The notes beneath the pieces are model-generated. The model did not search any database. It was not told the origin of the DNA and saw only the letters and a list, made by a program, of their open reading frames with translations. The translations under genes were made by a program, and so were the position numbers. Positions 1-64,000 of a DNA stretch of 64,000 nucleotides are shown one piece after another (within the stretch, counting starts at the first letter, position 1; each line of letters opens with the position of its first letter). The stretch covers positions 896,001 through 960,000 of the forward strand of contig CBDDDZ010000005.1 of the NCBI GenBank assembly GCA_965226795.1. The letters run 5' to 3'. Source of the DNA: Candidatus Latescibacterota bacterium (GTDB taxonomy: Bacteria; Latescibacterota; UBA2968; GCA-2709665).

Positions 1-1
1 G

Positions 2-94
2 ACAAAACTGAAGCTCGAACTCGTGCACGTGAAACCGGACGTCGTTCGACCGGATACCGTGCGTTTGCCAGGCGTGCCGGAGGTGGCCAAATAG
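2..94 (+). CDS. 3' end of an upstream ORF (partial, unidentified)
   Basis: Open frame TKLKLELVHVKPDVVRPDTVRLPGVPEVAK ending in TAG at 92-94, 3 nt before the next ATG. Confidence 0.4.
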   Translation, partial: TKLKLELVHVKPDVVRPDTVRLPGVPEVAK

Positions 95-97
95 AAT

Positions 98-1051
98 ATG
101 GTTCGCGTCCTGATATCGGTGTGGATCGGTGCCTGCGGCCTCGCGTTGTCATCCCCCGACACCGGCGCCGAAGTTGCTTTCGACGCGAGGGTAAATCGGG
201 ACACCCTCACGGTCGGCGATCCCGTTCTCCTCGGTCTGCGGATCAGGCGCGAAACGGGGGATGTCGCCGTACTTATGCAGAACGAGGGTTTTCTCGCGCC
301 GTTCGAGGTGCGCCGCCAGGTGCCGCCGGCGGTTCGGGAGATGTCCGACGGACGCGTGGAGGAGACCTTGGCATTCGAGCTTGCCGTGTACAGGGTGGGT
401 GTGATCGAAGTGCCCTCTCTGGTATTGCAGGTGCGCACGGCGGAGGGCGATTCCGGATTAATCACGTCCGAGCCGATACCGGTTCTGGTACGCAGCGTCA
501 AACCGGCGGAAATGACGGACATCCGGGATGTTAAGCCGCCGGTCGACATTGAGGCGAGAATACCGGGCTGGCTTTGGTTCGCAGTGGCCGTTCTGGCTGG
601 CGTCGTGGCCGGAACGCTTTGGTATTGGAATCGACGACGCAGGAAACCGGAGGTTGAGCCGCCGCCGCCCATCGTCTGGCCAGACGAAGTTGCGAAGATT
701 CTGCGGATGCGATTGGTGGAAAAAGGTGCGTTCAAGCGGTATTACAGTCTGCTTTCCGAGGTGATGCGCCGGTACCTGGAGGATCGGGTCCGGGTCGATG
801 CAATGGAGTGTACCACATCCGAACTGGTTCAGGACCTCAGACGTGTCTCGATCGGGGAAGCGGAGGTTGCGGCGCTGGAGGGCTTGTTGTCGGAGGCGGA
901 CCTGGTAAAATTCGCGAAGCTCAGGCCCCGTGATGAGGTTGCAACGAAGGCCGCGGAAACGGTTCTGGACCTGATGCGGCGGCTGGACGAACAGCGCCGC
1001 CAGAGTGAAGACGATGCTGTGAACGCGGCGCCGGCGGAAGCGACGGCATGA
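98..1051 (+). CDS. Bat-operon-associated exported/membrane protein (BatD-like N-terminal Ig fold, one TM)
   Basis: Signal peptide, RDTLTVGDPV start, DIRDVKPP motif, TM segment, ADLVKFAK C-terminal motif; overlaps batA start. Confidence 0.75.
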   Translation: MVRVLISVWIGACGLALSSPDTGAEVAFDARVNRDTLTVGDPVLLGLRIRRETGDVAVLMQNEGFLAPFEVRRQVPPAVREMSDGRVEETLAFELAVYRVGVIEVPSLVLQVRTAEGDSGLITSEPIPVLVRSVKPAEMTDIRDVKPPVDIEARIPGWLWFAVAVLAGVVAGTLWYWNRRRRKPEVEPPPPIVWPDEVAKILRMRLVEKGAFKRYYSLLSEVMRRYLEDRVRVDAMECTTSELVQDLRRVSIGEAEVAALEGLLSEADLVKFAKLRPRDEVATKAAETVLDLMRRLDEQRRQSEDDAVNAAPAEATA

Positions 1052-2034
1052 TTGAATTCAAGAATCCGGAATGGCTGTTTGCCCTGCTTTTTGTGCCGTT
1101 TCTGATTTATCGATATGTACGCCGGCAGAGGCAGCGGCAGGGCAGCATTCGTTTTCCGGATCTGGGTGTGATCGGGCGGATTCCGCCATCGATTGTGCTT
1201 AAGCTGCGCCACGGTCTGATTGCACTCCGCTGTCTGGCGTTGATATTGCTGATTGTTGCGCTGGCGCGCCCGCGTTCGGGGCGCGAAGGGAGGGAAATCC
1301 TTACCCGGGGAATCGATATTGTACTCGCCCTGGACGTATCGGGCAGCATGGCGCACAAGGACCTGGATCAGCAGCGAAAGTCCCGGCTGCAGATCAGCAA
1401 GGAGGTCGTGAGCCAGTTCGTGCGCGGGCGGGTCAACGACCGGCTGGGGCTCGTCGTCTTTGCAGGTGAAAGCTACACACAGTGTCCGCTCACCCTCGAT
1501 TACGGAATATTTCTGAGCTTTTTGAACGAGGTCCGGCTCGCGGAGGATTCCTGGGACGGCACAGCCATCGGAACCGGCATTGTCACGGCCGTAAACCGGT
1601 TGCGCCGTTCGGAGGCCAAAAGCCGTGTGATTATTCTATTGACGGACGGCGTGAATAACAGAGGGGAGGTGGATCCCGTTACGGCCGCGCGGGCGGCCCA
1701 CGCGGTGGGCATTCGAATCTACACCATCGGGGCGGGAAGCGACGGGGTGATCGTGATGGGCCAGGGCTTGCTCCGGCAGCGGGTTCGGGTCGAAATCGAC
1801 GAAGAGACATTGAAGGAAGTCGCCGACATCACGGGCGGCCGCTACTTTCGGGCGACCAGCGAGAAGAAACTGGAGGAGATTTATCGTGCCATCGGCGAGA
1901 TGGAAAAAACGGAAATCAAAACACGCGACTACGTGAATTATTCCGAATTGTTCACCCTTTTTCTCTGGCCGGCTCTTGTTTTGCTTGGCGTAGAACTGAT
2001 GCTGGCGAACACGCGGTTTCGAAGGATTCCTTAG
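1048..2034 (+). CDS. batA: BatA, von Willebrand factor A domain protein
   Basis: N-terminal F-x-NP-x-W-L, LARP motif, MIDAS DVSGS, GTAIG, LLTDG. Confidence 0.9.
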   Translation: MIEFKNPEWLFALLFVPFLIYRYVRRQRQRQGSIRFPDLGVIGRIPPSIVLKLRHGLIALRCLALILLIVALARPRSGREGREILTRGIDIVLALDVSGSMAHKDLDQQRKSRLQISKEVVSQFVRGRVNDRLGLVVFAGESYTQCPLTLDYGIFLSFLNEVRLAEDSWDGTAIGTGIVTAVNRLRRSEAKSRVIILLTDGVNNRGEVDPVTAARAAHAVGIRIYTIGAGSDGVIVMGQGLLRQRVRVEIDEETLKEVADITGGRYFRATSEKKLEEIYRAIGEMEKTEIKTRDYVNYSELFTLFLWPALVLLGVELMLANTRFRRIP

Positions 2035-2035
2035 G

Positions 2036-3058
2036 ATGCGTTTCGGGGACGTCCAGGCATTTTGGTTCCTGTTGTCCGTGCCGGCGGCCGTTTTGTTTTT
2101 CGTGATCGCTTTTCGAAAGAAAAGGCGGGCCCTCGCTCGTTTCGGGAGTCCGGAACTCATGCGGAAGCTGACGGCGGCCACAAGTTGGAAGAGACAGTGG
2201 GTGAAGGCGGCCCTGACGGCTGGCGGACTCTTCTTTCTGGTGATGGCGCTGGCGCAACCACGGTACGGGATGCGGCTTGAACTGTTGCACCGCAAGGGTG
2301 TCGACGTGATTGTCGCACTGGATACGTCGCTGAGCATGCTCGCCGAAGACATCCGGCCCAATCGACTGACGCGCGCGCTTTTTGAGATTGAATCATTTAT
2401 TGACCGGCTCGAAGGCGATAGAATCGGCCTTGTCGCGTTCGCGGGTCGGAGCTTTACACTTTGTCCGCTCACCCTGGACTATGGCGCCGCGAAGCTGTTT
2501 CTTGACTCGATCGACACCGATTTCATACCGGTTAAGGGCACGGCGATAGCCGAAGCCATTCGGGCGGCGACCCGGGCTTTCGGCAGCGAGGAACGCAAGT
2601 ACAAGGTTATGGTGCTGATTACGGATGGAGAGGACCACGCCGACGATCCGGTAAAGGCCGCGAACGAGGCGGCGGAAGCCGGGGTGCGGATATTCGCGGT
2701 GGGTGTCGGGACGCCTGAAGGAGAGTTGATCCCGGTAAAACAGAACGGCCGGACCGAATTCTTGAAAGACGGCCGGGGCAATTACGTGAAGTCGCGCCTG
2801 GACGAGGTTAGCCTGCAACAGGTTGCCGGTGTGACAGACGGAGTCTATATTCGGGCGCAGTCGGGCGGTGTGGGCATGGACCGGGTGTACGGCGAGATCT
2901 CGCAGATGGAGAAGAAGGAACTGGGATCGCGAAAGTACACGCAGTACAAACACCGGTTTCAGTGGCCGCTGGCTGTCGCGGTGGCCTGTTTTGTCTGCGA
3001 GGCAATGTTGTCGGATCGGCGAAGGGTGCGAACACAGTGGCGAGGGCGGTTTCAGTAG
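2036..3058 (+). CDS. batB: BatB, VWA domain protein
   Basis: MIDAS DTSLS, PNRL, PLTLDY, ITDGED; tandem with batA. Confidence 0.88.
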   Translation: MRFGDVQAFWFLLSVPAAVLFFVIAFRKKRRALARFGSPELMRKLTAATSWKRQWVKAALTAGGLFFLVMALAQPRYGMRLELLHRKGVDVIVALDTSLSMLAEDIRPNRLTRALFEIESFIDRLEGDRIGLVAFAGRSFTLCPLTLDYGAAKLFLDSIDTDFIPVKGTAIAEAIRAATRAFGSEERKYKVMVLITDGEDHADDPVKAANEAAEAGVRIFAVGVGTPEGELIPVKQNGRTEFLKDGRGNYVKSRLDEVSLQQVAGVTDGVYIRAQSGGVGMDRVYGEISQMEKKELGSRKYTQYKHRFQWPLAVAVACFVCEAMLSDRRRVRTQWRGRFQ

Positions 3059-3089
3059 CTTGAACTCGGATTCACCAGGAGTCTGCTCC

Positions 3090-3899
3090 ATGCACCGGTA
3101 TCTGATTGGCATCGTCGTCGTTCCGCTTCTGGGTTTCACAATTCTGGATCCGGCGGCGGACAAGAACCGGCAGGGCAACCGCAAGTTTCACGAAGGCAAG
3201 TTCGAGGAAGCGCTAGAGTTCTACCGGGAAGCTCAGGTAGAAAAACCTGACGCGCCGGAACTCAGATTCAATGCGGGCGACGCCTATTTCAAGAAGAATG
3301 CCTTCCAGGACGCACTGAGGGAGTTCGGGCACGCGTTGAAAAGCCAGGATCCCTCGTTTCTCGCGAGGGCGTATTACAATATGGGCAATGTCCACGTTCG
3401 CCAGCAGAAGCTGCAGCAGGCGGCAGAGGCCTACAAACGATCGCTGACGTTGCGGCCGGACGATCTGGATGCAAAGGTGAATCTGGAATGGGTTCTGGAG
3501 AAAATGCAGGAGGAGGAGAAGAAGCAGAACCGGTCACAGGAGCAACAGGAGAACGGCCAGGAGCAGGAGGAGAACAGGAACGAGCAGAACAAAGAGGAAC
3601 AGAATGACGAGGAGAATCGGGATCGGTCAGAGGACCCGCCGAATCAGGACGCAGACGGGAATCGCGATCAGAACCGGGAAAAACAGGAAGATGGGGAGCA
3701 GGAGCGGGGCGGGAAGCAGGACGATCCCGGAAGGCAACGGCAGAATCAGCAGCCAACGGAATCGGAGTCGCGGTCGGATGCGCTGAGTCGGGAAGAGGCC
3801 GAACGCCTGCTTGATGCGATGAAAGACAGGGAGTTGAAATCCCAAAAGTACCGCCGGCTGCGCGTTTACGGCAAACGATACAAGGGAAACGAGTGGTAG
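3090..3899 (+). CDS. batC: BatC, TPR protein with Q/E/N-rich linker
   Basis: Start re-called to ATG 3090 after AGGAG; TPR motifs (FNAGDAYFK, YYNMGN), low-complexity linker, EAERLLDAM and terminal W. Confidence 0.85.
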   Translation: MHRYLIGIVVVPLLGFTILDPAADKNRQGNRKFHEGKFEEALEFYREAQVEKPDAPELRFNAGDAYFKKNAFQDALREFGHALKSQDPSFLARAYYNMGNVHVRQQKLQQAAEAYKRSLTLRPDDLDAKVNLEWVLEKMQEEEKKQNRSQEQQENGQEQEENRNEQNKEEQNDEENRDRSEDPPNQDADGNRDQNREKQEDGEQERGGKQDDPGRQRQNQQPTESESRSDALSREEAERLLDAMKDRELKSQKYRRLRVYGKRYKGNEW

Positions 3900-3901
3900 G
3901 A

Positions 3902-5725
3902 ATGGCACGAAAGCCCCTCCGTGTTGTTATCTTGGTCCTTCTGGTTTCGTGCGGTTCGGCGCTTGCCGAAACTCCGCGCCTTCAGGTGTCTGTCGACCGG
4001 ACACGCGTGGAGGTGGGCGGGCAGGTCACGCTTACGGTAACGTTGACGGCCGGCGGCGACGTTACCGACCCGGAACTGCCGATACCGGACGGATTCGACG
4101 TTACGGGGCGTTCGTCCTATACATCCCAGGGACTGAATATCACGAACGGCCAAGTGGTAACGACGCGAAAAAACTCGTACGTATATACCCTGCGGGGAAG
4201 GCACGAGGGCAGTTTCTTCATTGGCCCGGCGCACGTGGTGTATCGGGGCAGGCGGCACGAGTCCTCGACGGTTCGGGTGAATGTCGTAAAAAGCAACGGG
4301 CGGCCGCGCACACGCCCCGCGCCGGCGCCGAGACAGTCCCTTGGCAGTCGGGATGTGGAGGAATTGGAGGAGGACCTGTTCGTTGCCACAACGGTGGATA
4401 AGAACAGAGTGTATGTGGGAGAGCAGGTAACCGTTACCTACAAGCTTTACACACGGAGGACGCTGCGCAATATCAGCTATGGCCGCCTGCCTGCCTATAC
4501 CGGTTTCTGGTCGGAGACTCTGTTCGACGCTCAGCGCGCCAGTTTTGTTCGCGAGGTTTACGATGGGCGCGAGTTCGACGTGATGCGTTTGAAAACGATG
4601 GCGTTGTTTCCCACCGCGTCCGGAAAACAGGCGCTGGGCGAGCTTGAAGTCGTCTGCCAGGTTCAGGAACGCGCGAGGAGCAGGAACCTTTTCGACATGG
4701 ACGGCTTTTTCGGTTCCGGTAACAACCGGGAAGTGCGCGCGGGTTCTGAAATCGTGGAGATTGAAGTCTTGCCGCTGCCCACGGGCGCTCCGGCCGAGTT
4801 CAGCGGCGCGGTGGGAAGGTTCGACATATCGGTTGCGGCGTCGCCGGTTTCGGTCGCGGAAGGAGATCCAGTCGCGGTAAAGGTGAGGGTGCGTGGAACG
4901 GGCAATCTGAATGCCGTGGGCGAGCCCGTTCGTCCGAAGGGGAACGCGTTAAAGTTCTACGACCCGAAGTCAACTGTAAACGTCGGCAACAAGAATGGTC
5001 GCATCGGCGGCGAAAAGACGTTCGAATATGTCGCGATTCCCAACCGGCCCGGCAACGGACGCATCGGTCCGTTTTTGCTGGCCTATTTCGACCCTGAAGA
5101 ACAGCGTTATCATACCGTGCGTTCACAGGTGGTTTCGGTGAGCGTGACACCGGGCAGGCAGCCCGCAGGTTCCGGACCCCTATTGAGCCGGAAAGAGATT
5201 GAACTGCTCGGGCAGGATATTCGTCATCTGAAGCCGGATCTCGATTCTCTGGAAGATCACGGCAGGCTGTTATACAGGAACAAATGGTTCTGGGCAATTC
5301 AGTTTGTGCCCTTTCTCGGTTTTCTCGGTATCGTTGCGTATAAACGCCACCGGGACCGGCTGATGGGCGACGTGGCCTATGCCCGGCGGCGGCGTTCGGG
5401 TTCCGAGGCCCGGAGGCGCCTGATACAGGCTCGAAAGCGGCTGGATGATAAAGACGGACTGGCGTTTTATGTCGAAATCGACAGGGCGTTGGCCCAATTC
5501 CTGGCGGATCGACTGAATCTGCCGGTCGCGAGCATGACCCGGGAGTCCGCCGCGCAGGCGCTTTGCGAGAAGGATGTACCGGATTCAATCGTGTCTGAAG
5601 TGAAGGATGTCTTTTTGCGCTGCGATTATGCACGATTTGCCTCGGTCCGGATGCCGGAGAAGGAGCGGGAGGAATTCTATGGCGCTGCGGCTGCGTTGAT
5701 CGATGCCCTGGGAGCCAGGATATGA
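3902..5725 (+). CDS. batD: BatD family protein
   Basis: Signal peptide, VYVGEQV, FSGAVGRF, GTGNL, YFDP motifs; operon position. Confidence 0.88.
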   Translation: MARKPLRVVILVLLVSCGSALAETPRLQVSVDRTRVEVGGQVTLTVTLTAGGDVTDPELPIPDGFDVTGRSSYTSQGLNITNGQVVTTRKNSYVYTLRGRHEGSFFIGPAHVVYRGRRHESSTVRVNVVKSNGRPRTRPAPAPRQSLGSRDVEELEEDLFVATTVDKNRVYVGEQVTVTYKLYTRRTLRNISYGRLPAYTGFWSETLFDAQRASFVREVYDGREFDVMRLKTMALFPTASGKQALGELEVVCQVQERARSRNLFDMDGFFGSGNNREVRAGSEIVEIEVLPLPTGAPAEFSGAVGRFDISVAASPVSVAEGDPVAVKVRVRGTGNLNAVGEPVRPKGNALKFYDPKSTVNVGNKNGRIGGEKTFEYVAIPNRPGNGRIGPFLLAYFDPEEQRYHTVRSQVVSVSVTPGRQPAGSGPLLSRKEIELLGQDIRHLKPDLDSLEDHGRLLYRNKWFWAIQFVPFLGFLGIVAYKRHRDRLMGDVAYARRRRSGSEARRRLIQARKRLDDKDGLAFYVEIDRALAQFLADRLNLPVASMTRESAAQALCEKDVPDSIVSEVKDVFLRCDYARFASVRMPEKEREEFYGAAAALIDALGARI

Positions 5726-6549
5726 CGGGCGGGCACGGCCGGACCGACCGGCGCCGGAGGCCCCGCCGGGCTTTGGATACCGGCCTCCCGTCGGCGGGCA
5801 CGTTCTTGCACACGGTGCTGATAATTCTGCTGGTTGCCGGGAACGCCCGGGGCGACGGGACGGGTGCGAGGATGTATAATGATGCGAACGCCCTTTATCG
5901 GCAGGGTGAATTCAAAACGGCGGCGGGTCGATACGAAGAAGTGGTGTCTCAGGGCGTGCGGAATGGCTATGTTTATTTCAATCTGGGCAATGCCTATTTC
6001 AAGACGCGAGAAATCGGACAAGCCATTCTCGCCTATGAGCGGGCTCTCAGGTTGATGCCGGGAGACGAGGATGTACTTGCGAATATGAGGTTTGTGAACG
6101 CCCTCAAAGAGGATAAGAATCCGGACGAAGACGTCAATCTTCCAACCCGCGTTCTATCGTCCGGTTACCGACTGCTAAGCGCGGACGTGCTGTCCGTTTT
6201 GTTGACCGTCTGTTTGTTTATGATGTCAGCGGCCGCCGTGTTCTGGCTTTATTCGTCCTCCCGTCGTTCGTTATGGATCGGGCTGCTGGTGCTGACGGGC
6301 CTCGGGTTGTGCGGTTCGGGCGCGCTTCTGACGTACAGGGTTCATGCCGAGGCGTCCGCTTCGGACGCGATCGTTATGGCGGAGGAGGTGCAGGGCCGAA
6401 GCGGCCCGGGGGACGATTATCTGCTGGTTTTCAAGATCCACGAAGGTACGAAGGTGGCTATTGAACGCGTCGAAGACCGCTGGTGTCTGGTGCGATTGCC
6501 AGACGGCATTGGCGGATGGGTGCCGGGGGATGCGGTCGAGAAAATCTGA
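5722..6549 (+). CDS. batE: BatE, TPR + SH3b protein
   Basis: [23 protein letters not shown], two TMs, C-terminal HEGTKV...GWVP SH3-like domain. Confidence 0.85.
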
Positions 6550-6662
6550 ACTGCGCAACACGGTTTTTCGGATGGGAGCGGTACGCTCGATTCAGGCCTG
6601 CGCGAACCGAAACAACCGGTTTTCCGAAAAATGCTGGTTTCGTCTTTATATCAAGGATCGGC

Positions 6663-8009
6663 ATGATGTCGTATAGAGCATGGTTTCAGTGTTTTAGGGG
6701 ATGCGGGGGGCGCTATCGACTGACGCAGATCATTTACGCGTGTCCGAAGTGCGGCGGCCTGCTGGAGGTGCGCCACGATCTGGATGCATTGCGCTCCAGG
6801 TCGCCGCAGTACTGGCGTGAGTTGTTCGATCGACGGTATATGCGCACGGTGTGGCCCTACGGCAGTTCGGTGTGGGGAAAGAAGGAAATGGTCTGCCCCG
6901 TTGTGGACGACGACAACGTGGTATCGATGTATGAAGGGGGCAGCAATCTGTTCTGGGCGGAGCGACTCGGGCGTGAAATCGGGGTGGAGAACCTGTGGGT
7001 CAAGCAATGTGGGAACAGCCATACCGGTTCGTTCAAGGATCTGGGCATGACCGTCCTGGTGTCAATGGTGAAACAAATGGTTGCGGAGGGTCAGCGGATC
7101 CCCGCAGCGGCTTGCGCCTCCACCGGAGATACTTCAGCGGCTCTGGCCGCATATTGCGCGCACGCGGGCATACAGGCGGTTGTGTTCCTGCCCCGGGATA
7201 AGGTCTCCACGGCCCAACTCGTCCAGCCGATGGCAAACGGGGCGCTGGTGTTGAGTCTGGACACGGATTTCGACGGGTGTATGAAGCTGGTTCAGGAAAT
7301 ATGCCAAAGGGAAAATATCTACCTGGCCAATTCGATGAATTCGCTTCGCGTGGAGGGTCAGAAAACCGTCAGCGTGGAGTTGCTCCAGCAGTTCGATTGG
7401 GACGTGCCGCAGTGGATAGTCGTTCCAGGGGGCAATCTGGGAAATGTCAGCGCACTGGGCAAGGGCTTTGGCGAGTTGAAGGAGATGGGTCTGATCGACC
7501 GGGTGCCCCGAATCGCCGTTGCACAGAGTTACCGCGCGAATCCGCTTTACCGGAGCTACTGCAACGGGTTCGATACCTTTGAGCCGCTCAAGGCACAAAC
7601 GACCCTGGCCAGCGCCATCCAGATCGGAGATCCGGTCAGTGCGGAAAAAGCGATCCAGACCCTGAAGAACATCGGCGGCGTGGTGGAGCAGGCCACGGAT
7701 CAGGAACTGGCCGATGCGGCGGCGCGGGCGGATCGAACGGGGTTGTTTTCATGCCCGCATACGGGTGTGGCCTTTGCTGCGCTTATCAAGCTGGTCGACC
7801 GCGGCGTCATTCGGAAAGATGAACGGGTTGTGGTGATTTCCACCGCTCACGGGCTGAAGTTCGCCGAGTTCAAGATCAGGTACCACCTGGAGGAACTTGG
7901 GGCGTTCGGCGTGGACCCGAACCATGCGAATCTGCCCGTGGAATTGCCGGCCGAATACGGACCGGTTCGGGATCAGATCTTTCGGACGCTTGATTTGAAC
8001 GATGGTTGA
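6663..8009 (+). CDS. thrC: Threonine synthase, plant-like subtype
   Basis: PLP lysine motif [34 protein letters not shown]; start re-called to ATG 6663 after AAGGA. Confidence 0.93.
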
Positions 8010-8034
8010 CAGCGATGGGACAATTGGTTACATT
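8006..8034 (+). promoter_or_regulatory. sigma70-type promoter for the riboswitch/CGS transcript
   Basis: TTGACA (8006-8011), 17 nt spacer, TACATT (8029-8034). Confidence 0.7.
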
Positions 8035-8052
8035 CAATGACCAAAATCAGCG

Positions 8053-8103
8053 TAGTGGTGATTTGAGGCATATTGCAGCCACTATAAAGAAATCGCTAAA
8101 AAG
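8053..8103 (+). ncRNA. SAM-II (SAM_alpha-like) riboswitch aptamer
   Basis: AGTGGTGATTTG...TTGCAGCCACT.TAAAGAAATCGCTAAAAAG follows the recalled SAM-II consensus (GUGGUGAUUU, UUGCAGCCAC, AAA, UCGCUAAA); TAGTGG/CCACTA stem; lies upstream of a methionine biosynthesis gene. Confidence 0.88.
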
Positions 8104-8143
8104 CTGACCACCAATACGACTGTCGGTTGCGTATTCAGGTTCT

Positions 8144-8172
8144 CTGGGGCTTTTTGGCTTCAGTTTTTTTTT
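8144..8172 (+). terminator. Intrinsic terminator (riboswitch expression platform)
   Basis: CTGGGGC/GCTTCAG stem (8144-8163) followed by a run of 9 T. Confidence 0.75.
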
Positions 8173-8191
8173 GTGGACACCGGAGGATACG

Positions 8192-9385
8192 ATGGAAAAG
8201 AAGCCATCACTGAATGGCGCTTGCAGTTCTACCCGTGCGGTTCACGCCGGGGAAGAGAGGGGGCATTGGGGCCATTCCCTCACGGTGCCGATCGCGCAGA
8301 CGTCGACCTATGTATTCGAAAACACAGCGGCGGTGGACGACTTCGTATCCGGGCGCTCAACCCGACTTGACTACGGTCGTTACGGAAACCCGACGCAGCA
8401 GATTGCGGAACGAAAACTGGCCGAAATCGAGGGAGCGGAATCGGCGCTGTTGTTTTCCTCCGGCATGAGCGCGTTGACCACCACGCTTCTGGGCATGTTG
8501 TCAACGGGTCACCACGCCGTGATTACCGACGACTGTTACCGGAAGACCGCACAGTTCTGCGAACAGTTGCTGAAAAAGTTCGGTATCGCCACGACCTTCG
8601 TTCCGGCTGGCGACTATGCACGGCTCGAGTCGGCCATGCAGGAGAATACGAGGGTGGTGATTGCGGAGTCTCCAACCAACCCGCACCTGAACGTGATGGA
8701 CCTGGAAGAGGTTGTCGCCATCGCAAAAGCGAACCGGACGAAGGTCGTGATTGACAGTACGTTTGCCACGCCGTTCAACCAGCGTCCTCTGGAATTTGGA
8801 GTGGACTTGGTCATTCACAGCGCAACCAAGTATCTGGGGGGGCATAACGACCTTATCGCCGGTGCTGTTCTTGGCCCCGAGCCGCTGGTATCGGCAATAA
8901 AGGACTATCGCGGTATCCTGGGCGGGGTGATCGACCCACACTGCGCGTATCTGCTGATCAGAGGCATCAAGACATTCCCGTTGAGAATGGCGCGTCAGAA
9001 CGAGACGGCGCTGGCGCTTGCACGGTTCCTTGAGGACAGCCGCAAGGTGCGACAGGTATACTATCCTGGACTGGAGAGCCACCCGCACCATCGGGTTGCC
9101 CGGGAGCAAATGAAAGGGTACGGCGGCGTGGTGAGTTTCGATCTCAATGCGGATTTAGCCGGAACCATGGCGTTCCTCGATCGCCTGGAGATTCCGTATA
9201 TCGGCGCGAGCCTGGGTGGGGTGGAGAGCATCGTCTCTCATCCGTCTACCATTTCCTACTACGAAATGGCGCGGGAAGACCGGGTCGCCATAGGGATCAG
9301 TGACGAATTGGTACGTTATTCTGTCGGAGTTGAGGACGCGGAAGACCTGATTGACGACGTGGAACGGGCGCTGGAGGCTGTTTAA
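8192..9385 (+). CDS. metB: Cystathionine gamma-synthase (Cys/Met metabolism PLP family), plant-like
   Basis: YGRYGNPT, SGMSA, ESPTNP, HSATKYLGGHND, SLGGVES; GGAGG SD before ATG 8192. Confidence 0.85.
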   Translation: MEKKPSLNGACSSTRAVHAGEERGHWGHSLTVPIAQTSTYVFENTAAVDDFVSGRSTRLDYGRYGNPTQQIAERKLAEIEGAESALLFSSGMSALTTTLLGMLSTGHHAVITDDCYRKTAQFCEQLLKKFGIATTFVPAGDYARLESAMQENTRVVIAESPTNPHLNVMDLEEVVAIAKANRTKVVIDSTFATPFNQRPLEFGVDLVIHSATKYLGGHNDLIAGAVLGPEPLVSAIKDYRGILGGVIDPHCAYLLIRGIKTFPLRMARQNETALALARFLEDSRKVRQVYYPGLESHPHHRVAREQMKGYGGVVSFDLNADLAGTMAFLDRLEIPYIGASLGGVESIVSHPSTISYYEMAREDRVAIGISDELVRYSVGVEDAEDLIDDVERALEAV

Positions 9386-9429
9386 CGGAAAAGGGGAGCG
9401 AGGCCGCGGGTCGCGGCTCTTCGAAATGT

Positions 9430-10182
9430 ATGTTCGGTCCGTTTGTTGTATTCGCGTTGCGGGCGCCGTTACAGGATGAGCGCTGGCGGCAAAAGGTCCT
9501 GCTGGGTGGTTTGCTGTCTCTGCTACCGAGTCTGGCATTGCTGCTCGCCGTCTTTATGGCGCTGGGAAAAGTCTCCATCATGTTTGCGCCCGTGGCGGTC
9601 GTTTTCTTCGTGTTCCCGACACTCGTTTGGTGGGGGTATGTCTATCGTGTCTTTGTAGACGCGTTAAACGGTCTGGAATTCCGCCGAATGCCGGAGTGGG
9701 GCGCGTGGAAGCAATACGCGGGCGTGGGGGTCCGGCTGGGAGTGATCTATCTGGGATATCTGTTCCTGGTCGGCCTGGGAGCACTTGCCGTGATGGCAGT
9801 TCTGGGACTGGTTCCTCCAGGAGAAGATCCGACCCGGCTGAGCGCGATCACGTTGCTGCTGATTGGCACCGCTATGATGCTATACGGGCTCCTGCCAGTC
9901 GTTTTTGCGCGGTTTGCCGCGGAGGGAAAGATATGGGCTTCGTTCGACCCGGGCGCGATCCTTTCGGACATTCGGCGGGTGATCCGGGGCGGTCGGTACA
10001 CACAGGCGTGTCTTGCCTTTTATCTCTCTTACGGGTTGCTGTTTCTCCTGAATGTGATACTGGCCGCCGTACCGCCGGTGGCCATGTTTGTTCTCTCGGT
10101 TGGCTCGTTTTATCTGATGGTGGTGTTCGCCTGGGTCTTCGGGTGGCTGATCGGGGTACGGGGTGCGGATAATTCCAGGTAA
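9430..10182 (+). CDS. Multi-pass membrane protein, DUF4013-like
   Basis: W-x-x-KVLLGGLL, GYVYRV, MPEW-x-x-W pattern and several hydrophobic helices. Confidence 0.65.
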   Translation: MFGPFVVFALRAPLQDERWRQKVLLGGLLSLLPSLALLLAVFMALGKVSIMFAPVAVVFFVFPTLVWWGYVYRVFVDALNGLEFRRMPEWGAWKQYAGVGVRLGVIYLGYLFLVGLGALAVMAVLGLVPPGEDPTRLSAITLLLIGTAMMLYGLLPVVFARFAAEGKIWASFDPGAILSDIRRVIRGGRYTQACLAFYLSYGLLFLLNVILAAVPPVAMFVLSVGSFYLMVVFAWVFGWLIGVRGADNSR

Positions 10183-10345
10183 ATCGCAGCGGAGCGGGTA
10201 CCTCTATGGCGTCGGTCTTGAATGTGGAGTTTAAGGCAGGAGGGCCCGTGACCTGCTGCTGATCGCGGAGCGTTTAAACCGGTACCGATGGCTGCCTCAA
10301 ATCTGGGTGAGGTCAAACTCCGATGAAAGGAGCCGAGAGAAGAGA

Positions 10346-11260
10346 TCATACCTGTGCCCATGCCGCGTCGAGTACCCTTTTGGCGTTTGCGATGACGATT
10401 TCAGGTGATTCACCCTCCATTGGAGACACCTCGAAGCTGAGAATGGGGCGCTTCTCCGGATCCAGGAATCCAATGTCGAGCAGTTCGCTGAGGAATTCAA
10501 CGGCTTCCGGTACATCGTTCTCGCCGTCCTCACAACCGAAGCGTGGGTGGTTGTCTCCGTAGGCCGGATGATCGGGATTTCGCATCACACAGTTGCCGAT
10601 ATGGGCATGAACCAGGTGGTCGCGAGCAATTCGCAACGCATAGTTCGAGGTCTCGCCCTGCAGGGGAAAATGACTCAGGTCCAGCATTAATCCGAAGTTT
10701 GGATACTCTCGCCTCACCCTGGAAGACACGTCGACTGCCAGGGCATTCGGGCCTACGAGACAATTCTTGCCGAAGGGCAGACGGTCGAAAGTCTCCAGAA
10801 CCACGCTCATGTTCCTGCCTGCTGCATCGTCGCAAAGGCGATGTAGCGAGTCGACCAGCAGGTCCACGCCCCGCTCGCGGGCTTCCGGGCCGGGATCGGT
10901 GCCCGAAAGCAGCGCAACCCCGGGGGCCCCCAGTGCTTCCGCCTGATCGATGCCGGCTTTGACCGCGTCCACGGCGTGGAGCCGGTGGCCCTCGTCGGAA
11001 GCGTTAATGTCCAACTTGCCGCCAAGAAGAATGGGTTGGGCGCCGAACGCCACATCCATATGGGCGGCCTCGAGCAATTCCGCGGCTTCCGCAAGCACCT
11101 TCCCGTCCTTCATGTGGGTGACTTCCACAGCCTGGAAATAAGGGTCAAGCGCGATTTTTTCAAGTGTTTCAAGAATCGGTCCTTCGCCGCCGATACAGGA
11201 CTTGTAGGCCATAAAGTGGACGATGCCGATTCGAGCATAATTCTGAATGGGTTCGGTCAC
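10346..11260 (-). CDS. Sugar phosphate isomerase/epimerase family TIM-barrel protein
   Basis: Metal ligand motifs LETFD, LDLSH, HAHIGN, SFEV; start re-called to GTG 11260 after AAAGGAG. Confidence 0.8.
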   Translation of the reverse strand: MTEPIQNYARIGIVHFMAYKSCIGGEGPILETLEKIALDPYFQAVEVTHMKDGKVLAEAAELLEAAHMDVAFGAQPILLGGKLDINASDEGHRLHAVDAVKAGIDQAEALGAPGVALLSGTDPGPEARERGVDLLVDSLHRLCDDAAGRNMSVVLETFDRLPFGKNCLVGPNALAVDVSSRVRREYPNFGLMLDLSHFPLQGETSNYALRIARDHLVHAHIGNCVMRNPDHPAYGDNHPRFGCEDGENDVPEAVEFLSELLDIGFLDPEKRPILSFEVSPMEGESPEIVIANAKRVLDAAWAQV

Positions 11261-11423
11261 AACAGGGACTCCTTTCTTACCTGGCGAATTTGCTGTTCCG
11301 AAATGCGTGGAGGGCAATTGGGAAAACGGGAATGGGAAGCAGATTCCCACTAGCGCCTACACGGATAGAGAAAGGTTCGTCGGGATATCCGAGCGTCATC
11401 GGCCCTGGTGGAATTCCGGGGGC

Positions 11424-11452
11424 AAAATACGCATTCATACCTGTTTTGTCAA
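11424..11452 (-). promoter_or_regulatory. sigma70-type promoter for the isomerase gene
   Basis: Minus strand TTGACA (11452-11447), 17 nt spacer, TATTTT (11429-11424). Confidence 0.55.
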
Positions 11453-11474
11453 TTGACAAAACGCACTTTTCCGC

Positions 11475-11503
11475 TTGACTTTCCGGGCGCCGGCCTGTAT
11501 TAT
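11475..11503 (+). promoter_or_regulatory. sigma70-type promoter for tRNA-Tyr
   Basis: TTGACT, 17 nt spacer, TATTAT. Confidence 0.65.
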
Positions 11504-11528
11504 TTCTGCTCTGATTTTCATTGCGCGT

Positions 11529-11614
11529 GGGGAGGTACCCAAGCGGTCAACGGGGGCAGACTGTAAATCTGTTGGCTGACGCCTTCGGTGGTTCGAATCC
11601 ACCCCTCCCCACCA
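11529..11614 (+). tRNA. tRNA-Tyr(GTA)
   Basis: GGGGAGG/CCTCCCC acceptor stem, CTGTAAA anticodon loop, long variable arm, GTTCGAATC, encoded CCA. Confidence 0.97.
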
Positions 11615-11632
11615 CCATATCACGGGCTATGC

Positions 11633-11660
11633 GCCCCTCCTTCAACAGGAGGGGCTTTGT
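11633..11660 (+). terminator. Hairpin terminator after tRNA-Tyr
   Basis: GCCCCTCCT/AGGAGGGGC stem followed by TTTGT. Confidence 0.6.
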
Positions 11661-11812
11661 CGTCTTTATGGAACTCCGTTGCCGGCCTGAATCGAGGTCA
11701 GGGAGTTTGCCCGTCGATGTCTGCTGGCGAGTCTCGCGCATCCCGTGGTCGGTCGTTCTGGAGATGTGGATGTTTTTCTTGAGTTTGCGAACACTCTTTC
11801 TTAAGAAAATTC

Positions 11813-11841
11813 TTGACATCGATACGTGTATGTGATAGCTT
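11813..11841 (+). promoter_or_regulatory. Promoter for tRNA-Gly/Thr-rpmG-tRNA-Trp-secE-nusG
   Basis: TTGACA, 17 nt spacer, TAGCTT with an extended TG. Confidence 0.65.
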
Positions 11842-11911
11842 AGTAAGTCTGGAAACTTTCGTTGCCGGCCCCTTTGCATGTCCGGCCCGAAAGGAGTCGT
11901 TTTTCTTATCT

Positions 11912-11988
11912 GCGGGAATAGCTCAGTTGGCTAGAGCGTCAGCCTTCCAAGCTGAATGTCGCGGGTTCGAGTCCCGTTTCCCGCTCCA
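11912..11988 (+). tRNA. tRNA-Gly(TCC)
   Basis: GCGGGAA acceptor, TCAGC-CTTCCAA-GCTGA anticodon arm, GTTCGAGTC, CCA. Confidence 0.97.
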
Positions 11989-12042
11989 ATTTCCAACGGG
12001 GTGCGTTATCAGCCCTTGTCTGTCGTGTAGACAGGGTACAGG

Positions 12043-12118
12043 GCCCATGTAGCTCAGTCGGTAGAGCACCTCCTTGGTAAGGAGGAGGTCACCGGTTCGA
12101 GTCCGGTCGTGGGCTCCA
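12043..12118 (+). tRNA. tRNA-Thr(GGT)
   Basis: GCCCATG acceptor, CCTCC-TTGGTAA-GGAGG anticodon arm, CCA. Confidence 0.97.
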
Positions 12119-12140
12119 ATAAAACGTTCTGTCACCGTCA

Positions 12141-12293
12141 ATGCCCAGAGATCTCATTACATTGGCCTGCGCCGAATGCGCGCGTCGGAATTATACGGCG
12201 AAGAAGAATCGCCGTTTGCACCCGGATCGCGTCGAATTCAAGAAATATTGCAGGTTTTGCCGAAAACATGCTCTGCACCGTGAGACTCGCTGA
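12141..12293 (+). CDS. rpmG: 50S ribosomal protein L33 (zinc-binding form; not in the ORF track)
   Basis: Hand translation [50 protein letters not shown]. Confidence 0.95.
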
Positions 12294-12325
12294 GTTTCAG
12301 GATTTGCTGTCGATTTATTGGGGTT

Positions 12326-12401
12326 AGGGCAGTAGCTCAATTGGTAGAGCACCGGTCTCCAAAACCGGTGGTTGCGGGTTCGATTCCTGCCTGCCCTGCC
12401 A
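12326..12401 (+). tRNA. tRNA-Trp(CCA)
   Basis: AGGGCAG/CTGCCCT acceptor, CCGGT-CTCCAAA-ACCGG anticodon arm, CCA end. Confidence 0.97.
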
Positions 12402-12564
12402 TTTTCCTCCGAAACAGACACCAGACCCGCGCCTGAGTTACGCAGGTTTTTACGGGAGCCGGGTTTCTTTTACGAATCCCCATCAACCGACGTCGATTTC
12501 GGCATGCGCGAGCCCACTCTCGGGCTGTTTCAGGTGTTGGGGCGTTTCCCTGGCGGTATACCCG

Positions 12565-12750
12565 ATGTTCGCGAAGGTGGCGCAGTTAATTAAAGACGTT
12601 CAGCTTGAAATGGGAAAGGTGACCTGGCCGACCCGAGATGAGCTGATCGCTTCCACAAACATCGTGCTGGTGGTTTCGCTGGCGCTTTCCGTCTTTATTT
12701 TTTTCGTAGACTTCGTGCTTTCGCTGGTCCGCAGGTTTGCGATGGGCTGA
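12565..12750 (+). CDS. secE: Preprotein translocase subunit SecE
   Basis: EMGKVTWPTRDEL plus a single TM, upstream of nusG. Confidence 0.95.
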   Translation: MFAKVAQLIKDVQLEMGKVTWPTRDELIASTNIVLVVSLALSVFIFFVDFVLSLVRRFAMG

Positions 12751-12784
12751 CGGCCTCAGTCTATTCAACAGAGAGTGATGCCCC

Positions 12785-13324
12785 ATGGCAATGCGCTGGT
12801 ACGTCGTGCATACCTATTCGGGACACGAAAACAAGGTGCGTTCCTATCTCGAAAGTGCCAAGGAAGGCACCGAGATTGCAGACAGGATCAATCGGGTCGT
12901 GGTTCCCACCGAAGAGGTCGTCGAGATGAAGGACGGAAAGAAGACAACCTCCTTCAGGAAATTCCTGCCCAGCTACATTCTGGTCGAAATGGAAATGGAT
13001 AAGGAGACCATGCATTTTGTAACCAATTTGCCGGGCGTTACGAGCTTCGTTGGACCGGGAAAGCGCCCGCAGCCGCTTCATGAAAAAGAGGTAGAACACG
13101 TGCTGGGTCATGTGGACCGGCGTCAGGTTCAGGACGATCAGCAAATTCCCTATCAGGTCGGGGATCGGGTCAAAGTGATCGACGGTCCCTTCAGCGAATT
13201 TATCGGGATGGTCGACGTCGTGAACCCCGAGAAGAGAAAGATCAAGGTGATGGTAAGTATATTCGGCAGGAACACGCCTGTGGAACTGGATGTCCTGCAG
13301 GTCGAAGAGGCCGTGGAAGGGTAA
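12785..13324 (+). CDS. nusG: Transcription termination/antitermination factor NusG
   Basis: [14 protein letters not shown] motif [21 protein letters not shown]. Confidence 0.97.
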
Positions 13325-13328
13325 CGCA

Positions 13329-13754
13329 ATGGCAAAGAAAATAATGACAACCATTAAACTGCAGATTCCGGCGGGCCAGGCGTCCCCCACGCCGCCGGTC
13401 GGACCGGCGCTTGGCCAGCACGGTGTCAATATTATGGAGTTCTGCCAGGCGTTCAACGCACAGACCAAAGATAAGCAGGGGTTGATTGTTCCCGCGGTCA
13501 TTACCGTGTTTGCGGATCGTAGTTTCTCCTTCATAACGAAAAGCCCGCCCGCCGCGGTATTGCTGAAACGGGCCGCAGGACTGGAGAAGGGGTCGCCCGA
13601 ATCCAATCGAACCAAGGTCGGAAGTGTCAAGCGGGATCAGGTTCGGGAGATTGCCGAGATGAAGATGGAAGATCTGAATGCCGGCAGCCTGGAAACCGCC
13701 GTACGCATGATCGAAGGAACGGCCCGCAGCGCCGGTATTACTGTCGAGGATTAG
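13329..13754 (+). CDS. rplK: 50S ribosomal protein L11
   Basis: [18 protein letters not shown]; start ATG 13329. Confidence 0.97.
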
Positions 13755-13767
13755 GAGGACAATCATT

Positions 13768-14466
13768 ATGGCGAGGCGTAACGGGAAGCGTTACAAGGCG
13801 GCGCTTTCTCAGATTGATCGACGCGCGCAATATTCCATCGAAGATGCGATAACGCTGCTGAAAGACATGCCGGCGCCGAAATTCGATCAGACGGTGGAAA
13901 TGGCCATGCGTCTGGGCATTGACCCGCGCCAGGCCGATCAGCAGGTCCGAGGCACGGTGATGTTGCCGCATGGTCTTGGAAAGACGATTCGCGTCGTCGT
14001 GTTCGCCAAGGGTGAACAGGCGGCGGCAGCAGAAGCGGCCGGTGCGGATGTTGTGGGAGCCGACGACCTGGCCGAACGAATCAACGGTGGATGGACCGAT
14101 TTTGACGTGGCCATCGCGGCGCCCGACATGATGAGCGTTGTCGGACGTTTGGGAAGGATTCTCGGCCCCCGGGGTCTGATGCCCAATCCCAAGAGCGGTA
14201 CAGTTACCCCGGACGTGGCGCGGGCAGTGGGAGAGGCGAAGGCGGGTCGCGTGGAGTATCGCGTAGACCGGAACGGAAACGTTCACACGCCCGTGGGCAG
14301 GATTTCGTTCGATGAAAGCAGATTGGTTGAGAATGCCCGAACATTGTTCGATACAATCGTACGTGCGCGTCCATCATCTGCAAAGGGGCAGTATGTCCGG
14401 TCGGTCACCCTGGCCACCACCATGGGCCCGGGTGTCCGGGTCCATCGATCCAGCGTGACGAACTGA
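13768..14466 (+). CDS. rplA: 50S ribosomal protein L1
   Basis: [22 protein letters not shown]. Confidence 0.97.
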
Positions 14467-14498
14467 CGGCGAGATTCCGCTCAACGGAAGGGAAAAGG

Positions 14499-15035
14499 AT
14501 GCCAACGGCTGGAAAAATTAGCGCAGTTGAAGAGTTGACCAGTCTGATGAGCAGGTCCCAGGGATTCTATCTGGCCGACTTTACAGGTCTCAATGTCCCC
14601 GATGTCACCCGACTGCGAAAGCGGCTGCGCGACGAGGACATAACCTATAGGGTCATCAAGAATCGCCTGGCGTTGTTGGCAGTAAAAAATGCGGGGATCG
14701 ATGGACTGGAAGGGGTATTGCAGGGGCCAACCGTGCTCGCGAGTTCCGAGACCGATCCAGTCGCGGCGGTGAGGCTGCTTCACGAGTTTGCGGCGAACGC
14801 CAACGGCCTGCCAAGGGTCAAGGGCGGTTTTGCGGACGGTCGTGTCTTTAGAGGGGATCAGCTTGAGGCGCTTGCCCAGCTTCCACCGAGGGAAGTGCTT
14901 TTGGGGAAGGTGGTCTCCTCAATTCAGAGTCCATTGAGTGGTCTGGTATTCTGTCTGGGCGGCTTGCTTCAAAACCTGGTTCTGGTTCTGAACGAAATTG
15001 CAAAGAAGAAAGATGAAACCGGGGTCGAAAATTAG
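14499..15035 (+). CDS. rplJ: 50S ribosomal protein L10
   Basis: [21 protein letters not shown]; position after rplA. Confidence 0.95.
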
Positions 15036-15094
15036 ACATGCCGGAGCATCTTAAACCGTTTCAATCAGCAGGATTAGACGTATGGAGGACATCC

Positions 15095-15469
15095 ATGGCA
15101 ATTGCAGACATTATCGATGAGATCGAGAAGCTTTCCGTTCTGGAACTGGCCGAACTGGTCAAAGCGCTCGAAGAAAAATTCGGCGTTAGTGCCCAGGCAA
15201 TGGTCGCCGCGCCAGCGGCCGGCGCCGGCGCCGATGGAGAGGCTGAGGAAGAAGAACAGACGGAATTCGACGTGGTATTGAATGCCTTCGGCGATAAGAA
15301 GATTCAGGTCATTAAGGTGGTACGCAGCGTCACGAGCCTGGGCCTGAAAGAAGCCAAGGAACTCGTCGACGGTGCGCCTCGCAGTGTGAAGGAGGGCGTC
15401 TCCAAGGAGGAGGCCGACCAGATCAAAGCCGAGCTGGAGGAGGTAGGGGCCGTGGTTGAAATTAAATAG
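15095..15469 (+). CDS. rplL: 50S ribosomal protein L7/L12
   Basis: [27 protein letters not shown]; start ATG 15095 after GGAGG. Confidence 0.97.
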
Positions 15470-15530
15470 CCGCACCACAGCTTAACCTGCATTCCTGCCT
15501 TCTAACATCGGTCGATTTCACCAGAGGAGC

Positions 15531-18500
15531 GTGATCATCTTGGCGAAAAAAGGACTTATAGACAGGAAATCTTACGGAAAGATCGCTTCAGCCATCGAAA
15601 TGCCGAATCTTCTGGACATCCAGATTGATTCTTACAACTGGTTTTTGCAAAAGGATGTACCGCCTGGCGACCGCCGCAAGCAGGGCCTCCAGGCGGTTTT
15701 CCATAGCATCTTTCCAATCAGCGACGTTCACAGGCTTTTTTCACTCGAGTTCGTCGACTATTCCATTGGCACACCCAAGTACGACGTGGGTGAATGTCTG
15801 GAACGCGGGACAACCTACGCGGTCCCTCTGCGCGCCACGCTGAGGTTGATTTCCCGAGAAAAGCAGGACAACAAAGAGTTTAGGATCAAGGATATCGTGG
15901 AACAGACGGTATTCCTGGGTGAACTGCCGTTGATGACGGACGAGGGGACGTTTGTCGTCAACGGTTCCGAGAGGGTGATTGTAAGCCAGTTGCACAGGTC
16001 TCCCGGTGTCTTTTTCGACGAAACCATTCACCCCAATGGTAGGCGGCTTTTTTCCGCCCGGATCATTCCGTACAAGGGCGCCTGGCTGGAGTTCAGCCTT
16101 GACATAAACGATATTATGTACGTGCATATCGACAGGAAACGGAAGCTGCCGTTTACCACGTTTTTGCGCGCGCTGGGTTTCAGCCGTAGCGAAGAAATTC
16201 TAAGCCTTTTTCACGAGAATACAACTGCGAGGGTCGACGAAGAGCTGGTGGGCGCCATAGCAATGGAGGACGTGGTCGACAAGGGAACCGGCGAAGTCAT
16301 TGTCGAGACCCATCAGACAGTGACGGACGAACACTTGCAGGCTCTGAAAGATGCGAAAGTCAACAAGCTGACCGTACTCGACGTGAATATTGAGAACGAT
16401 GGAGGGGTGATAGCCAATACACTTCAGAAAGATCCTTGCGATAACGAAGAAGAGGCGCTCTCCCGAATCTACAATCTGCTGCGACCGGGTGATCCGCCGA
16501 ATCTTGAGACTGCCCGCGGCCTTCTCGAACGCCAGTTCTTCAGCCCCAAGCGTTATCAGCTGGGCGAGGTCGGACGTTACCGCTTGAATCAGCGGTTGAA
16601 TCTCAACGTTCCTCTGGAATATACCACCCTGAGCATCGAGGATTTTCACCGGGTAATCCAATACCTGATACTCCTCTTCAAGGGCGAAGGCCATACCGAC
16701 GACATCGACCATCTGGGCAATCGACGCATCCGGACCGTGGGCGAACTCCTGTCCTATCACTTTTCGACCGGTCTGGTCCGAATGGCCCGGACGATCAGAG
16801 AGCGGATGAGTCTCAGGGATGTGGAGCAAATTACGCCGCAGGATCTGGTCAATGCCCGGACGGTTTCGACGGTGGTTCAGGCCTTCTTCGGAAGCAGCCA
16901 GCTTTCCCAGTTCCTGCAGCAGACCAACCCGCTGGACGAATTGTCCCATAAGCGACGGCTGTCGGCTCTTGGCCCTGGCGGCCTGACTCGCGACAGGGCC
17001 GGATTCGAGGTGCGCGACGTTCACCATACCCACTACGGGCGAATTTGTCCCATCGAAACGCCGGAAGGTCCCAATATCGGCCTCATAGCCAATATATCCA
17101 CCTACGCCAAGATAAACGCACTGGGATTTCTGGAAACGCCCTACAGAGTTGTGAAAGATGGAAGGGTTACTTCAAAGATCGAGTATCTTTCCGCGGATGA
17201 GGAAGACAAACACACCATCGCCCAGGCAAATTCAATGCTCAACGCCGACGGGCGATTCCAGGATTCCGCGGTCCAGGCCCGGCGGCGAGGCGATTTTCCG
17301 GTTGTAGCACCTTCGGAAGTGAACTATATGGATGTTTCCCCGTGCCAGCTGGTCAGTACGGCGGCGTCCCTGATTCCGTTTCTGGAGCACGACGATGCCA
17401 ACCGCGCCCTGATGGGCTCCAATATGCAGCGGCAGGCCGTGCCTTTGCTCCGAACGGAGGCGCCGTTCGTGGGTACCGGAATGGAACATGCGGTCGCCGT
17501 GGATTCCAAGGCGGTCGTAACGGCGAGGAGTCCGGGAACGGTCTCCTACGTGAGCGCGGACAAGATTGTGGTCAAACGGCGCAAGGGCCGCGACGTCGAG
17601 ATGATTGACCTGTTCGATGAAGATGTCTACCGGCTAATCAAATTCAAGCGGTCGAACCAGGATTTCTGCATCAGTCAGAAGCCCCTCGTGCAGGTCGGCG
17701 ACAGGGTTGAAGCCGGAGATCTCCTGGCCGACGGCTGCGCTACGGACCGCGGGGACCTTGCCCTCGGAGCGAACGTGCTTTGTGCGTTCATGTCGTGGAA
17801 CGGGTACAATTTCGAAGATGCGATCATTGTGTCGGAGCGGCTGTCGAAGAAAGATATTTTCACTTCGATCTCCATAGAGGAATTCGAGCTCCAGGTGCGG
17901 GACACCAAGAGAGGGGTCGAGGAGATAACCAGGGAAATTCCGAATGTCAGCGAGCAGGCGGTTCGCAACCTGGATGAACGGGGTATCGTTCGGGCCGGCG
18001 CGGAGGTGACGTCCGGAGATATTCTCGTGGGTAAGGTGACGCCCAAAGGAGAAACCGAACTCTCGCCTGAAGAGCGCCTCCTGCGGGCAATTTTCGGAGA
18101 GAAAGCGGGAGACGTCAGAGATGCGTCCTTGAAGGCGCCGTCCGGAATGGACGGGGTTGTTATGGACCGAAGGGTTTTTTCACGAAAAGACAGGGAAAAA
18201 ACCCGACAGTCGGATAAAGAGAAGACTGCCACTGTCAAGAAACAGGTCCAGGAAAAAATCAAAGCGATAAAGGCCAGCCGGGACGAACAGGTGGTGGAAC
18301 TGCTGCGGGACAAAAAGGTGAACCAGTTGCAGCAGACCGCCGATGGTTCGGTGGCGGCTCGATCCGGAAGGGTATTCGATCAGAAGTTCGCCGAAAAGCT
18401 CGACTTGGATGTCGTACGTCCGGACGAAACCTGGGTCGACGACGCCAAGACCAACCAGAAGGTCGACCGCATCATCGAACTGGCTGAGAAACTGATCCGG

Positions 18501-19307
18501 GCTGCGGAAAACGAACTGGAGCGAGAACTGGAGAAAATCGCGCGGGGCGATGAACTGCCGCCGGGAATTGTACAGCTTGTTAAAGTTTATATCGCACGAA
18601 AGCGCAAGCTGATGGTCGGCGACAAAATGGCCGGACGCCACGGCAACAAGGGTGTCGTTTCAATAATCGTACCTGAAGAGGATATGCCGTATCTTCCCGA
18701 CGGCACCCCGATCGATATTATCCTGAATCCGCTGGGTGTGCCTTCCCGTATGAATCTGGGGCAGATTCTCGAGACCCACCTCGGTTGGGCGGCTCAGGCG
18801 CTCGATCTACACGTCTCCTCGCCTGTCTTCGACGGCGCTACATTGGAGGACATCAAGTCGGCGTTGCGCCAGGCCAGCCTGCCGGAAGGCGGGAAATCCG
18901 TGCTGTACGACGGAAAAACCGGAAGGCCTTTCGACAAAAAGGTGATGGTGGGGTACATCTATATGTTGAAGCTGTCGCATCTGGTCAGCGACAAGATCCA
19001 TGCCCGATCCATCGGACCCTATTCGCTGGTCACGCAACAACCCCTTGGCGGCAAAGCGCAATTCGGCGGCCAGCGGTTCGGCGAAATGGAGGTCTGGGCG
19101 TTGGAGGCCTACGGCGCCGCCTATATGCTGCAGGAGATGCTGACCGTCAAGTCCGACGATGTTGCAGGTCGTTCAAAGATCTACGAAGCGATCGTAAAGG
19201 GTGAGAATCCACCTGAACCGGGGGTTCCTGAATCCTTCAACGTGCTGGTGAAGGAATTGCAGAGCCTCTGTCTGGACGTGATCCTGGAGAATGGTCAGGG
19301 CGGGTAA
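15531..19307 (+). CDS. rpoB: RNA polymerase beta subunit
   Basis: [31 protein letters not shown]. Confidence 0.99.
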
Positions 19308-19368
19308 GATCTCGTAGTGGGGTCATCTTTTTTATTCGGAAAACGATCGCAAAAAGGGGGTAAGGCCC

Positions 19369-22300
19369 GTGGCGGACATCAATACTTCCAAGCGGCCCAC
19401 AGAGTTCAACTCGATCCGCATACAACTCGCTTCTCCGGAAACGATCCGGGGCTGGTCCCGCGGTGAGGTGACCAAGCCGGAAACCATCAATTACCGCTCG
19501 TTCAAGCCGGAACGGGACGGTCTGTTCTGCGAACGCATCTTCGGTCCGGTTAAGGATTGGGAATGCAGTTGCGGCAAATATAAGAGGATTCGCTACCGGG
19601 GTGTGGTCTGTGACCGGTGCGGCGTGGAAGTGACCCAATCCAAGGTGCGTCGTGAGCGGTTGGGCCATATCGAACTGGCGGTGCCGGTTTCTCATATCTG
19701 GTTCTTCAAGTCGCTGCCTTCCCGCATGGGTTATCTTCTGGATATTACAATTCGCAATCTGGAACGGATCATCTATTACGAGTCCTACGTTGTATTGGAT
19801 CCAGGCGACGCGCCCGATCTGAAGTATAAGGATCTTCTCTCCGAAGATGAAGCATTTGAACTCGAGGCCAAGGGGTACAACTTTAATGCGGATATGGGCG
19901 CGCCCGCGCTCAAAAAGTTGCTCAGCGAAATAGACATCGAAGAACTTTCCGCGGAGTTGCGCACCCAGGCGCGCATGGAAACCTCCGTTCAGCGCAAACA
20001 GGAGGCGTTGAAACGGCTCAAGGTGGTCGAGGCATTTCGCCAGTCCGACAACCATCCGTCATGGATGATTCTAGACGTGATTCCCGTTATTCCACCCGAC
20101 CTCCGCCCGCTGGTCCCCCTCGAGGGTGGACGGTTTGCCACGTCCGATTTGAACGATCTGTACCGGCGGGTCATCAACCGGAACAACAGGCTCAAGAAAC
20201 TGATCGAAATCAAAGCGCCGGAGGTGATCCTGCGCAACGAGAAACGCATGCTGCAGGAGGCCGTAGACGCGCTGTTCGACAATGGCCGACGGTCTAGAGC
20301 GGTGCGTGGCGACGGCAACCGGTCGTTGAAGTCACTCTCGGATCTACTTAAGGGAAAGCAGGGCCGCTTCCGACAGAATCTGCTCGGTAAGCGGGTCGAC
20401 TATTCCGGCCGGTCGGTAATTGTGGTCGATCCCCACCTCAAGCTGCATCAATGCGGGCTTCCGAAACACATGGCGCTTGAGTTGTTTAAGCCGTTTATCA
20501 TCAAGAAACTGGAAGAACGCGGGTTGGTCCAGACCGTGAAAAGCGCGAAAAAGCTGGTCGAGCGCGAACGGGTCGAGGTGTGGGATATTCTCGAAGATAT
20601 CATTCAGGATCACTACGTCCTGCTGAACCGTGCGCCAACGCTCCACCGGCTGGGCATCCAGGCGTTCCAGCCCGTGCTCGTGGAAGGGAAGGCGATTCGT
20701 ATCCATCCTCTGGTGTGCGCGGCGTTCAACGCGGACTTCGACGGCGACCAGATGGCCGTCCACGTGCCTCTGTCTTTCGAGGCGCAAATCGAAGCCCGCA
20801 TCCTGGTCATGTCTGCGAACAATATGCTCAAGCCCGCAGACGGATCCGCGGTGATCGTGCACAACCCGCAGGACATCGCCATGGGATGTTATTACCTGAC
20901 CAAAATGGTCCAGCAGCCCGACAAGAAGCAACTCAAGGCGTTCGGCAGCCCCAGCGAAGCGCTGGTCGCGCACGATTACGGGAAATTAGACCTCCACGAG
21001 GCCATTCGTGTGCGTGTCGACGGCACGCTGCTGACAACCACCGTAGGACAGGTGATTTTCAATGAAATTCTGCCCGATGGAATGCCCTATATCAATCAGA
21101 TGGTGGACAAGCCCGTGATACAGAGAGTAACCACCGACGTCCATCGGCGATTCGGCAATCGGGCAACCGTTGAATTTGCCGACGGCCTGAAGCGATTGGG
21201 TTATGACTACGCCACCCAGTCCGGTGTGACCGTTTCTATGGACGACGTCGTGGTTCCGCCCAAGAAGCAGGAACTCATCGACAGAGCCAAGGGCGAGGTC
21301 GATCGGATTCTGCAACAGTACATCCACGGCGTAATCACCGAAGGAGAGCGGTACAATAAAGTCATCGACGTCTGGCAGCACGCCACGAACAATATCGCTG
21401 AGATGATGAACGAGGCGCTGGAGCAATCCGAGGCAGGATTCAATTCGATCTACATCATGAAAGACTCCGGTGCTCGTGGCAGCGACGATCAGGTGAAACA
21501 GTTAGGCGGTATGCGGGGGTTGATGAACAAACCTCAGAAGAAGCTCACTGGTGCGATCGGGGAGATTATCGAAACGCCCATCCTTGCCTCCTTTAAAGAG
21601 GGTCTCTCGGTGCTGGAGTACTTCATATCCACGCACGGCGCGAGAAAGGGGTTGGCCGACACGGCACTGAAGACCGCCGAGGCGGGCTATCTCACCCGTC
21701 GTATGGTGGATGTGGCACAGGACGGAGTGACCGGTGAAGGGGATTGCGGCACCATAATGGGCATTGAACTCGAAGCGCTTAAAGAGGGTGAGGAGGTAGT
21801 CGAGCCACTGGCTGATCGTATCGTGGGCCGAACCCTGTTGGAAGATGTTTACGATCCGATCGGAGGCGAGATCATTGTGGAGAGTGGTATGCTCCTCGAC
21901 GAGGCATCCGCTGCCGAAATCGCCGATGCCGGTGTAGAACGGGTGAATGTACGTTCGGTATTGACCTGCGAAGCCCGCCGGGGCATCTGCGCCAAGTGTT
22001 ACGGTCGTAACCTCGCTACCGGAAGACTCGTTGACATTGGCGAGGCCGTCGGGGTGATTGCCGCCCAGAGTGTCGGTGAACCGGGCACTCAGCTCACGTT
22101 GCGTACGTTCCATATCGGCGGCACCTCCAGCCGCATCGCGGAACAGGCGGAAATCGTCGCCAAGCGGGCCGGTGTCGTGCGATTCATCAATATGGATTCG
22201 GTCGCCCGTCGCGACGGACAGCGCATTGCGGTGGGCAGGAACGGAGAGTTCGAGGTGCAGGACGACCAGGGTCGTCCTCGCGGCGGTCACTACTATGTGC

Positions 22301-23457
22301 CTTTCGGCGCCGCGATAAAGGTAGAAGACGAGCAGCCGGTTGACGAAAATCAGGTCCTTTACGAATGGGATCCCTATAACAACAATATCGTCTCCAACCG
22401 ACCGGGTATCGTCGAATTCGTCGACCTCGTCGAAGGGGTAACATACCGCGAAGAGGCCGACGAAACCACAGGTTTGGCGGCACAGGTGGTCGCCGAGCAC
22501 CGAGATCGTACGCTGTCTCCCCGGATTCGAATCGTCGACGCCGCCGGCAATGAAGTCGGTCATTACATCATCCCCGTCGGTGCGCGCCTCGTGGTGCACC
22601 ATGAGGATGAGATCGGCGCCGGAGATACTCTGGCGAAGATCCCGCGCGAGCGCAGCAAAACACGAGACATCACCGGTGGATTGCCGCGTGTCGCCGAACT
22701 CTTCGAGGCGCGGCGTCCCAAGGATCCGGCCGTAGTCAGCGAGATCGACGGTACTGTCAGTTTCGGCGGCCTCGTACGGGGTTCCAGGACCGTAATTGTC
22801 ACAACTGACGACGGCGAGGAACGGAAATATTCGATTCCCTACGGAAAACACCTCAGGGTTCAGGAGAAAGACCGGGTCCAGGCTGGTGAACAGTTGTCGG
22901 AAGGGTCGGTGAATCCACACGATATTCTACAAATCCAGGGCATCCAGGCGGTACAGGAATACCTCGTGAACGAAATCCAGGCCGTCTATCGCATGCAGGG
23001 CGTCCGGATCAACGACAAGCATATCGAGTGCATTGTGCGCCAGATGCTGCAGAAGGTCCAGGTTACTGATCCGGGCGACACCAATTTCCTGGAGGGAGAA
23101 ACGGTAGACCGTTTCCGCTTCCGGGACGAGAACGATAAGGTGATAGCCGAAGGCGGCGATCCGGCGACGTTTCAGCCGGTGTTGTTGGGTATTACAAGGG
23201 CCTCTCTGATGACCGAAAGCTTTATTTCCGCCGCGTCTTTCCAGGAGACCACGCGCGTATTGACAGAGGCCTCCGTCCAGGGCAAGATGGACGGCCTGCT
23301 GGGATTGAAGGAAAACGTGATCATCGGGCATCTGATTCCGGCCGGTACAGGTGCGGAACGGTATCGCGGGATTCGGTCGGTATCTCTCGAGAAGGAAGTC
23401 GACGAAGTTCCCGACGAGGGGCTTGAAAACGTCGGTCTTCCGCCGATAAATGCTTGA
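19369..23457 (+). CDS. rpoC: RNA polymerase beta' subunit
   Basis: [12 protein letters not shown] catalytic motif, N-terminal zinc finger, ASFQETT. Confidence 0.99.
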
Positions 23458-23482
23458 CAAGCAGACTTCAAATTGTTATAAT
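23454..23482 (+). promoter_or_regulatory. Consensus sigma70 promoter of the str operon
   Basis: TTGACA, 17 nt spacer, TATAAT with an extended TG; the -35 overlaps the rpoC stop codon. Confidence 0.85.
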
Positions 23483-23579
23483 AGAAGTCTATGGCTAAAT
23501 TTGACCGGACACGGCAATGTCGGCCGTCTGGATGGATTCGGCCGCGTTGTTCCGGATGTGAACCATACAGGAGGTTGTC

Positions 23580-23951
23580 TTGCCCACCATCAATCAGCTG
23601 GTGCGCAAAGGTCGTAAGCTGAAATCTAAGCGGTCATCTGCCCCCGCGTTGCGGGGATGCCCGCAAAAGCGGGGCGTCTGCACGCGTGTTTATACCACGA
23701 CCCCCAAGAAACCGAATTCCGCCCTCCGAAAGGTCGCCCGCATCCGCCTCACGAACGGGATGGAGGTCACAGCATATATCCCCGGCGAGGGACACAATCT
23801 TCAGGAGCACTCCGTTGTGCTCATCCGGGGTGGTCGGGTGCGGGATCTGCCTTCGGTTCGGTACCACGTTATTCGGGGCGTCCTGGACACGACCGGCGTC
23901 TCCGACCGAAAACAGGGCCGGTCCAAGTACGGCGCCAAGACGCCTCAATAG
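23580..23951 (+). CDS. rpsL: 30S ribosomal protein S12
   Basis: [23 protein letters not shown] start. Confidence 0.98.
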
Positions 23952-24039
23952 GATCCGCAATCGTATGTAAAGGGTTTATTTCGGGGGATAACGCTGGACT
24001 GGGTTGTAGACGGTGTGTCCACCATGTTTTGAGGGCGTT

Positions 24040-24507
24040 ATGAGAAAAAAGCGTGCCGAAAAGCGAAAATTTTCACCCGATCCCAAATACAGCAGCGTTC
24101 TGCTGACGCAATTTGTCAACAGTCTGTTTCGGAAGGGCAAGAAGAGCATCGGCGAAAAAATCTTGTACAGTGCGCTGAACCAGATCGCCGATCAGACGGA
24201 CAAGACTGGGCTGGAGGTGTTTGAACACGCGGTCGAGAACGCCAAGCCGATCATTCAGGTGAAATCCCGGCGCGTGGGTGGGACGACTTACCAGGTCCCG
24301 GTCGAAGTACGGTCAGACGAGCGCCTTTCGCTTTCAATCGGCTGGTTGATTACGTTCGCGCGCAGCCGCGGTGAGAAAACTATGTCCCAGAGGCTTGCAG
24401 GTGAATTGACGGACGCGGCCAGCGGCCGGGGTCGGGCAATGCAACGAAGAGAAGAGACGCACCGCATGGCCGAGGCCAATCGGGCGTTCGCACACTATCG
24501 GTGGTAG
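24040..24507 (+). CDS. rpsG: 30S ribosomal protein S7
   Basis: [26 protein letters not shown]; start re-called to ATG 24040. Confidence 0.97.
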
Positions 24508-24512
24508 GGGAA

Positions 24513-26582
24513 ATGTCACGCAGAGAACAACTGGAACGGATCCGAAACATCGGCATCATGGCCCATATCGATGCGGGTAAGACCACAACGAGCGAACGGA
24601 TTCTGTACTATACGGGCCGCCTGCATCGAATGGGCGAGGTGCACGATGGGGCGGCTACAATGGACTGGATGGACCAGGAGCGCGAGCGGGGGATTACCAT
24701 TACGTCGGCCGCCACCACCTGTTTCTGGGATGGACACCGGATCAATATCATCGATACGCCCGGGCACGTGGATTTTACGGCCGAGGTTGAGCGGTCGCTC
24801 AGAGTTTTAGACGGAGTTATCGGGCTCTTCTGCGCCGTGGGCGGTGTGGAGCCCCAGTCGGAAACGGTCTGGCGCCAGGCCGACAAGTACAGGGTGCCGC
24901 GAATTGCTTTCGTTAACAAAATGGACCGTACTGGCGCGGATTTTTCCCGCGTGCTTGGAATGATGAGGGAACGTCTGGCTTCGAATTTTGTACCGGTGCA
25001 GATTCCGGTGGGCGCAGGCGAGTTGTTCACCGGATTGATCGATCTGGTGAAGATGAAGATGGTGTCCTATCAGGAAGACTCACTGGGCACGGTATTTACC
25101 GAAAGCGAAATTCCGCACGATTTGTTGGACCGCGCACAGACCTACCGAGAGCAGATGCTGGAGGCGGTCTCCGATTTCGACGATTCGCTGATGGAGAAAT
25201 TCCTCGAGGGCGAACCCATCGCCGACGAAGAAATCAGGCAGGCGCTCCGGCTGGCAACCATCAACGTGAGTGCGGTGCCGGTCTTCTGCGGATCGGCGTT
25301 CAAAAACAAAGGCGTCCAGCGCCTGCTTGACGGCGTTCGAGACTACCTGCCGTCGCCACTGGACGTTCCGGCGGTTAACGGTACCGATCCTGATTCCGGT
25401 GCGGACGTTGCCCGCGCGCCCTCCCACGACGAACCCTTCTCCGCGCTCGCATTCAAAGTCAAAACTGATCCTTATGTAGGTCACCTGACGTATTTCAGGG
25501 TTTATTCGGGTTGTCTCAAGACCGGTTCGTACGTCAGGAATTCCAACAAAGGAAAACGAGAGCGGATCGGCCGGGTTCTACAGATGCACGCCAACAAGCG
25601 CGAAGAAATCGACGAGGTCGTAACCGGAGATATCGCGGCCGCCGTCGGGCTGAAAGCGACCGCAACGGGTGAGACGCTCTGCGATCCCGACCATCCGGTT
25701 ATACTGGAATCAATGGAATTTGCAAAACCGGTCGTTTCCGTGGCCATCGAGCCCAGAACCAAAGCGGACCAGGATCAATTGGGGACCGCGCTCCGAAAGT
25801 TATCCGAAGAGGATCCCACGTTTCACGTTTCCGGCGACGAAGACACAGGACAGACGATAATTTCGGGTATGGGTGAATTGCACCTGGAGATCATTGTCGA
25901 CCGCTTAATGCGGGAATTTCGCGTGGCAGCCAACGTGGGCAAGCCGCAGGTGACCTTCAAGGAGGCGATTCGCAAGACCGTCCGGGTAGAAGGACGGTTC
26001 GTCCGGCAGACCGGCGGCCGGGGGCAGTGGGGGCATGTCTGGCTGGAGATGGGTCCGGGAGAACCGGGGAGCGGCCTCGTATTCGAGAATAAGATCGTGG
26101 GCGGGTCCGTGCCGTCCGAATATATCCCTGCGGTCCGACAGGGTGTTCAAGAGGCCACGCAGTCGGGCGTGTTGGCCGGATATCCCGTGGATGATGTGAG
26201 GGTCGTACTTTACGACGGATCGTACCACGATGTAGATTCTTCGGAAGTGGCGTTCAAAGTGGCCGCTTCCATGGCTTTCAAAGATGGCGTCCGGAAAGCG
26301 GACCCGTACCTGATGGAGCCCTTGATGGATGTTGAAGTGGTCGTTCCCGAAGACTATCTGGGCGATGTGATGGGCGACCTGAACGCACGCCGCGGACACA
26401 TCGTAGGCATTGTGATCCGTCCGGATGCCCAGGTGATTACGGCAACGGTACCCTTAACCGAAATGTTCGGTTATGCCACGCGTCTGCGGTCCTTAACCCA
26501 GGGGCGTGCGATCTATTCGATGGAATTTTCAAGGTTTCAGGAACTACCCAAAGCGCTCGCGCGGGAGCTCGCCGACAAGTAG
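24513..26582 (+). CDS. fusA: Elongation factor G
   Basis: [32 protein letters not shown]. Confidence 0.98.
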
Positions 26583-26675
26583 CAGTTGGGAGGTCCATTT
26601 CATTCTTCACGGCGGGCGACCCCGATAGCCCAATAAAGAGATTTTCGCGACGTATATTGTACAGGAGGAGGTGAC

Positions 26676-27872
26676 ATGGCAAAGGAGAAGTTTGACAGAA
26701 GCAAACCCCACGTCAACATCGGCACCATTGGACACGTTGACCATGGAAAAACGACGTTGACGGCGGCCATTACAAAAACGCTGGCCGCCAAGGGTTTGGC
26801 GGATTATATGGCCTTCGAAAAGATCGATAACGCTCCCGAAGAACGTGAACGCGGAATCACCATTAATACCGCGCATGTGGAGTATTCAAGTAAAAAGCGT
26901 CACTATGCCCACGTCGACTGTCCCGGACACGCCGATTACGTAAAGAATATGATCACCGGTGCCGCCCAGATGGATGGCGCCATCGTGGTGGTTAGTGCCG
27001 CCGACGGTCCGATGATTCAGACGAGAGAGCACATCCTGCTCTCCCGGCAGGTGAATGTTCCGTCTATTGTCGTCTACATGAACAAAGTGGATTTGGTGGA
27101 CGATCCCGAACTCCTGGAACTGGTGGAACTCGAGGTGCGGGAGCTTCTCAGCGATTACGATTTTCCCGGTGACGACGTTCCCGTGATTCGGGGGTCGGCG
27201 CTGCAGGCGCTCGAGGCCGACGATCCGGATTCAGAGGCCTGCGAATCCGTATGGGAACTGCTTGAGGCCGTAGACACCGCGATTCCGATTCCAGAACGCG
27301 ATTTCGACCGCGACTTCCTGATGCCGGTCGAAGACGTTTTTAGCATTACCGGCCGTGGGACGGTGGGAACAGGGAGAATCGAGCGGGGCGTTGTTCATCT
27401 GAATGAAGACGTGGAGGTCGTCGGTATCAGAGAGACGCGCAAGAGCGTTGTCACAGGAATCGAGATGTTCCGCAAACTGCTGGACATCGGGGAGACGGGA
27501 GACAACGTTGGTCTGCTGCTGCGTGGAATCGATAAGGAAGATCTCGAGCGGGGTATGGTCGTCGCCAAACCAGGGTCGGTAACTCCGCATACCAGGTTCA
27601 AGGGCGAAGTTTACGTGCTCACGGAAAAAGAGGGCGGTCGAAGCAAACCATTCTTTACAGGTTACCGACCGCAGTTTTATTTCAGAACCACAGACGTTAC
27701 GGGCGCGGTTCAGTTGCCAGAAGGTGTGGAAATGGTGATGCCCGGCGACAACATTACCGTAGACGTCGATCTTACTCCCCAGCCTATCGCCATCGAACCG
27801 CAACTTAGATTCGCGATACGTGAAGGTGGGCGGACAATCGGATCGGGCGTGGTCACCGAAATCCTGGAATAG
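26676..27872 (+). CDS. tuf: Elongation factor Tu
   Basis: [24 protein letters not shown]. Confidence 0.99.
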
Positions 27873-27889
27873 CGTCGACGGAGGGGTCA

Positions 27890-28198
27890 GTGCCAGCACA
27901 GAAAATACGCATTCGATTGAAGGCTTACGATCACAATACCCTGGATCGGTCCGTCGACGAGATCGTGCGAACGGCGAAAAGGACCGGGGCGCTGATTTCC
28001 GGCCCCATTCCATTGCCTACCAAGCGTTCGTTGTATACGGTGCTTCGAGGCCCCAATATCGACAAGAAATCCCGGGAGCAGTTCGAAACCCGGGTGCATA
28101 AACGTTTAATCGACATTCACAACTCCACGCCGCAGACAGTGGATGCACTGATGAAATTGGATTTGCCGGCGGGGATCGACATCGAAATCAAGGCGTAG
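27890..28198 (+). CDS. rpsJ: 30S ribosomal protein S10
   Basis: [22 protein letters not shown]. Confidence 0.98.
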
Positions 28199-28202
28199 TG
28201 CC

Positions 28203-28829
28203 GTGTTGGGATTAATCGGAAAAAAAATCGGGATGACCCAGGCATACGACCAGGACGACAACTTGGTCCCTATTACCGTGGTTCAGGCGGGGCCATGTCC
28301 GGTCGTACAGGTCAAGGACGATGTGTCGGATGGATATCACGCCCTGAAACTCGGCTTCGGCGCCACCTCAGAACGGCGGCTCACCCGTCCAGTCCTCGGG
28401 ATTCTCAAGAAAGCCGGCGCTGGCCCACATCGCATCCTGGGGGAGTTTCGAGTAGAAGACACGTCGGAATATGAGGTCGGCCAGATCCTCGGTTCCGGCA
28501 TATTCGAGCCCGGCGAATACGTCTCGGTAACCGGGCGCACCAAAGGCAAGGGCTTTCAGGGCGGTGTCAAAAGGCACCACTTCAAGGGGGGCCCGAAAAC
28601 ACACGGGCAGTCCGACCGGCATCGGGCGCCGGGATCCATCGGTCAGAGTTCGGATCCCTCGCGTGTGTTCAAAGGGATGCGAATGGCCGGCCATATGGGC
28701 CATCGCCGGGAAACTGTGAAAGGGCTGATGGTTGTCCGGGTGGACAAAGAGCGCAACCTGTTGCTGCTCAAGGGCGCGGTACCTGGCCCCAGAGGCGGCA
28801 TCGTAAAGGTGCAAAAGCAGCGGAACTAA
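28203..28829 (+). CDS. rplC: 50S ribosomal protein L3
   Basis: GKKIGMTQ, KGKGFQG, HRAPGSIG. Confidence 0.97.
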   Translation: MLGLIGKKIGMTQAYDQDDNLVPITVVQAGPCPVVQVKDDVSDGYHALKLGFGATSERRLTRPVLGILKKAGAGPHRILGEFRVEDTSEYEVGQILGSGIFEPGEYVSVTGRTKGKGFQGGVKRHHFKGGPKTHGQSDRHRAPGSIGQSSDPSRVFKGMRMAGHMGHRRETVKGLMVVRVDKERNLLLLKGAVPGPRGGIVKVQKQRN

Positions 28830-29479
28830 TGGGAAACGATAATGTTATGGCATCAGTTGACGTAACAGACCTCCAGGGCGAGGTGGTGGGATCCGTCGAA
28901 CTCCCGGAGACGATCTTCGGGATTGAACCTTCTCACCCTGCCATCTATAATACGGTCAAGATGTATCTGACAAACCAGCGCCAGGGCAACGCCCATACCA
29001 AGACGCGCGCGGAGGTTCGGCGAAGCAAGCGGAAGCTGTATCGGCAAAAGGGCACGGGACGGGCGAGAGCTGGCACCGCATCATCTCCAATACGGGTTGG
29101 TGGCGGGGTTGCTCACGGCCCCAGACCGCGAGAGCTGAGCGAGCGCGTGTCCAAGAAAGTGCGGCGCTTGGCACTGAAATCGGCGCTTTCACTAAAGGTT
29201 CCGGACGGGGCGATCAAAGTGGTGGAAGACTTTACGTTTGACGCACCCAAAACAAAACATATGGCAGCGATGACGCAGGCCATACAGATAGACGATCGGA
29301 AGGTTCTTTTGCTCACGCCGGAGACGGCGCCGAATGTCCTGAAGTCATGTCGGAATTTATCCAACCTCCAGGTGCGGCCGGTAGTTCAGGTCTCGACATA
29401 TGATGTGGTCACTGCTGACGCGGTCGTCTTCACCAGGGAGGCCCTGGGAAGGCTGCAGGCCACCTGGGGGGCGGCATGA
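28829..29479 (+). CDS. rplD: 50S ribosomal protein L4 (start may be ATG 28847)
   Basis: RQKGTGRARAG, GGGVAHGP. Confidence 0.96.
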   Translation: MGNDNVMASVDVTDLQGEVVGSVELPETIFGIEPSHPAIYNTVKMYLTNQRQGNAHTKTRAEVRRSKRKLYRQKGTGRARAGTASSPIRVGGGVAHGPRPRELSERVSKKVRRLALKSALSLKVPDGAIKVVEDFTFDAPKTKHMAAMTQAIQIDDRKVLLLTPETAPNVLKSCRNLSNLQVRPVVQVSTYDVVTADAVVFTREALGRLQATWGAA

Positions 29480-29769
29480 AAAAAGACTTCAGAGATATCA
29501 TCCGCAGGCCGCTGATTACCGAACGGGCTTCCGAGCTCCAGGAAGATCACAACAAAGTCGTGTTTGTAGTTCGTGTCGATGCCAACAAGCTGGAAATCAA
29601 AAAGGCCGCTGAAATGATGTACAATGTAAGGGTGCTGAAAGTCAATACGTCATCCGTCTCTGGAAAGCTGAAGAAAATGGGTCGGTTTCAGGGCCGCCGT
29701 GCAAACTGGAAAAAGGCGATCATTACCCTTGCGGACGGTGACACCATAGACTTTTTCGGAGAATCCTGA
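29476..29769 (+). CDS. rplW: 50S ribosomal protein L23
   Basis: PLITE, ANKLEIK, WKKAIITL. Confidence 0.96.
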   Translation: MKKDFRDIIRRPLITERASELQEDHNKVVFVVRVDANKLEIKKAAEMMYNVRVLKVNTSSVSGKLKKMGRFQGRRANWKKAIITLADGDTIDFFGES

Positions 29770-29772
29770 TCA

Positions 29773-30591
29773 ATGCCTGTCAAATCGTTCCGACCGCTTA
29801 CCCCCTCGCTGCGGTTCAAAACCGTCTCCTCGTTTGAGGAAATTACACGATCTCATCCCGAGAAGTCACTCGTTGAGGCGAAGAAGAAGAGCGGTGGGCG
29901 AAACAATATGGGCCGCATCACGAGCCGCCACCGCGGCGGCGGCCATCGTCGACATTACCGCGTCGTTGATTTCAAACGCAACAAGTTCGGTATTCCGGCC
30001 AAGGCGAACTCGATTGAATACGATCCGAATCGCTCCGCCAGAGTTGCGCTTCTCCATTATGCGGACGGCGAAAAGCGGTATATTCTGGCGCCCACGGGTC
30101 TCGAAGTCGGCGCTCAGGTGGTTTCAGGCCCGGACGCAGACGTACGGCCCGGCAATGCGCTGCCTCTCGAGAATATCCCGCAGGGTACCCATGTTCACAA
30201 TGTCGAATTGCAGCCAGGTAAGGGCGGACAGTTGGGCCGGTCCGCCGGAACCGGAATTCAGATCATGGCCAAAGAGGGCAAATTCGCGCAACTCCGCCTG
30301 CCTTCCGGCGAGGTTCGCCTCGTGCCGGTGACGTGTTACGCTACCGTCGGACAGGTGGGAAATCAGGAACATGAAAACGTCGTCTTGGGAAAGGCGGGTC
30401 GCAACAGGTGGCTGGGGAAGCGGCCGTCGGTGAGGGGCGTGGCGATGAATCCCATCGATCATCCGCACGGAGGCGGGGAGGGACGTTCCTCGGGTGGCGG
30501 ACATCCGGTAACGCCCTGGGGGGTGCCCACGAAGGGATACAAAACGAGAAAACGCAAGAAACAATCCAACAAACTCATCGTGAGAAAATAG
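29773..30591 (+). CDS. rplB: 50S ribosomal protein L2
   Basis: [25 protein letters not shown]. Confidence 0.98.
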
Positions 30592-30620
30592 CGCAAGAGA
30601 TAACCTCCAGCGAGGATTTA

Positions 30621-30908
30621 ATGGCACGGTCGCTTAAAAAAGGTCCTTACGTGGACCAGGGCCTTCTGGCGAAGATCGACGGAATGAACAAATCGGGTAA
30701 TAAGCGCGTGATTCAGACGTGGGCTCGCCGTTCGACGATTTCTCCTGAATTTGTAGGGCATACGCTCGCGGTGCATAACGGAAATAAGTTCATTCCGGTT
30801 TACGTCACGGAGAATATGGTGGGTCACAAGCTGGGTGAATTCGCCCCTACACGTACTTTCCGGGGGCACACGGGAAGCCTCACCGAGCGTTCGACGGGGC
30901 TGAAGTAG
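30621..30908 (+). CDS. rpsS: 30S ribosomal protein S19
   Basis: [21 protein letters not shown]; start ATG 30621. Confidence 0.97.
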
Positions 30909-30987
30909 GTTCGGTACACCTTGTGGCCCTTTGCCCCGCCTGTCGATGTTGGGCTGTGGGTATCGGCACGCGTGAGGAAGGATTTTG

Positions 30988-31329
30988 ATGACGGCCAGGG
31001 CAGTCTCCAGATATGTCAAGATTTCACCCCGAAAAGCACGACAGGTGGTGGATCTAGTGCGTGGTAAAGGGGTTGAAGAAGCGTTTCACATTCTTCAGTT
31101 TACACCCAAAAAGGCGGCCCGGATCGTGGAACGCACGCTGCGGTCGGCGGTGGCCAACGCCGCCAACACGGAGGCGTCTGCGGTAAGGGAAGAAGGCCTG
31201 TACGTTCATGAGGCGTTCGTGAACGGCGCGATCGCCTTTCGTCGGATTCGTCCAATGCCTCGCGGCGCCGCCGGGACTATCCGAAAACGCTGCAGCCATA
31301 TTACGCTGGTCGTATCAGACGACAATTAG
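30988..31329 (+). CDS. rplV: 50S ribosomal protein L22
   Basis: [26 protein letters not shown]. Confidence 0.96.
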
Positions 31330-31347
31330 TCGTCGGGAGGATTTTAC

Positions 31348-32007
31348 TTGGGCCAGAAAACACATCCAATCGGATTCCGACTGGGCATTGTAAAAGACTG
31401 GCGTTCTCGCTGGTTTGCCGGCAAGGATTTTGCCGAACTGCTCAAAGAAGATTTGATGCTGCGGCGTTACATAAAGAGCAGACTTCATCGGGCAAGCGTG
31501 TCTCAAATTGAGATAGAACGCGCGCCGAAACGTGTCACCATTTCGGTACACACCGCTCGTCCCGGAATTGTGATCGGTCGTAAAGGGCAAGAGGTGGACA
31601 AGCTCAGAGACGAACTGAAACACATCACCGGCAAAGAGATTTATATAAATATCCAGGAAATCAAGCGTCCGGAATTGAATGCACAGTTGGTCGCCGACAA
31701 TATCGCACGTCAGTTGGAGCAGCGTGTCTCTTTCCGACGAGCCATGAAAAAGGCCATTGCGTCGGCTATGCGCATGGGTGCCGACGGCATTAAGATTGTA
31801 TGTGGCGGACGCCTCGGCGGCGCGGAAATGGCACGAATCGAAAAGTCGGAACCCGCCGGTAGGGTTCCGTTGCATACGCTTCGGGCCGACATCGACTACG
31901 CAACCTCCACAGCCTTTACAAACTCCGGCACGGTGGGGGTCAAGGTGTGGGTGTGTCACGGCGAGGTCGTCGTGGAACGGCGCATTCCGGGAGTGCTGTC
32001 GCAGTAA
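31348..32007 (+). CDS. rpsC: 30S ribosomal protein S3
   Basis: [27 protein letters not shown]. Confidence 0.98.
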
Positions 32008-32038
32008 TCGGAACCGGGTTTCGTAAGGATCTAACTCC

Positions 32039-32458
32039 ATGTTAATGCCGAAAAGGGTCAAGTGGCGAAAACAGCAGCGTGGACGCATGCGCGGCATGGC
32101 GTACCGGGGAAGCAAGATCGCTTTTGGGGAATTCGCACTCCAGGCGCTGGAGCCCGCATGGATCACCAGCCGGCAAATCGAGGCGGCGCGGGTGGCCATA
32201 ACACGCGCACTTGGGCGAGGCGGCAAAGTGTGGATCCGTCTGTTCCCCGACAAACCGGTCACCATCAAACCCGCGGAGACCCGGATGGGCAAGGGCAAAG
32301 GGAATCCGGAATACTGGGTGGCTGTCGTCAAACCGGGCCGCATTATGTTCGAAATCGATGGGGTCGAGCGTGAGAGCGCCCGGGAGGCCATGCGAAAGGC
32401 CGGCCACAAAATGCCCATCAAAACCCGGTTTATCGAACGTGGAGACAGTGAGGAATGA
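32039..32458 (+). CDS. rplP: 50S ribosomal protein L16
   Basis: RQIEAAR, RMGKGKG. Confidence 0.98.
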
Positions 32459-32700
32459 AAGCCAGCGAGATTCGTAAGATGACAACGGGCGAGGTGGATG
32501 AGTTGCTCGTCGACAGGCTCGAGGAGTTGTCCAATTTGAGAATTCAGCATGTCGCGCAACAACTCGACAATCCGCTTCGTGTGCAGTCGGTCCGACGGGA
32601 CATCGCCCGAATCAAGACGGTACTGAGCGAGCATGCACGGGATCTGAGCGCCTCAACCAGCGCCCCCGGTGGTGAATCCAATGAACCGGAAGGAAATTAG
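32455..32700 (+). CDS. rpmC: 50S ribosomal protein L29
   Basis: [17 protein letters not shown]. Confidence 0.95.
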
Positions 32701-32703
32701 ACT

Positions 32704-32970
32704 ATGTCACAAACCGACGCCCGCGGCCGTCGTAAGACCCTTGTGGGGCGGGTGCTGAGCAATCAGGCCAATAAGACGATTGTCGTGGAAGTCACCTGGC
32801 GAACGCCTCATCCGCTTTATGGCAAGGTTATACGGCGTCGTTCCAAGTTTTCGGCACACGACGAAAACAACTCGGCAAATACCGGGGACACCGTACTGAT
32901 TATGGAAACGCGCCCAATCAGCAAGACGAAGAATTGGCGTCTCACCGAGATTCTGGAAAAGGTTCAATAG
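32704..32970 (+). CDS. rpsQ: 30S ribosomal protein S17
   Basis: [21 protein letters not shown]. Confidence 0.97.
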
Positions 32971-32983
32971 GGAGTACTGCAGA

Positions 32984-33352
32984 ATGGTTACGGAGCAGAC
33001 GGTTTTGAACTGCGCTGACAATAGCGGCGCCCGAAAGGTAATGTGTTTCCGGGTGCTGGGCGGATCGCGGAGAAGATATGCCGGTCTGGGCGATACAATC
33101 GTGGTCGCTGTAAAAGACGCCCAGCCCAACAGTGCGGTGAAAAAAGGAGAAGTCGCGCGGGCGGTCATTGTTCGGACCAAGAAGGAAGCTCGACGCTCCG
33201 ACGGTTCCTACATTCGTTTCGACGACAATGCGGCGGTGCTGATAGACGCCGAGGGAGAACCGAGGGCAACGCGCATTTTCGGACCGGTTGCAAGGGAACT
33301 GCGCGACAGGCGGTTCATGCGGATTGTGTCTCTCGCGGCTGAAGTGGTTTGA
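32984..33352 (+). CDS. rplN: 50S ribosomal protein L14
   Basis: [26 protein letters not shown]. Confidence 0.98.
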
Positions 33353-33379
33353 CTTTTCGACAGTGAGGGGAGTCGATCG

Positions 33380-33709
33380 GTGAAAGTGCATATTCGCAAG
33401 GGAGATCAGGTCGAGGTTATCGGAGGCGTGGATGCGCGGAGGAGGGGACGCGTCCTGAAGGTATTCCCTAAAAAGGCGCGGGCGCTGGTGGAGGGCATAA
33501 ACTTCATTAAACGCCATACCCGGCCCGGACCAAAAAACCAGCAGGGCGGTATTATCGAAAAAGAGGCACCCGTACATATTTCCAAGCTTATGTTGATCGA
33601 TCCGCAGTCCGACGAGCCCACGCGGATACGCCGGACAAGACTGGAGAACGGCGTTCGCATTCGGCTTGCGGTCAAGAGTGGCGAACAGATTGCCGAAGCG
33701 AGCCGATAG
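33380..33709 (+). CDS. rplX: 50S ribosomal protein L24
   Basis: [21 protein letters not shown]. Confidence 0.96.
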
Positions 33710-33719
33710 AGAGGGTTTG

Positions 33720-34274
33720 ATGAAGGCGCGACTCCGAGAAGTTTACAACAACGAGATCGTCCCGGCGATGGTTTCACATTTTGCCTACAAGAACAGGATG
33801 CAGGCCCCCAGGCTCGAGAAGATCGTCCTTAACATGGGCCTGGGAGAAGCTGTCCAGAATCCGAAGGCGATCGACAGCGCCATCGCGGATCTGTCAACCA
33901 TAACGGGGCAGCGTCCTTCGGTACGACGGGCGAAGAAGTCGGTCTCGAATTTCAAACTGCGTGAGGGCATGCCAGTCGGGTGCGCGGTTACACTCCGCCG
34001 TGATCGGATGTACGAGTTCCTCGACCGTTTTTTCACGTTTGCCATGCCCCGTACACGCGACTTCCGGGGCTTGTCTCCCAATGCCTTCGACGGCCGGGGG
34101 AATTATACGGTAGGCGTTCGGGAACAGATCATTTTTCCAGAGATCAACTACGATCAGATCGATCAGATTCGGGGGCTGGACCTGACAATCGTTACCACGG
34201 CCCGGACCGACGAAGAGGCATTTGAATTGCTCAGGCGCTTTGGCATGCCGTTCCAGACTGCCGAAGCGGCCTGA
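33720..34274 (+). CDS. rplE: 50S ribosomal protein L5
   Basis: [21 protein letters not shown]; start ATG 33720. Confidence 0.97.
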
Positions 34275-34296
34275 TTGCAAGAAAGCGAGCGTTGTT

Positions 34297-34482
34297 GTGG
34301 CAAAAAAGACGTTGATTGTCAAGGCAAACAGAAAACCGAAGTTTGCCGTTCGCCGGTATAATCGTTGCCATCGTTGCGGGCGACCCAGAGGCTACATGAG
34401 GCAGTTCGGAATCTGTCGAATCTGCTTCAGACAACTGGCATTGATGGGTGAGATTCCCGGGGTTGCGAAGGCGAGTTGGTAG
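34297..34482 (+). CDS. rpsN: 30S ribosomal protein S14 (type Z, zinc-binding)
   Basis: 61 aa, RCHRCGRPR...CRICFR, ends KASW; GTG start. Confidence 0.96.
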
Positions 34483-34513
34483 CAGTTGTGACAGACAGGA
34501 GGTGGTTGGCCCT

Positions 34514-34912
34514 ATGAGTATGAGCGATCCGATTGCGGATATGCTGACCCGTATTAGGAATGCAGCCGGTGCAGGGCACCGGAAAGTAGACATTCCGGGC
34601 TCGAGGCTAAAGACTGAAATTGCCCGGATTATGAAAACAAAAGGGTTCATCCACAACTACGCCTGCGTGGAGGACAACCGGCAGGGTTACATCCGGCTGT
34701 ATCTCAAGTACAGTTCGGACGACGAGAGCGCCGTACAGGGGTTGGAACGCATCAGCCGACCTGGGGTCCGTCGTTACGTCGGTGTCGGTGAGATCCCCAG
34801 GGTGCTAAGTGGTCTCGGCGTGGCCGTACTTTCCACGTCGCGGGGTATACTTACCGATAGCGAGGCTCGCATGGCCGGGGTTGGCGGCGAGGTTCTCTGC
34901 CACCTCTGGTAA
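34514..34912 (+). CDS. rpsH: 30S ribosomal protein S8
   Basis: DPIADMLTRIRNA, STSRG, GGEVLC. Confidence 0.97.
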   Translation: MSMSDPIADMLTRIRNAAGAGHRKVDIPGSRLKTEIARIMKTKGFIHNYACVEDNRQGYIRLYLKYSSDDESAVQGLERISRPGVRRYVGVGEIPRVLSGLGVAVLSTSRGILTDSEARMAGVGGEVLCHLW

Positions 34913-34928
34913 ATGGGGAGGAGTTCAG

Positions 34929-35495
34929 GTGTCACGCATTGGAAAACAGCCGATTTCCGTTCCGGATGGCGTTCAGATACAGGTTCAGTCTGGCGGCGTG
35001 CTGGTGAAAGGGAGCAAGGGCGAATTGACGGTACGGGTTCATCCGTTAACACAGGTCCTGCAGGAGGACGGGATGCTCCGTGTCACGGTTGAGGATATAG
35101 AAGACCGGGAGTCAAGCGCGGTGTGGGGCCTGACCCGGGCGTTGTTGGCCAATGCGGTTGAAGGCGTGGGCAATGGATTTGAAAAGCGGCTGGTCGTCGT
35201 GGGTGTGGGGTATCGTGCTGAAATGAAGGGCAGGAATCTCGATCTACAGGTCGGTTTCAGCCATCCCGTGATTTTGGAGCCTCTTGAGGGCGTCGAAATG
35301 AGTGTTGAAGCGGCCCCCGCCGCAATTGAAATGGCCCAGGCGTCCATTGTCGTTCGGGGTGCCGATAAAGAACGAGTGGGGCGGATGGCCTCCGATATTC
35401 GAAAAGTCCGTCCTCCCGAGCCTTACAAGGGTAAGGGAATACGGTACGATAATGAATACGTCCGTCGCAAGGCTGGCAAGGGCGCTGCAACGTAA
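34929..35495 (+). CDS. rplF: 50S ribosomal protein L6
   Basis: SRIGKQP, GVGYRA, RPPEPYKGKGIRY; GTG start after GGAGG. Confidence 0.97.
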   Translation: MSRIGKQPISVPDGVQIQVQSGGVLVKGSKGELTVRVHPLTQVLQEDGMLRVTVEDIEDRESSAVWGLTRALLANAVEGVGNGFEKRLVVVGVGYRAEMKGRNLDLQVGFSHPVILEPLEGVEMSVEAAPAAIEMAQASIVVRGADKERVGRMASDIRKVRPPEPYKGKGIRYDNEYVRRKAGKGAAT

Positions 35496-35522
35496 ATTTC
35501 AGGAAGCACGGAGCGGATTTTC

Positions 35523-35891
35523 ATGGCAAACCCACAGATCCAGAAGGCGAACCTGCGCCGCCGCCGCCGATTGCGAATTCGAAAAAAGATCCGCGGTACG
35601 CCCGGGCGGCCCCGATTGGCGGTAAGCAGAAGCCTGAACCACATTGAGGTGCAGCTGATCGACGACACAACGGGGCGGTCCTTGCTCGGTCTTTCCAGCA
35701 ATTCCCGGGAGATCCGCGACACGCTCTCGGGCAACAAGAGCCAAAAGGGCCGCGAGGTGGGGCGGGCCGTCGCAGTTAAGGCACTGGAAGTCGGCATCAA
35801 AACGGTTGTTTTCGATCGGGGCGGCCACCTGTATCATGGACGGATTAAAGCATTGGCCGACGGCGCGCGCGAAGGCGGATTGTTGTTTTAG
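35523..35891 (+). CDS. rplR: 50S ribosomal protein L18
   Basis: [20 protein letters not shown]. Confidence 0.97.
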
Positions 35892-35922
35892 GGGTTGTTT
35901 CCAGATTCAAAGGAGTGCCCAT

Positions 35923-36438
35923 TTGAAACGAATAGATCCTTCGGGATTGGACCTGACCGAAATCGTCATCAATAACAGCCTCAAGCGTGTATCCCACGTG
36001 CGAAAGGGCGGCCGTCGCTTTGCATTCAACGTGATGGTTGTTGTCGGCGACCGTCAGGGTCACGTAGGAGCCGGATTGGGCAAGGCGGGAGAGGTGGCCG
36101 AAGCAATCCGCAAAGCCACCGAAAACGCAAGAAAGGAAGTGGTACGTATACCGGTTATCAACGGAACGCTGCCACATGAGATCATCGGAGTCTTTGGCGC
36201 TTCCCGGGTGCTGCTGAAGCCTGCTGCGCCAGGAACTGGCGTGATCGCCGGGGGCGGTATTCGAGCGGTTCTGGAATTGGCAGGCGTGCAGAACGTGCTG
36301 ACCAAATCACTGGGGTCCCAGAATACCCACAATACCGTGAAGGCCACGCTTCAGGGCCTGTCCGGCCTCCGGGACGCGCGGGCGTTTGCACGGTTACGGA
36401 ATGTCGATGAAGCGGAATTGAGCGGTGCTCGGGAGTGA
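35923..36438 (+). CDS. rpsE: 30S ribosomal protein S5
   Basis: [26 protein letters not shown] start after AAGGAG. Confidence 0.96.
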
Positions 36439-36444
36439 TGCGGC

Positions 36445-36642
36445 ATGGCACACGACGGAAGAAAGCTTAAAATCACCCAGGTTCGCAGTTTGATTTCTCG
36501 CAATGAAAAGCAGCGGCGTACACTCACTGCGCTCGGAATTCGCCGGATTCACCACAGTGTGGTTCATGACGATACGGCGCAGATTCGCGGTATGGTCAAC
36601 ACGGTTGCACACCTTGTGAAGGTGAAACACACAGACGGCTGA
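36445..36642 (+). CDS. rpmD: 50S ribosomal protein L30
   Basis: LKITQVRS, IRGMV..VAHLV. Confidence 0.95.
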   Translation: MAHDGRKLKITQVRSLISRNEKQRRTLTALGIRRIHHSVVHDDTAQIRGMVNTVAHLVKVKHTDG

Positions 36643-36717
36643 TTCCGGGTAACGACGTCTGCACGGCCAGTCTGGAAGAATCGGGATTGTTTACTCGTAC
36701 GTATAAGGGTCAGCAAG

Positions 36718-37179
36718 ATGAAACCAGGGAAACTCAAGCCCCCGGCAGGTGCTGTCAAGAGCCGGAAACGACTGGGCTGCGGCGTTGGTTCCGGCTGCGG
36801 GAAAACCAGCGGCAAGGGGCACAAGGGTCAGAAGTCGCGTTCGGGCGCGAAGAAAAGGCCGTGGTTTGAAGGCGGGCAGATGCCGTTGCAACGCAGGCTG
36901 CCCAAAGTAGGATTCAACAACCCCCTGAAGGTGGTCTATCAGGTCGTTAATCTGGACGATATCGTCAAACGGGGATTGTCCGGTCAGGTGACTCCCGAAC
37001 ATCTGAAACAGTCGGGTCTGATACGGTCGATTCGGCGGCCTGTGAAGATTCTGGGGCGGGGTGAGGTTTCCGATGTCATACAGGTTCAGGCGCACGCAGT
37101 ATCCAGTTCGGCTTCCGGGAAAATCGAAGCGGCCGGAGGAAGTGTCAGCCTGATGGACTCCGGTTCCCAGGCGGGTTAA
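36718..37179 (+). CDS. rplO: 50S ribosomal protein L15
   Basis: GKTSGKGHKGQKSRSG, FEGGQMPL.RRLPK. Confidence 0.97.
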   Translation: MKPGKLKPPAGAVKSRKRLGCGVGSGCGKTSGKGHKGQKSRSGAKKRPWFEGGQMPLQRRLPKVGFNNPLKVVYQVVNLDDIVKRGLSGQVTPEHLKQSGLIRSIRRPVKILGRGEVSDVIQVQAHAVSSSASGKIEAAGGSVSLMDSGSQAG

Positions 37180-37194
37180 TTTGGAGAGGAGGCG

Positions 37195-38535
37195 GTGGTG
37201 CTCCAGAGTTTCCAGAGTGCCTTTCGAATCCCCGAGTTACGCAATCGCATCCTGTTTACGCTGGGTATTCTGATCGTCTTCCGGGTTGGCACGTACGTGA
37301 CCATTCCCGGCATCGATCCGAGGGCCCTGGACGAATACTTCAGCACCGCCGCTACGGGCGTCCTGGGATTTTATGACATGTTTGCCGGTGGCGCATTCGG
37401 CCGTGCAACCGTATTCGCACTGGGTATTATGCCGTATATCAGCGCCTCAATCATCCTTCAGTTGATGGGCGCTGTCATTCCCTTTTTGCAAAAACTCCAG
37501 AAGGAAGGCGAAGAGGGGCGCAAGAAGATCACCCAATATACCCGCTACGGAACCGTTGCGCTGGCTGCCGCTCAGTCCTTTGGCGTCAGTCTGTTTATGG
37601 AAAGCCTCCGGTCGCCCATCACGGGAATGCTGGTTGTGCCGGATCCGGGTTTGGGCTTTCGATTGCTGACGATTCTGACCATAACCTCCGGAACCGTGTT
37701 TGTGATGTGGTTGGGGGAACAGATCGACGACCGAGGTATCGGTAACGGCATGTCGATGTTGATTTTCGTTGGGATAATTGCTCGTGCGCCCGCGGCCGTC
37801 ATTCAGGAATATCAGGATTTCTTGGCCAACAACAAGCCCATTCTGCTGGAGTTGTTCGTGGTCGTCATCATTGTCGCGGTTACCGCGCTGGTGGTGCTCA
37901 TTACGCAGGGCACTCGAAAAATCCCGGTACAATATGCCAAGCGTGTCGTGGGCAGGCGGGTTTATGGCGGCCAGAGTACACATATTCCATTGAAGGTGAA
38001 TACCTCCGGGGTGATGCCGATAATTTTCGCGCAGGCCATCATGTTTTTGCCGTCCACTCTGGCCAATTTTTTTCCGATGAACGAGTGGGTGCAGGATATG
38101 GCGTCCCGGTTTTCGCCCGCCACCACATTACACGCGATGCCGTATTGGATTTTTTATTCAGCGATGATCATCTTTTTCGCGTATTTTTACACGGCAATCG
38201 TATTCAATCCTGTAGACCTGGCCGACAATATGAAGCGGCAGGGCGGGTTCATTCCCGGAATCCGGCCCGGAAAACGCACTTCCGATTTTATCGATCGGAT
38301 TCTGACCCGAATTACGCTTCCGGGAGCGATTTTTCTGGCGGCAATCGCGGTCTTCCCGTTTTTCATTATCAGTTGGGCCGATGTGAATCCCGGTCTGATC
38401 GACTTCTTCGGGGGTACCGGGCTACTGATTATCGTAGGCGTGGCGCTGGACACGTTGCAGCGGGTGGAGTCACATCTCCTGATGCGGCACTACGATGGCT
38501 TTATGAAAAAGGGACGGCTGAGGGGCCGAAGATGA
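37195..38535 (+). CDS. secY: Preprotein translocase subunit SecY
   Basis: [32 protein letters not shown]. Confidence 0.98.
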
Positions 38536-38551
38536 CCGAAAGGATAGAAGG

Positions 38552-38668
38552 ATGAAGGTTCGTGCGTCTGTCAAGAAACGCTGCAATCACTGCAAGATTA
38601 TTCGTAGAAAAGGTGTGGTTCGGGTGATTTGTAAACACGATCCAAGTCATAAACAGAGACAGGGATAG
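38552..38668 (+). CDS. rpmJ: 50S ribosomal protein L36 (not in the ORF track)
   Basis: Hand translation [38 protein letters not shown]. Confidence 0.96.
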
Positions 38669-38700
38669 GCCTTCGGAAACCGAACGGAGGAGGAGAAACG

Positions 38701-39081
38701 ATGGCTCGTATCGCAGGGGTCGATGTTCCGCGCGAAAAGCGGGTTGAAATCGCGCTAACCTATATTTACGGTATTGGCAGAAGCGCCTCAAAACGGATCC
38801 TGGAGAAGACGCAGATTTCCCCGGACACCCGTGTTGACGCGTTGAGCGAGGAAGACGTCACCAAACTCCGGAGCGTGATCGAGGGGGAATACCGGGTGGA
38901 GGGCAACCTGAGGAGCGAGGTGGCCATGAATATCAAGCGGCTGATGGACATCGGTTGCTATCGCGGGCTTCGGTGGCGGAGGGGGCTCCCGGTGCGCGGT
39001 CAGCGGACCCGGACCAACGCCCGGACACGGAAGGGGCCTAAAAAACGTCAGATTGCCAAAAGGAAGAAAGCGCAAATTTAA
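38701..39081 (+). CDS. rpsM: 30S ribosomal protein S13
   Basis: [24 protein letters not shown]. Confidence 0.98.
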
Positions 39082-39104
39082 TCTCCACCCAAGGAGGCGA
39101 TCAC

Positions 39105-39494
39105 TTGCCGCCGGAACAAAGCAAAGGCAGACGAAGGAACAAGCGGGTCGACGGGCAGGGTGTTGCCCACATTAAAGCAACGTTCAACAATACCATTGTT
39201 ACCCTGACCGACAAAGACGGACACGTGGTTTCGTGGTCCACAACTGGCAAGGTGGGTTTTAAGGGTTCGCGGAAGAGTACGCCCTTTGCCGCCCAGATGG
39301 CTGCGGAAGCCGCGGCAAAAGAAGCGATGTCTATGGGGCTGCGACGTGTCGAGGTATGGGTCAAGGGCCCGGGTGTCGGCCGCGAGGCCGCCGTTCGTGC
39401 GCTGCAGGGCGCCGGGCTGGAAATCGCGGCCATTCGCGACGTCACTCCCATTCCTCATAACGGCTGTCGGCCGCCGAAGCGGCGTCGGGTGTAA
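39105..39494 (+). CDS. rpsK: 30S ribosomal protein S11
   Basis: [26 protein letters not shown]. Confidence 0.98.
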
Positions 39495-39521
39495 CGGCAT
39501 CCGACCGAGGAGGTCTATTGC

Positions 39522-40151
39522 ATGGCAAGGTATACGGATTCGAACTGCAAATTGTGTCGCCGCGAAGGGGTAAAGTTATTCCTTAAAGGTGAACGCTGCC
39601 ACCTGGACAAATGCGCTTTCGAAAAGCGTAGCTATGCGCCGGGCATGCACGGACAGAGGCAGGGTCGCAAGCCTTCGGAATATGCCCTGCAACTCAGGGA
39701 AAAGCAAAAGGCCAAGCGCCAGTACGGTGTGCTGGAGAAGCAGTTCCGAGGCTACTATCACAAGGCCGCCAGCCGGAAGGGTGTAACGGGAGAGCTTCTC
39801 CTGCAGACGCTCGAGATCCGCCTGGACAACGTCACCCACCGGCTGGGCTTCGCGCCTTCTCACAAGTCGGCGCGTCAGTTGGTGCGCCATCGGCACATTA
39901 TGGTAAATAGTCGTATCGTAGACGTGCCTTCTTTTCAGGTCACGCCAGGCGATACAATTCAGGTACGGGAAAAGAGCCGCCAACTGGCGCTGATTCACGA
40001 CTCCATCAAGCGGATCGGCGAGGGGCGCCAGGCGCCGTGGTTGTCTCTGGACAAAGTCAATCTCATGGGCACCGTTCTTGAGTATCCCGACAGGGAAGGT
40101 ATTCCGACGCCGATCGAAGAGCATCTCATTGTGGAGTTGTATTCGAAATAA
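39522..40151 (+). CDS. rpsD: 30S ribosomal protein S4 (zinc form)
   Basis: CKLCRRE...C...[21 protein letters not shown]. Confidence 0.98.
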
Positions 40152-40241
40152 TCGCTACGTTTTGATGAGGAGTAGTCCCGTTTTCCAAGCAAGGCACGGG
40201 CTGCCTTATTGCCTTTCAGAGGATCTAAGGAGAATTCTTGT

Positions 40242-41258
40242 ATGAAGCCTAAAAACCTCCAGATGCCCAGGTCCGTCCAGATCGATGAGGAAAGCCTCAC
40301 CAGTTCCTACGGGATGTTTACGGTGCAACCTCTGGAACGCGGGTTTGGAACCACAATTGGCAATGCGTTGCGCCGGTTATTGCTCTCATCCATAGAAGGC
40401 GCGGCCGTAAAGGCCATTCGGGTGGAAGGGGTGCAACACGAGTTCTCCGTTGTCCAGGGCGTTGTCGAAGACATGACTGAAATCGTTCTGAACCTAAAAG
40501 AGGTAAACCTGCGGATGCATTCAGACGAAGACAAACTGATTCGCATCGACAACGTGGGGCCGGGCGCGTTGACGGCGAAGGAATTGGAGGTGGATGCGGA
40601 CATCGAAATCATGAACCCCGATCAGCACATCGCATCGCTGGATAAAGACGGTCATTTGGAAATGGAAATTACAGTAGGCAACGGGCGGGGTTATGTTCTG
40701 GCGGAAGAGAACAAAGTCGCCGACCCCGCTACGGACACGATCTTGCTCGACTCTGCGTTTTCTCCTATCCGAAAAGTGCATTACGAGGTGGGTAACGCCC
40801 GCGTGGGTCAACAGACTGACTACGACAAGCTGACATTGACAGTCTGGACCAACGGAGCCGTTCGGCCTGACGACGCCGTGTCTTGTGCGGCAAAGATACT
40901 GAAGGACCATTTGGAACTCTTTATTCACTTTGAGGAAGAGCCGGAGGAGGAGGACGAGGAAATAATCGACGAAGACACACAACGCGTGGCTACACTTCTG
41001 CAGATGCCGGTGGAAGAACTGGAACTGTCGGTCCGTTCCGCCAACTGTTTGAAGGCTGCCAATATTCTGACCCTCGAAGACCTCGTGCAGAAGACCGAGA
41101 CGGAGATGCTGAAGTTTCGGAATTTTGGCCGCAAATCGCTGAACGAGTTGACGGCCATCCTGGAAGGGGTGGACCTGCAGTTCGGCATGGATTTAGCCAA
41201 ATACAGTGGGATTGCCGCCAAGAGTGAAGAGGTGGCGGTGCTGGAAGATGAATTCTAA
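40242..41258 (+). CDS. rpoA: RNA polymerase alpha subunit
   Basis: PLERGFGTTIGNALRR, LSVRSANCL, NFGRKSL; start ATG 40242 after AAGGAG. Confidence 0.98.
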   Translation: MKPKNLQMPRSVQIDEESLTSSYGMFTVQPLERGFGTTIGNALRRLLLSSIEGAAVKAIRVEGVQHEFSVVQGVVEDMTEIVLNLKEVNLRMHSDEDKLIRIDNVGPGALTAKELEVDADIEIMNPDQHIASLDKDGHLEMEITVGNGRGYVLAEENKVADPATDTILLDSAFSPIRKVHYEVGNARVGQQTDYDKLTLTVWTNGAVRPDDAVSCAAKILKDHLELFIHFEEEPEEEDEEIIDEDTQRVATLLQMPVEELELSVRSANCLKAANILTLEDLVQKTETEMLKFRNFGRKSLNELTAILEGVDLQFGMDLAKYSGIAAKSEEVAVLEDEF

Positions 41259-41273
41259 CCGGAAAGACGGGCG

Positions 41274-41825
41274 ATGAGACACGGAAAGAGAGGGCGCAAG
41301 CTCGGACGTACAGCCAGCCACAAGAGAGCGATGTTAAACAACATGGCCGCGTCTCTGTTTACGTACGGTTCAATACGCACGACCCACTCAAAGGCCAAGG
41401 AGTTGCGCGGAATGGCCGAACGCCTGATTACGTTCGCCAAGAGGGGCGATTTACACGCCAGACGGATGGTTCTGCGGCGGATTCGAGACCAGCGTGTGGT
41501 TGCCAAACTCTTCGACGAAATCGCAACTTCGTTTTCCGAACGTAATGGTGGGTATCTGCGGTTGCTCAAACTTGGTCCCCGACGCGGCGACCGTGTTGAA
41601 ATGTGTCTTGTGGAGATGGTAGGGGAGGAAATGAGGGCCGATTTCGCCGGGCGTTCAGAATCTCTCGACGAAGCCGGTCCCGAGAATAAAGACGGGAATT
41701 CAGAAGAAGCTTCCGCTGAGGAGACCGCGGACGAATCGGGCGAACCATCTTCGGTTCCTCCCGATAAGGCCAACTCCGAGGGGGCCGGCGAATCCGAAGA
41801 GGAACAAGAGCGTACGAAAAAATGA
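41274..41825 (+). CDS. rplQ: 50S ribosomal protein L17 with acidic C-terminal tail
   Basis: MRHGKRGRKLGR, RNGGY, RRGD; about 60 aa E/S/A-rich extension. Confidence 0.97.
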   Translation: MRHGKRGRKLGRTASHKRAMLNNMAASLFTYGSIRTTHSKAKELRGMAERLITFAKRGDLHARRMVLRRIRDQRVVAKLFDEIATSFSERNGGYLRLLKLGPRRGDRVEMCLVEMVGEEMRADFAGRSESLDEAGPENKDGNSEEASAEETADESGEPSSVPPDKANSEGAGESEEEQERTKK

Positions 41826-43129
41826 GTCCGTTACGTCGTGACAATATCGGGACAAGAGGGCAAATCGACAAATCGGTCGATTTGCCCTCTGTTTTCAGAG
41901 CAGTTCCCGCGGGAAAACTCGCCTGTCTTTGCATTGTGCTCTGCCTCTGTTCGGGTGCAGTTGACGGATCCGGCAGGCCGAATGACGAGTTCAGGGGATT
42001 GTGGGTGGCTCGCCATTGGCTGATGAATCGGGAAAAGGTGATGCTTGCGGTGCGCACCGCCGTAGACGGGCGGATGAACGCGCTCCTGGCCCAGGTTCGG
42101 GGCCGAGGCGATGCCTTCTACCTAAGCCGTGTGGTACCAAGGGCGGATTCTCTCTCCGGAACGGAGTTCGATCCACTTGCGCTTCTCGTGGAGGAGGGGC
42201 ACCGGGCCGGGCTGGAAGTGCACGCTTGGGTAAATATGTACCTCACGTGGCATCCGACAGAGCGGCGGCCTGAGTCGACCCGGCATATATTTCTGCGCCA
42301 TCCCGAGTGGTTCATGCGTTCCGCCGACGGGATCGACATGGGGCGCGTTGAGCTCGATGGCGTAGATCTTGTCAAGCGCGGGGTGGAAGGGCGATATCTT
42401 TCACCTGGCAATTCCGGAGTCCGGACCCATCTGCTCAAGGTCATTGAAGAGATCGTCGAGAAATACGATATTGACGGCATTCACATGGATTATGTCCGGT
42501 ATCCAAATATTCACTATGACTACCATCCCGCAGTGAGGGCGGAATTTACCAGACGCATCGGCCTCGACCCAACTGAATCGAAGGACAGCAAGCGGGAGCC
42601 CGGCGGCGAGACGGACGTGACCGATGTCAGGCAGGTATGGGAAAAATGGCGGAGTGAACAGGTCAGCGTGCTGGTTGGTCAGGTGCATGAGCTGATTGCA
42701 CGGCTCAAGCCCGCTGTCAAGTTATCCGCGGCCGTCAAGCCGGACATCGGATCCGCATACTCACAATACGGCCAGGATTGGATCGGGTGGACCAACGGAG
42801 GATTCGTGGACTTTGTGGTACCAATGTTCTATGTCGGGTCCACGGCGGAGATCGAACTTCAGATGACCGTAGCCAGGAAGCGCGTGAAAAAGGGGAGTCT
42901 GTATGCCGGAATCGGACTCTGGAATCAAGAAGCCGGCGACACGGCCGCTCAGATTGACATCGCGCGACGTGTAGGATTCCAGGGTGTCGTGTTGTATTCC
43001 GTCGATGGATTCGTACAGCAGCACGGTCTGATGGGCGAGTTGCGCAAGGGCCCATTTCGAGAGCCGTCGGCCCGGCCGAAGCCGAAATCGAAGGAGGAGG
43101 GCACCTGTGCTGAAACCCAGGCGCGGTGA
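41822..43129 (+). CDS. Glycosyl hydrolase-like family 10 (DUF187/YddW-type) exported protein; start uncertain
   Basis: EFRGLWV, QVRGRGDAFY, FDPL, LEVHAW, YDIDGIHMDYVRYP, QDW..W. Confidence 0.82.
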   Translation: MSPLRRDNIGTRGQIDKSVDLPSVFRAVPAGKLACLCIVLCLCSGAVDGSGRPNDEFRGLWVARHWLMNREKVMLAVRTAVDGRMNALLAQVRGRGDAFYLSRVVPRADSLSGTEFDPLALLVEEGHRAGLEVHAWVNMYLTWHPTERRPESTRHIFLRHPEWFMRSADGIDMGRVELDGVDLVKRGVEGRYLSPGNSGVRTHLLKVIEEIVEKYDIDGIHMDYVRYPNIHYDYHPAVRAEFTRRIGLDPTESKDSKREPGGETDVTDVRQVWEKWRSEQVSVLVGQVHELIARLKPAVKLSAAVKPDIGSAYSQYGQDWIGWTNGGFVDFVVPMFYVGSTAEIELQMTVARKRVKKGSLYAGIGLWNQEAGDTAAQIDIARRVGFQGVVLYSVDGFVQQHGLMGELRKGPFREPSARPKPKSKEEGTCAETQAR

Positions 43130-44471
43130 TCAGATAGAAATCGACATCGAGCGGCTGGACCGACGGGGAAACGGGTTGGGTCGGATGGGCGCCTACACCT
43201 TGCTGGTGAGAGGCGCAGTGCCTGGAGACCGGGTCCGGGCGCGGGTGCGCAAGGTCAGAAACCGATTGTGGCGGGCTGAAGCTAGGCTGGAGGAGCTTCT
43301 CTCCACCGATATTCAGCGGACCAGTGCGAAATGTTCTCACTTTGGGCTATGCGGCGGGTGTTTGTGGCAGGATATACCCTATAAGGACCAGGTTCGATTG
43401 AAGCAGGACATGTTGCGGACCTGCTTGGTGGAGGCCGGAATTGATGCGGAACCCGACGCGCCGATACCTTCCGGGGAACCCTTTTTCTACCGGAACAAGA
43501 TGGAATTCTCCTTTGGCTCGTCGCCGGACGGGCGGACCGAGGTGGGGTTGCACGTTTGGGGGCGTTTCGACCGTGTATTCGACCTGGATGCCTGTTATCT
43601 GCAGTCGGACACGTCCAACCGGATCGTTGAACGCGTGCGGAGCCTTACCAGGTCGCTCTCCGTTTACCATTTAAAACGGCACGAAGGCCTGCTCAGATTC
43701 CTGACCATACGTGAGGGTAAACTGACGGGTGAGACCATGGTTGTGCTGACCACGTCTGGAGAGGCGTTTCCCGAGGCCGAGACGTTGGGAAAGATGCTGG
43801 AGGAGACGTTTCCTGAGGTGAAGAGTGTGATCCGAAGCGTCAATCTGCGACGAGCTCAGGTGGCCACAGGCGACCGTGAAGAGGTGCTTGCGGGGATGGG
43901 TGCCGTCAAAGAAAAATTGGGGGATTTCACGTTCGAGATATCGCCGGGTTCATTTTTTCAGACCAACACCCGCCAGGCCCAGCATCTTTACAGACGGGTG
44001 GTTGAGTTGGCTGAACCGGGTCCGGATGACCGGATTCTGGATGTGTATTGTGGAACAGGCGCGATTTCGTTGTATTTGTCGCAGAACGCAGGCCACGTTC
44101 TGGGCATTGAACTCGTCGAAGGGGCGGTTCGTGATGCGGTTCGCAACAGCGCGATAAACGGCGTGTCCAACTGCCGGTTCATCGCGGGTGCGGCGGAAGA
44201 TATCCTGTGGCAGATCCGGGAGCAGGGCGAACGATTTGAAACCGTGGTCACCGATCCCCCGCGGCCGGGTATGCATTTGAAGGCGATAACCGCGATCTGT
44301 GATCTGCGTCCGGAGCGCATCGTGTATGTCTCGTGCAATCCGGAGGCGTTGGGTACGGACCTGAAGCGCCTGGAGGCCGCAGGTTACAAGACGGATTACG
44401 TACAGCTCGTGGATATGTTTCCCCATACACCGCACTGCGAGGTCGTGGCACGGTTGAGGAACCAGGCCTGA
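43107..44471 (+). CDS. rlmD: 23S rRNA m5U methyltransferase RlmD/RumA (TRAM + Fe-S)
   Basis: CSHFGLCGGC, YRNKMEF, SFFQTN, DVYCGTG, DPPRPG, YVSCNP, DMFPHT. Confidence 0.92.
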   Translation: MLKPRRGDQIEIDIERLDRRGNGLGRMGAYTLLVRGAVPGDRVRARVRKVRNRLWRAEARLEELLSTDIQRTSAKCSHFGLCGGCLWQDIPYKDQVRLKQDMLRTCLVEAGIDAEPDAPIPSGEPFFYRNKMEFSFGSSPDGRTEVGLHVWGRFDRVFDLDACYLQSDTSNRIVERVRSLTRSLSVYHLKRHEGLLRFLTIREGKLTGETMVVLTTSGEAFPEAETLGKMLEETFPEVKSVIRSVNLRRAQVATGDREEVLAGMGAVKEKLGDFTFEISPGSFFQTNTRQAQHLYRRVVELAEPGPDDRILDVYCGTGAISLYLSQNAGHVLGIELVEGAVRDAVRNSAINGVSNCRFIAGAAEDILWQIREQGERFETVVTDPPRPGMHLKAITAICDLRPERIVYVSCNPEALGTDLKRLEAAGYKTDYVQLVDMFPHTPHCEVVARLRNQA

Positions 44472-44555
44472 CGATCCGGTTTGTCGCAGGATATGGACAA
44501 AACAAAGCAGAGGACTTATACATCCTCTGCTTTTTCGGTTTTTCGAACCGGCAGT

Positions 44556-45029
44556 TCAATCCCTGCTGATATCCAGAATCTCATATGCGAGCGTACCCAC
44601 CGGAACCTTCGCTTCCACCTGTTCTCCAACGCTTTTACCCAGAAGAGCGCGGCCAACGGGGGATTGTGTCGAGATCTTGTTCTGTTCGAAATCGGCCTCG
44701 TCGGTCGATACCAGCGTATACCGGATCTGTTCTCCGGTTCTGCGGTCCTTTATCGTGACCGTGGCGCCGAGATAGGCCTTATCCTTGGCAATAAGGCTCT
44801 CGTCGATGATTTCAGACCGAACCAGTTTATCGTGGAGTTCGGCGATCTTTTTCTCGACGAACATCTGTCGCTCTTTTGCGCTATGGTATTCCGCGTTCTC
44901 GCTCAGGTCTCCATGTTCCCGGGCTCTGGAGATGGCCTCGATAACCGTCGGCCGTTCCCGGGTTCTGAGACGCTCCAGTTCAGTCCGGATCTTCCTGTAA
45001 CCGTCTCGTGTGAGGTAAATCCGATCCAT
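44556..45029 (-). CDS. greA: Transcription elongation factor GreA
   Basis: AREHGDLSENAEYHSAKE, ISTQSPVGRALLGK. Confidence 0.96.
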   Translation of the reverse strand: MDRIYLTRDGYRKIRTELERLRTRERPTVIEAISRAREHGDLSENAEYHSAKERQMFVEKKIAELHDKLVRSEIIDESLIAKDKAYLGATVTIKDRRTGEQIRYTLVSTDEADFEQNKISTQSPVGRALLGKSVGEQVEAKVPVGTLAYEILDISRD

Positions 45030-45181
45030 TGTCGTGTCTCACTCCCTCGATTGCGGATTTCAGGGACTCGCGGGCCCTGTAATTTTAAGAAAAAATACCG
45101 GGGATCCGAATCTGAGGACGGCCCCGCCGTGTACGTCGAAAACGATGGTGGTGAATCCGAAAATGGACTCTAAGATGCTTA

Positions 45182-45210
45182 AAAATAAGATCTTTTTTGA
45201 ACAAAGTCAA
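45182..45210 (-). promoter_or_regulatory. Promoter for greA
   Basis: Minus strand TTGACT, 17 nt spacer, TATTTT. Confidence 0.55.
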
Positions 45211-45237
45211 GATCAAAAGGACCCGGGGAGGTTCGGT

Positions 45238-45266
45238 TTGACATCTTCGACAAAGGTTGGTATACT
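45238..45266 (+). promoter_or_regulatory. Promoter for dapA-like/adk
   Basis: TTGACA, 17 nt spacer, TATACT with an extended TG. Confidence 0.75.
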
Positions 45267-45325
45267 ATACGTTTGGTGAAACCTTCCCCAAGAAAAAATG
45301 CTGCGGGAACCTTGTGAGGGTGGGA

Positions 45326-46234
45326 ATGGATACCACGTTTGTGCGCGGGCTTATTCCGGCACTCATTACCCCGATGACCTGCGACGAGGCGCTGGATGAA
45401 GCTGGCCTTGAGCGGCTGCTGAATTACGTGATAGCCGCGGGCGCGCACGGCGTATTTGTGGGAGGTACCGCCGGGGAGTCCTGGGCGTTGAGCGTGGAGG
45501 AGAAGATACGGCTTTACCAGTGGACCGTCGGCTATACAGCCGGACGAGTCCCGGTTTATGTGGGAACGGCGGCGAATTGCACAGGCGAGGCCGTGCGGCT
45601 GGCGGAAGCGGCACAGATGGCTGGGGCCGATTGTCTTTCCGTGCTCACGCCTTTCTTTGTCACGCCCGATCCGGGGGAGATGTTCAACCATTTTTCGGCT
45701 ATCGCCCGCGCAGTAGACCTGCCGGTGCTTTTATACGATCTGCCGGCGAGAACGGGTAACAGCCTCTCGGTCGATCTGGTGATGCGCCTGGCGGGGTCAT
45801 TCGGAAATATCGTCGGTATTAAAGACAGTTCGGGTGATTTTGCCCGGACACTCGACTACCTGCGGTACGCTCCCGAGGGATTTCGTGTTATCATGGGGCG
45901 CGACACGCTGATTTACGCCGCTTTGGTCCACGGCGCGGCAGGGGCAATTGCCGCAAGCGCCAATGTGGCGCCCGAACTGGGGGTTGGCGTTTACGAGCGG
46001 TACACGGCCGGGGACGCGGAAGGCGCCCTGGGTTTCCAGAAGCGCCTTGCTCCGTTGCGATCCGCGTTTTCGTTGGGAACCCATCCGGCAATGCTCAAGG
46101 CCGGGGCAGAACTCGTGGGCGCCGCCGGAGGACCACCCCGTCGACCCGTGAGCAGATTGTCGGGTAGCAATCTGCAAGCGTTGAAAGTCCTGCTTTCAAA
46201 GATGGGAAAGCTGCAATCCTTCGAAGCCGATTGA
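45326..46234 (+). CDS. Dihydrodipicolinate synthase (DapA) family aldolase
   Basis: PALITP, GTAGE, LLYDLPARTG, GIKDSSG; start re-called to ATG 45326. Confidence 0.85.
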   Translation: MDTTFVRGLIPALITPMTCDEALDEAGLERLLNYVIAAGAHGVFVGGTAGESWALSVEEKIRLYQWTVGYTAGRVPVYVGTAANCTGEAVRLAEAAQMAGADCLSVLTPFFVTPDPGEMFNHFSAIARAVDLPVLLYDLPARTGNSLSVDLVMRLAGSFGNIVGIKDSSGDFARTLDYLRYAPEGFRVIMGRDTLIYAALVHGAAGAIAASANVAPELGVGVYERYTAGDAEGALGFQKRLAPLRSAFSLGTHPAMLKAGAELVGAAGGPPRRPVSRLSGSNLQALKVLLSKMGKLQSFEAD

Positions 46235-46279
46235 ATGACTTCAATGGCCAGAGGCCTGAACGTATTGAGGAGCGGCGGA

Positions 46280-46894
46280 ATGATCGATCAACGGGAAAAA
46301 CATCGTGCAATTCTGGTCGTTGGAGCGCCCGGATCGGGCAAGGGCACGCAGGGAAAAATACTCGGGAAGATTCCGGGATTCCATCATCTGGCCTGTGGGG
46401 ACGTGTTCAGGTCGCTGGATCCGAGCAGCGAGCTGGGCAAGATCTTTCTGGCCTACTCGGGCAAAGGCCGGCTGGTCCCGGACCAGTTCACCGTTCAACT
46501 GTGCCTGGACCATATTCGAGGCGCCATAAATAACGGCAGTTTTCGCCCGGATGAGGAAGTTCTTGTCCTCGACGGCATTCCACGCAATTTGCGCCAGGCC
46601 GAAATGATGGCGGATTATATCGACCTCAACCTGCTCATCTATCTGGATATAGCCGATGACAACGTTCTGGTCACACGTGCGCTGCGTCGGGCGCTCCGAG
46701 AAAACCGGCTCGATGATGCAAACGAAGCGGTAATAAGGCGCCGCCTGCGTGAATTCGAGCGGGAAACCGCGCCTCTACTGGACTATTATCCGGCCGAGGT
46801 GATACGCAGGCTTGACGGGGAACAGAAACCGGTAGACGTCTTGCACGAAGTAATCGGAATCATCCAGGAAGTTTATACGGTCACCGGTATCTGA
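46280..46894 (+). CDS. adk: Adenylate/nucleoside monophosphate kinase, short form without LID
   Basis: GAPGSGKGTQ, GDVFR, GRLVPD, LDGIPR, R.DD...IRRRL; start ATG 46280 after GAGGAG. Confidence 0.85.
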   Translation: MIDQREKHRAILVVGAPGSGKGTQGKILGKIPGFHHLACGDVFRSLDPSSELGKIFLAYSGKGRLVPDQFTVQLCLDHIRGAINNGSFRPDEEVLVLDGIPRNLRQAEMMADYIDLNLLIYLDIADDNVLVTRALRRALRENRLDDANEAVIRRRLREFERETAPLLDYYPAEVIRRLDGEQKPVDVLHEVIGIIQEVYTVTGI

Positions 46895-47084
46895 AGCCCG
46901 CAGCCTGTTCGGGTGGATTAACGCCGTCTGTTTTTTCAGGCGGCCGTCGTATTTTCAGAGGTGGCGGAAGTTGGCGTCGCGGGATTGAGGTCGATTGGGT
47001 TCCGCGCAACCTTACCACATGTCGGAAACACGACGCTGTTCATTTGCGGTTCAATCCGCACCATATGGGGGACCATCTGAAGGC

Positions 47085-50000
47085 ATGTTTAGAGTGTGTA
47101 TCGGCTTGATTCTCCTGTTTGTGGTCCCGCCGCGCACGGAAGCGCGCTCGATGAAGGATTGGACGGTGTACCGGCAGGAAGACGGACTTGCCCACAACAT
47201 GGTGACGGCAGTCGTAGAGGCGCGAGACGGCGCACTCTGGTTCGCCACACGGGAGGGTATATCCCGCTATGACGGTCGTACATGGCGCACCTATGGCGAA
47301 GAAGAGGGATTGCCCGGCAGCGGTTTCAGCGAGCTCTTCGAAGCGGAGAACGGCATACTATGGGCCACCGGGGGACTCGGATTTCGTGGGCAGGCAGAAA
47401 ACCACATCGCCCGTCTGACGGGCGACCGGTGGGAACCGGTCAAACTGCCCGGAAACCTTGCGGACGTCGGCGTGGGACCGATCGTCGGCGTCGACGAGGG
47501 CGGCCTCTGTTTTGCAACGGCGGGTCTGGGGATACTCCATTATGCCGGTGACGAATGGAAGACCATCGACCAAGAGGATGGACTGGCGTCCAACCATGTG
47601 CAATGTCTCTTTCGTTCGAAAGACGGGGCCGTGTGGGCGGCGTACGCGGGGCGGCGCCCGGGCGCGCCGTTTTCACCCCCGTCCAGACACGGGCCCGGTC
47701 GGGGGGTCAGCCGGTACGACCCGGAAACGAAAGGATGGAAGCAGGTGGCCGCGCCCAGCGAACTGGCGATGGGCGCCGTGACCGCGATGGCACAGGCGAC
47801 CGACGGCGCCGTCTGGCTGGGGACCGAAAACCGGGGGGTATTGCGTTACGACGGTATAAATTGGCAAGCGTTTGCGGCGGCAGACGGATTGCCCTCTGAT
47901 CGGGTGCTGGCCGTTGCCGCGGCGCCTGATGGGTCAGTATGGGTGGGAACCGTCGGTGGTGTCGTTCGATTCACGACATCTGAAGGGGAATCGCCGGCCG
48001 GGGGTCGCTGGCGAATTCTTCAGGTCTTTACGGAAGAGAACGGCCTCCCCAGCAATCTGGTCACATCCGTCCGTGCTGGCAGGGACGGAACCGTCTGGGT
48101 GGGAACGGCGTGGGGTGTCGCGCGGTACGGCGCAACGGGATGGGATCACCACGATCGGTGGGCGGGCGCGGACGACAGGGGCGGCGTCGCCCTTGAGCGT
48201 ACGGACGATGGACGCCTATGGGCGGCCACCGGAGAAGGGATTTACGGTTTCGAGCGTGGCATCTGGGAGAAGGTGTACCGAATGCGAACCGGACGCCGCC
48301 GTCCCGGGTTCGGGCGTGTTGTAGATCTGAGGAGAGCAAAGGGCGGCAAAATGTGGGCGGCAATCGATCGGCGGGTGGTGAGTTTTGATGGGACAGACTG
48401 GAAGGTGTTCGAACTGCCCGTAACCGGCCCGAGGTCTCGCATTCTGTCGATATTTCCGGCGCATGCGGGTGGCGTTTGGGTGGGCACGCGACGTGGATTG
48501 TTTCGATTCGATGGAAAGGATTGGTCGGCGCATACGCCGGAAATCGAAGGAGGGGTGAGCGCGATTTACGAGTCAGACGACGGTACTCTCTGGCTTGGCG
48601 CCGATGGCGGTGTGGTTCTTGAGAGGGACGGTGAACGTCGGGTTTTTACGTCAGTCGACGGGTTGCCTGGCGAGCCGGTCATCGCCCTGGCGGAGACGCA
48701 CGGTGCGGTCTGGGCCGCAACGCGATTCAAGGGGATGTTTCGGTACAATCAGGGCGGGTGGGAGGCTGTGCCTAAGGGAGATCAAACGGTTTTCGGGGGG
48801 GCACACCGGCTTTTCGTGGATGACGATGGCATACTCTGGTTGGCATCACTTGCGATCGGGGCGGTTCATACCGACGGTAAGACTTGGACGCGTTATACGA
48901 CGCGCAGCGGCCTTCCCGGTGCCCGGGTGTGGGACATCGCGCAGGACAGGTACGGACGGTTATGGTTTGCCACGGAGAAGGGACTGGGATGCTATTCGCG
49001 GGACACCGATGCGCCTGAAACCACGCTGTCGATGCCTTCCGACGAGGTAGCGCCCTACCAGAGTATCCTGTTCAAGTTCTCCGGTCAGGACGCGTGGAAA
49101 CAGACACCGACACGCGAGTTGAAATACGCCTGGAGGCTCAATGGAGAGGTCTGGATGCCGTTTATTCGGGTCAGAACGCCTGGAATCTGGACGGCGTTTA
49201 CAGCTGAAGATTATACGTTTTTGAGTGGGCTCGTTCCCGGCCGTCATACATTTGAAGTTCGTGCGATGGATCGGGAATTCAATATCGATCCGACACCGGC
49301 GCAACATCATTTTGTGGTTCTGGCGCCCGTGTGGCGGCGTCCGTGGTTCGTCGCCCTGAGTGTATTCTCAATCGTGGCCCTCGGCGTATCGTCCGGATAC
49401 GCGCTTCACCGACATCGGCGGTGGCAGGAGGCTCAGGCCCGCCAGATTCACGAATTGGAATCCGAGTTACAGAAAGCGCACCGGATGCAGATGGGCCTGC
49501 TGCCTACGACCCCGATACGAGACGATTCTTTTGAAATCGCGGGGGTCTGCGCGCCCGCGAACCACGTTGGTGGCGATTATTTCAATTATTTCTGGCTGGA
49601 CGAGTCTCGCCGGACACTGGGCTTTGGCGCGGCAGACGTGTCGGGAAAGGCGATGGAGGCGGCCGTCCACGCGATGCAGTTAAGCGGCATTTTCCGATAC
49701 GAATTTCGAGGCAAAAAACCGCTTGCCGAGGTTGCGAGGAGGCTGGACGAGGATTTAAGGGAGCAGATGGATGAGGCCAGCTTTGTCACCTGCTGCCTTG
49801 GCACGCTGGATCTTGAGACACGGTGCGTGCAACTGATCAATGCCGCTCATCCCTTCCCGTACCATTATTGCGCCAGCGCACATGAATTGCGCACGATTCA
49901 CCTGCCGTCCATTCCGCTGGGCATGGTGTTGCCTCCGGGAAGTCCCGGCGGGCACGCCGAGGCCACCATCCGGGTCGCACCGGATGATTTGCTTGTGTTC

Positions 50001-50267
50001 TACAGCGATGGCGTGACCGATATGAGAAACGTGGCCGGTGAATTCTACGAGACAGATCGGCTGGAACGAACGATCAAGGCGCATATTCGGGAAAGCGCCG
50101 GGGACCTGGTCTCGGTAATCCTCGAAGACGTTTACCGTTTCAAGGGTGATGCGCCTCAGCCGGACGATATGACGCTTCTGGTGATTCGAATGCTGGAATG
50201 GGGCGTGCGGACACCGGTGGGTGAGGCTGTCGAGCGCAGTGGGGTGCGCGCGGCGGGCGACGTGTGA
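47085..50267 (+). CDS. Membrane sensor: two-component-regulator beta-propellers + Y_Y_Y-like domain + TM + SpoIIE/PP2C phosphatase
   Basis: Signal peptide; repeated DGL.SN.V..../DG..W.GT motifs; PVWRRPWF then TM; VGGDYF, DVSGK, YSDG, PDDMT. Confidence 0.88.
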   Translation: MFRVCIGLILLFVVPPRTEARSMKDWTVYRQEDGLAHNMVTAVVEARDGALWFATREGISRYDGRTWRTYGEEEGLPGSGFSELFEAENGILWATGGLGFRGQAENHIARLTGDRWEPVKLPGNLADVGVGPIVGVDEGGLCFATAGLGILHYAGDEWKTIDQEDGLASNHVQCLFRSKDGAVWAAYAGRRPGAPFSPPSRHGPGRGVSRYDPETKGWKQVAAPSELAMGAVTAMAQATDGAVWLGTENRGVLRYDGINWQAFAAADGLPSDRVLAVAAAPDGSVWVGTVGGVVRFTTSEGESPAGGRWRILQVFTEENGLPSNLVTSVRAGRDGTVWVGTAWGVARYGATGWDHHDRWAGADDRGGVALERTDDGRLWAATGEGIYGFERGIWEKVYRMRTGRRRPGFGRVVDLRRAKGGKMWAAIDRRVVSFDGTDWKVFELPVTGPRSRILSIFPAHAGGVWVGTRRGLFRFDGKDWSAHTPEIEGGVSAIYESDDGTLWLGADGGVVLERDGERRVFTSVDGLPGEPVIALAETHGAVWAATRFKGMFRYNQGGWEAVPKGDQTVFGGAHRLFVDDDGILWLASLAIGAVHTDGKTWTRYTTRSGLPGARVWDIAQDRYGRLWFATEKGLGCYSRDTDAPETTLSMPSDEVAPYQSILFKFSGQDAWKQTPTRELKYAWRLNGEVWMPFIRVRTPGIWTAFTAEDYTFLSGLVPGRHTFEVRAMDREFNIDPTPAQHHFVVLAPVWRRPWFVALSVFSIVALGVSSGYALHRHRRWQEAQARQIHELESELQKAHRMQMGLLPTTPIRDDSFEIAGVCAPANHVGGDYFNYFWLDESRRTLGFGAADVSGKAMEAAVHAMQLSGIFRYEFRGKKPLAEVARRLDEDLREQMDEASFVTCCLGTLDLETRCVQLINAAHPFPYHYCASAHELRTIHLPSIPLGMVLPPGSPGGHAEATIRVAPDDLLVFYSDGVTDMRNVAGEFYETDRLERTIKAHIRESAGDLVSVILEDVYRFKGDAPQPDDMTLLVIRMLEWGVRTPVGEAVERSGVRAAGDV

Positions 50268-50308
50268 AAAGGGCCTCGTCGGCGTTCGTTTGCGTCCGTG
50301 GGGTCGGA

Positions 50309-51154
50309 TCAGGCGATTCTTTTCTCCGCGGATTCCACGGTCTGGGTGATTAGCGTGGCAATGGTCATCGGCCCGACGCCACCGGGCACCGGGGTGTACG
50401 CCGCGCATCTGTGGACGACGACCGAGAGTTCCACGTCTCCGACTGGGCCCGGATGGTAACCGGCGTCGATGACAACGGCGTTGTCTGCGATCCAGTCGGC
50501 CTTGATGAACTCCGGTTGCCCTACTGCGCCAACAACAATGTCGGCCGTGCGGACAATTCGGGGCAGATTTCGGGTTCTGGAATGACAGATGGTCACGGTG
50601 GCGTTTGCATTCAGCAGCATCATGGCCATCGGTTTGCCCAGAATTGGGCTTCGACCGATGACGACGGCGTTTCTGCCTTCCAGCGGAATATCGTATTGAA
50701 AAAGAAGCTTCATGATGCCTTCGGGTGTTGCCGCGCCGTAGGCTGACGCCCCCATAGCCATGAGGCCGAAGCCCTGCGCGGTGACGCCATCCACGTCCTT
50801 TTCGGTCGAGATCCGGTCGAAGCACGTCCGCTCGTGGATGTGGGAGGGAACCGGGTGCTGGAGAAGAATTCCGTGCACGTCGGGATTGGCGTTGAGTTTG
50901 TCGATCTCGGCCAGGAGTTCGCGTGTGGTGGTTTCTTCCGATAACAGGACTTTCAATGAGTCCATGCCCACCCGATTGCAAGCGTTGCCCTTCATTCTCA
51001 CGTAGGTGGCCGAGGCGGGGTCGTCTCCAACCAGGATGGTGGCCAGGACGGGGACCTGACCGCCCGCCCTTCCCTTGATACGTGCAACGCGGCTCTTTAG
51101 TTCAGTTTCAATTTGCCTGGCAAGCGATTTGCCGTCCAGAACTGTTGCAACCAT
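50309..51154 (-). CDS. folD: Bifunctional methylene-THF dehydrogenase/cyclohydrolase
   Basis: [34 protein letters not shown]; start re-called to ATG 51154 after GGAGG. Confidence 0.95.
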
Positions 51155-51274
51155 CGCGCCTCCCTGTGCTACCATACACCCGGGAATGGATACGGCGGCC
51201 TCACCGCTGCGGAGTCTATCCGTCTGATAACTGGCGGCGAACCTCACGCTCCGAAATCCGACCTCAGCGAATGC

Positions 51275-54200
51275 TCAAATTTCCTCGCACCATTCTCGGG
51301 CGTTCTGGAAGATCTGCAGCCAGGGCGAAGCACTCAGGCAATGCTTCCAGGATTCCGGCATCCAGCCCCATTGCCATTTCAAAAATGCTCGCTCGGGATG
51401 TGGCATCATCGCCAGATGGCGTCCGTCAGGGGAACATAGGGCGGCGATGCCGTGTGGAGATCCATTGGGATTGTACGGATAGGTTTCGGTTGTGCGATTT
51501 CCGTCGTTTACGTATCTGACGGGAGCCAGGTTGTCCCTGATGACGCGTTCCATCGTTTCCGGGTTGGGAAAATGGATCCGGCCCTCTCCGTGTGCAACCC
51601 AGATGCCCAGGGAAGCGCCGGCCATGTTCCTGAGCATCACCGCCGGACTTTCCTGGATCCACGCCGTGACGAAGCGTGACTCAAAACGCCCCGATGTATT
51701 CTGTATAAAGCGCGGTTGAACCCTTGTCTCGATTCCCGGCCAGGGCACCCATCCGAGCAGGGCCATCAACTGGCAGCCGTTACATACTCCCAGACTGAAT
51801 GTGTCAGGCCGTTCGTAGAACGATTGAAACTGATCCCGTAGACGCGGACTGAACCGGATAACCCCGGCCCAGCCCTTGGCGGAGTCCAGGACGTCGGCAT
51901 AGCTGAATCCACCTACAAAGGCGACGCCGCGAAAGACGTCCAGCCGGATCCGATCGGCCTGAAGATCGGACATCGTCACGTCCCACGGTTCCAGGCCCGC
52001 GGCATGGAACGCGGAGGCCATTTCACGGTCACCGTTGCTGCCTTCCTCGCGGACGATGGCAACGGGAATCTTGATTTCAGATTCCATTATTTCGGGCGCT
52101 GTCGGCGCAGGCGTGAACGGAAGGTTGTATCGGGGTCCGGTGCGCTGTCTCAGCGAAAGGCGTTCCTGTTCTACACACTGCGGGTTTGCCTGAAGTTGCT
52201 CGAGACGGTAGCTCGTTTCCTCCCAGAGGTCACGCAGGTTCTCCATGTGGTCTTCGAGTACCGTTATGCCGTTCAGGGCGATACGTACCGAAGTGTTCGC
52301 CGTGGTATTACCGATCGGAACACAGGGCACTTCAGCGGCTCTGAGGGTATCGAGAACGTGTTGTACTCTCTTGGCGCTCACTTCGAAAACCAGGCCCAAC
52401 TCCTCGGAGAAGAGAGACGCGATCGGATCTGAGGATGTCGGAAGATCGACGCGGATGCCGCAGTTTCCGGCGAAGGCCATTTCGAGCAGGCTGGTGAGGA
52501 TGCCGCCGTCGCTCCGGTCGTGGCCTGCGGACACGACCTTTTCGTCAATGAGCTGCTGCATGGCGTTGAACGCACGTTTAAGCAGACCGGGGTCGTCCAA
52601 GTCTGGCGGTGTATTGCCGATCTGGCTATACACCTGGGCGAGGGCCGAGCCCCCCAGGCGGGTCTTGCCGCGGGCGAGGTCGATGAAGAGCAGTTGACCT
52701 TCGTCGGGGAGTTTCAGGTCCGGTGTGACGGTTTTGGTGACATCCGGACAAGTTACATAGGCCGAAATGACCAGTGCACCGGGCGCGGTCACGGTCTCGT
52801 CGTTCCCCTCCGATCCGGGCGCCAGCGCGGCCATGGAAAGACTGTCTTTCCCGCCGTCTATAGCGATACCCAGTTCAAGCATAATATCCACCAGGGACTT
52901 GGCTGCATCGTATAGCGCGGCGCCTTCGCCCGGTAGTTTTGCGGCCCACATCCAGTTTCCAGAGCATTTGACGTCTTCCAATGCGCTGATCTGGGCCCAC
53001 ACCAGATTGGTTAGCGCTTCTCCGACACTCATCCGAGCCATCGCCTCGGGGTTCAGCAGGCCGATTACAGGTTGTTCCCCAATGGCCGTTGCGGCGCCTG
53101 TTGTGCCGAAGTGGCTCTGCGCGATCACGGCCACGTCCGAAACCGTGAGTTGGAGAGGCCCGGCGCATTGCTGCCGGGCAACCAGGCCGGTTACGCTCCG
53201 GTCGACCTTGTTGGTCAGAAAACGTTTGGAGCCAACCGACACGAGGCGCAGTACTCTCTCCAATGCGGACGCTACGGTGATGTTTTCGGGCAGATGGAGA
53301 GGCGTCAGTTCGGCCGGTTTACGGAACAATTCAAAGTTCTTGCGCGGCATGTCGCCCAGCACTTTGTCCAGTTCCAGGTCGACGGGGGTCGTGTTGTCGG
53401 CTTCGTCATAGAGGACGATTCTTCCGTTTCCCGTTACGTGCCCCACAAAGGCCGCCTGTATCTTCTCCCGCCTGCACAGGGCCTTGAACGCGTCCTCGTG
53501 CCGGGGATGCAAAAGCAGGGCATCGTTTTCCTGGTATTCTGCGCCCCAGATTTCCAGCACGGAAAGCGACCGGTCGCCAACAGGCAGCGCGCGAACGCGG
53601 ATTCGGGCGCCTTCCGGCGCTACGATTTCCTTGAGTACGTTGCAGTTTCCGCCGGCCCCCTGGTCGTGGATGCTGACGATGGGGTTCTCCTCGCCCAGTT
53701 CAACGCAGGCGCGGATGACCCGGTTTACTTTCTGCTCCATTTCAGCATCGCCCCGCTGAACGGCGTTGAAGTCCAGTTCCGCCGTGTTCTCACCCTGTAC
53801 CATCGACGAAGCCGCCCCGCCCCCCATCCCGATTCGGTATGCCGGGCCACCGAGTTTGACCACCCACATCTTTTTTTTAGGGCTTCCTTTTTCTGTGTGC
53901 CGGGCATCGATCTGGCCGATGCCGCCGGTGAACATAATGGGTTTGATCCACTCGCGGCGCTGCCCGTTCGGCAATCGAAGACCGAAAGCACGGGTATAGC
54001 CCTGAATGAGCGGTTCGCCGAATTTGTTGCCGTAGTCCGACGCGCCGTTGCTGGCTTCAATCTCGATCCGGAGCGGAGAGGCCATATTGTCGGGATATTC
54101 AAACGCGACGTCCTCCCAGGGCATTTCATAATCGGGAATACGCAAATTGCCCACGCAGTAGGCTGCGGTACCGGCAACGACAAGGGAGCCGCGACCGGCG

Positions 54201-55186
54201 GCATGTACGTCCCGGATGCGACCGCCCGTACCGGTTTCTGCACCGGCAAACGGCGCGACTCCGGTGGGAAAGTTGTGCGTTTCAGCGGTAAAAATGATGT
54301 CATAGTCCCGTTCGGAAGCGGCGAATGGACTCGGTCCACCGGGCCTGGCGGGCAGGATCGTTCTGGTGGAATATCCTCTGATACCGCTGGCATTATCCCT
54401 GAATGCGATGGTGCTGTTGCCGGGATTGGCCCTCAGGGGCTGTTGAATCATGCCCAGAAGATGCTGCGGCATCTTTTCGCCGTCGATTGTCAGTCGACCT
54501 TGGAAGAACCAGTGACGGGAGTGTTCGCTGTTGGACTGGGCGATGTCGAAACATTCCACATTCGTGGGATTCCGTCGAAAGTGGTCCAGAAAGAGGTCCG
54601 TATAATATTCGAGATCCCATTCGTCAAAGGCCAGTCCCAACGCTTTGTTGATACGTTCCAGTGCCGGTTTGCCCTCCTGAATGAGCGGAACTTCGGAGAC
54701 GGGCTCGGGTTGCGCGCCGGTTTCGAAAGTGGCCATTGGCGTGCCGTATTCGCATTCGGTCATGCGGTCATGGATCATATCCAGAAATGCGGATTGTTGA
54801 TCGCGCGTCAGGCCGGGTATCAGCAGATAACGCCTGGACCTCTCGATGCGCCTGATTTTCGCCAGGTCGCAGGCGTTGCACACGGAAACCGCGTTCGTGG
54901 ACCAGGCCGTGCTGAAGTTCAAACGTGGCCCGACTTCGATAACCGTGCCACCGGCGCCCGGTAACGGCGTTGTGTCGAGTTTTTCCGGTTCAAAGGTCTC
55001 GCTCAGGAGCCAGACGAGTCGCGCCCGTTCTTCGGAGGTTAACGTACCGTCCAGTTCGACATTGAAGCAGGCTTCGGTTTCGAGCCGTACAACACGGCGA
55101 CAGATGGTCTGTCTGACCCGGCTGAGCAGGGTGTCCCTTTGTGTCGGGGAGAGGTACGGCGCGCGGTAAAGATGAAGAAGGCCCAC
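51275..55186 (-). CDS. purL: Phosphoribosylformylglycinamidine synthase, single-chain large form
   Basis: QSNSEHSRH, ETHNFPT, IHDQGAGG, DGGKDSLS, HDRSDGG; glutaminase GGFSY.D, GVCNGCQ, MMPHPER. Confidence 0.96.
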   Translation of the reverse strand: MGLLHLYRAPYLSPTQRDTLLSRVRQTICRRVVRLETEACFNVELDGTLTSEERARLVWLLSETFEPEKLDTTPLPGAGGTVIEVGPRLNFSTAWSTNAVSVCNACDLAKIRRIERSRRYLLIPGLTRDQQSAFLDMIHDRMTECEYGTPMATFETGAQPEPVSEVPLIQEGKPALERINKALGLAFDEWDLEYYTDLFLDHFRRNPTNVECFDIAQSNSEHSRHWFFQGRLTIDGEKMPQHLLGMIQQPLRANPGNSTIAFRDNASGIRGYSTRTILPARPGGPSPFAASERDYDIIFTAETHNFPTGVAPFAGAETGTGGRIRDVHAAGRGSLVVAGTAAYCVGNLRIPDYEMPWEDVAFEYPDNMASPLRIEIEASNGASDYGNKFGEPLIQGYTRAFGLRLPNGQRREWIKPIMFTGGIGQIDARHTEKGSPKKKMWVVKLGGPAYRIGMGGGAASSMVQGENTAELDFNAVQRGDAEMEQKVNRVIRACVELGEENPIVSIHDQGAGGNCNVLKEIVAPEGARIRVRALPVGDRSLSVLEIWGAEYQENDALLLHPRHEDAFKALCRREKIQAAFVGHVTGNGRIVLYDEADNTTPVDLELDKVLGDMPRKNFELFRKPAELTPLHLPENITVASALERVLRLVSVGSKRFLTNKVDRSVTGLVARQQCAGPLQLTVSDVAVIAQSHFGTTGAATAIGEQPVIGLLNPEAMARMSVGEALTNLVWAQISALEDVKCSGNWMWAAKLPGEGAALYDAAKSLVDIMLELGIAIDGGKDSLSMAALAPGSEGNDETVTAPGALVISAYVTCPDVTKTVTPDLKLPDEGQLLFIDLARGKTRLGGSALAQVYSQIGNTPPDLDDPGLLKRAFNAMQQLIDEKVVSAGHDRSDGGILTSLLEMAFAGNCGIRVDLPTSSDPIASLFSEELGLVFEVSAKRVQHVLDTLRAAEVPCVPIGNTTANTSVRIALNGITVLEDHMENLRDLWEETSYRLEQLQANPQCVEQERLSLRQRTGPRYNLPFTPAPTAPEIMESEIKIPVAIVREEGSNGDREMASAFHAAGLEPWDVTMSDLQADRIRLDVFRGVAFVGGFSYADVLDSAKGWAGVIRFSPRLRDQFQSFYERPDTFSLGVCNGCQLMALLGWVPWPGIETRVQPRFIQNTSGRFESRFVTAWIQESPAVMLRNMAGASLGIWVAHGEGRIHFPNPETMERVIRDNLAPVRYVNDGNRTTETYPYNPNGSPHGIAALCSPDGRHLAMMPHPERAFLKWQWGWMPESWKHCLSASPWLQIFQNAREWCEEI

Positions 55187-55188
55187 GG

Positions 55189-55935
55189 TCAGCCTCGATT
55201 CCTGTCCGAAGTTGACAATTCGGAAGTCTCCAGAAGCTCGGGTAAGTATCTGATGATTCGATCCGGACGAATATCACTGTCTTCCGGCAGACCCATGCCC
55301 CGGGAGTCGTTCCAGACGCAGTAGATGCCCAGTTTCTGCGGAACCGCGACTTCCCACTCCAGGTTGTCGCCGATCATCCACGCATCTTTCGGGGTGGCGT
55401 TCAGCAGGCGCAACGCATCCGTATAGATTCGAATATCCGGTTTCCCGTAGCCACATTCTCCTTCGATGAGGATGGCGTCAAAGAACGGCGCCAGGTTGAA
55501 TCTGCGTATCTTTTCCCGCTGGGGCTCGGCACCTCCGTTGGTCACCAGGGCCGTCCGCACGCTGTTGGCACGAAGAAGACGAAGGGTCTCGAGTGCGCCT
55601 GGGAATGGCTTTATCGTCTTCTTGCGTTCCCGGTGGTAAGATTGGGCGATTGTACCCGCCAGTTCCCAGTCATTGATGCCAAGACGTCGCAAGCCATGGT
55701 GGACCATGCGCTGATATGCAAGGGGCATGTTCTGGCGGTTCGCCCGGTGCCGTTCTGGATCGGCCCAAAACCACGTTCGGATCTCGGTAAGCGTCCTGTA
55801 CAGCTCCTCCGCATTCGCCCTGTCAATTCTGCCGGCCGCCTGGTGGCAGACCCGTTTCCAGCAGGGCTCAGCATACGTGGAATAGGAGATGATGGTATCA
55901 TCCAGATCGATAAGCATCGCGACGGGCAGGCGCAA
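55189..55935 (-). CDS. HAD-superfamily hydrolase (YjjG/YfnB-like)
   Basis: DLDDTI motif I, VTNG motif II, KPD, IGDN; start re-called to TTG 55935 after AGGGGA. Confidence 0.85.
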   Translation of the reverse strand: MRLPVAMLIDLDDTIISYSTYAEPCWKRVCHQAAGRIDRANAEELYRTLTEIRTWFWADPERHRANRQNMPLAYQRMVHHGLRRLGINDWELAGTIAQSYHRERKKTIKPFPGALETLRLLRANSVRTALVTNGGAEPQREKIRRFNLAPFFDAILIEGECGYGKPDIRIYTDALRLLNATPKDAWMIGDNLEWEVAVPQKLGIYCVWNDSRGMGLPEDSDIRPDRIIRYLPELLETSELSTSDRNRG

Positions 55936-56277
55936 AACAGATTCCCCTGAACTGGCCGAGTTCAACGTTGATTCTTTCGTGATTCCCACTCCAGAGTCCG
56001 TGGAAAGGGGCAGTACCGGCGTTGTGGCAACCGACATAATAATAAGATACCACGAAATATATAACTAATTTATAAATTTGATAAAATCAATAAACGAATT
56101 TTATCGTATCCTCGTGAAAGGAATCTCTGCAGTCATCAAACGGCATGATTGAGACAACGCTTCGACAGGAACGAGGTGCGTAATGGGGGTTCTATGTGTC
56201 CAGAACGGGCTTACGGGACCATTCCCATCGGCGCCAATTCTCCGTCGTTGCCACTGACGCACCGAACCCGATTTCGG

Positions 56278-56306
56278 TTGACAACCAGATCTGATGGTTC
56301 TATTTT
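56278..56306 (+). promoter_or_regulatory. Promoter for the aldo/keto reductase
   Basis: TTGACA, 17 nt spacer, TATTTT. Confidence 0.6.
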
Positions 56307-56414
56307 TATTCCGGTATCCGAACGATACCGTATTCGGCCTTCGAGGGAATCGCCGGGAGGGAGCCTTCGAGGGCCGTTTTGGTTTGGCGGTCGTTTGACC
56401 TGTCGGGGGTGACC

Positions 56415-57368
56415 ATGAATCGCCGGGCGCTCTGTAAGGGCGGTCCCCGGATTTCGGAAGTGGGGTTCGGTGCTGGGCCGCTGAGGGGCTTGGACTGGGG
56501 GCCCGTGAACGACGAGACGTCGGTTCGCGCCGTGCAAAGGGCGCTCGACGTCGGTGTGACGTTTTTTGACACGGCGGACGCTTACGGAAACGGTCGGAGC
56601 GAACGTGTTCTTGGCCAGGCGCTGGCGGGTAGGCGGGAACACGTCGTGCTGGCAACCAAGGGCGGCTGGTGGTACGTGGATGGCGCGCCTTATTGCGATT
56701 TTTCGCTGATCTACCTCTGCCGGGCGGTCGAGGCCAGTCTGCGGTGTCTGCAAACGGATTATGTCGATCTTTATCACATCCACGATCCGGATATTGAGAC
56801 CATTCGGCAGGGCGGCATTTTCGAATTCCTGGCCCGGATGAAGCAGGCCGGCAAGATCCGTTTCGCCGGGGTATCGATCGATACGGTCGAACAGGGGCGG
56901 GTATGCATCGAATCCGGCTGTGTGGATGTGATTCAGATCTATTACAATATCCTGGACCAGCGTGCGGATCCGGAGTTGTTTGAAGCGGCTCGGAAGGCCG
57001 GGGTCGGTACGGTCATCAAGGCGCCCCTCGAAAGGGGCTTGCTGAGCGGGAAATACAGGAAGGATTCGCAATTTCCGGAGGCGGACTTCCGTGCAGATTG
57101 GCAGAAGGACGGGCGATTGCGGCGAGCCCTTGCGCAGGTGGCCATGGTGAAGGCGCTGGTGGACGACAGGAGCCCTACATTGGCGCAGACAGCGCTACGG
57201 TTCGTATTGGGCCATCCGGCCGTGTCGTGCGTGATTCCGGGCGCCAAGACGCCGGAGCAGGCCGAGGCCAACGCGGCGGTATCGGAAATGGGTTCGCTGG
57301 ACGGAGCGGACGTAGCCGCTTTGAAGACGCTCTACGGAAAGATGGCTGGGCCGGTTGACGCACGGTAG
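56415..57368 (+). CDS. Aldo/keto reductase
   Basis: FFDTADAYGNGRSE, LATKG, SLRCLQTDYVDLY.IH, PL.RGLL, VIPGAK. Confidence 0.92.
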   Translation: MNRRALCKGGPRISEVGFGAGPLRGLDWGPVNDETSVRAVQRALDVGVTFFDTADAYGNGRSERVLGQALAGRREHVVLATKGGWWYVDGAPYCDFSLIYLCRAVEASLRCLQTDYVDLYHIHDPDIETIRQGGIFEFLARMKQAGKIRFAGVSIDTVEQGRVCIESGCVDVIQIYYNILDQRADPELFEAARKAGVGTVIKAPLERGLLSGKYRKDSQFPEADFRADWQKDGRLRRALAQVAMVKALVDDRSPTLAQTALRFVLGHPAVSCVIPGAKTPEQAEANAAVSEMGSLDGADVAALKTLYGKMAGPVDAR

Positions 57369-57458
57369 GGGCGGGGAACTTCGTTGATTGAACGGTTATG
57401 CGCCCCACACCGCCCGTTGCCAGACGACGATTGAAAACGTCGATTTACGGCTTCTGAA

Positions 57459-57497
57459 AAGAACACAGGCGGGGTGTAAGACCCCGCCTGTGTTCTT
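57459..57497. terminator. Strong, probably bidirectional terminator
   Basis: Perfect 17-bp inverted repeat AAGAACACAGGCGGGGT/ACCCCGCCTGTGTTCTT between convergent genes. Confidence 0.85.
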
Positions 57498-57524
57498 CTA
57501 TTGATGCCATTTGCAGATGCGAAT

Positions 57525-57710
57525 TCAGTCGGCAGCGATGCCCATGGGCTCCACATCCGAACTCGTCTCGGCCGCTAGCGTCTGCCTGGCATTCTCCATA
57601 AACTGCGCGATACGCACCTGAAGGTCTTTGGCTTCCGATTCAAACCGATCCAACTCGTCCACAAGATCCTCATAGTCGAGGCGTGGCTCGACACTTGTGC
57701 GGTTCGCCAT
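57525..57710 (-). CDS. Small acidic, probably helical protein (61 aa) of unknown function
   Basis: AAGGGAG SD, own promoter and terminator, amphipathic helix pattern. Confidence 0.65.
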   Translation of the reverse strand: MANRTSVEPRLDYEDLVDELDRFESEAKDLQVRIAQFMENARQTLAAETSSDVEPMGIAAD

Positions 57711-57798
57711 AAAACACGCTCCCTTCGTGCAAGGGGAATCAGGGAGATGGGGGAGGTTGAATACCGTTCAAGCTCGCGTCATATGTGTGAGGGATCAA

Positions 57799-57827
57799 AA
57801 TATAGGTCAGGCCGAAAGATGGGTCAA
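57799..57827 (-). promoter_or_regulatory. Promoter for the 61-aa gene
   Basis: Minus strand TTGACC, 17 nt spacer, TATATT. Confidence 0.6.
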
Positions 57828-57860
57828 GAGAAAAGGCGAAAAATGAGGGGAATACCGTCG

Positions 57861-58808
57861 TCAGGGTGGCGATTGGCTCTGCGGCCGAGCGTCCAGCAGA
57901 GCCCGGATCTGCGGTTCTCGCGGCAGTGCAGCCCGTGCGCCGATTTCTGTTACCGCAAGGGCGCCCGCGCAGTTGGCAAAGGCGACCGCGTCCGCAAGGG
58001 ACCGCGTTGCGCCGAGTGCGGCCGCGAGAGCGCCGTTGAAGGCGTCTCCAGCGCCCGTCGTGTCGCGCGCGTCGACCTTGGGCGCGGGAAGCAGAACGGT
58101 CTCGCGATCCGTCGCCAGAAGCGCTCCACGCGCGCCAAGTGTAATAATGACGTTGTTTACCCCGCGGCCCATCAGGATGTCCGTAGCCAGGCGTGCCGCT
58201 CTTTCGGTATCTGGCCGGATGCCGGTTAAAACTTCGGTTTCCGATTCATTCGGCGTCAGGAGAAAAAGATCGGAAAGGAGCTGTGCGGGCAGGTCCCGCG
58301 CGGGGGCGGGGTTGAGAATAACCGGAACTCTGTGTTCCCTGGCCAGACCCGCGGCGTGGAGAACCGTAGGCAACGGCGTTTCAAGCTGAAGCAGGCAAGT
58401 TGAAACGCGTTCGAAAAGGGAACCGGCGAGGTCGACCTGAACGGGTGAAAGGGCGGCATTGGCGCCTGGAACCACGGCAATGGCGTTCTCACCCTTGCAA
58501 TCCACCAGGATCGAGGCGATCCCCGAAGGCAGATCCGGATCTTTCAGCACATAGGTGGTGTCGATTCCCTCCGCCTCGAGGCAGCACAGGGCCTGCTCAC
58601 CGAATGCGTCGCTGCCGACTCTTGCAACGAAGGACACACTTGCCCCGGAACGTGCCGCCGCTACCGCCTGATTGGCGCCCTTGCCGCCCGGCAATGTGAC
58701 AAATGTATCTGCCATCACGGTTTGGCCGGGTTTCGGCAGGCTCGACGATTGAACGATCAGATCCGTGTTGGAACTGCCAATGACCAGAACGTGCGTGCGT
58801 GACGCCAT
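57861..58808 (-). CDS. rbsK: Ribokinase
   Basis: GSSNTD, GGKGANQAVAAAR, LNPAPA, PNESE, DTTGAGDAFNG. Confidence 0.93.
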   Translation of the reverse strand: MASRTHVLVIGSSNTDLIVQSSSLPKPGQTVMADTFVTLPGGKGANQAVAAARSGASVSFVARVGSDAFGEQALCCLEAEGIDTTYVLKDPDLPSGIASILVDCKGENAIAVVPGANAALSPVQVDLAGSLFERVSTCLLQLETPLPTVLHAAGLAREHRVPVILNPAPARDLPAQLLSDLFLLTPNESETEVLTGIRPDTERAARLATDILMGRGVNNVIITLGARGALLATDRETVLLPAPKVDARDTTGAGDAFNGALAAALGATRSLADAVAFANCAGALAVTEIGARAALPREPQIRALLDARPQSQSPP

Positions 58809-59026
58809 GGCGATCTCCGGAAAAGTCGGGGAGCCGCGAAACGTACAGTGTCAACGGTCGGGCAGGGGACCGAAGTGCCGCGGATGTCGATCGGTCCCCT
58901 CCTGAACGGCTCTGAAGCAATTCCAATCCGGAATGCAAGTTAACAAGAATCGGGTTCACCCGTCAAGATGAACCGGTGCGAATCCCTGCGGAAGAATCCG
59001 AAGCATACGGACCTTATTGTATTTCC

Positions 59027-59055
59027 TTGACTTGCCTGTGGGGTTTCCTTAAGTT
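59027..59055 (+). promoter_or_regulatory. Promoter about 280 nt upstream of bamD
   Basis: TTGACT, 17 nt spacer, TAAGTT. Confidence 0.55.
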
Positions 59056-59190
59056 TTTCCGATCTACGGACGAAAGCGGAAAGGAAACCGGGAGATTCCA
59101 AGTACACGAACTGGCATGATGGCAGGGTTCCCGACTGGTTTTGTTCGGAACAAACCGTGCGTGTCCAGAGTCACAAGGTAAAGGCGTTGT

Positions 59191-59217
59191 CTGGTTGTAC
59201 TGGTTGTACTGGTTGTT
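59191..59217 (+). repeat. 9-nt tandem repeat CTGGTTGTA x3 (last copy ends in T)
   Basis: ctggttgta ctggttgta ctggttgtt read directly from the sequence. Confidence 0.85.
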
Positions 59218-59332
59218 CACGGGAAACGCACCACTCACAGATATCCGGGTCTTAGTGTGGTCGATTGCACCGACCGTTCGGGGTTGGTATAAACAGGGCC
59301 CCGATTTTCTGTTTTTGCGGGGTAAGAAGGGT

Positions 59333-60154
59333 ATGTTGAAGCGGAGTGTTTTTGTTCTGTGTTCATTGGGTCTGGTGGCATTCGGGGGATGTGCGCAAAA
59401 CAGGTATCGCCACCCCAGCGCGGACCTTTACCTGGAAAAAGCGAATGAGGAGCTGGAAAAGAAGAACTGCTGGGAGGCTCAGAAGCTGCTCCGAAATTTA
59501 CTTTCGGATTTTCCGGGGTCCCATCTGGTAGATCGGGTCCAATATAAACTCGGCTTCGCGTATTTGTGCGATAAGGACTACGTGACGGCCGTATTTGAAT
59601 TCGAGCGCCTGCTGAATGAATTTCCGACCAGTCCATTTGTTGACCAGGCGCGGTATCAGATCGGTGTGTGCTATTATCGGCAGTCCCGGGGAATCCACCA
59701 CGACCAGGACGAAACCCACAAGGCCATCAGGGAGTTTGAACGGTTTATCGAGGATTTCCCCGATAGCGATCTCGTCCCGAGCACGCGTGACAGAATCCTG
59801 GAGCTTCGGACCAAATTGGCGCGCAAAAAACTCATGGTCGCGGAGAACTACATTCAGTGGGATATGTACGAATCCGCCGGACGTTATTGCGAGATTGTCC
59901 TGAAGGAATTCGACGATACCGCGCTCGCGTCAAGAGCCCGGTTTCTACTCGCCCGGGCTAAACATCGCCTGGGTGCATTGGACGAAGCACTCGAGATATT
60001 GAGGTTCCTGGCCGCGGATGGCGTTCAGGATGAACTTAAACAGGACATTGCGGAAGAGATACGCCAGATCGAGAAAACACGGTCCGCGCAGAAGACCGAA
60101 CACCGGAAACCGGCGGAAAAGACAGACGGCTCCAGCGCTGCAAATACCAGGTGA
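59333..60154 (+). CDS. bamD: Outer membrane protein assembly lipoprotein BamD
   Basis: Lipobox-like FGGC, TPRs with FPGS/FPTS/FPDS, DQDETHKAIREFERF; start ATG 59333. Confidence 0.85.
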   Translation: MLKRSVFVLCSLGLVAFGGCAQNRYRHPSADLYLEKANEELEKKNCWEAQKLLRNLLSDFPGSHLVDRVQYKLGFAYLCDKDYVTAVFEFERLLNEFPTSPFVDQARYQIGVCYYRQSRGIHHDQDETHKAIREFERFIEDFPDSDLVPSTRDRILELRTKLARKKLMVAENYIQWDMYESAGRYCEIVLKEFDDTALASRARFLLARAKHRLGALDEALEILRFLAADGVQDELKQDIAEEIRQIEKTRSAQKTEHRKPAEKTDGSSAANTR

Positions 60155-60160
60155 GGCGGC

Positions 60161-60748
60161 ATGGGCGGCAGGATCGGCATTCTCGGCGGGACGTTCGATC
60201 CGATTCATCTTGGCCATCTGATAATCGCACAGGAGGCGCTGGCGCAATGTTGTCTGGATCGGGTCCTGTTCGTTCCCTCGGCGGACCCTCCCCATAAAAG
60301 GGTTGCCGACGTGGCGCCGGCCGAAGCGCGCGCCAGAATGGTTGCGCTCGCCCTTGACAGACAGCCCCGGTTTGAACTGTGCCGGATCGAATTGGAGCGA
60401 ACCGGCAAGTCCTATACCGTCGAGACCCTGAGACAGCTCCGGAGAAAACTGGGATCCGGGATTGAATTCTACCTGATCATCGGTGCGGACAACGCGTTGG
60501 AGATGTCAACATGGTGCGATCCCCACGGCGTTCTTGATCTTGCCCACGTTATGGTGATGGGTCGGTCCGGGTTTCTTCCAGATGATATAGATAACCGAAT
60601 AGCCGCACGGATGCGTTTCCTGGATACACCCCTTCTTGAGATTTCTTCCACACAGATCCGTTCGCGAATTCGTACGGGTCGGCCCATTCGATATTGGGTG
60701 CCGGACACCGTCGCGCAATTTATCGAAACGCACCGCCTCTACCGATAG
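60161..60748 (+). CDS. nadD: Nicotinate-nucleotide adenylyltransferase
   Basis: GGTFDPIHLGH, PPHK, SYTVETL, IIGAD, ISSTQIR. Confidence 0.96.
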   Translation: MGGRIGILGGTFDPIHLGHLIIAQEALAQCCLDRVLFVPSADPPHKRVADVAPAEARARMVALALDRQPRFELCRIELERTGKSYTVETLRQLRRKLGSGIEFYLIIGADNALEMSTWCDPHGVLDLAHVMVMGRSGFLPDDIDNRIAARMRFLDTPLLEISSTQIRSRIRTGRPIRYWVPDTVAQFIETHRLYR

Positions 60749-60763
60749 GAAAGCGGGTGAAAG

Positions 60764-61030
60764 ATGGTGGAATCATCGGACAGCCGTAAACAGAGCAGAG
60801 CGCAACTGGGCGGAAAACCCGAGGGGCGAATCCAGCAGTATTTCTGTGTGGACGATGAAAAATACCACGCATTCGCGAGGGTTTCCAAAGACGCGACTGT
60901 ATTGCGCCGAATGCCCAAGCGAATTCGTGTTATGGGCAAGGACGTGGACGGATGGGTCGTGGAGGTGACGGTACCGGCGACGGACGGCGTGGTGCGTGTG
61001 GATCCGCTTGACGCCGCGAAAAAGATTTGA
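60764..61030 (+). CDS. Hypothetical protein (88 aa)
   Basis: ATG 15 nt after the nadD stop, globular-looking composition; no family recognised. Confidence 0.55.
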   Translation: MVESSDSRKQSRAQLGGKPEGRIQQYFCVDDEKYHAFARVSKDATVLRRMPKRIRVMGKDVDGWVVEVTVPATDGVVRVDPLDAAKKI

Positions 61031-61214
61031 GTCCGACACCATCGGTGCAGGTGGAGTCGGTTGGTCTTCGCGCGCCGTGGATTCCGCTCCTGGCAACATT
61101 CCGAATACATCGGAATTCGCGGATTTGTTGACGTCTCGATTGGCGAAACAAGCGGATGCTGTCGTCGTTAAGACTGGCGGCAGCGATGCTCCGTGGACAC
61201 CTCAGGGGGGAAGA

Positions 61215-61535
61215 ATGATACTGCCGGACGGCCTCGACAGGGGTGAGACTACCGACGTTACGATCTTTGGACGCCAGTATCCCGTCCAAAGTCGGGAGTC
61301 ATCCGAGTATACCTATCGAGTTGCCGATCTCGTCGATCGCCGAATGTCGGAGATCGCGTCACAGCAGAAACTGGCTGAACCGACGAAAATAGCTATTATC
61401 GCGGCATTGGATATCGCCGACAGGCTGTTAAAGTACCGATCGGGACGTGAAGCGGCGGGCCGGCAGGCCGAGCGGGTGGCTGCTCGTCTGACGATGTTGC
61501 TTGACGACGAAGACGGGGGGTCCAAATCGGCCTGA
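61215..61535 (+). CDS. zapA: Cell division protein ZapA
   Basis: VTIFGRQY, VADLVDRRM, KIAIIAALDIAD; start re-called to ATG 61215. Confidence 0.85.
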   Translation: MILPDGLDRGETTDVTIFGRQYPVQSRESSEYTYRVADLVDRRMSEIASQQKLAEPTKIAIIAALDIADRLLKYRSGREAAGRQAERVAARLTMLLDDEDGGSKSA

Positions 61536-61581
61536 CCACAATAGTCGTCAATGGAATCGACATGGACGGGGCGAGGGGATT

Positions 61582-62304
61582 TCAACCCGGGGTGAGAGGT
61601 GTGGATCGAGGCGTTTCCGTGAATCTGTATCTGAAGATGGTATAAAGGATTTTCCAGCCCGCCTTGATCGTACCGCTTACGGTTCCGGTGATCTTGGAAA
61701 CGCCGATTCGACGACGATAGCTGACCGGAACTTCCAGGAATCGGAAATCCATCCGGGCAGCTTTTACCTGCATTTCCACGGTCCAACCAAAGGTTTTGTC
61801 CTGCATATCGAGCTTTACGAGTGCCGGATACGCAAGGGCGCGGAATGGCCCGAGATCGGTGAAGTTGGCGCCAAACAGACGGCGGATGAGCCACGTGGCC
61901 AGCCAGTTGCCGAAACGGGCCTGCGGAAGTAGCGCGCCGGCCTCCCGTGTACCCAGTATGCGGGAGCCAATCACCATATCCGCGCGACCCTCAGCGATGG
62001 GCTCCACCAGAAGCGTCATTTCATCGGGATAGTCACTGTAGTCGCCGTCAAGGAAAACGACAATATCAGGTTTCTCCAGGGCGTCGATGCCCGCCAGGCA
62101 AGCCCAGCCGTATCCCCTGCGATGTTCGTGAACAATTCGGGCCCCCATTTGCCTGGCCAGGTCGACCGTTCGGTCGGTGGAGCCGTTGTCCACCACAACC
62201 ACGTCGGCGTCGAGATGGCTCGGAATATCGGACAGTACGTTCCGAATGGCTTCCTGCTCGTTGAAAACCGGAATGACCACGGCGATTTTGGGAGAGGCAT
62301 GCAT
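61582..62304 (-). CDS. Glycosyltransferase family 2 (DPM1-like)
   Basis: VIPVFNE, VDNGSTD, GYG.ACLAG, FLDGD, TDLGPFR, YRRRIG.SK. Confidence 0.92.
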   Translation of the reverse strand: MHASPKIAVVIPVFNEQEAIRNVLSDIPSHLDADVVVVDNGSTDRTVDLARQMGARIVHEHRRGYGWACLAGIDALEKPDIVVFLDGDYSDYPDEMTLLVEPIAEGRADMVIGSRILGTREAGALLPQARFGNWLATWLIRRLFGANFTDLGPFRALAYPALVKLDMQDKTFGWTVEMQVKAARMDFRFLEVPVSYRRRIGVSKITGTVSGTIKAGWKILYTIFRYRFTETPRSTPLTPG

Positions 62305-62331
62305 GGCAGGCGGGAGAGGACTGAAAGGCGT

Positions 62332-62532
62332 TTATCTTCGTTCCGGCGGTTTTCGTATTAACCGGGTCGTTCTTGAGTTGCTACGGGCCTTCAGGCGAGC
62401 GACCAGAATGAAGACGCAGAAAACAACACACAGGATAATGCTGCCCGCAACCTTGTTCGGATGATCCACAAGCCACATCAGGCCCATGGTGATCAGCAGG
62501 CAGATGCCCGCAATGATACTTTCTCTGGTCAT
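62332..62532 (-). CDS. Small two-TM membrane protein (66 aa)
   Basis: GAGAGG SD, two hydrophobic helices and a basic tail. Confidence 0.6.
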   Translation of the reverse strand: MTRESIIAGICLLITMGLMWLVDHPNKVAGSIILCVVFCVFILVARLKARSNSRTTRLIRKPPERR

Positions 62533-62754
62533 CGGATCCGCCTCTCTTTCGTGTAGAGGATCGCGGGAGTCTGTCTCCGGGAATCTAACGGGCGACGCGC
62601 GGCTTGTCAATTGATTCAGCCCGCACGCGGTTGCTCTCAGGCAGGTCGGGAGATTCGGTTCGCGGCTCCGAGATTGCAGACAATGTTGGGCGCTGTACGA
62701 AACCGCCTTGCGAACCTGCGCCCTGAATCGCGCGGGGTTTTTTTGCACGACCTG

Positions 62755-63978
62755 TCATTTTTGCGGGCCTTGACGCGGGGAACTGTCGGAAGTCGGTCGT
62801 CCCGTGAGGGTTTCAGGCACCAGGAACGCAAAGGTGCCGGCAGCGAGCAGGCCGAATCCTGCGATCGCAAAGGTGGCGGGGGAAAGGCCGAGCAGATCGG
62901 CGATGCCCCCAACCACGAGAGGCGCGCCCATATGGCCTGTATCGCCAACCAGGCGCCAGGCTCCCAGGAACTCGCCGATCGAATCCCTGGGCGCAAGGTC
63001 CGCGCCGAGCGTCATCATGGAACCGGAGCCAATGCCGTTGCCCAGGCCCAGGAGCGCGGTGGCCAGAAGCAGCCCCGCAAAGCTGTGGGTAAAGGGAATG
63101 GCCGCCATTGCGACTGCCTGGGTCAGGAAGCATGGTACCATCGCGAATTTTCTTCCGTACCGATCCATAATATGGCCGGCGGGATAGAAGAGAGACATGT
63201 CCACCAGCGCAGAAATGGTGATGATCCACCCGATGGCCTGAACGTCCAGACCGATCACGTCGGCGGCATATAGGGGCACGACGACGGGGCGTCCGGCTCG
63301 AATGGTCTGGGCAAAGAGTTGCCCCGATCCGGCGGTGGCAAGTTCCCGAAAATGCGATTTGAAAATTGTCAGCAGTCGTTTGATATGGCCGGCCCCGACG
63401 GCTGGCGCCACGCGCGCCGTTTCCGTTCCCAATGTCATCATGGTAATAAAAACGACTAGTGTGGCCAGGGCGGCAAACACAAGGAATGGGGTTTTAAGAC
63501 TGTAGAAGGCGCCGAACGCGCCGCCCGCAGCGGGACCCGCAAAGCTTCCGATCCGGTGAACGCCGCCGAAGATCGCAAGCGCCCTTCCTCGACGAAAAAG
63601 GGCGGTTGCGTCCGCCAGATAGGCGTGACAGGCGATGCTCCAGAGTGAACCACCAACGCCGGCGGCGAGACGGTAGAACATGACCTCGTAGATATCGTTT
63701 GCCCAGAACAGCATGAGATTGGAGACGGCAACGCAGCTCACGCCAAGAATCATGGCGGGTTTCCGCCCGACCCTGCCGAGCAGGATGGCAGCCGGTAAAG
63801 CGCCGATCAGCCTGCCGACGCCTTCGGCGGCAAGCACGACGCCCACAAGTCCGTACGACGCGCTGAAGGTTTTTGCGTAGAGCGGAAGGATGGGGATAAG
63901 CATTCCGCTGCCAAACATCAGCATCAGCGACGGAACGTAAACGGGCAGGACGAGTGAATTGCGTGTGGATCCGGTCAT
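62755..63978 (-). CDS. MFS transporter
   Basis: About 12 TMs, motif A G.IMDRYGRK and GRVGRK. Confidence 0.92.
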   Translation of the reverse strand: MTGSTRNSLVLPVYVPSLMLMFGSGMLIPILPLYAKTFSASYGLVGVVLAAEGVGRLIGALPAAILLGRVGRKPAMILGVSCVAVSNLMLFWANDIYEVMFYRLAAGVGGSLWSIACHAYLADATALFRRGRALAIFGGVHRIGSFAGPAAGGAFGAFYSLKTPFLVFAALATLVVFITMMTLGTETARVAPAVGAGHIKRLLTIFKSHFRELATAGSGQLFAQTIRAGRPVVVPLYAADVIGLDVQAIGWIITISALVDMSLFYPAGHIMDRYGRKFAMVPCFLTQAVAMAAIPFTHSFAGLLLATALLGLGNGIGSGSMMTLGADLAPRDSIGEFLGAWRLVGDTGHMGAPLVVGGIADLLGLSPATFAIAGFGLLAAGTFAFLVPETLTGRPTSDSSPRQGPQK

Positions 63979-64000
63979 GGGGTATGCCAGCGGTTGTTCG

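Follow-up and report, generated by a model that had tools for sequence, protein, structure and literature searches.

The enzymes of known structure that stand closest to those of the locus described here belong to the plant branch point, namely Arabidopsis threonine synthase (TS1; PDB 1e5x, 2c2b, 2c2g) and tobacco cystathionine gamma-synthase (CGS; 1qgn, 1i41), Arabidopsis CGS1 carrying the MTO1 region. The accessible text of a review describes SAM allostery for the plant threonine synthase, in which the SAM sites are situated at the dimer interface. In bacteria, a route to homocysteine from O-phosphohomoserine was described in 2024 in Streptomyces albulus and comprises MetM, MetO, Mec and MoeZ (Hasebe et al., as reported in the available parts of 10.1101/2024.10.14.618325 and PMC12172450). 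The SAM-II riboswitch class is associated with a nearby promoter and terminators and was predicted to be an OFF switch (Corbino, 2005, PMC1273637, in the portion available). Bacterial relatives of plant TS and CGS are already in print, since the available trees of Sci Rep 2012;2:955 (PMC3518814, Figs S76–S78) list Myxobacteria, Chloroflexus and Planctomycetes next to plant CGS, and the same three groups together with Leptospira, Desulfovibrio, Fibrobacter and Kuenenia next to plant TS. In its accessible parts that paper does not take up the pairing of the genes, their substrate, the lack of acyltransferases or any riboswitch. Searches of open-licence PMC and bioRxiv found neither a description of a bacterial plant-type TS-CGS pair, on the novelty of which subscription papers could bear, nor an assayed enzyme of the clade that includes the CGS-like protein reported here.

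The window, a stretch of 64,000 nucleotides from a Candidatus Latescibacterota genome, contains a thrC gene (6663..8009, plus strand; product P0001) followed on the same strand by a CGS-like gene (8192..9385; product P0002), with a SAM-II aptamer (RF00521, 'SAM_alpha'; 8045..8119, plus strand) between them. The initial annotation, made from the DNA letters alone, had proposed this arrangement together with a plant resemblance of both enzymes; both open reading frames were found, the aptamer, at 43.7 bits, exceeds its gathering score of 36, and all of the quoted protein motifs are present in P0001 and P0002. By sequence, both enzymes are plant-type, with plant TS and plant CGS as their nearest solved relatives. 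The pair probably competes for O-phosphohomoserine made by ThrB, the CGS arm starting methionine synthesis from behind the SAM-II switch. From this intermediate P0001 would form threonine, and P0002 would take what is likely the first step toward methionine by swapping the phosphate for a thiol. As in plants, a homoserine kinase is present, an acylation enzyme was not found in the genome, and SAM is predicted to repress the CGS gene. Unlike in plants, the genes for TS and CGS lie side by side, and some lineages have them fused.

P0001 comprises 448 amino acids when counted from the ATG at 6663, but translation more likely begins at the alternative ATG at 6666, since AAGGA lies 8 nt upstream of it and an RNA-library contig carries A6663T. 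The protein matches TIGR00260 at 218 bits (cut-off 167), and the two motifs quoted for it, of 32 and 15 residues, were confirmed in the reading frame. Its best PDB matches are Arabidopsis TS (1e5x/2c2b, 560 bits over residues 8–440), the next best reaching 187 bits, so that by bit score it is far nearer Arabidopsis TS than ordinary bacterial ThrC. The PLP lysine, K125 within SFKD, is unchanged in all 57 bacterial relatives. An N-terminal four-cysteine motif (C10/C14/C27/C30) sets the bacterial enzyme apart from Arabidopsis TS, which lacks it. At ten plant positions that we take to form the tandem SAM sites, P0001 is identical at six (P65, Y66, G67, S88, N95, L96), conservative at two (Y90, R104) and different at two (M89, E109). 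P65, G67, S88, N95 and L96 are invariant in all 57 relatives, and the presumed SAM-site residues are also dimer-interface residues. On the strength of these residues, allosteric activation of P0001 by SAM, as in plants, is conceivable, with about as much to be said for it as against it. Upstream of thrC there is neither an Rfam match nor a promoter-like site. Riboswitch control of thrC was rejected: the spacer 6545–6670 folds like its shuffles (z 0.11), and the Rfam and promoter scans of it were empty.

P0002 is a protein of 397 amino acids (ATG 8192, stop 9385; GGAGG at 8182–8186) that carries YGRYGNPT, DCYRKT, IPYI and SYY. Its best PDB matches are tobacco CGS (1qgn/1i41, 404 bits), and the next, at 317 bits, is a methionine gamma-lyase, as is its second-best NCBIfam match. 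It falls below the cut-offs of the MetY model (308 bits; cut-off 495) and the MetZ model (345 bits; cut-off 510); the CGS tree has no named MetY or MetZ tips, and these two families were set apart by score. In a FastTree phylogeny of 249 sequences, P0002 and the named plant and algal CGS fell into a clade of 131 tips with a support of 0.96, which excludes E. coli MetB and MetC along with 116 others. The grouping of plant and algal CGS with P0002 was recovered by IQ-TREE in fast mode from 58 of these sequences (SH-aLRT 100). Plants and algae are sister to the bacterial group and not nested within it. The predicted structure of P0002 (pLDDT 80.5) ranks tobacco CGS first (TM 0.87), a fold comparison that fails to discriminate CGS from methionine gamma-lyase (TM 0.85–0.88).

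The catalytic residues of plant CGS, K261, Y163, R423 and N211 (PMC8428831, in the part available), are retained in P0002 as K213, which is the PLP lysine, Y116, R375 and N163. The catalytic core of P0002 begins at residue 14, and in six of seven plant sequences 47–153 residues lie ahead of the core; having no such N-terminal extension, P0002 has no MTO1 region, and none was found in it. Plant CGS is presumably the EC 2.5.1.160 type of enzyme, and its phosphate pocket in tobacco is, we assume, formed by E107, Y111, K165 and S403, a residue list for which searches of open-licence PMC and bioRxiv returned no source. The equivalents in P0002 are D60, Y64, K118 and S355. The Tyr, Lys and Ser that had been cited as marks of a plant-type phosphate pocket are thus present, but they are only partly diagnostic. 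Position 118 is K or R in 31/33 syntenic and 49/53 other bacterial clade members, and Gly in 83/118 sequences outside the clade; it varies in plants (K/R in 4/7, Glu in 3/7) and is Gln in seven of eight fusions. Ser355 discriminates weakly, being present in 73 of the 118 sequences outside the clade.

The genes are separated by more than the aptamer. A sigma-70-type promoter-like site (TTGACA, 17 nt, TACATT; 8006..8034, plus strand) overlaps the thrC stop codon, and an intrinsic-terminator-like element (8144..8172, plus strand) consists of an 8-bp hairpin at 8144–8163 and nine T; the promoter-like site and the hairpin both go beyond what had been noted before. Counts alone do not single them out, as the scan found three promoter-like sites where 1.5 were expected and three terminators where 3.2 were expected, a single consensus site being not above chance. 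They are taken as real because they are conserved across the 27 riboswitch loci examined, of which 22 have a promoter whose -10 box reads TAnnnT and all 27 have a terminator, with differing stem sequences. The prediction is that the promoter-like site drives a separate CGS transcript. RNA-library contigs from four of 20 listed runs span both genes wholly or partly; such contigs show neither strand, level nor termination point.

The 3' tail of the aptamer (8095..8105, plus strand), a predicted antiterminator, can form 11 bp with 8148–8158 within the terminator. This duplex has an energy of -15.1 kcal/mol, which none of 200 shuffles equalled, and in 23/27 loci the corresponding duplex is better than at least 95% of shuffles. 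With SAM low, the unbound tail would pair into the terminator, allowing transcription of the CGS gene; with SAM high, the pseudoknot would hold the tail and transcription would end at about 8170. SAM-dependent transcription termination ahead of the CGS gene is accordingly predicted with considerable confidence, and SAM repression suits a biosynthetic gene. A fold begun at P1 favours the antiterminator, and one begun at the predicted transcription start gives the reverse. At equilibrium from the predicted start, the terminator is favoured even without SAM (0.87 in the window; likewise in 24/27 loci), and switching must therefore be kinetic. In partial transcripts the antiterminator is dominant in 17/27 loci, though not in the window when folded from the predicted start (0.11). 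Since promoter, aptamer and tail-disruptable terminator all lie between the genes, we predict that the switch silences the CGS gene only; thrC, upstream of it, would be outside its control.

This arrangement resembles the SAM-II elements of Corbino (2005) in having an aptamer above the gathering score, a promoter just upstream, a terminator downstream and a methionine gene behind. It differs in its occurrence in Candidatus Latescibacterota ahead of a plant-type CGS gene and in the pairing of the tail into the terminator, a feature conserved over three families. It would also take the place of the plant mechanism, with a predicted SAM-II terminator switch instead of nascent-peptide arrest and a P0002 devoid of both transit peptide and MTO1. 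The core letters of the aptamer are invariant in 19/19 aligned copies, and the one in the window is the sole SAM-II match in the genome. Among the 55 genomes having a SAM-II match, 48 have it upstream of the CGS gene, and it remains with this gene in two genomes that have thrC elsewhere. The tie of the riboswitch to the CGS gene is supported, but the switch is limited to certain lineages: 47 of the 92 adjacent pairs in the phylum have no riboswitch between the genes, and none was found in 19 loci scanned from other lineages.

The genome itself (G000), 95.9% complete, encodes ThrB (293 bits) and homoserine dehydrogenase, and MetA, MetX, MetY and DUF39 were not found in it, as a plant-type branch point had led one to expect for the acylation genes. 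The plant-type pair and the lack of a detectable homoserine acylation gene together suggest that methionine is likely made from the phosphorylated intermediate, and from this genomic context the use of O-phosphohomoserine by P0002 is likely. For methionine synthase the genome offers as candidates a split MetH-like cluster and one core MetE-like gene, none of which reaches its cut-off. The genome yielded no Cys/Met PLP family protein besides P0002, and no cystathionine beta-lyase of the MetC or PatB/MalY families was found, a cryptic lyase being possible. The plant-type reading is supported as to the kind of both enzymes, the presence of ThrB and the failure to find metA or metX, but with no beta-lyase found the later steps may depart from plant-like transsulfuration. 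For the same reason P0002 may act alone, unlike plant CGS. It would then reach homocysteine either by using sulfide directly or by cleaving cystathionine itself, and this one-enzyme step, which we infer from the gene content, is the outcome we lean to for P0002, with roughly even confidence. In this it would be like MetBX of Xanthomonadales (described in the available part of 10.1101/2024.10.14.618325) and MetY/MetZ, in which one Cys/Met-family enzyme apparently reaches homocysteine without MetC. Those enzymes use acyl-homoserines from MetA or MetX.

The survey of the phylum covered 121 genomes, which are kin rather than independent and include incomplete assemblies. Both enzymes occur in 98 of them, with the genes adjacent on one strand in 92. 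MetA, MetX and MetY are all lacking in 86 of these 98; the other 12 have an acyltransferase and all also have MetY. Among the 23 genomes without the pair, MetA or MetX was found in 14, and all three DUF39 genomes fall here, with none among the 98. ThrB or HomK is present in all 105 genomes having a member of the CGS clade, HomK accounting for the ThrB missing from some pair-carrying genomes. In other phyla, plant-type thrC lies directly upstream at 30/80 loci, and the 77 longer homologs include 63 TS-CGS fusions; the gene pair is conserved within and beyond the phylum. At least two Cys/Met-family matches occur in 86 of the 98 pair-carrying genomes. The second family members in relatives could be a beta-lyase, which would make the homocysteine-alone step wrong.

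That possibility underlies a two-step, plant-like transsulfuration, in which P0002 would join O-phosphohomoserine with cysteine to give cystathionine, to be cleaved by another enzyme, either an unlinked paralog of 40–45% identity such as most relatives have or a promiscuous aminotransferase or desulfhydrase; the branch point would be unchanged and the product different. We regard it as a possible but somewhat unlikely reading. The grouping of P0002 with plant CGS agrees with it, as do the second family member in 12 of the 14 other genomes of the genus and the presence of CysK (over its cut-off) and a cysM-mec-cysO cluster, because of which cysteine is likely available; a beta-lyase gene could, moreover, have been lost in a 95.9%-complete assembly. 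Against it, 12 of the 98 pair-carrying genomes hold this one family member only, among them G148 (100% complete, one contig), G140 (99%), and G088 and G102 (97%, one contig each). A single one of the 121 genomes, not among the 98, has PatB/MalY above its cut-off, and a search of the own genome with E. coli MalY matched only aminotransferases at 21–22%. Tested against models of methionine gamma-lyase, gamma-lyase and beta-lyase, six second members stay below the cut-offs at 325–367 bits, and no methionine-pathway neighbours were seen at the six paralog loci. A different substrate for P0002, O-acetyl- or O-succinylhomoserine from an unrecognised acyltransferase, or its identity with a methionine or cystathionine gamma-lyase, would reduce the pairing with thrC to aspartate-family clustering. 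The CGS clade may accept acyl-homoserines because Arabidopsis CGS complements an E. coli metB knockout (PMC8428831, available part), and B. subtilis is reported to keep O-acetylhomoserine without MetA activity (preprint 10.64898/2026.09.15.751699, available part). MetA or MetX occurs in 18 of 28 genomes whose CGS-clade members are unlinked to thrC (22 syntenic genomes in the same survey gave strong MetX in two and mid-scoring MetX in two), and the methionine gamma-lyases among the second-best matches favour the lyase variant. This explanation is nevertheless improbable, as MetA, MetX and CysE were not found in the genome, the acyltransferases of the phylum go with MetY (25/26) and not with the CGS gene, the fusion and tight coupling of the CGS clade are specifically to threonine synthase, and a SAM-OFF switch is ill-suited to a lyase that degrades methionine.

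Preferring P0002 as the source of homocysteine also requires that a MetM-type enzyme be weighed, which would make homocysteine from O-phosphohomoserine via a Gly-Gly carrier and leave P0002 a side role. Such a route is known in the form of MetM/MetO/Mec/MoeZ, and threonine synthase is a frequent misannotation of MetM (10.1101/2024.10.14.618325, available part). The enzyme might be P0001 or another TS-like gene; the genome holds four TS-like genes besides P0001, a JAB peptidase and a sulfur carrier ending in Gly-Gly plus two residues. The carrier, however, lies in a cysM-mec-carrier-rrf2-cysK cluster, three genes of which match the actinobacterial mec-cysO-cysM locus, and its best match in a plasmid collection is likewise a mec-cysO-cysM locus, not metM-metO. 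No carrier-like gene lies beside the TS-like genes at any of the five loci, the four other TS-like genes have no Rfam riboswitch, the only SAM-II aptamer precedes P0002, and P0001 matches the assayed Arabidopsis TS at 560 bits. A rough motif scan of the genome for a MoeZ-type E1 found nothing and was too rough to be informative. Like the present system, that of S. albulus has its key gene behind a SAM riboswitch, but in the available descriptions MetM is a TS homolog of fold type II dependent on a thiocarboxylated carrier, and P0002 belongs to the fold type I CGS family with no adjoining carrier gene. A MetM-type route here seems very improbable.

Returning to the plant-type pair acting on O-phosphohomoserine, a joint reading may be put forward tentatively. 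[quoted passage not shown] The pair would then be a living sister of the module acquired by the plant lineage from bacteria other than cyanobacteria. If true, this would fill a gap in methionine biosynthesis in at least 86 of the 121 sampled phylum genomes, and probably also in Methylomirabilota, Binatia and Nitrospirota without known acylating or DUF39 routes. It would add a second bacterial O-phosphohomoserine route after MetM and allow SAM allostery of threonine synthase to be examined for the first time outside plants. A natural CGS without the MTO1 region, and possibly without need of a beta-lyase, would be useful in methionine engineering, and the pair would bear on the origin of both plant enzymes. 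SAM-I riboswitches precede two unlinked members of the CGS clade.

The thrC gene (6663–8009, + strand; product P0001, a plant-type threonine synthase, TS) encodes 448 aa from the ATG at 6663. Judged by sequence, the ATG at 6666 is the likelier start, with AAGGA 8 nt upstream, and ATG 6663 is changed (A6663T) in one RNA-library contig. The spacer behind thrC holds, all on the + strand, a promoter-like site (8006–8034), a SAM-II aptamer (8045–8119; Rfam RF00521, 43.7 bits against a gathering score of 36) and a predicted terminator (8144–8172), and is followed by the cystathionine gamma-synthase-like (CGS) gene (8192–9385, + strand; product P0002, 397 aa). The aptamer is the sole RF00521 match in the window's own genome, G000 (5.41 Mb, 5 contigs, 95.9% complete). 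The ORF coordinates and the RF00521 match agree with the positions given for both genes and the RNA in the initial annotation, and every protein motif quoted there was found in the sequence. The closest named relatives of P0002 (71–95% identity) belong to Candidatus Latescibacterota, which makes this the likely phylum of G000. Upstream of thrC lies a BatA-E-like cluster (98–6549) whose von Willebrand and TPR products were recognised by eye, with profile matches for TPR. The CGS gene is followed after 45 nt by a gene (9430–10182) for a membrane protein of 250 aa that matches no NCBIfam model and is kept in five Latescibacterota loci.

By sequence comparison, both proteins are plant-type enzymes. 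Among solved structures, P0001 scores 560 bits with Arabidopsis TS and at most 187 with any other, while P0002 scores 404 bits with tobacco CGS and 317 with the runner-up, methionine gamma-lyase; none of the 25 NCBIfam models listed for P0002 exceeds its cut-off. A fold search with the P0002 model placed tobacco CGS at ranks 1 and 2, with TM-scores similar to those of methionine gamma-lyases. The phylogeny covers CGS only, with 249 sequences drawn from the loci under study, the domains of fusion proteins, MetB and MetC of E. coli, and representative matches among 1.84 billion database proteins (those aligned over <320 residues excluded); its named plant and algal tips are Phtheirospermum, Brassica, wheat, barley, Micromonas and Hemiselmis, Arabidopsis and tobacco CGS themselves being absent. 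P0002 and the plant sequences group together, with support 0.96, among 131 tips; the remaining 118 fall outside this clade. In a 58-sequence subset tree the clade has an SH-aLRT of 100, and plants and algae (92) are sister to the bacterial group (91). P0002 thus sides with plant and algal CGS, apart from E. coli MetB and MetC, and the plant resemblance proposed in the initial annotation is borne out by structure-match scores for both enzymes and by the tree for CGS.

In the most likely form of the branch point, O-phosphohomoserine would be made by ThrB and converted to threonine by P0001, while P0002 would exchange its phosphate for a thiol, probably reaching homocysteine alone; SAM would stop P0002 transcription and perhaps activate P0001. 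G000 encodes ThrB (293 bits) and homoserine dehydrogenase, and no MetX, MetA, MetY or DUF39 was found in this 95.9%-complete genome, in searches whose control genomes behaved as expected; this fits the expectation of thrB without metA/metX for a plant-type route. By this exclusion, O-phosphohomoserine is well supported as the P0002 substrate, and we consider it quite probable. The plant phosphate pocket, which we take to be tobacco E107, Y111, K165 and S403, corresponds to D60, Y64, K118 and S355 of P0002. The Tyr, Lys and Ser noted previously are thus present, but the Ser is common outside the clade too and the Lys column holds K/R in only 4/7 plant sequences (and Gln in 7/8 fusions). Among bacterial clade members, K/R occurs in 31/33 syntenic and 49/53 other sequences; Gly occupies this column in 83/118 sequences outside the clade. 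In the structure and clade alignments, the P0002 N-terminus leaves no space for an MTO1 region, the N-terminal regulatory stretch of plant CGS. The catalytic residues named in the available text of PMC8428831 are all retained.

The distribution of the genes was surveyed in 121 genomes of the phylum (completeness ≥90%), where the CGS clade occurs in 105, plant-type TS in 100 and both in 98, counts that describe rather than test the association because the genomes are kin. In 92 of these 98, thrC and the CGS gene are direct neighbours, with thrC leading. MetX or MetA was found in only 12 of these 98, all with MetY, and in 14 of the 23 genomes lacking the pair; DUF39 occurs in 3 of those 23; MetY accompanies 25 of the 26 acyltransferase-bearing genomes (one 149-bit MetX match, in G097, was left out of these counts). 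All 105 CGS-clade genomes bear ThrB or HomK. The kinase type follows lineage, with families f1, f2 and f4 differing from f3 and f10: in the window's order ThrB alone occurs (47/47), and HomK is found in most f3 genomes and in every f10 genome. Beyond the phylum sample, plant-type thrC lies directly upstream of CGS in 30 of the best 80 loci (9 Latescibacterota, 13 Methylomirabilota, 7 labelled Deltaproteobacteria or Binatia, 1 unnamed), in some with the thrC stop overlapping the CGS start, and the gene pair is conserved in other phyla as well. Among the 50 of these 80 genomes covered by the acyltransferase search, for which no completeness values were given, the 22 syntenic ones have strong MetX in two and mid-scoring MetX in two, and 18 of the 28 non-syntenic ones have MetX or MetA. 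TS-CGS fusions of about 850 aa make up 63 of 77 longer homologs (P0253–P0315), two of them named Nitrospira or Nitrospirota.

That P0002 forms homocysteine alone is about as likely as not. The one-enzyme route is suggested by the failure to find a beta-lyase partner: P0002 is the sole Cys/Met-family protein found in G000, and no PatB/MalY match exceeds the cut-off there, the top candidates being aminotransferases. A P0002-type protein is likewise the sole family member in 12 of the 98 pair-carrying genomes, including near-complete single-contig assemblies, whereas the other 86 have at least two Cys/Met-family matches, which counts against this route. SAM activation of P0001 could equally be true or false on residue comparison. 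At ten positions that we take to form the plant TS SAM site, P0001 has six identical, two conservative and two different residues, and five are invariant across 57/57 bacterial TS relatives. This conservation could reflect dimerisation alone, because the plant SAM sites sit at the dimer interface, according to the accessible part of a preprint (10.64898/2026.04.17.719144). P0001 also has an N-terminal CxxxC...CxxC motif (6663–6752), possibly a zinc site, whose four cysteines are kept in 89–96% of the 57 bacterial relatives and missing from Arabidopsis TS.

The aptamer tail (8095–8105) can pair with 8148–8158 over 11 bp, and the terminator would therefore break. With SAM bound, the tail would lie buried in the pseudoknot. 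Among 27 riboswitch loci (7 first found and 20 chosen to span families among 55 genomes with a match), a terminator is predicted in 27 and a promoter in 22, and the tail-terminator duplex is better than at least 95% of shuffles in 23. Equilibrium folding from the predicted start favours the terminator at full length in 24/27 loci and the antiterminator in two-thirds-length transcripts in 17/27; the value for the window's own locus is about 0.12 when folding begins at the predicted start but 0.96 when it begins at helix P1. As these results are mixed, the modelled element is likely a kinetic switch. The available text of Corbino 2005 (PMC1273637) predicts an OFF switch and shows helix P2 to be required for binding. 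Of the 55 genomes, 48 have the aptamer no more than 450 nt before the CGS gene, 45 of them between the adjacent genes; of the other seven, three are split by contig ends and four have matches elsewhere. In G091 and G112, thrC is distant and the aptamer remains with the CGS gene. Rfam searches found no aptamer in 47 of the 92 adjacent pairs of the phylum sample and gave no match of any kind in the 19 loci from other lineages; SAM-I switches precede two unlinked CGS-clade members. Some sister-family genomes seem to carry a tandem pair of terminator-like hairpins after the aptamer (L012:3860–4000, L145, L146, L156), each with a loop able to pair with the tail. At another locus (L016:3324–3750), an additional ORF resembling a CrcB/Fluc fluoride channel (by eye) lies between thrC and the riboswitch promoter.

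Reviews describe how plants divide O-phosphohomoserine at this branch point, and cover both MTO1 and the activation of plant TS by SAM. In its accessible text, a 2026 preprint (10.64898/2026.09.15.751699) names only plants and the TS-like homocysteine-forming MetM of Streptomyces as O-phosphohomoserine users for methionine; similarly partial sources include the MetM route and propose a bifunctional MetBX (GapMind 2026, 10.1101/2024.10.14.618325), make an earlier proposal for Desulfovibrio DUF39 (PMC4045070), and list bacterial sisters of plant TS and CGS in a 2012 plastid phylogeny (PMC3518814). Searches of the open-licence literature (PMC, bioRxiv) found no paper that deals with a bacterial TS-CGS pair, and none that reports SAM-II from this phylum. 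From the comparisons here, the bacterial pair is real and widespread, and probably a variant of known pathway logic.

The sulfur supply of G000 looks intact: CysH and CysK exceed their cut-offs, a NirA-like reductase is encoded, and the genome also has a cysM-mec-carrier-rrf2 cluster; E. coli CysE gave short partial matches only, with no full-length homolog. The cluster (G000:C5:445012–448335; L135:7013–10336) lies near cysH and holds cysK, a cysM-like gene and the genes for a JAB peptidase, an Rrf2 regulator and a MoaD-type carrier, in which two residues follow the terminal Gly-Gly. Cysteine may be formed from O-phosphoserine via this carrier, and serine and homoserine may thus both be phosphate-activated. 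The methionine synthase candidates, all below cut-off, are a split MetH-like cluster (G000:C2:670752–677611; L137) with a corrinoid protein, AcsV-like activase, methyl-THF methyltransferase and homocysteine-binding domain, and a short, core MetE-like gene (G000:C5:297–5117; L095; 166 against a 406-bit cut-off) on the same strand as thrB and three genes downstream of it. The homocysteine S-methyltransferase family is unusually large, with 12 matches (L137 and eleven other places). Four further TS-like genes (L091:5658–6932, L092:5218–6333, L093:5601–6821, L094:5197–6534) have no adjoining carrier-like gene or riboswitch; one exceeds the PRK08197 cut-off (597 against 303 bits), and one sits after an ornithine-cyclodeaminase-like gene.
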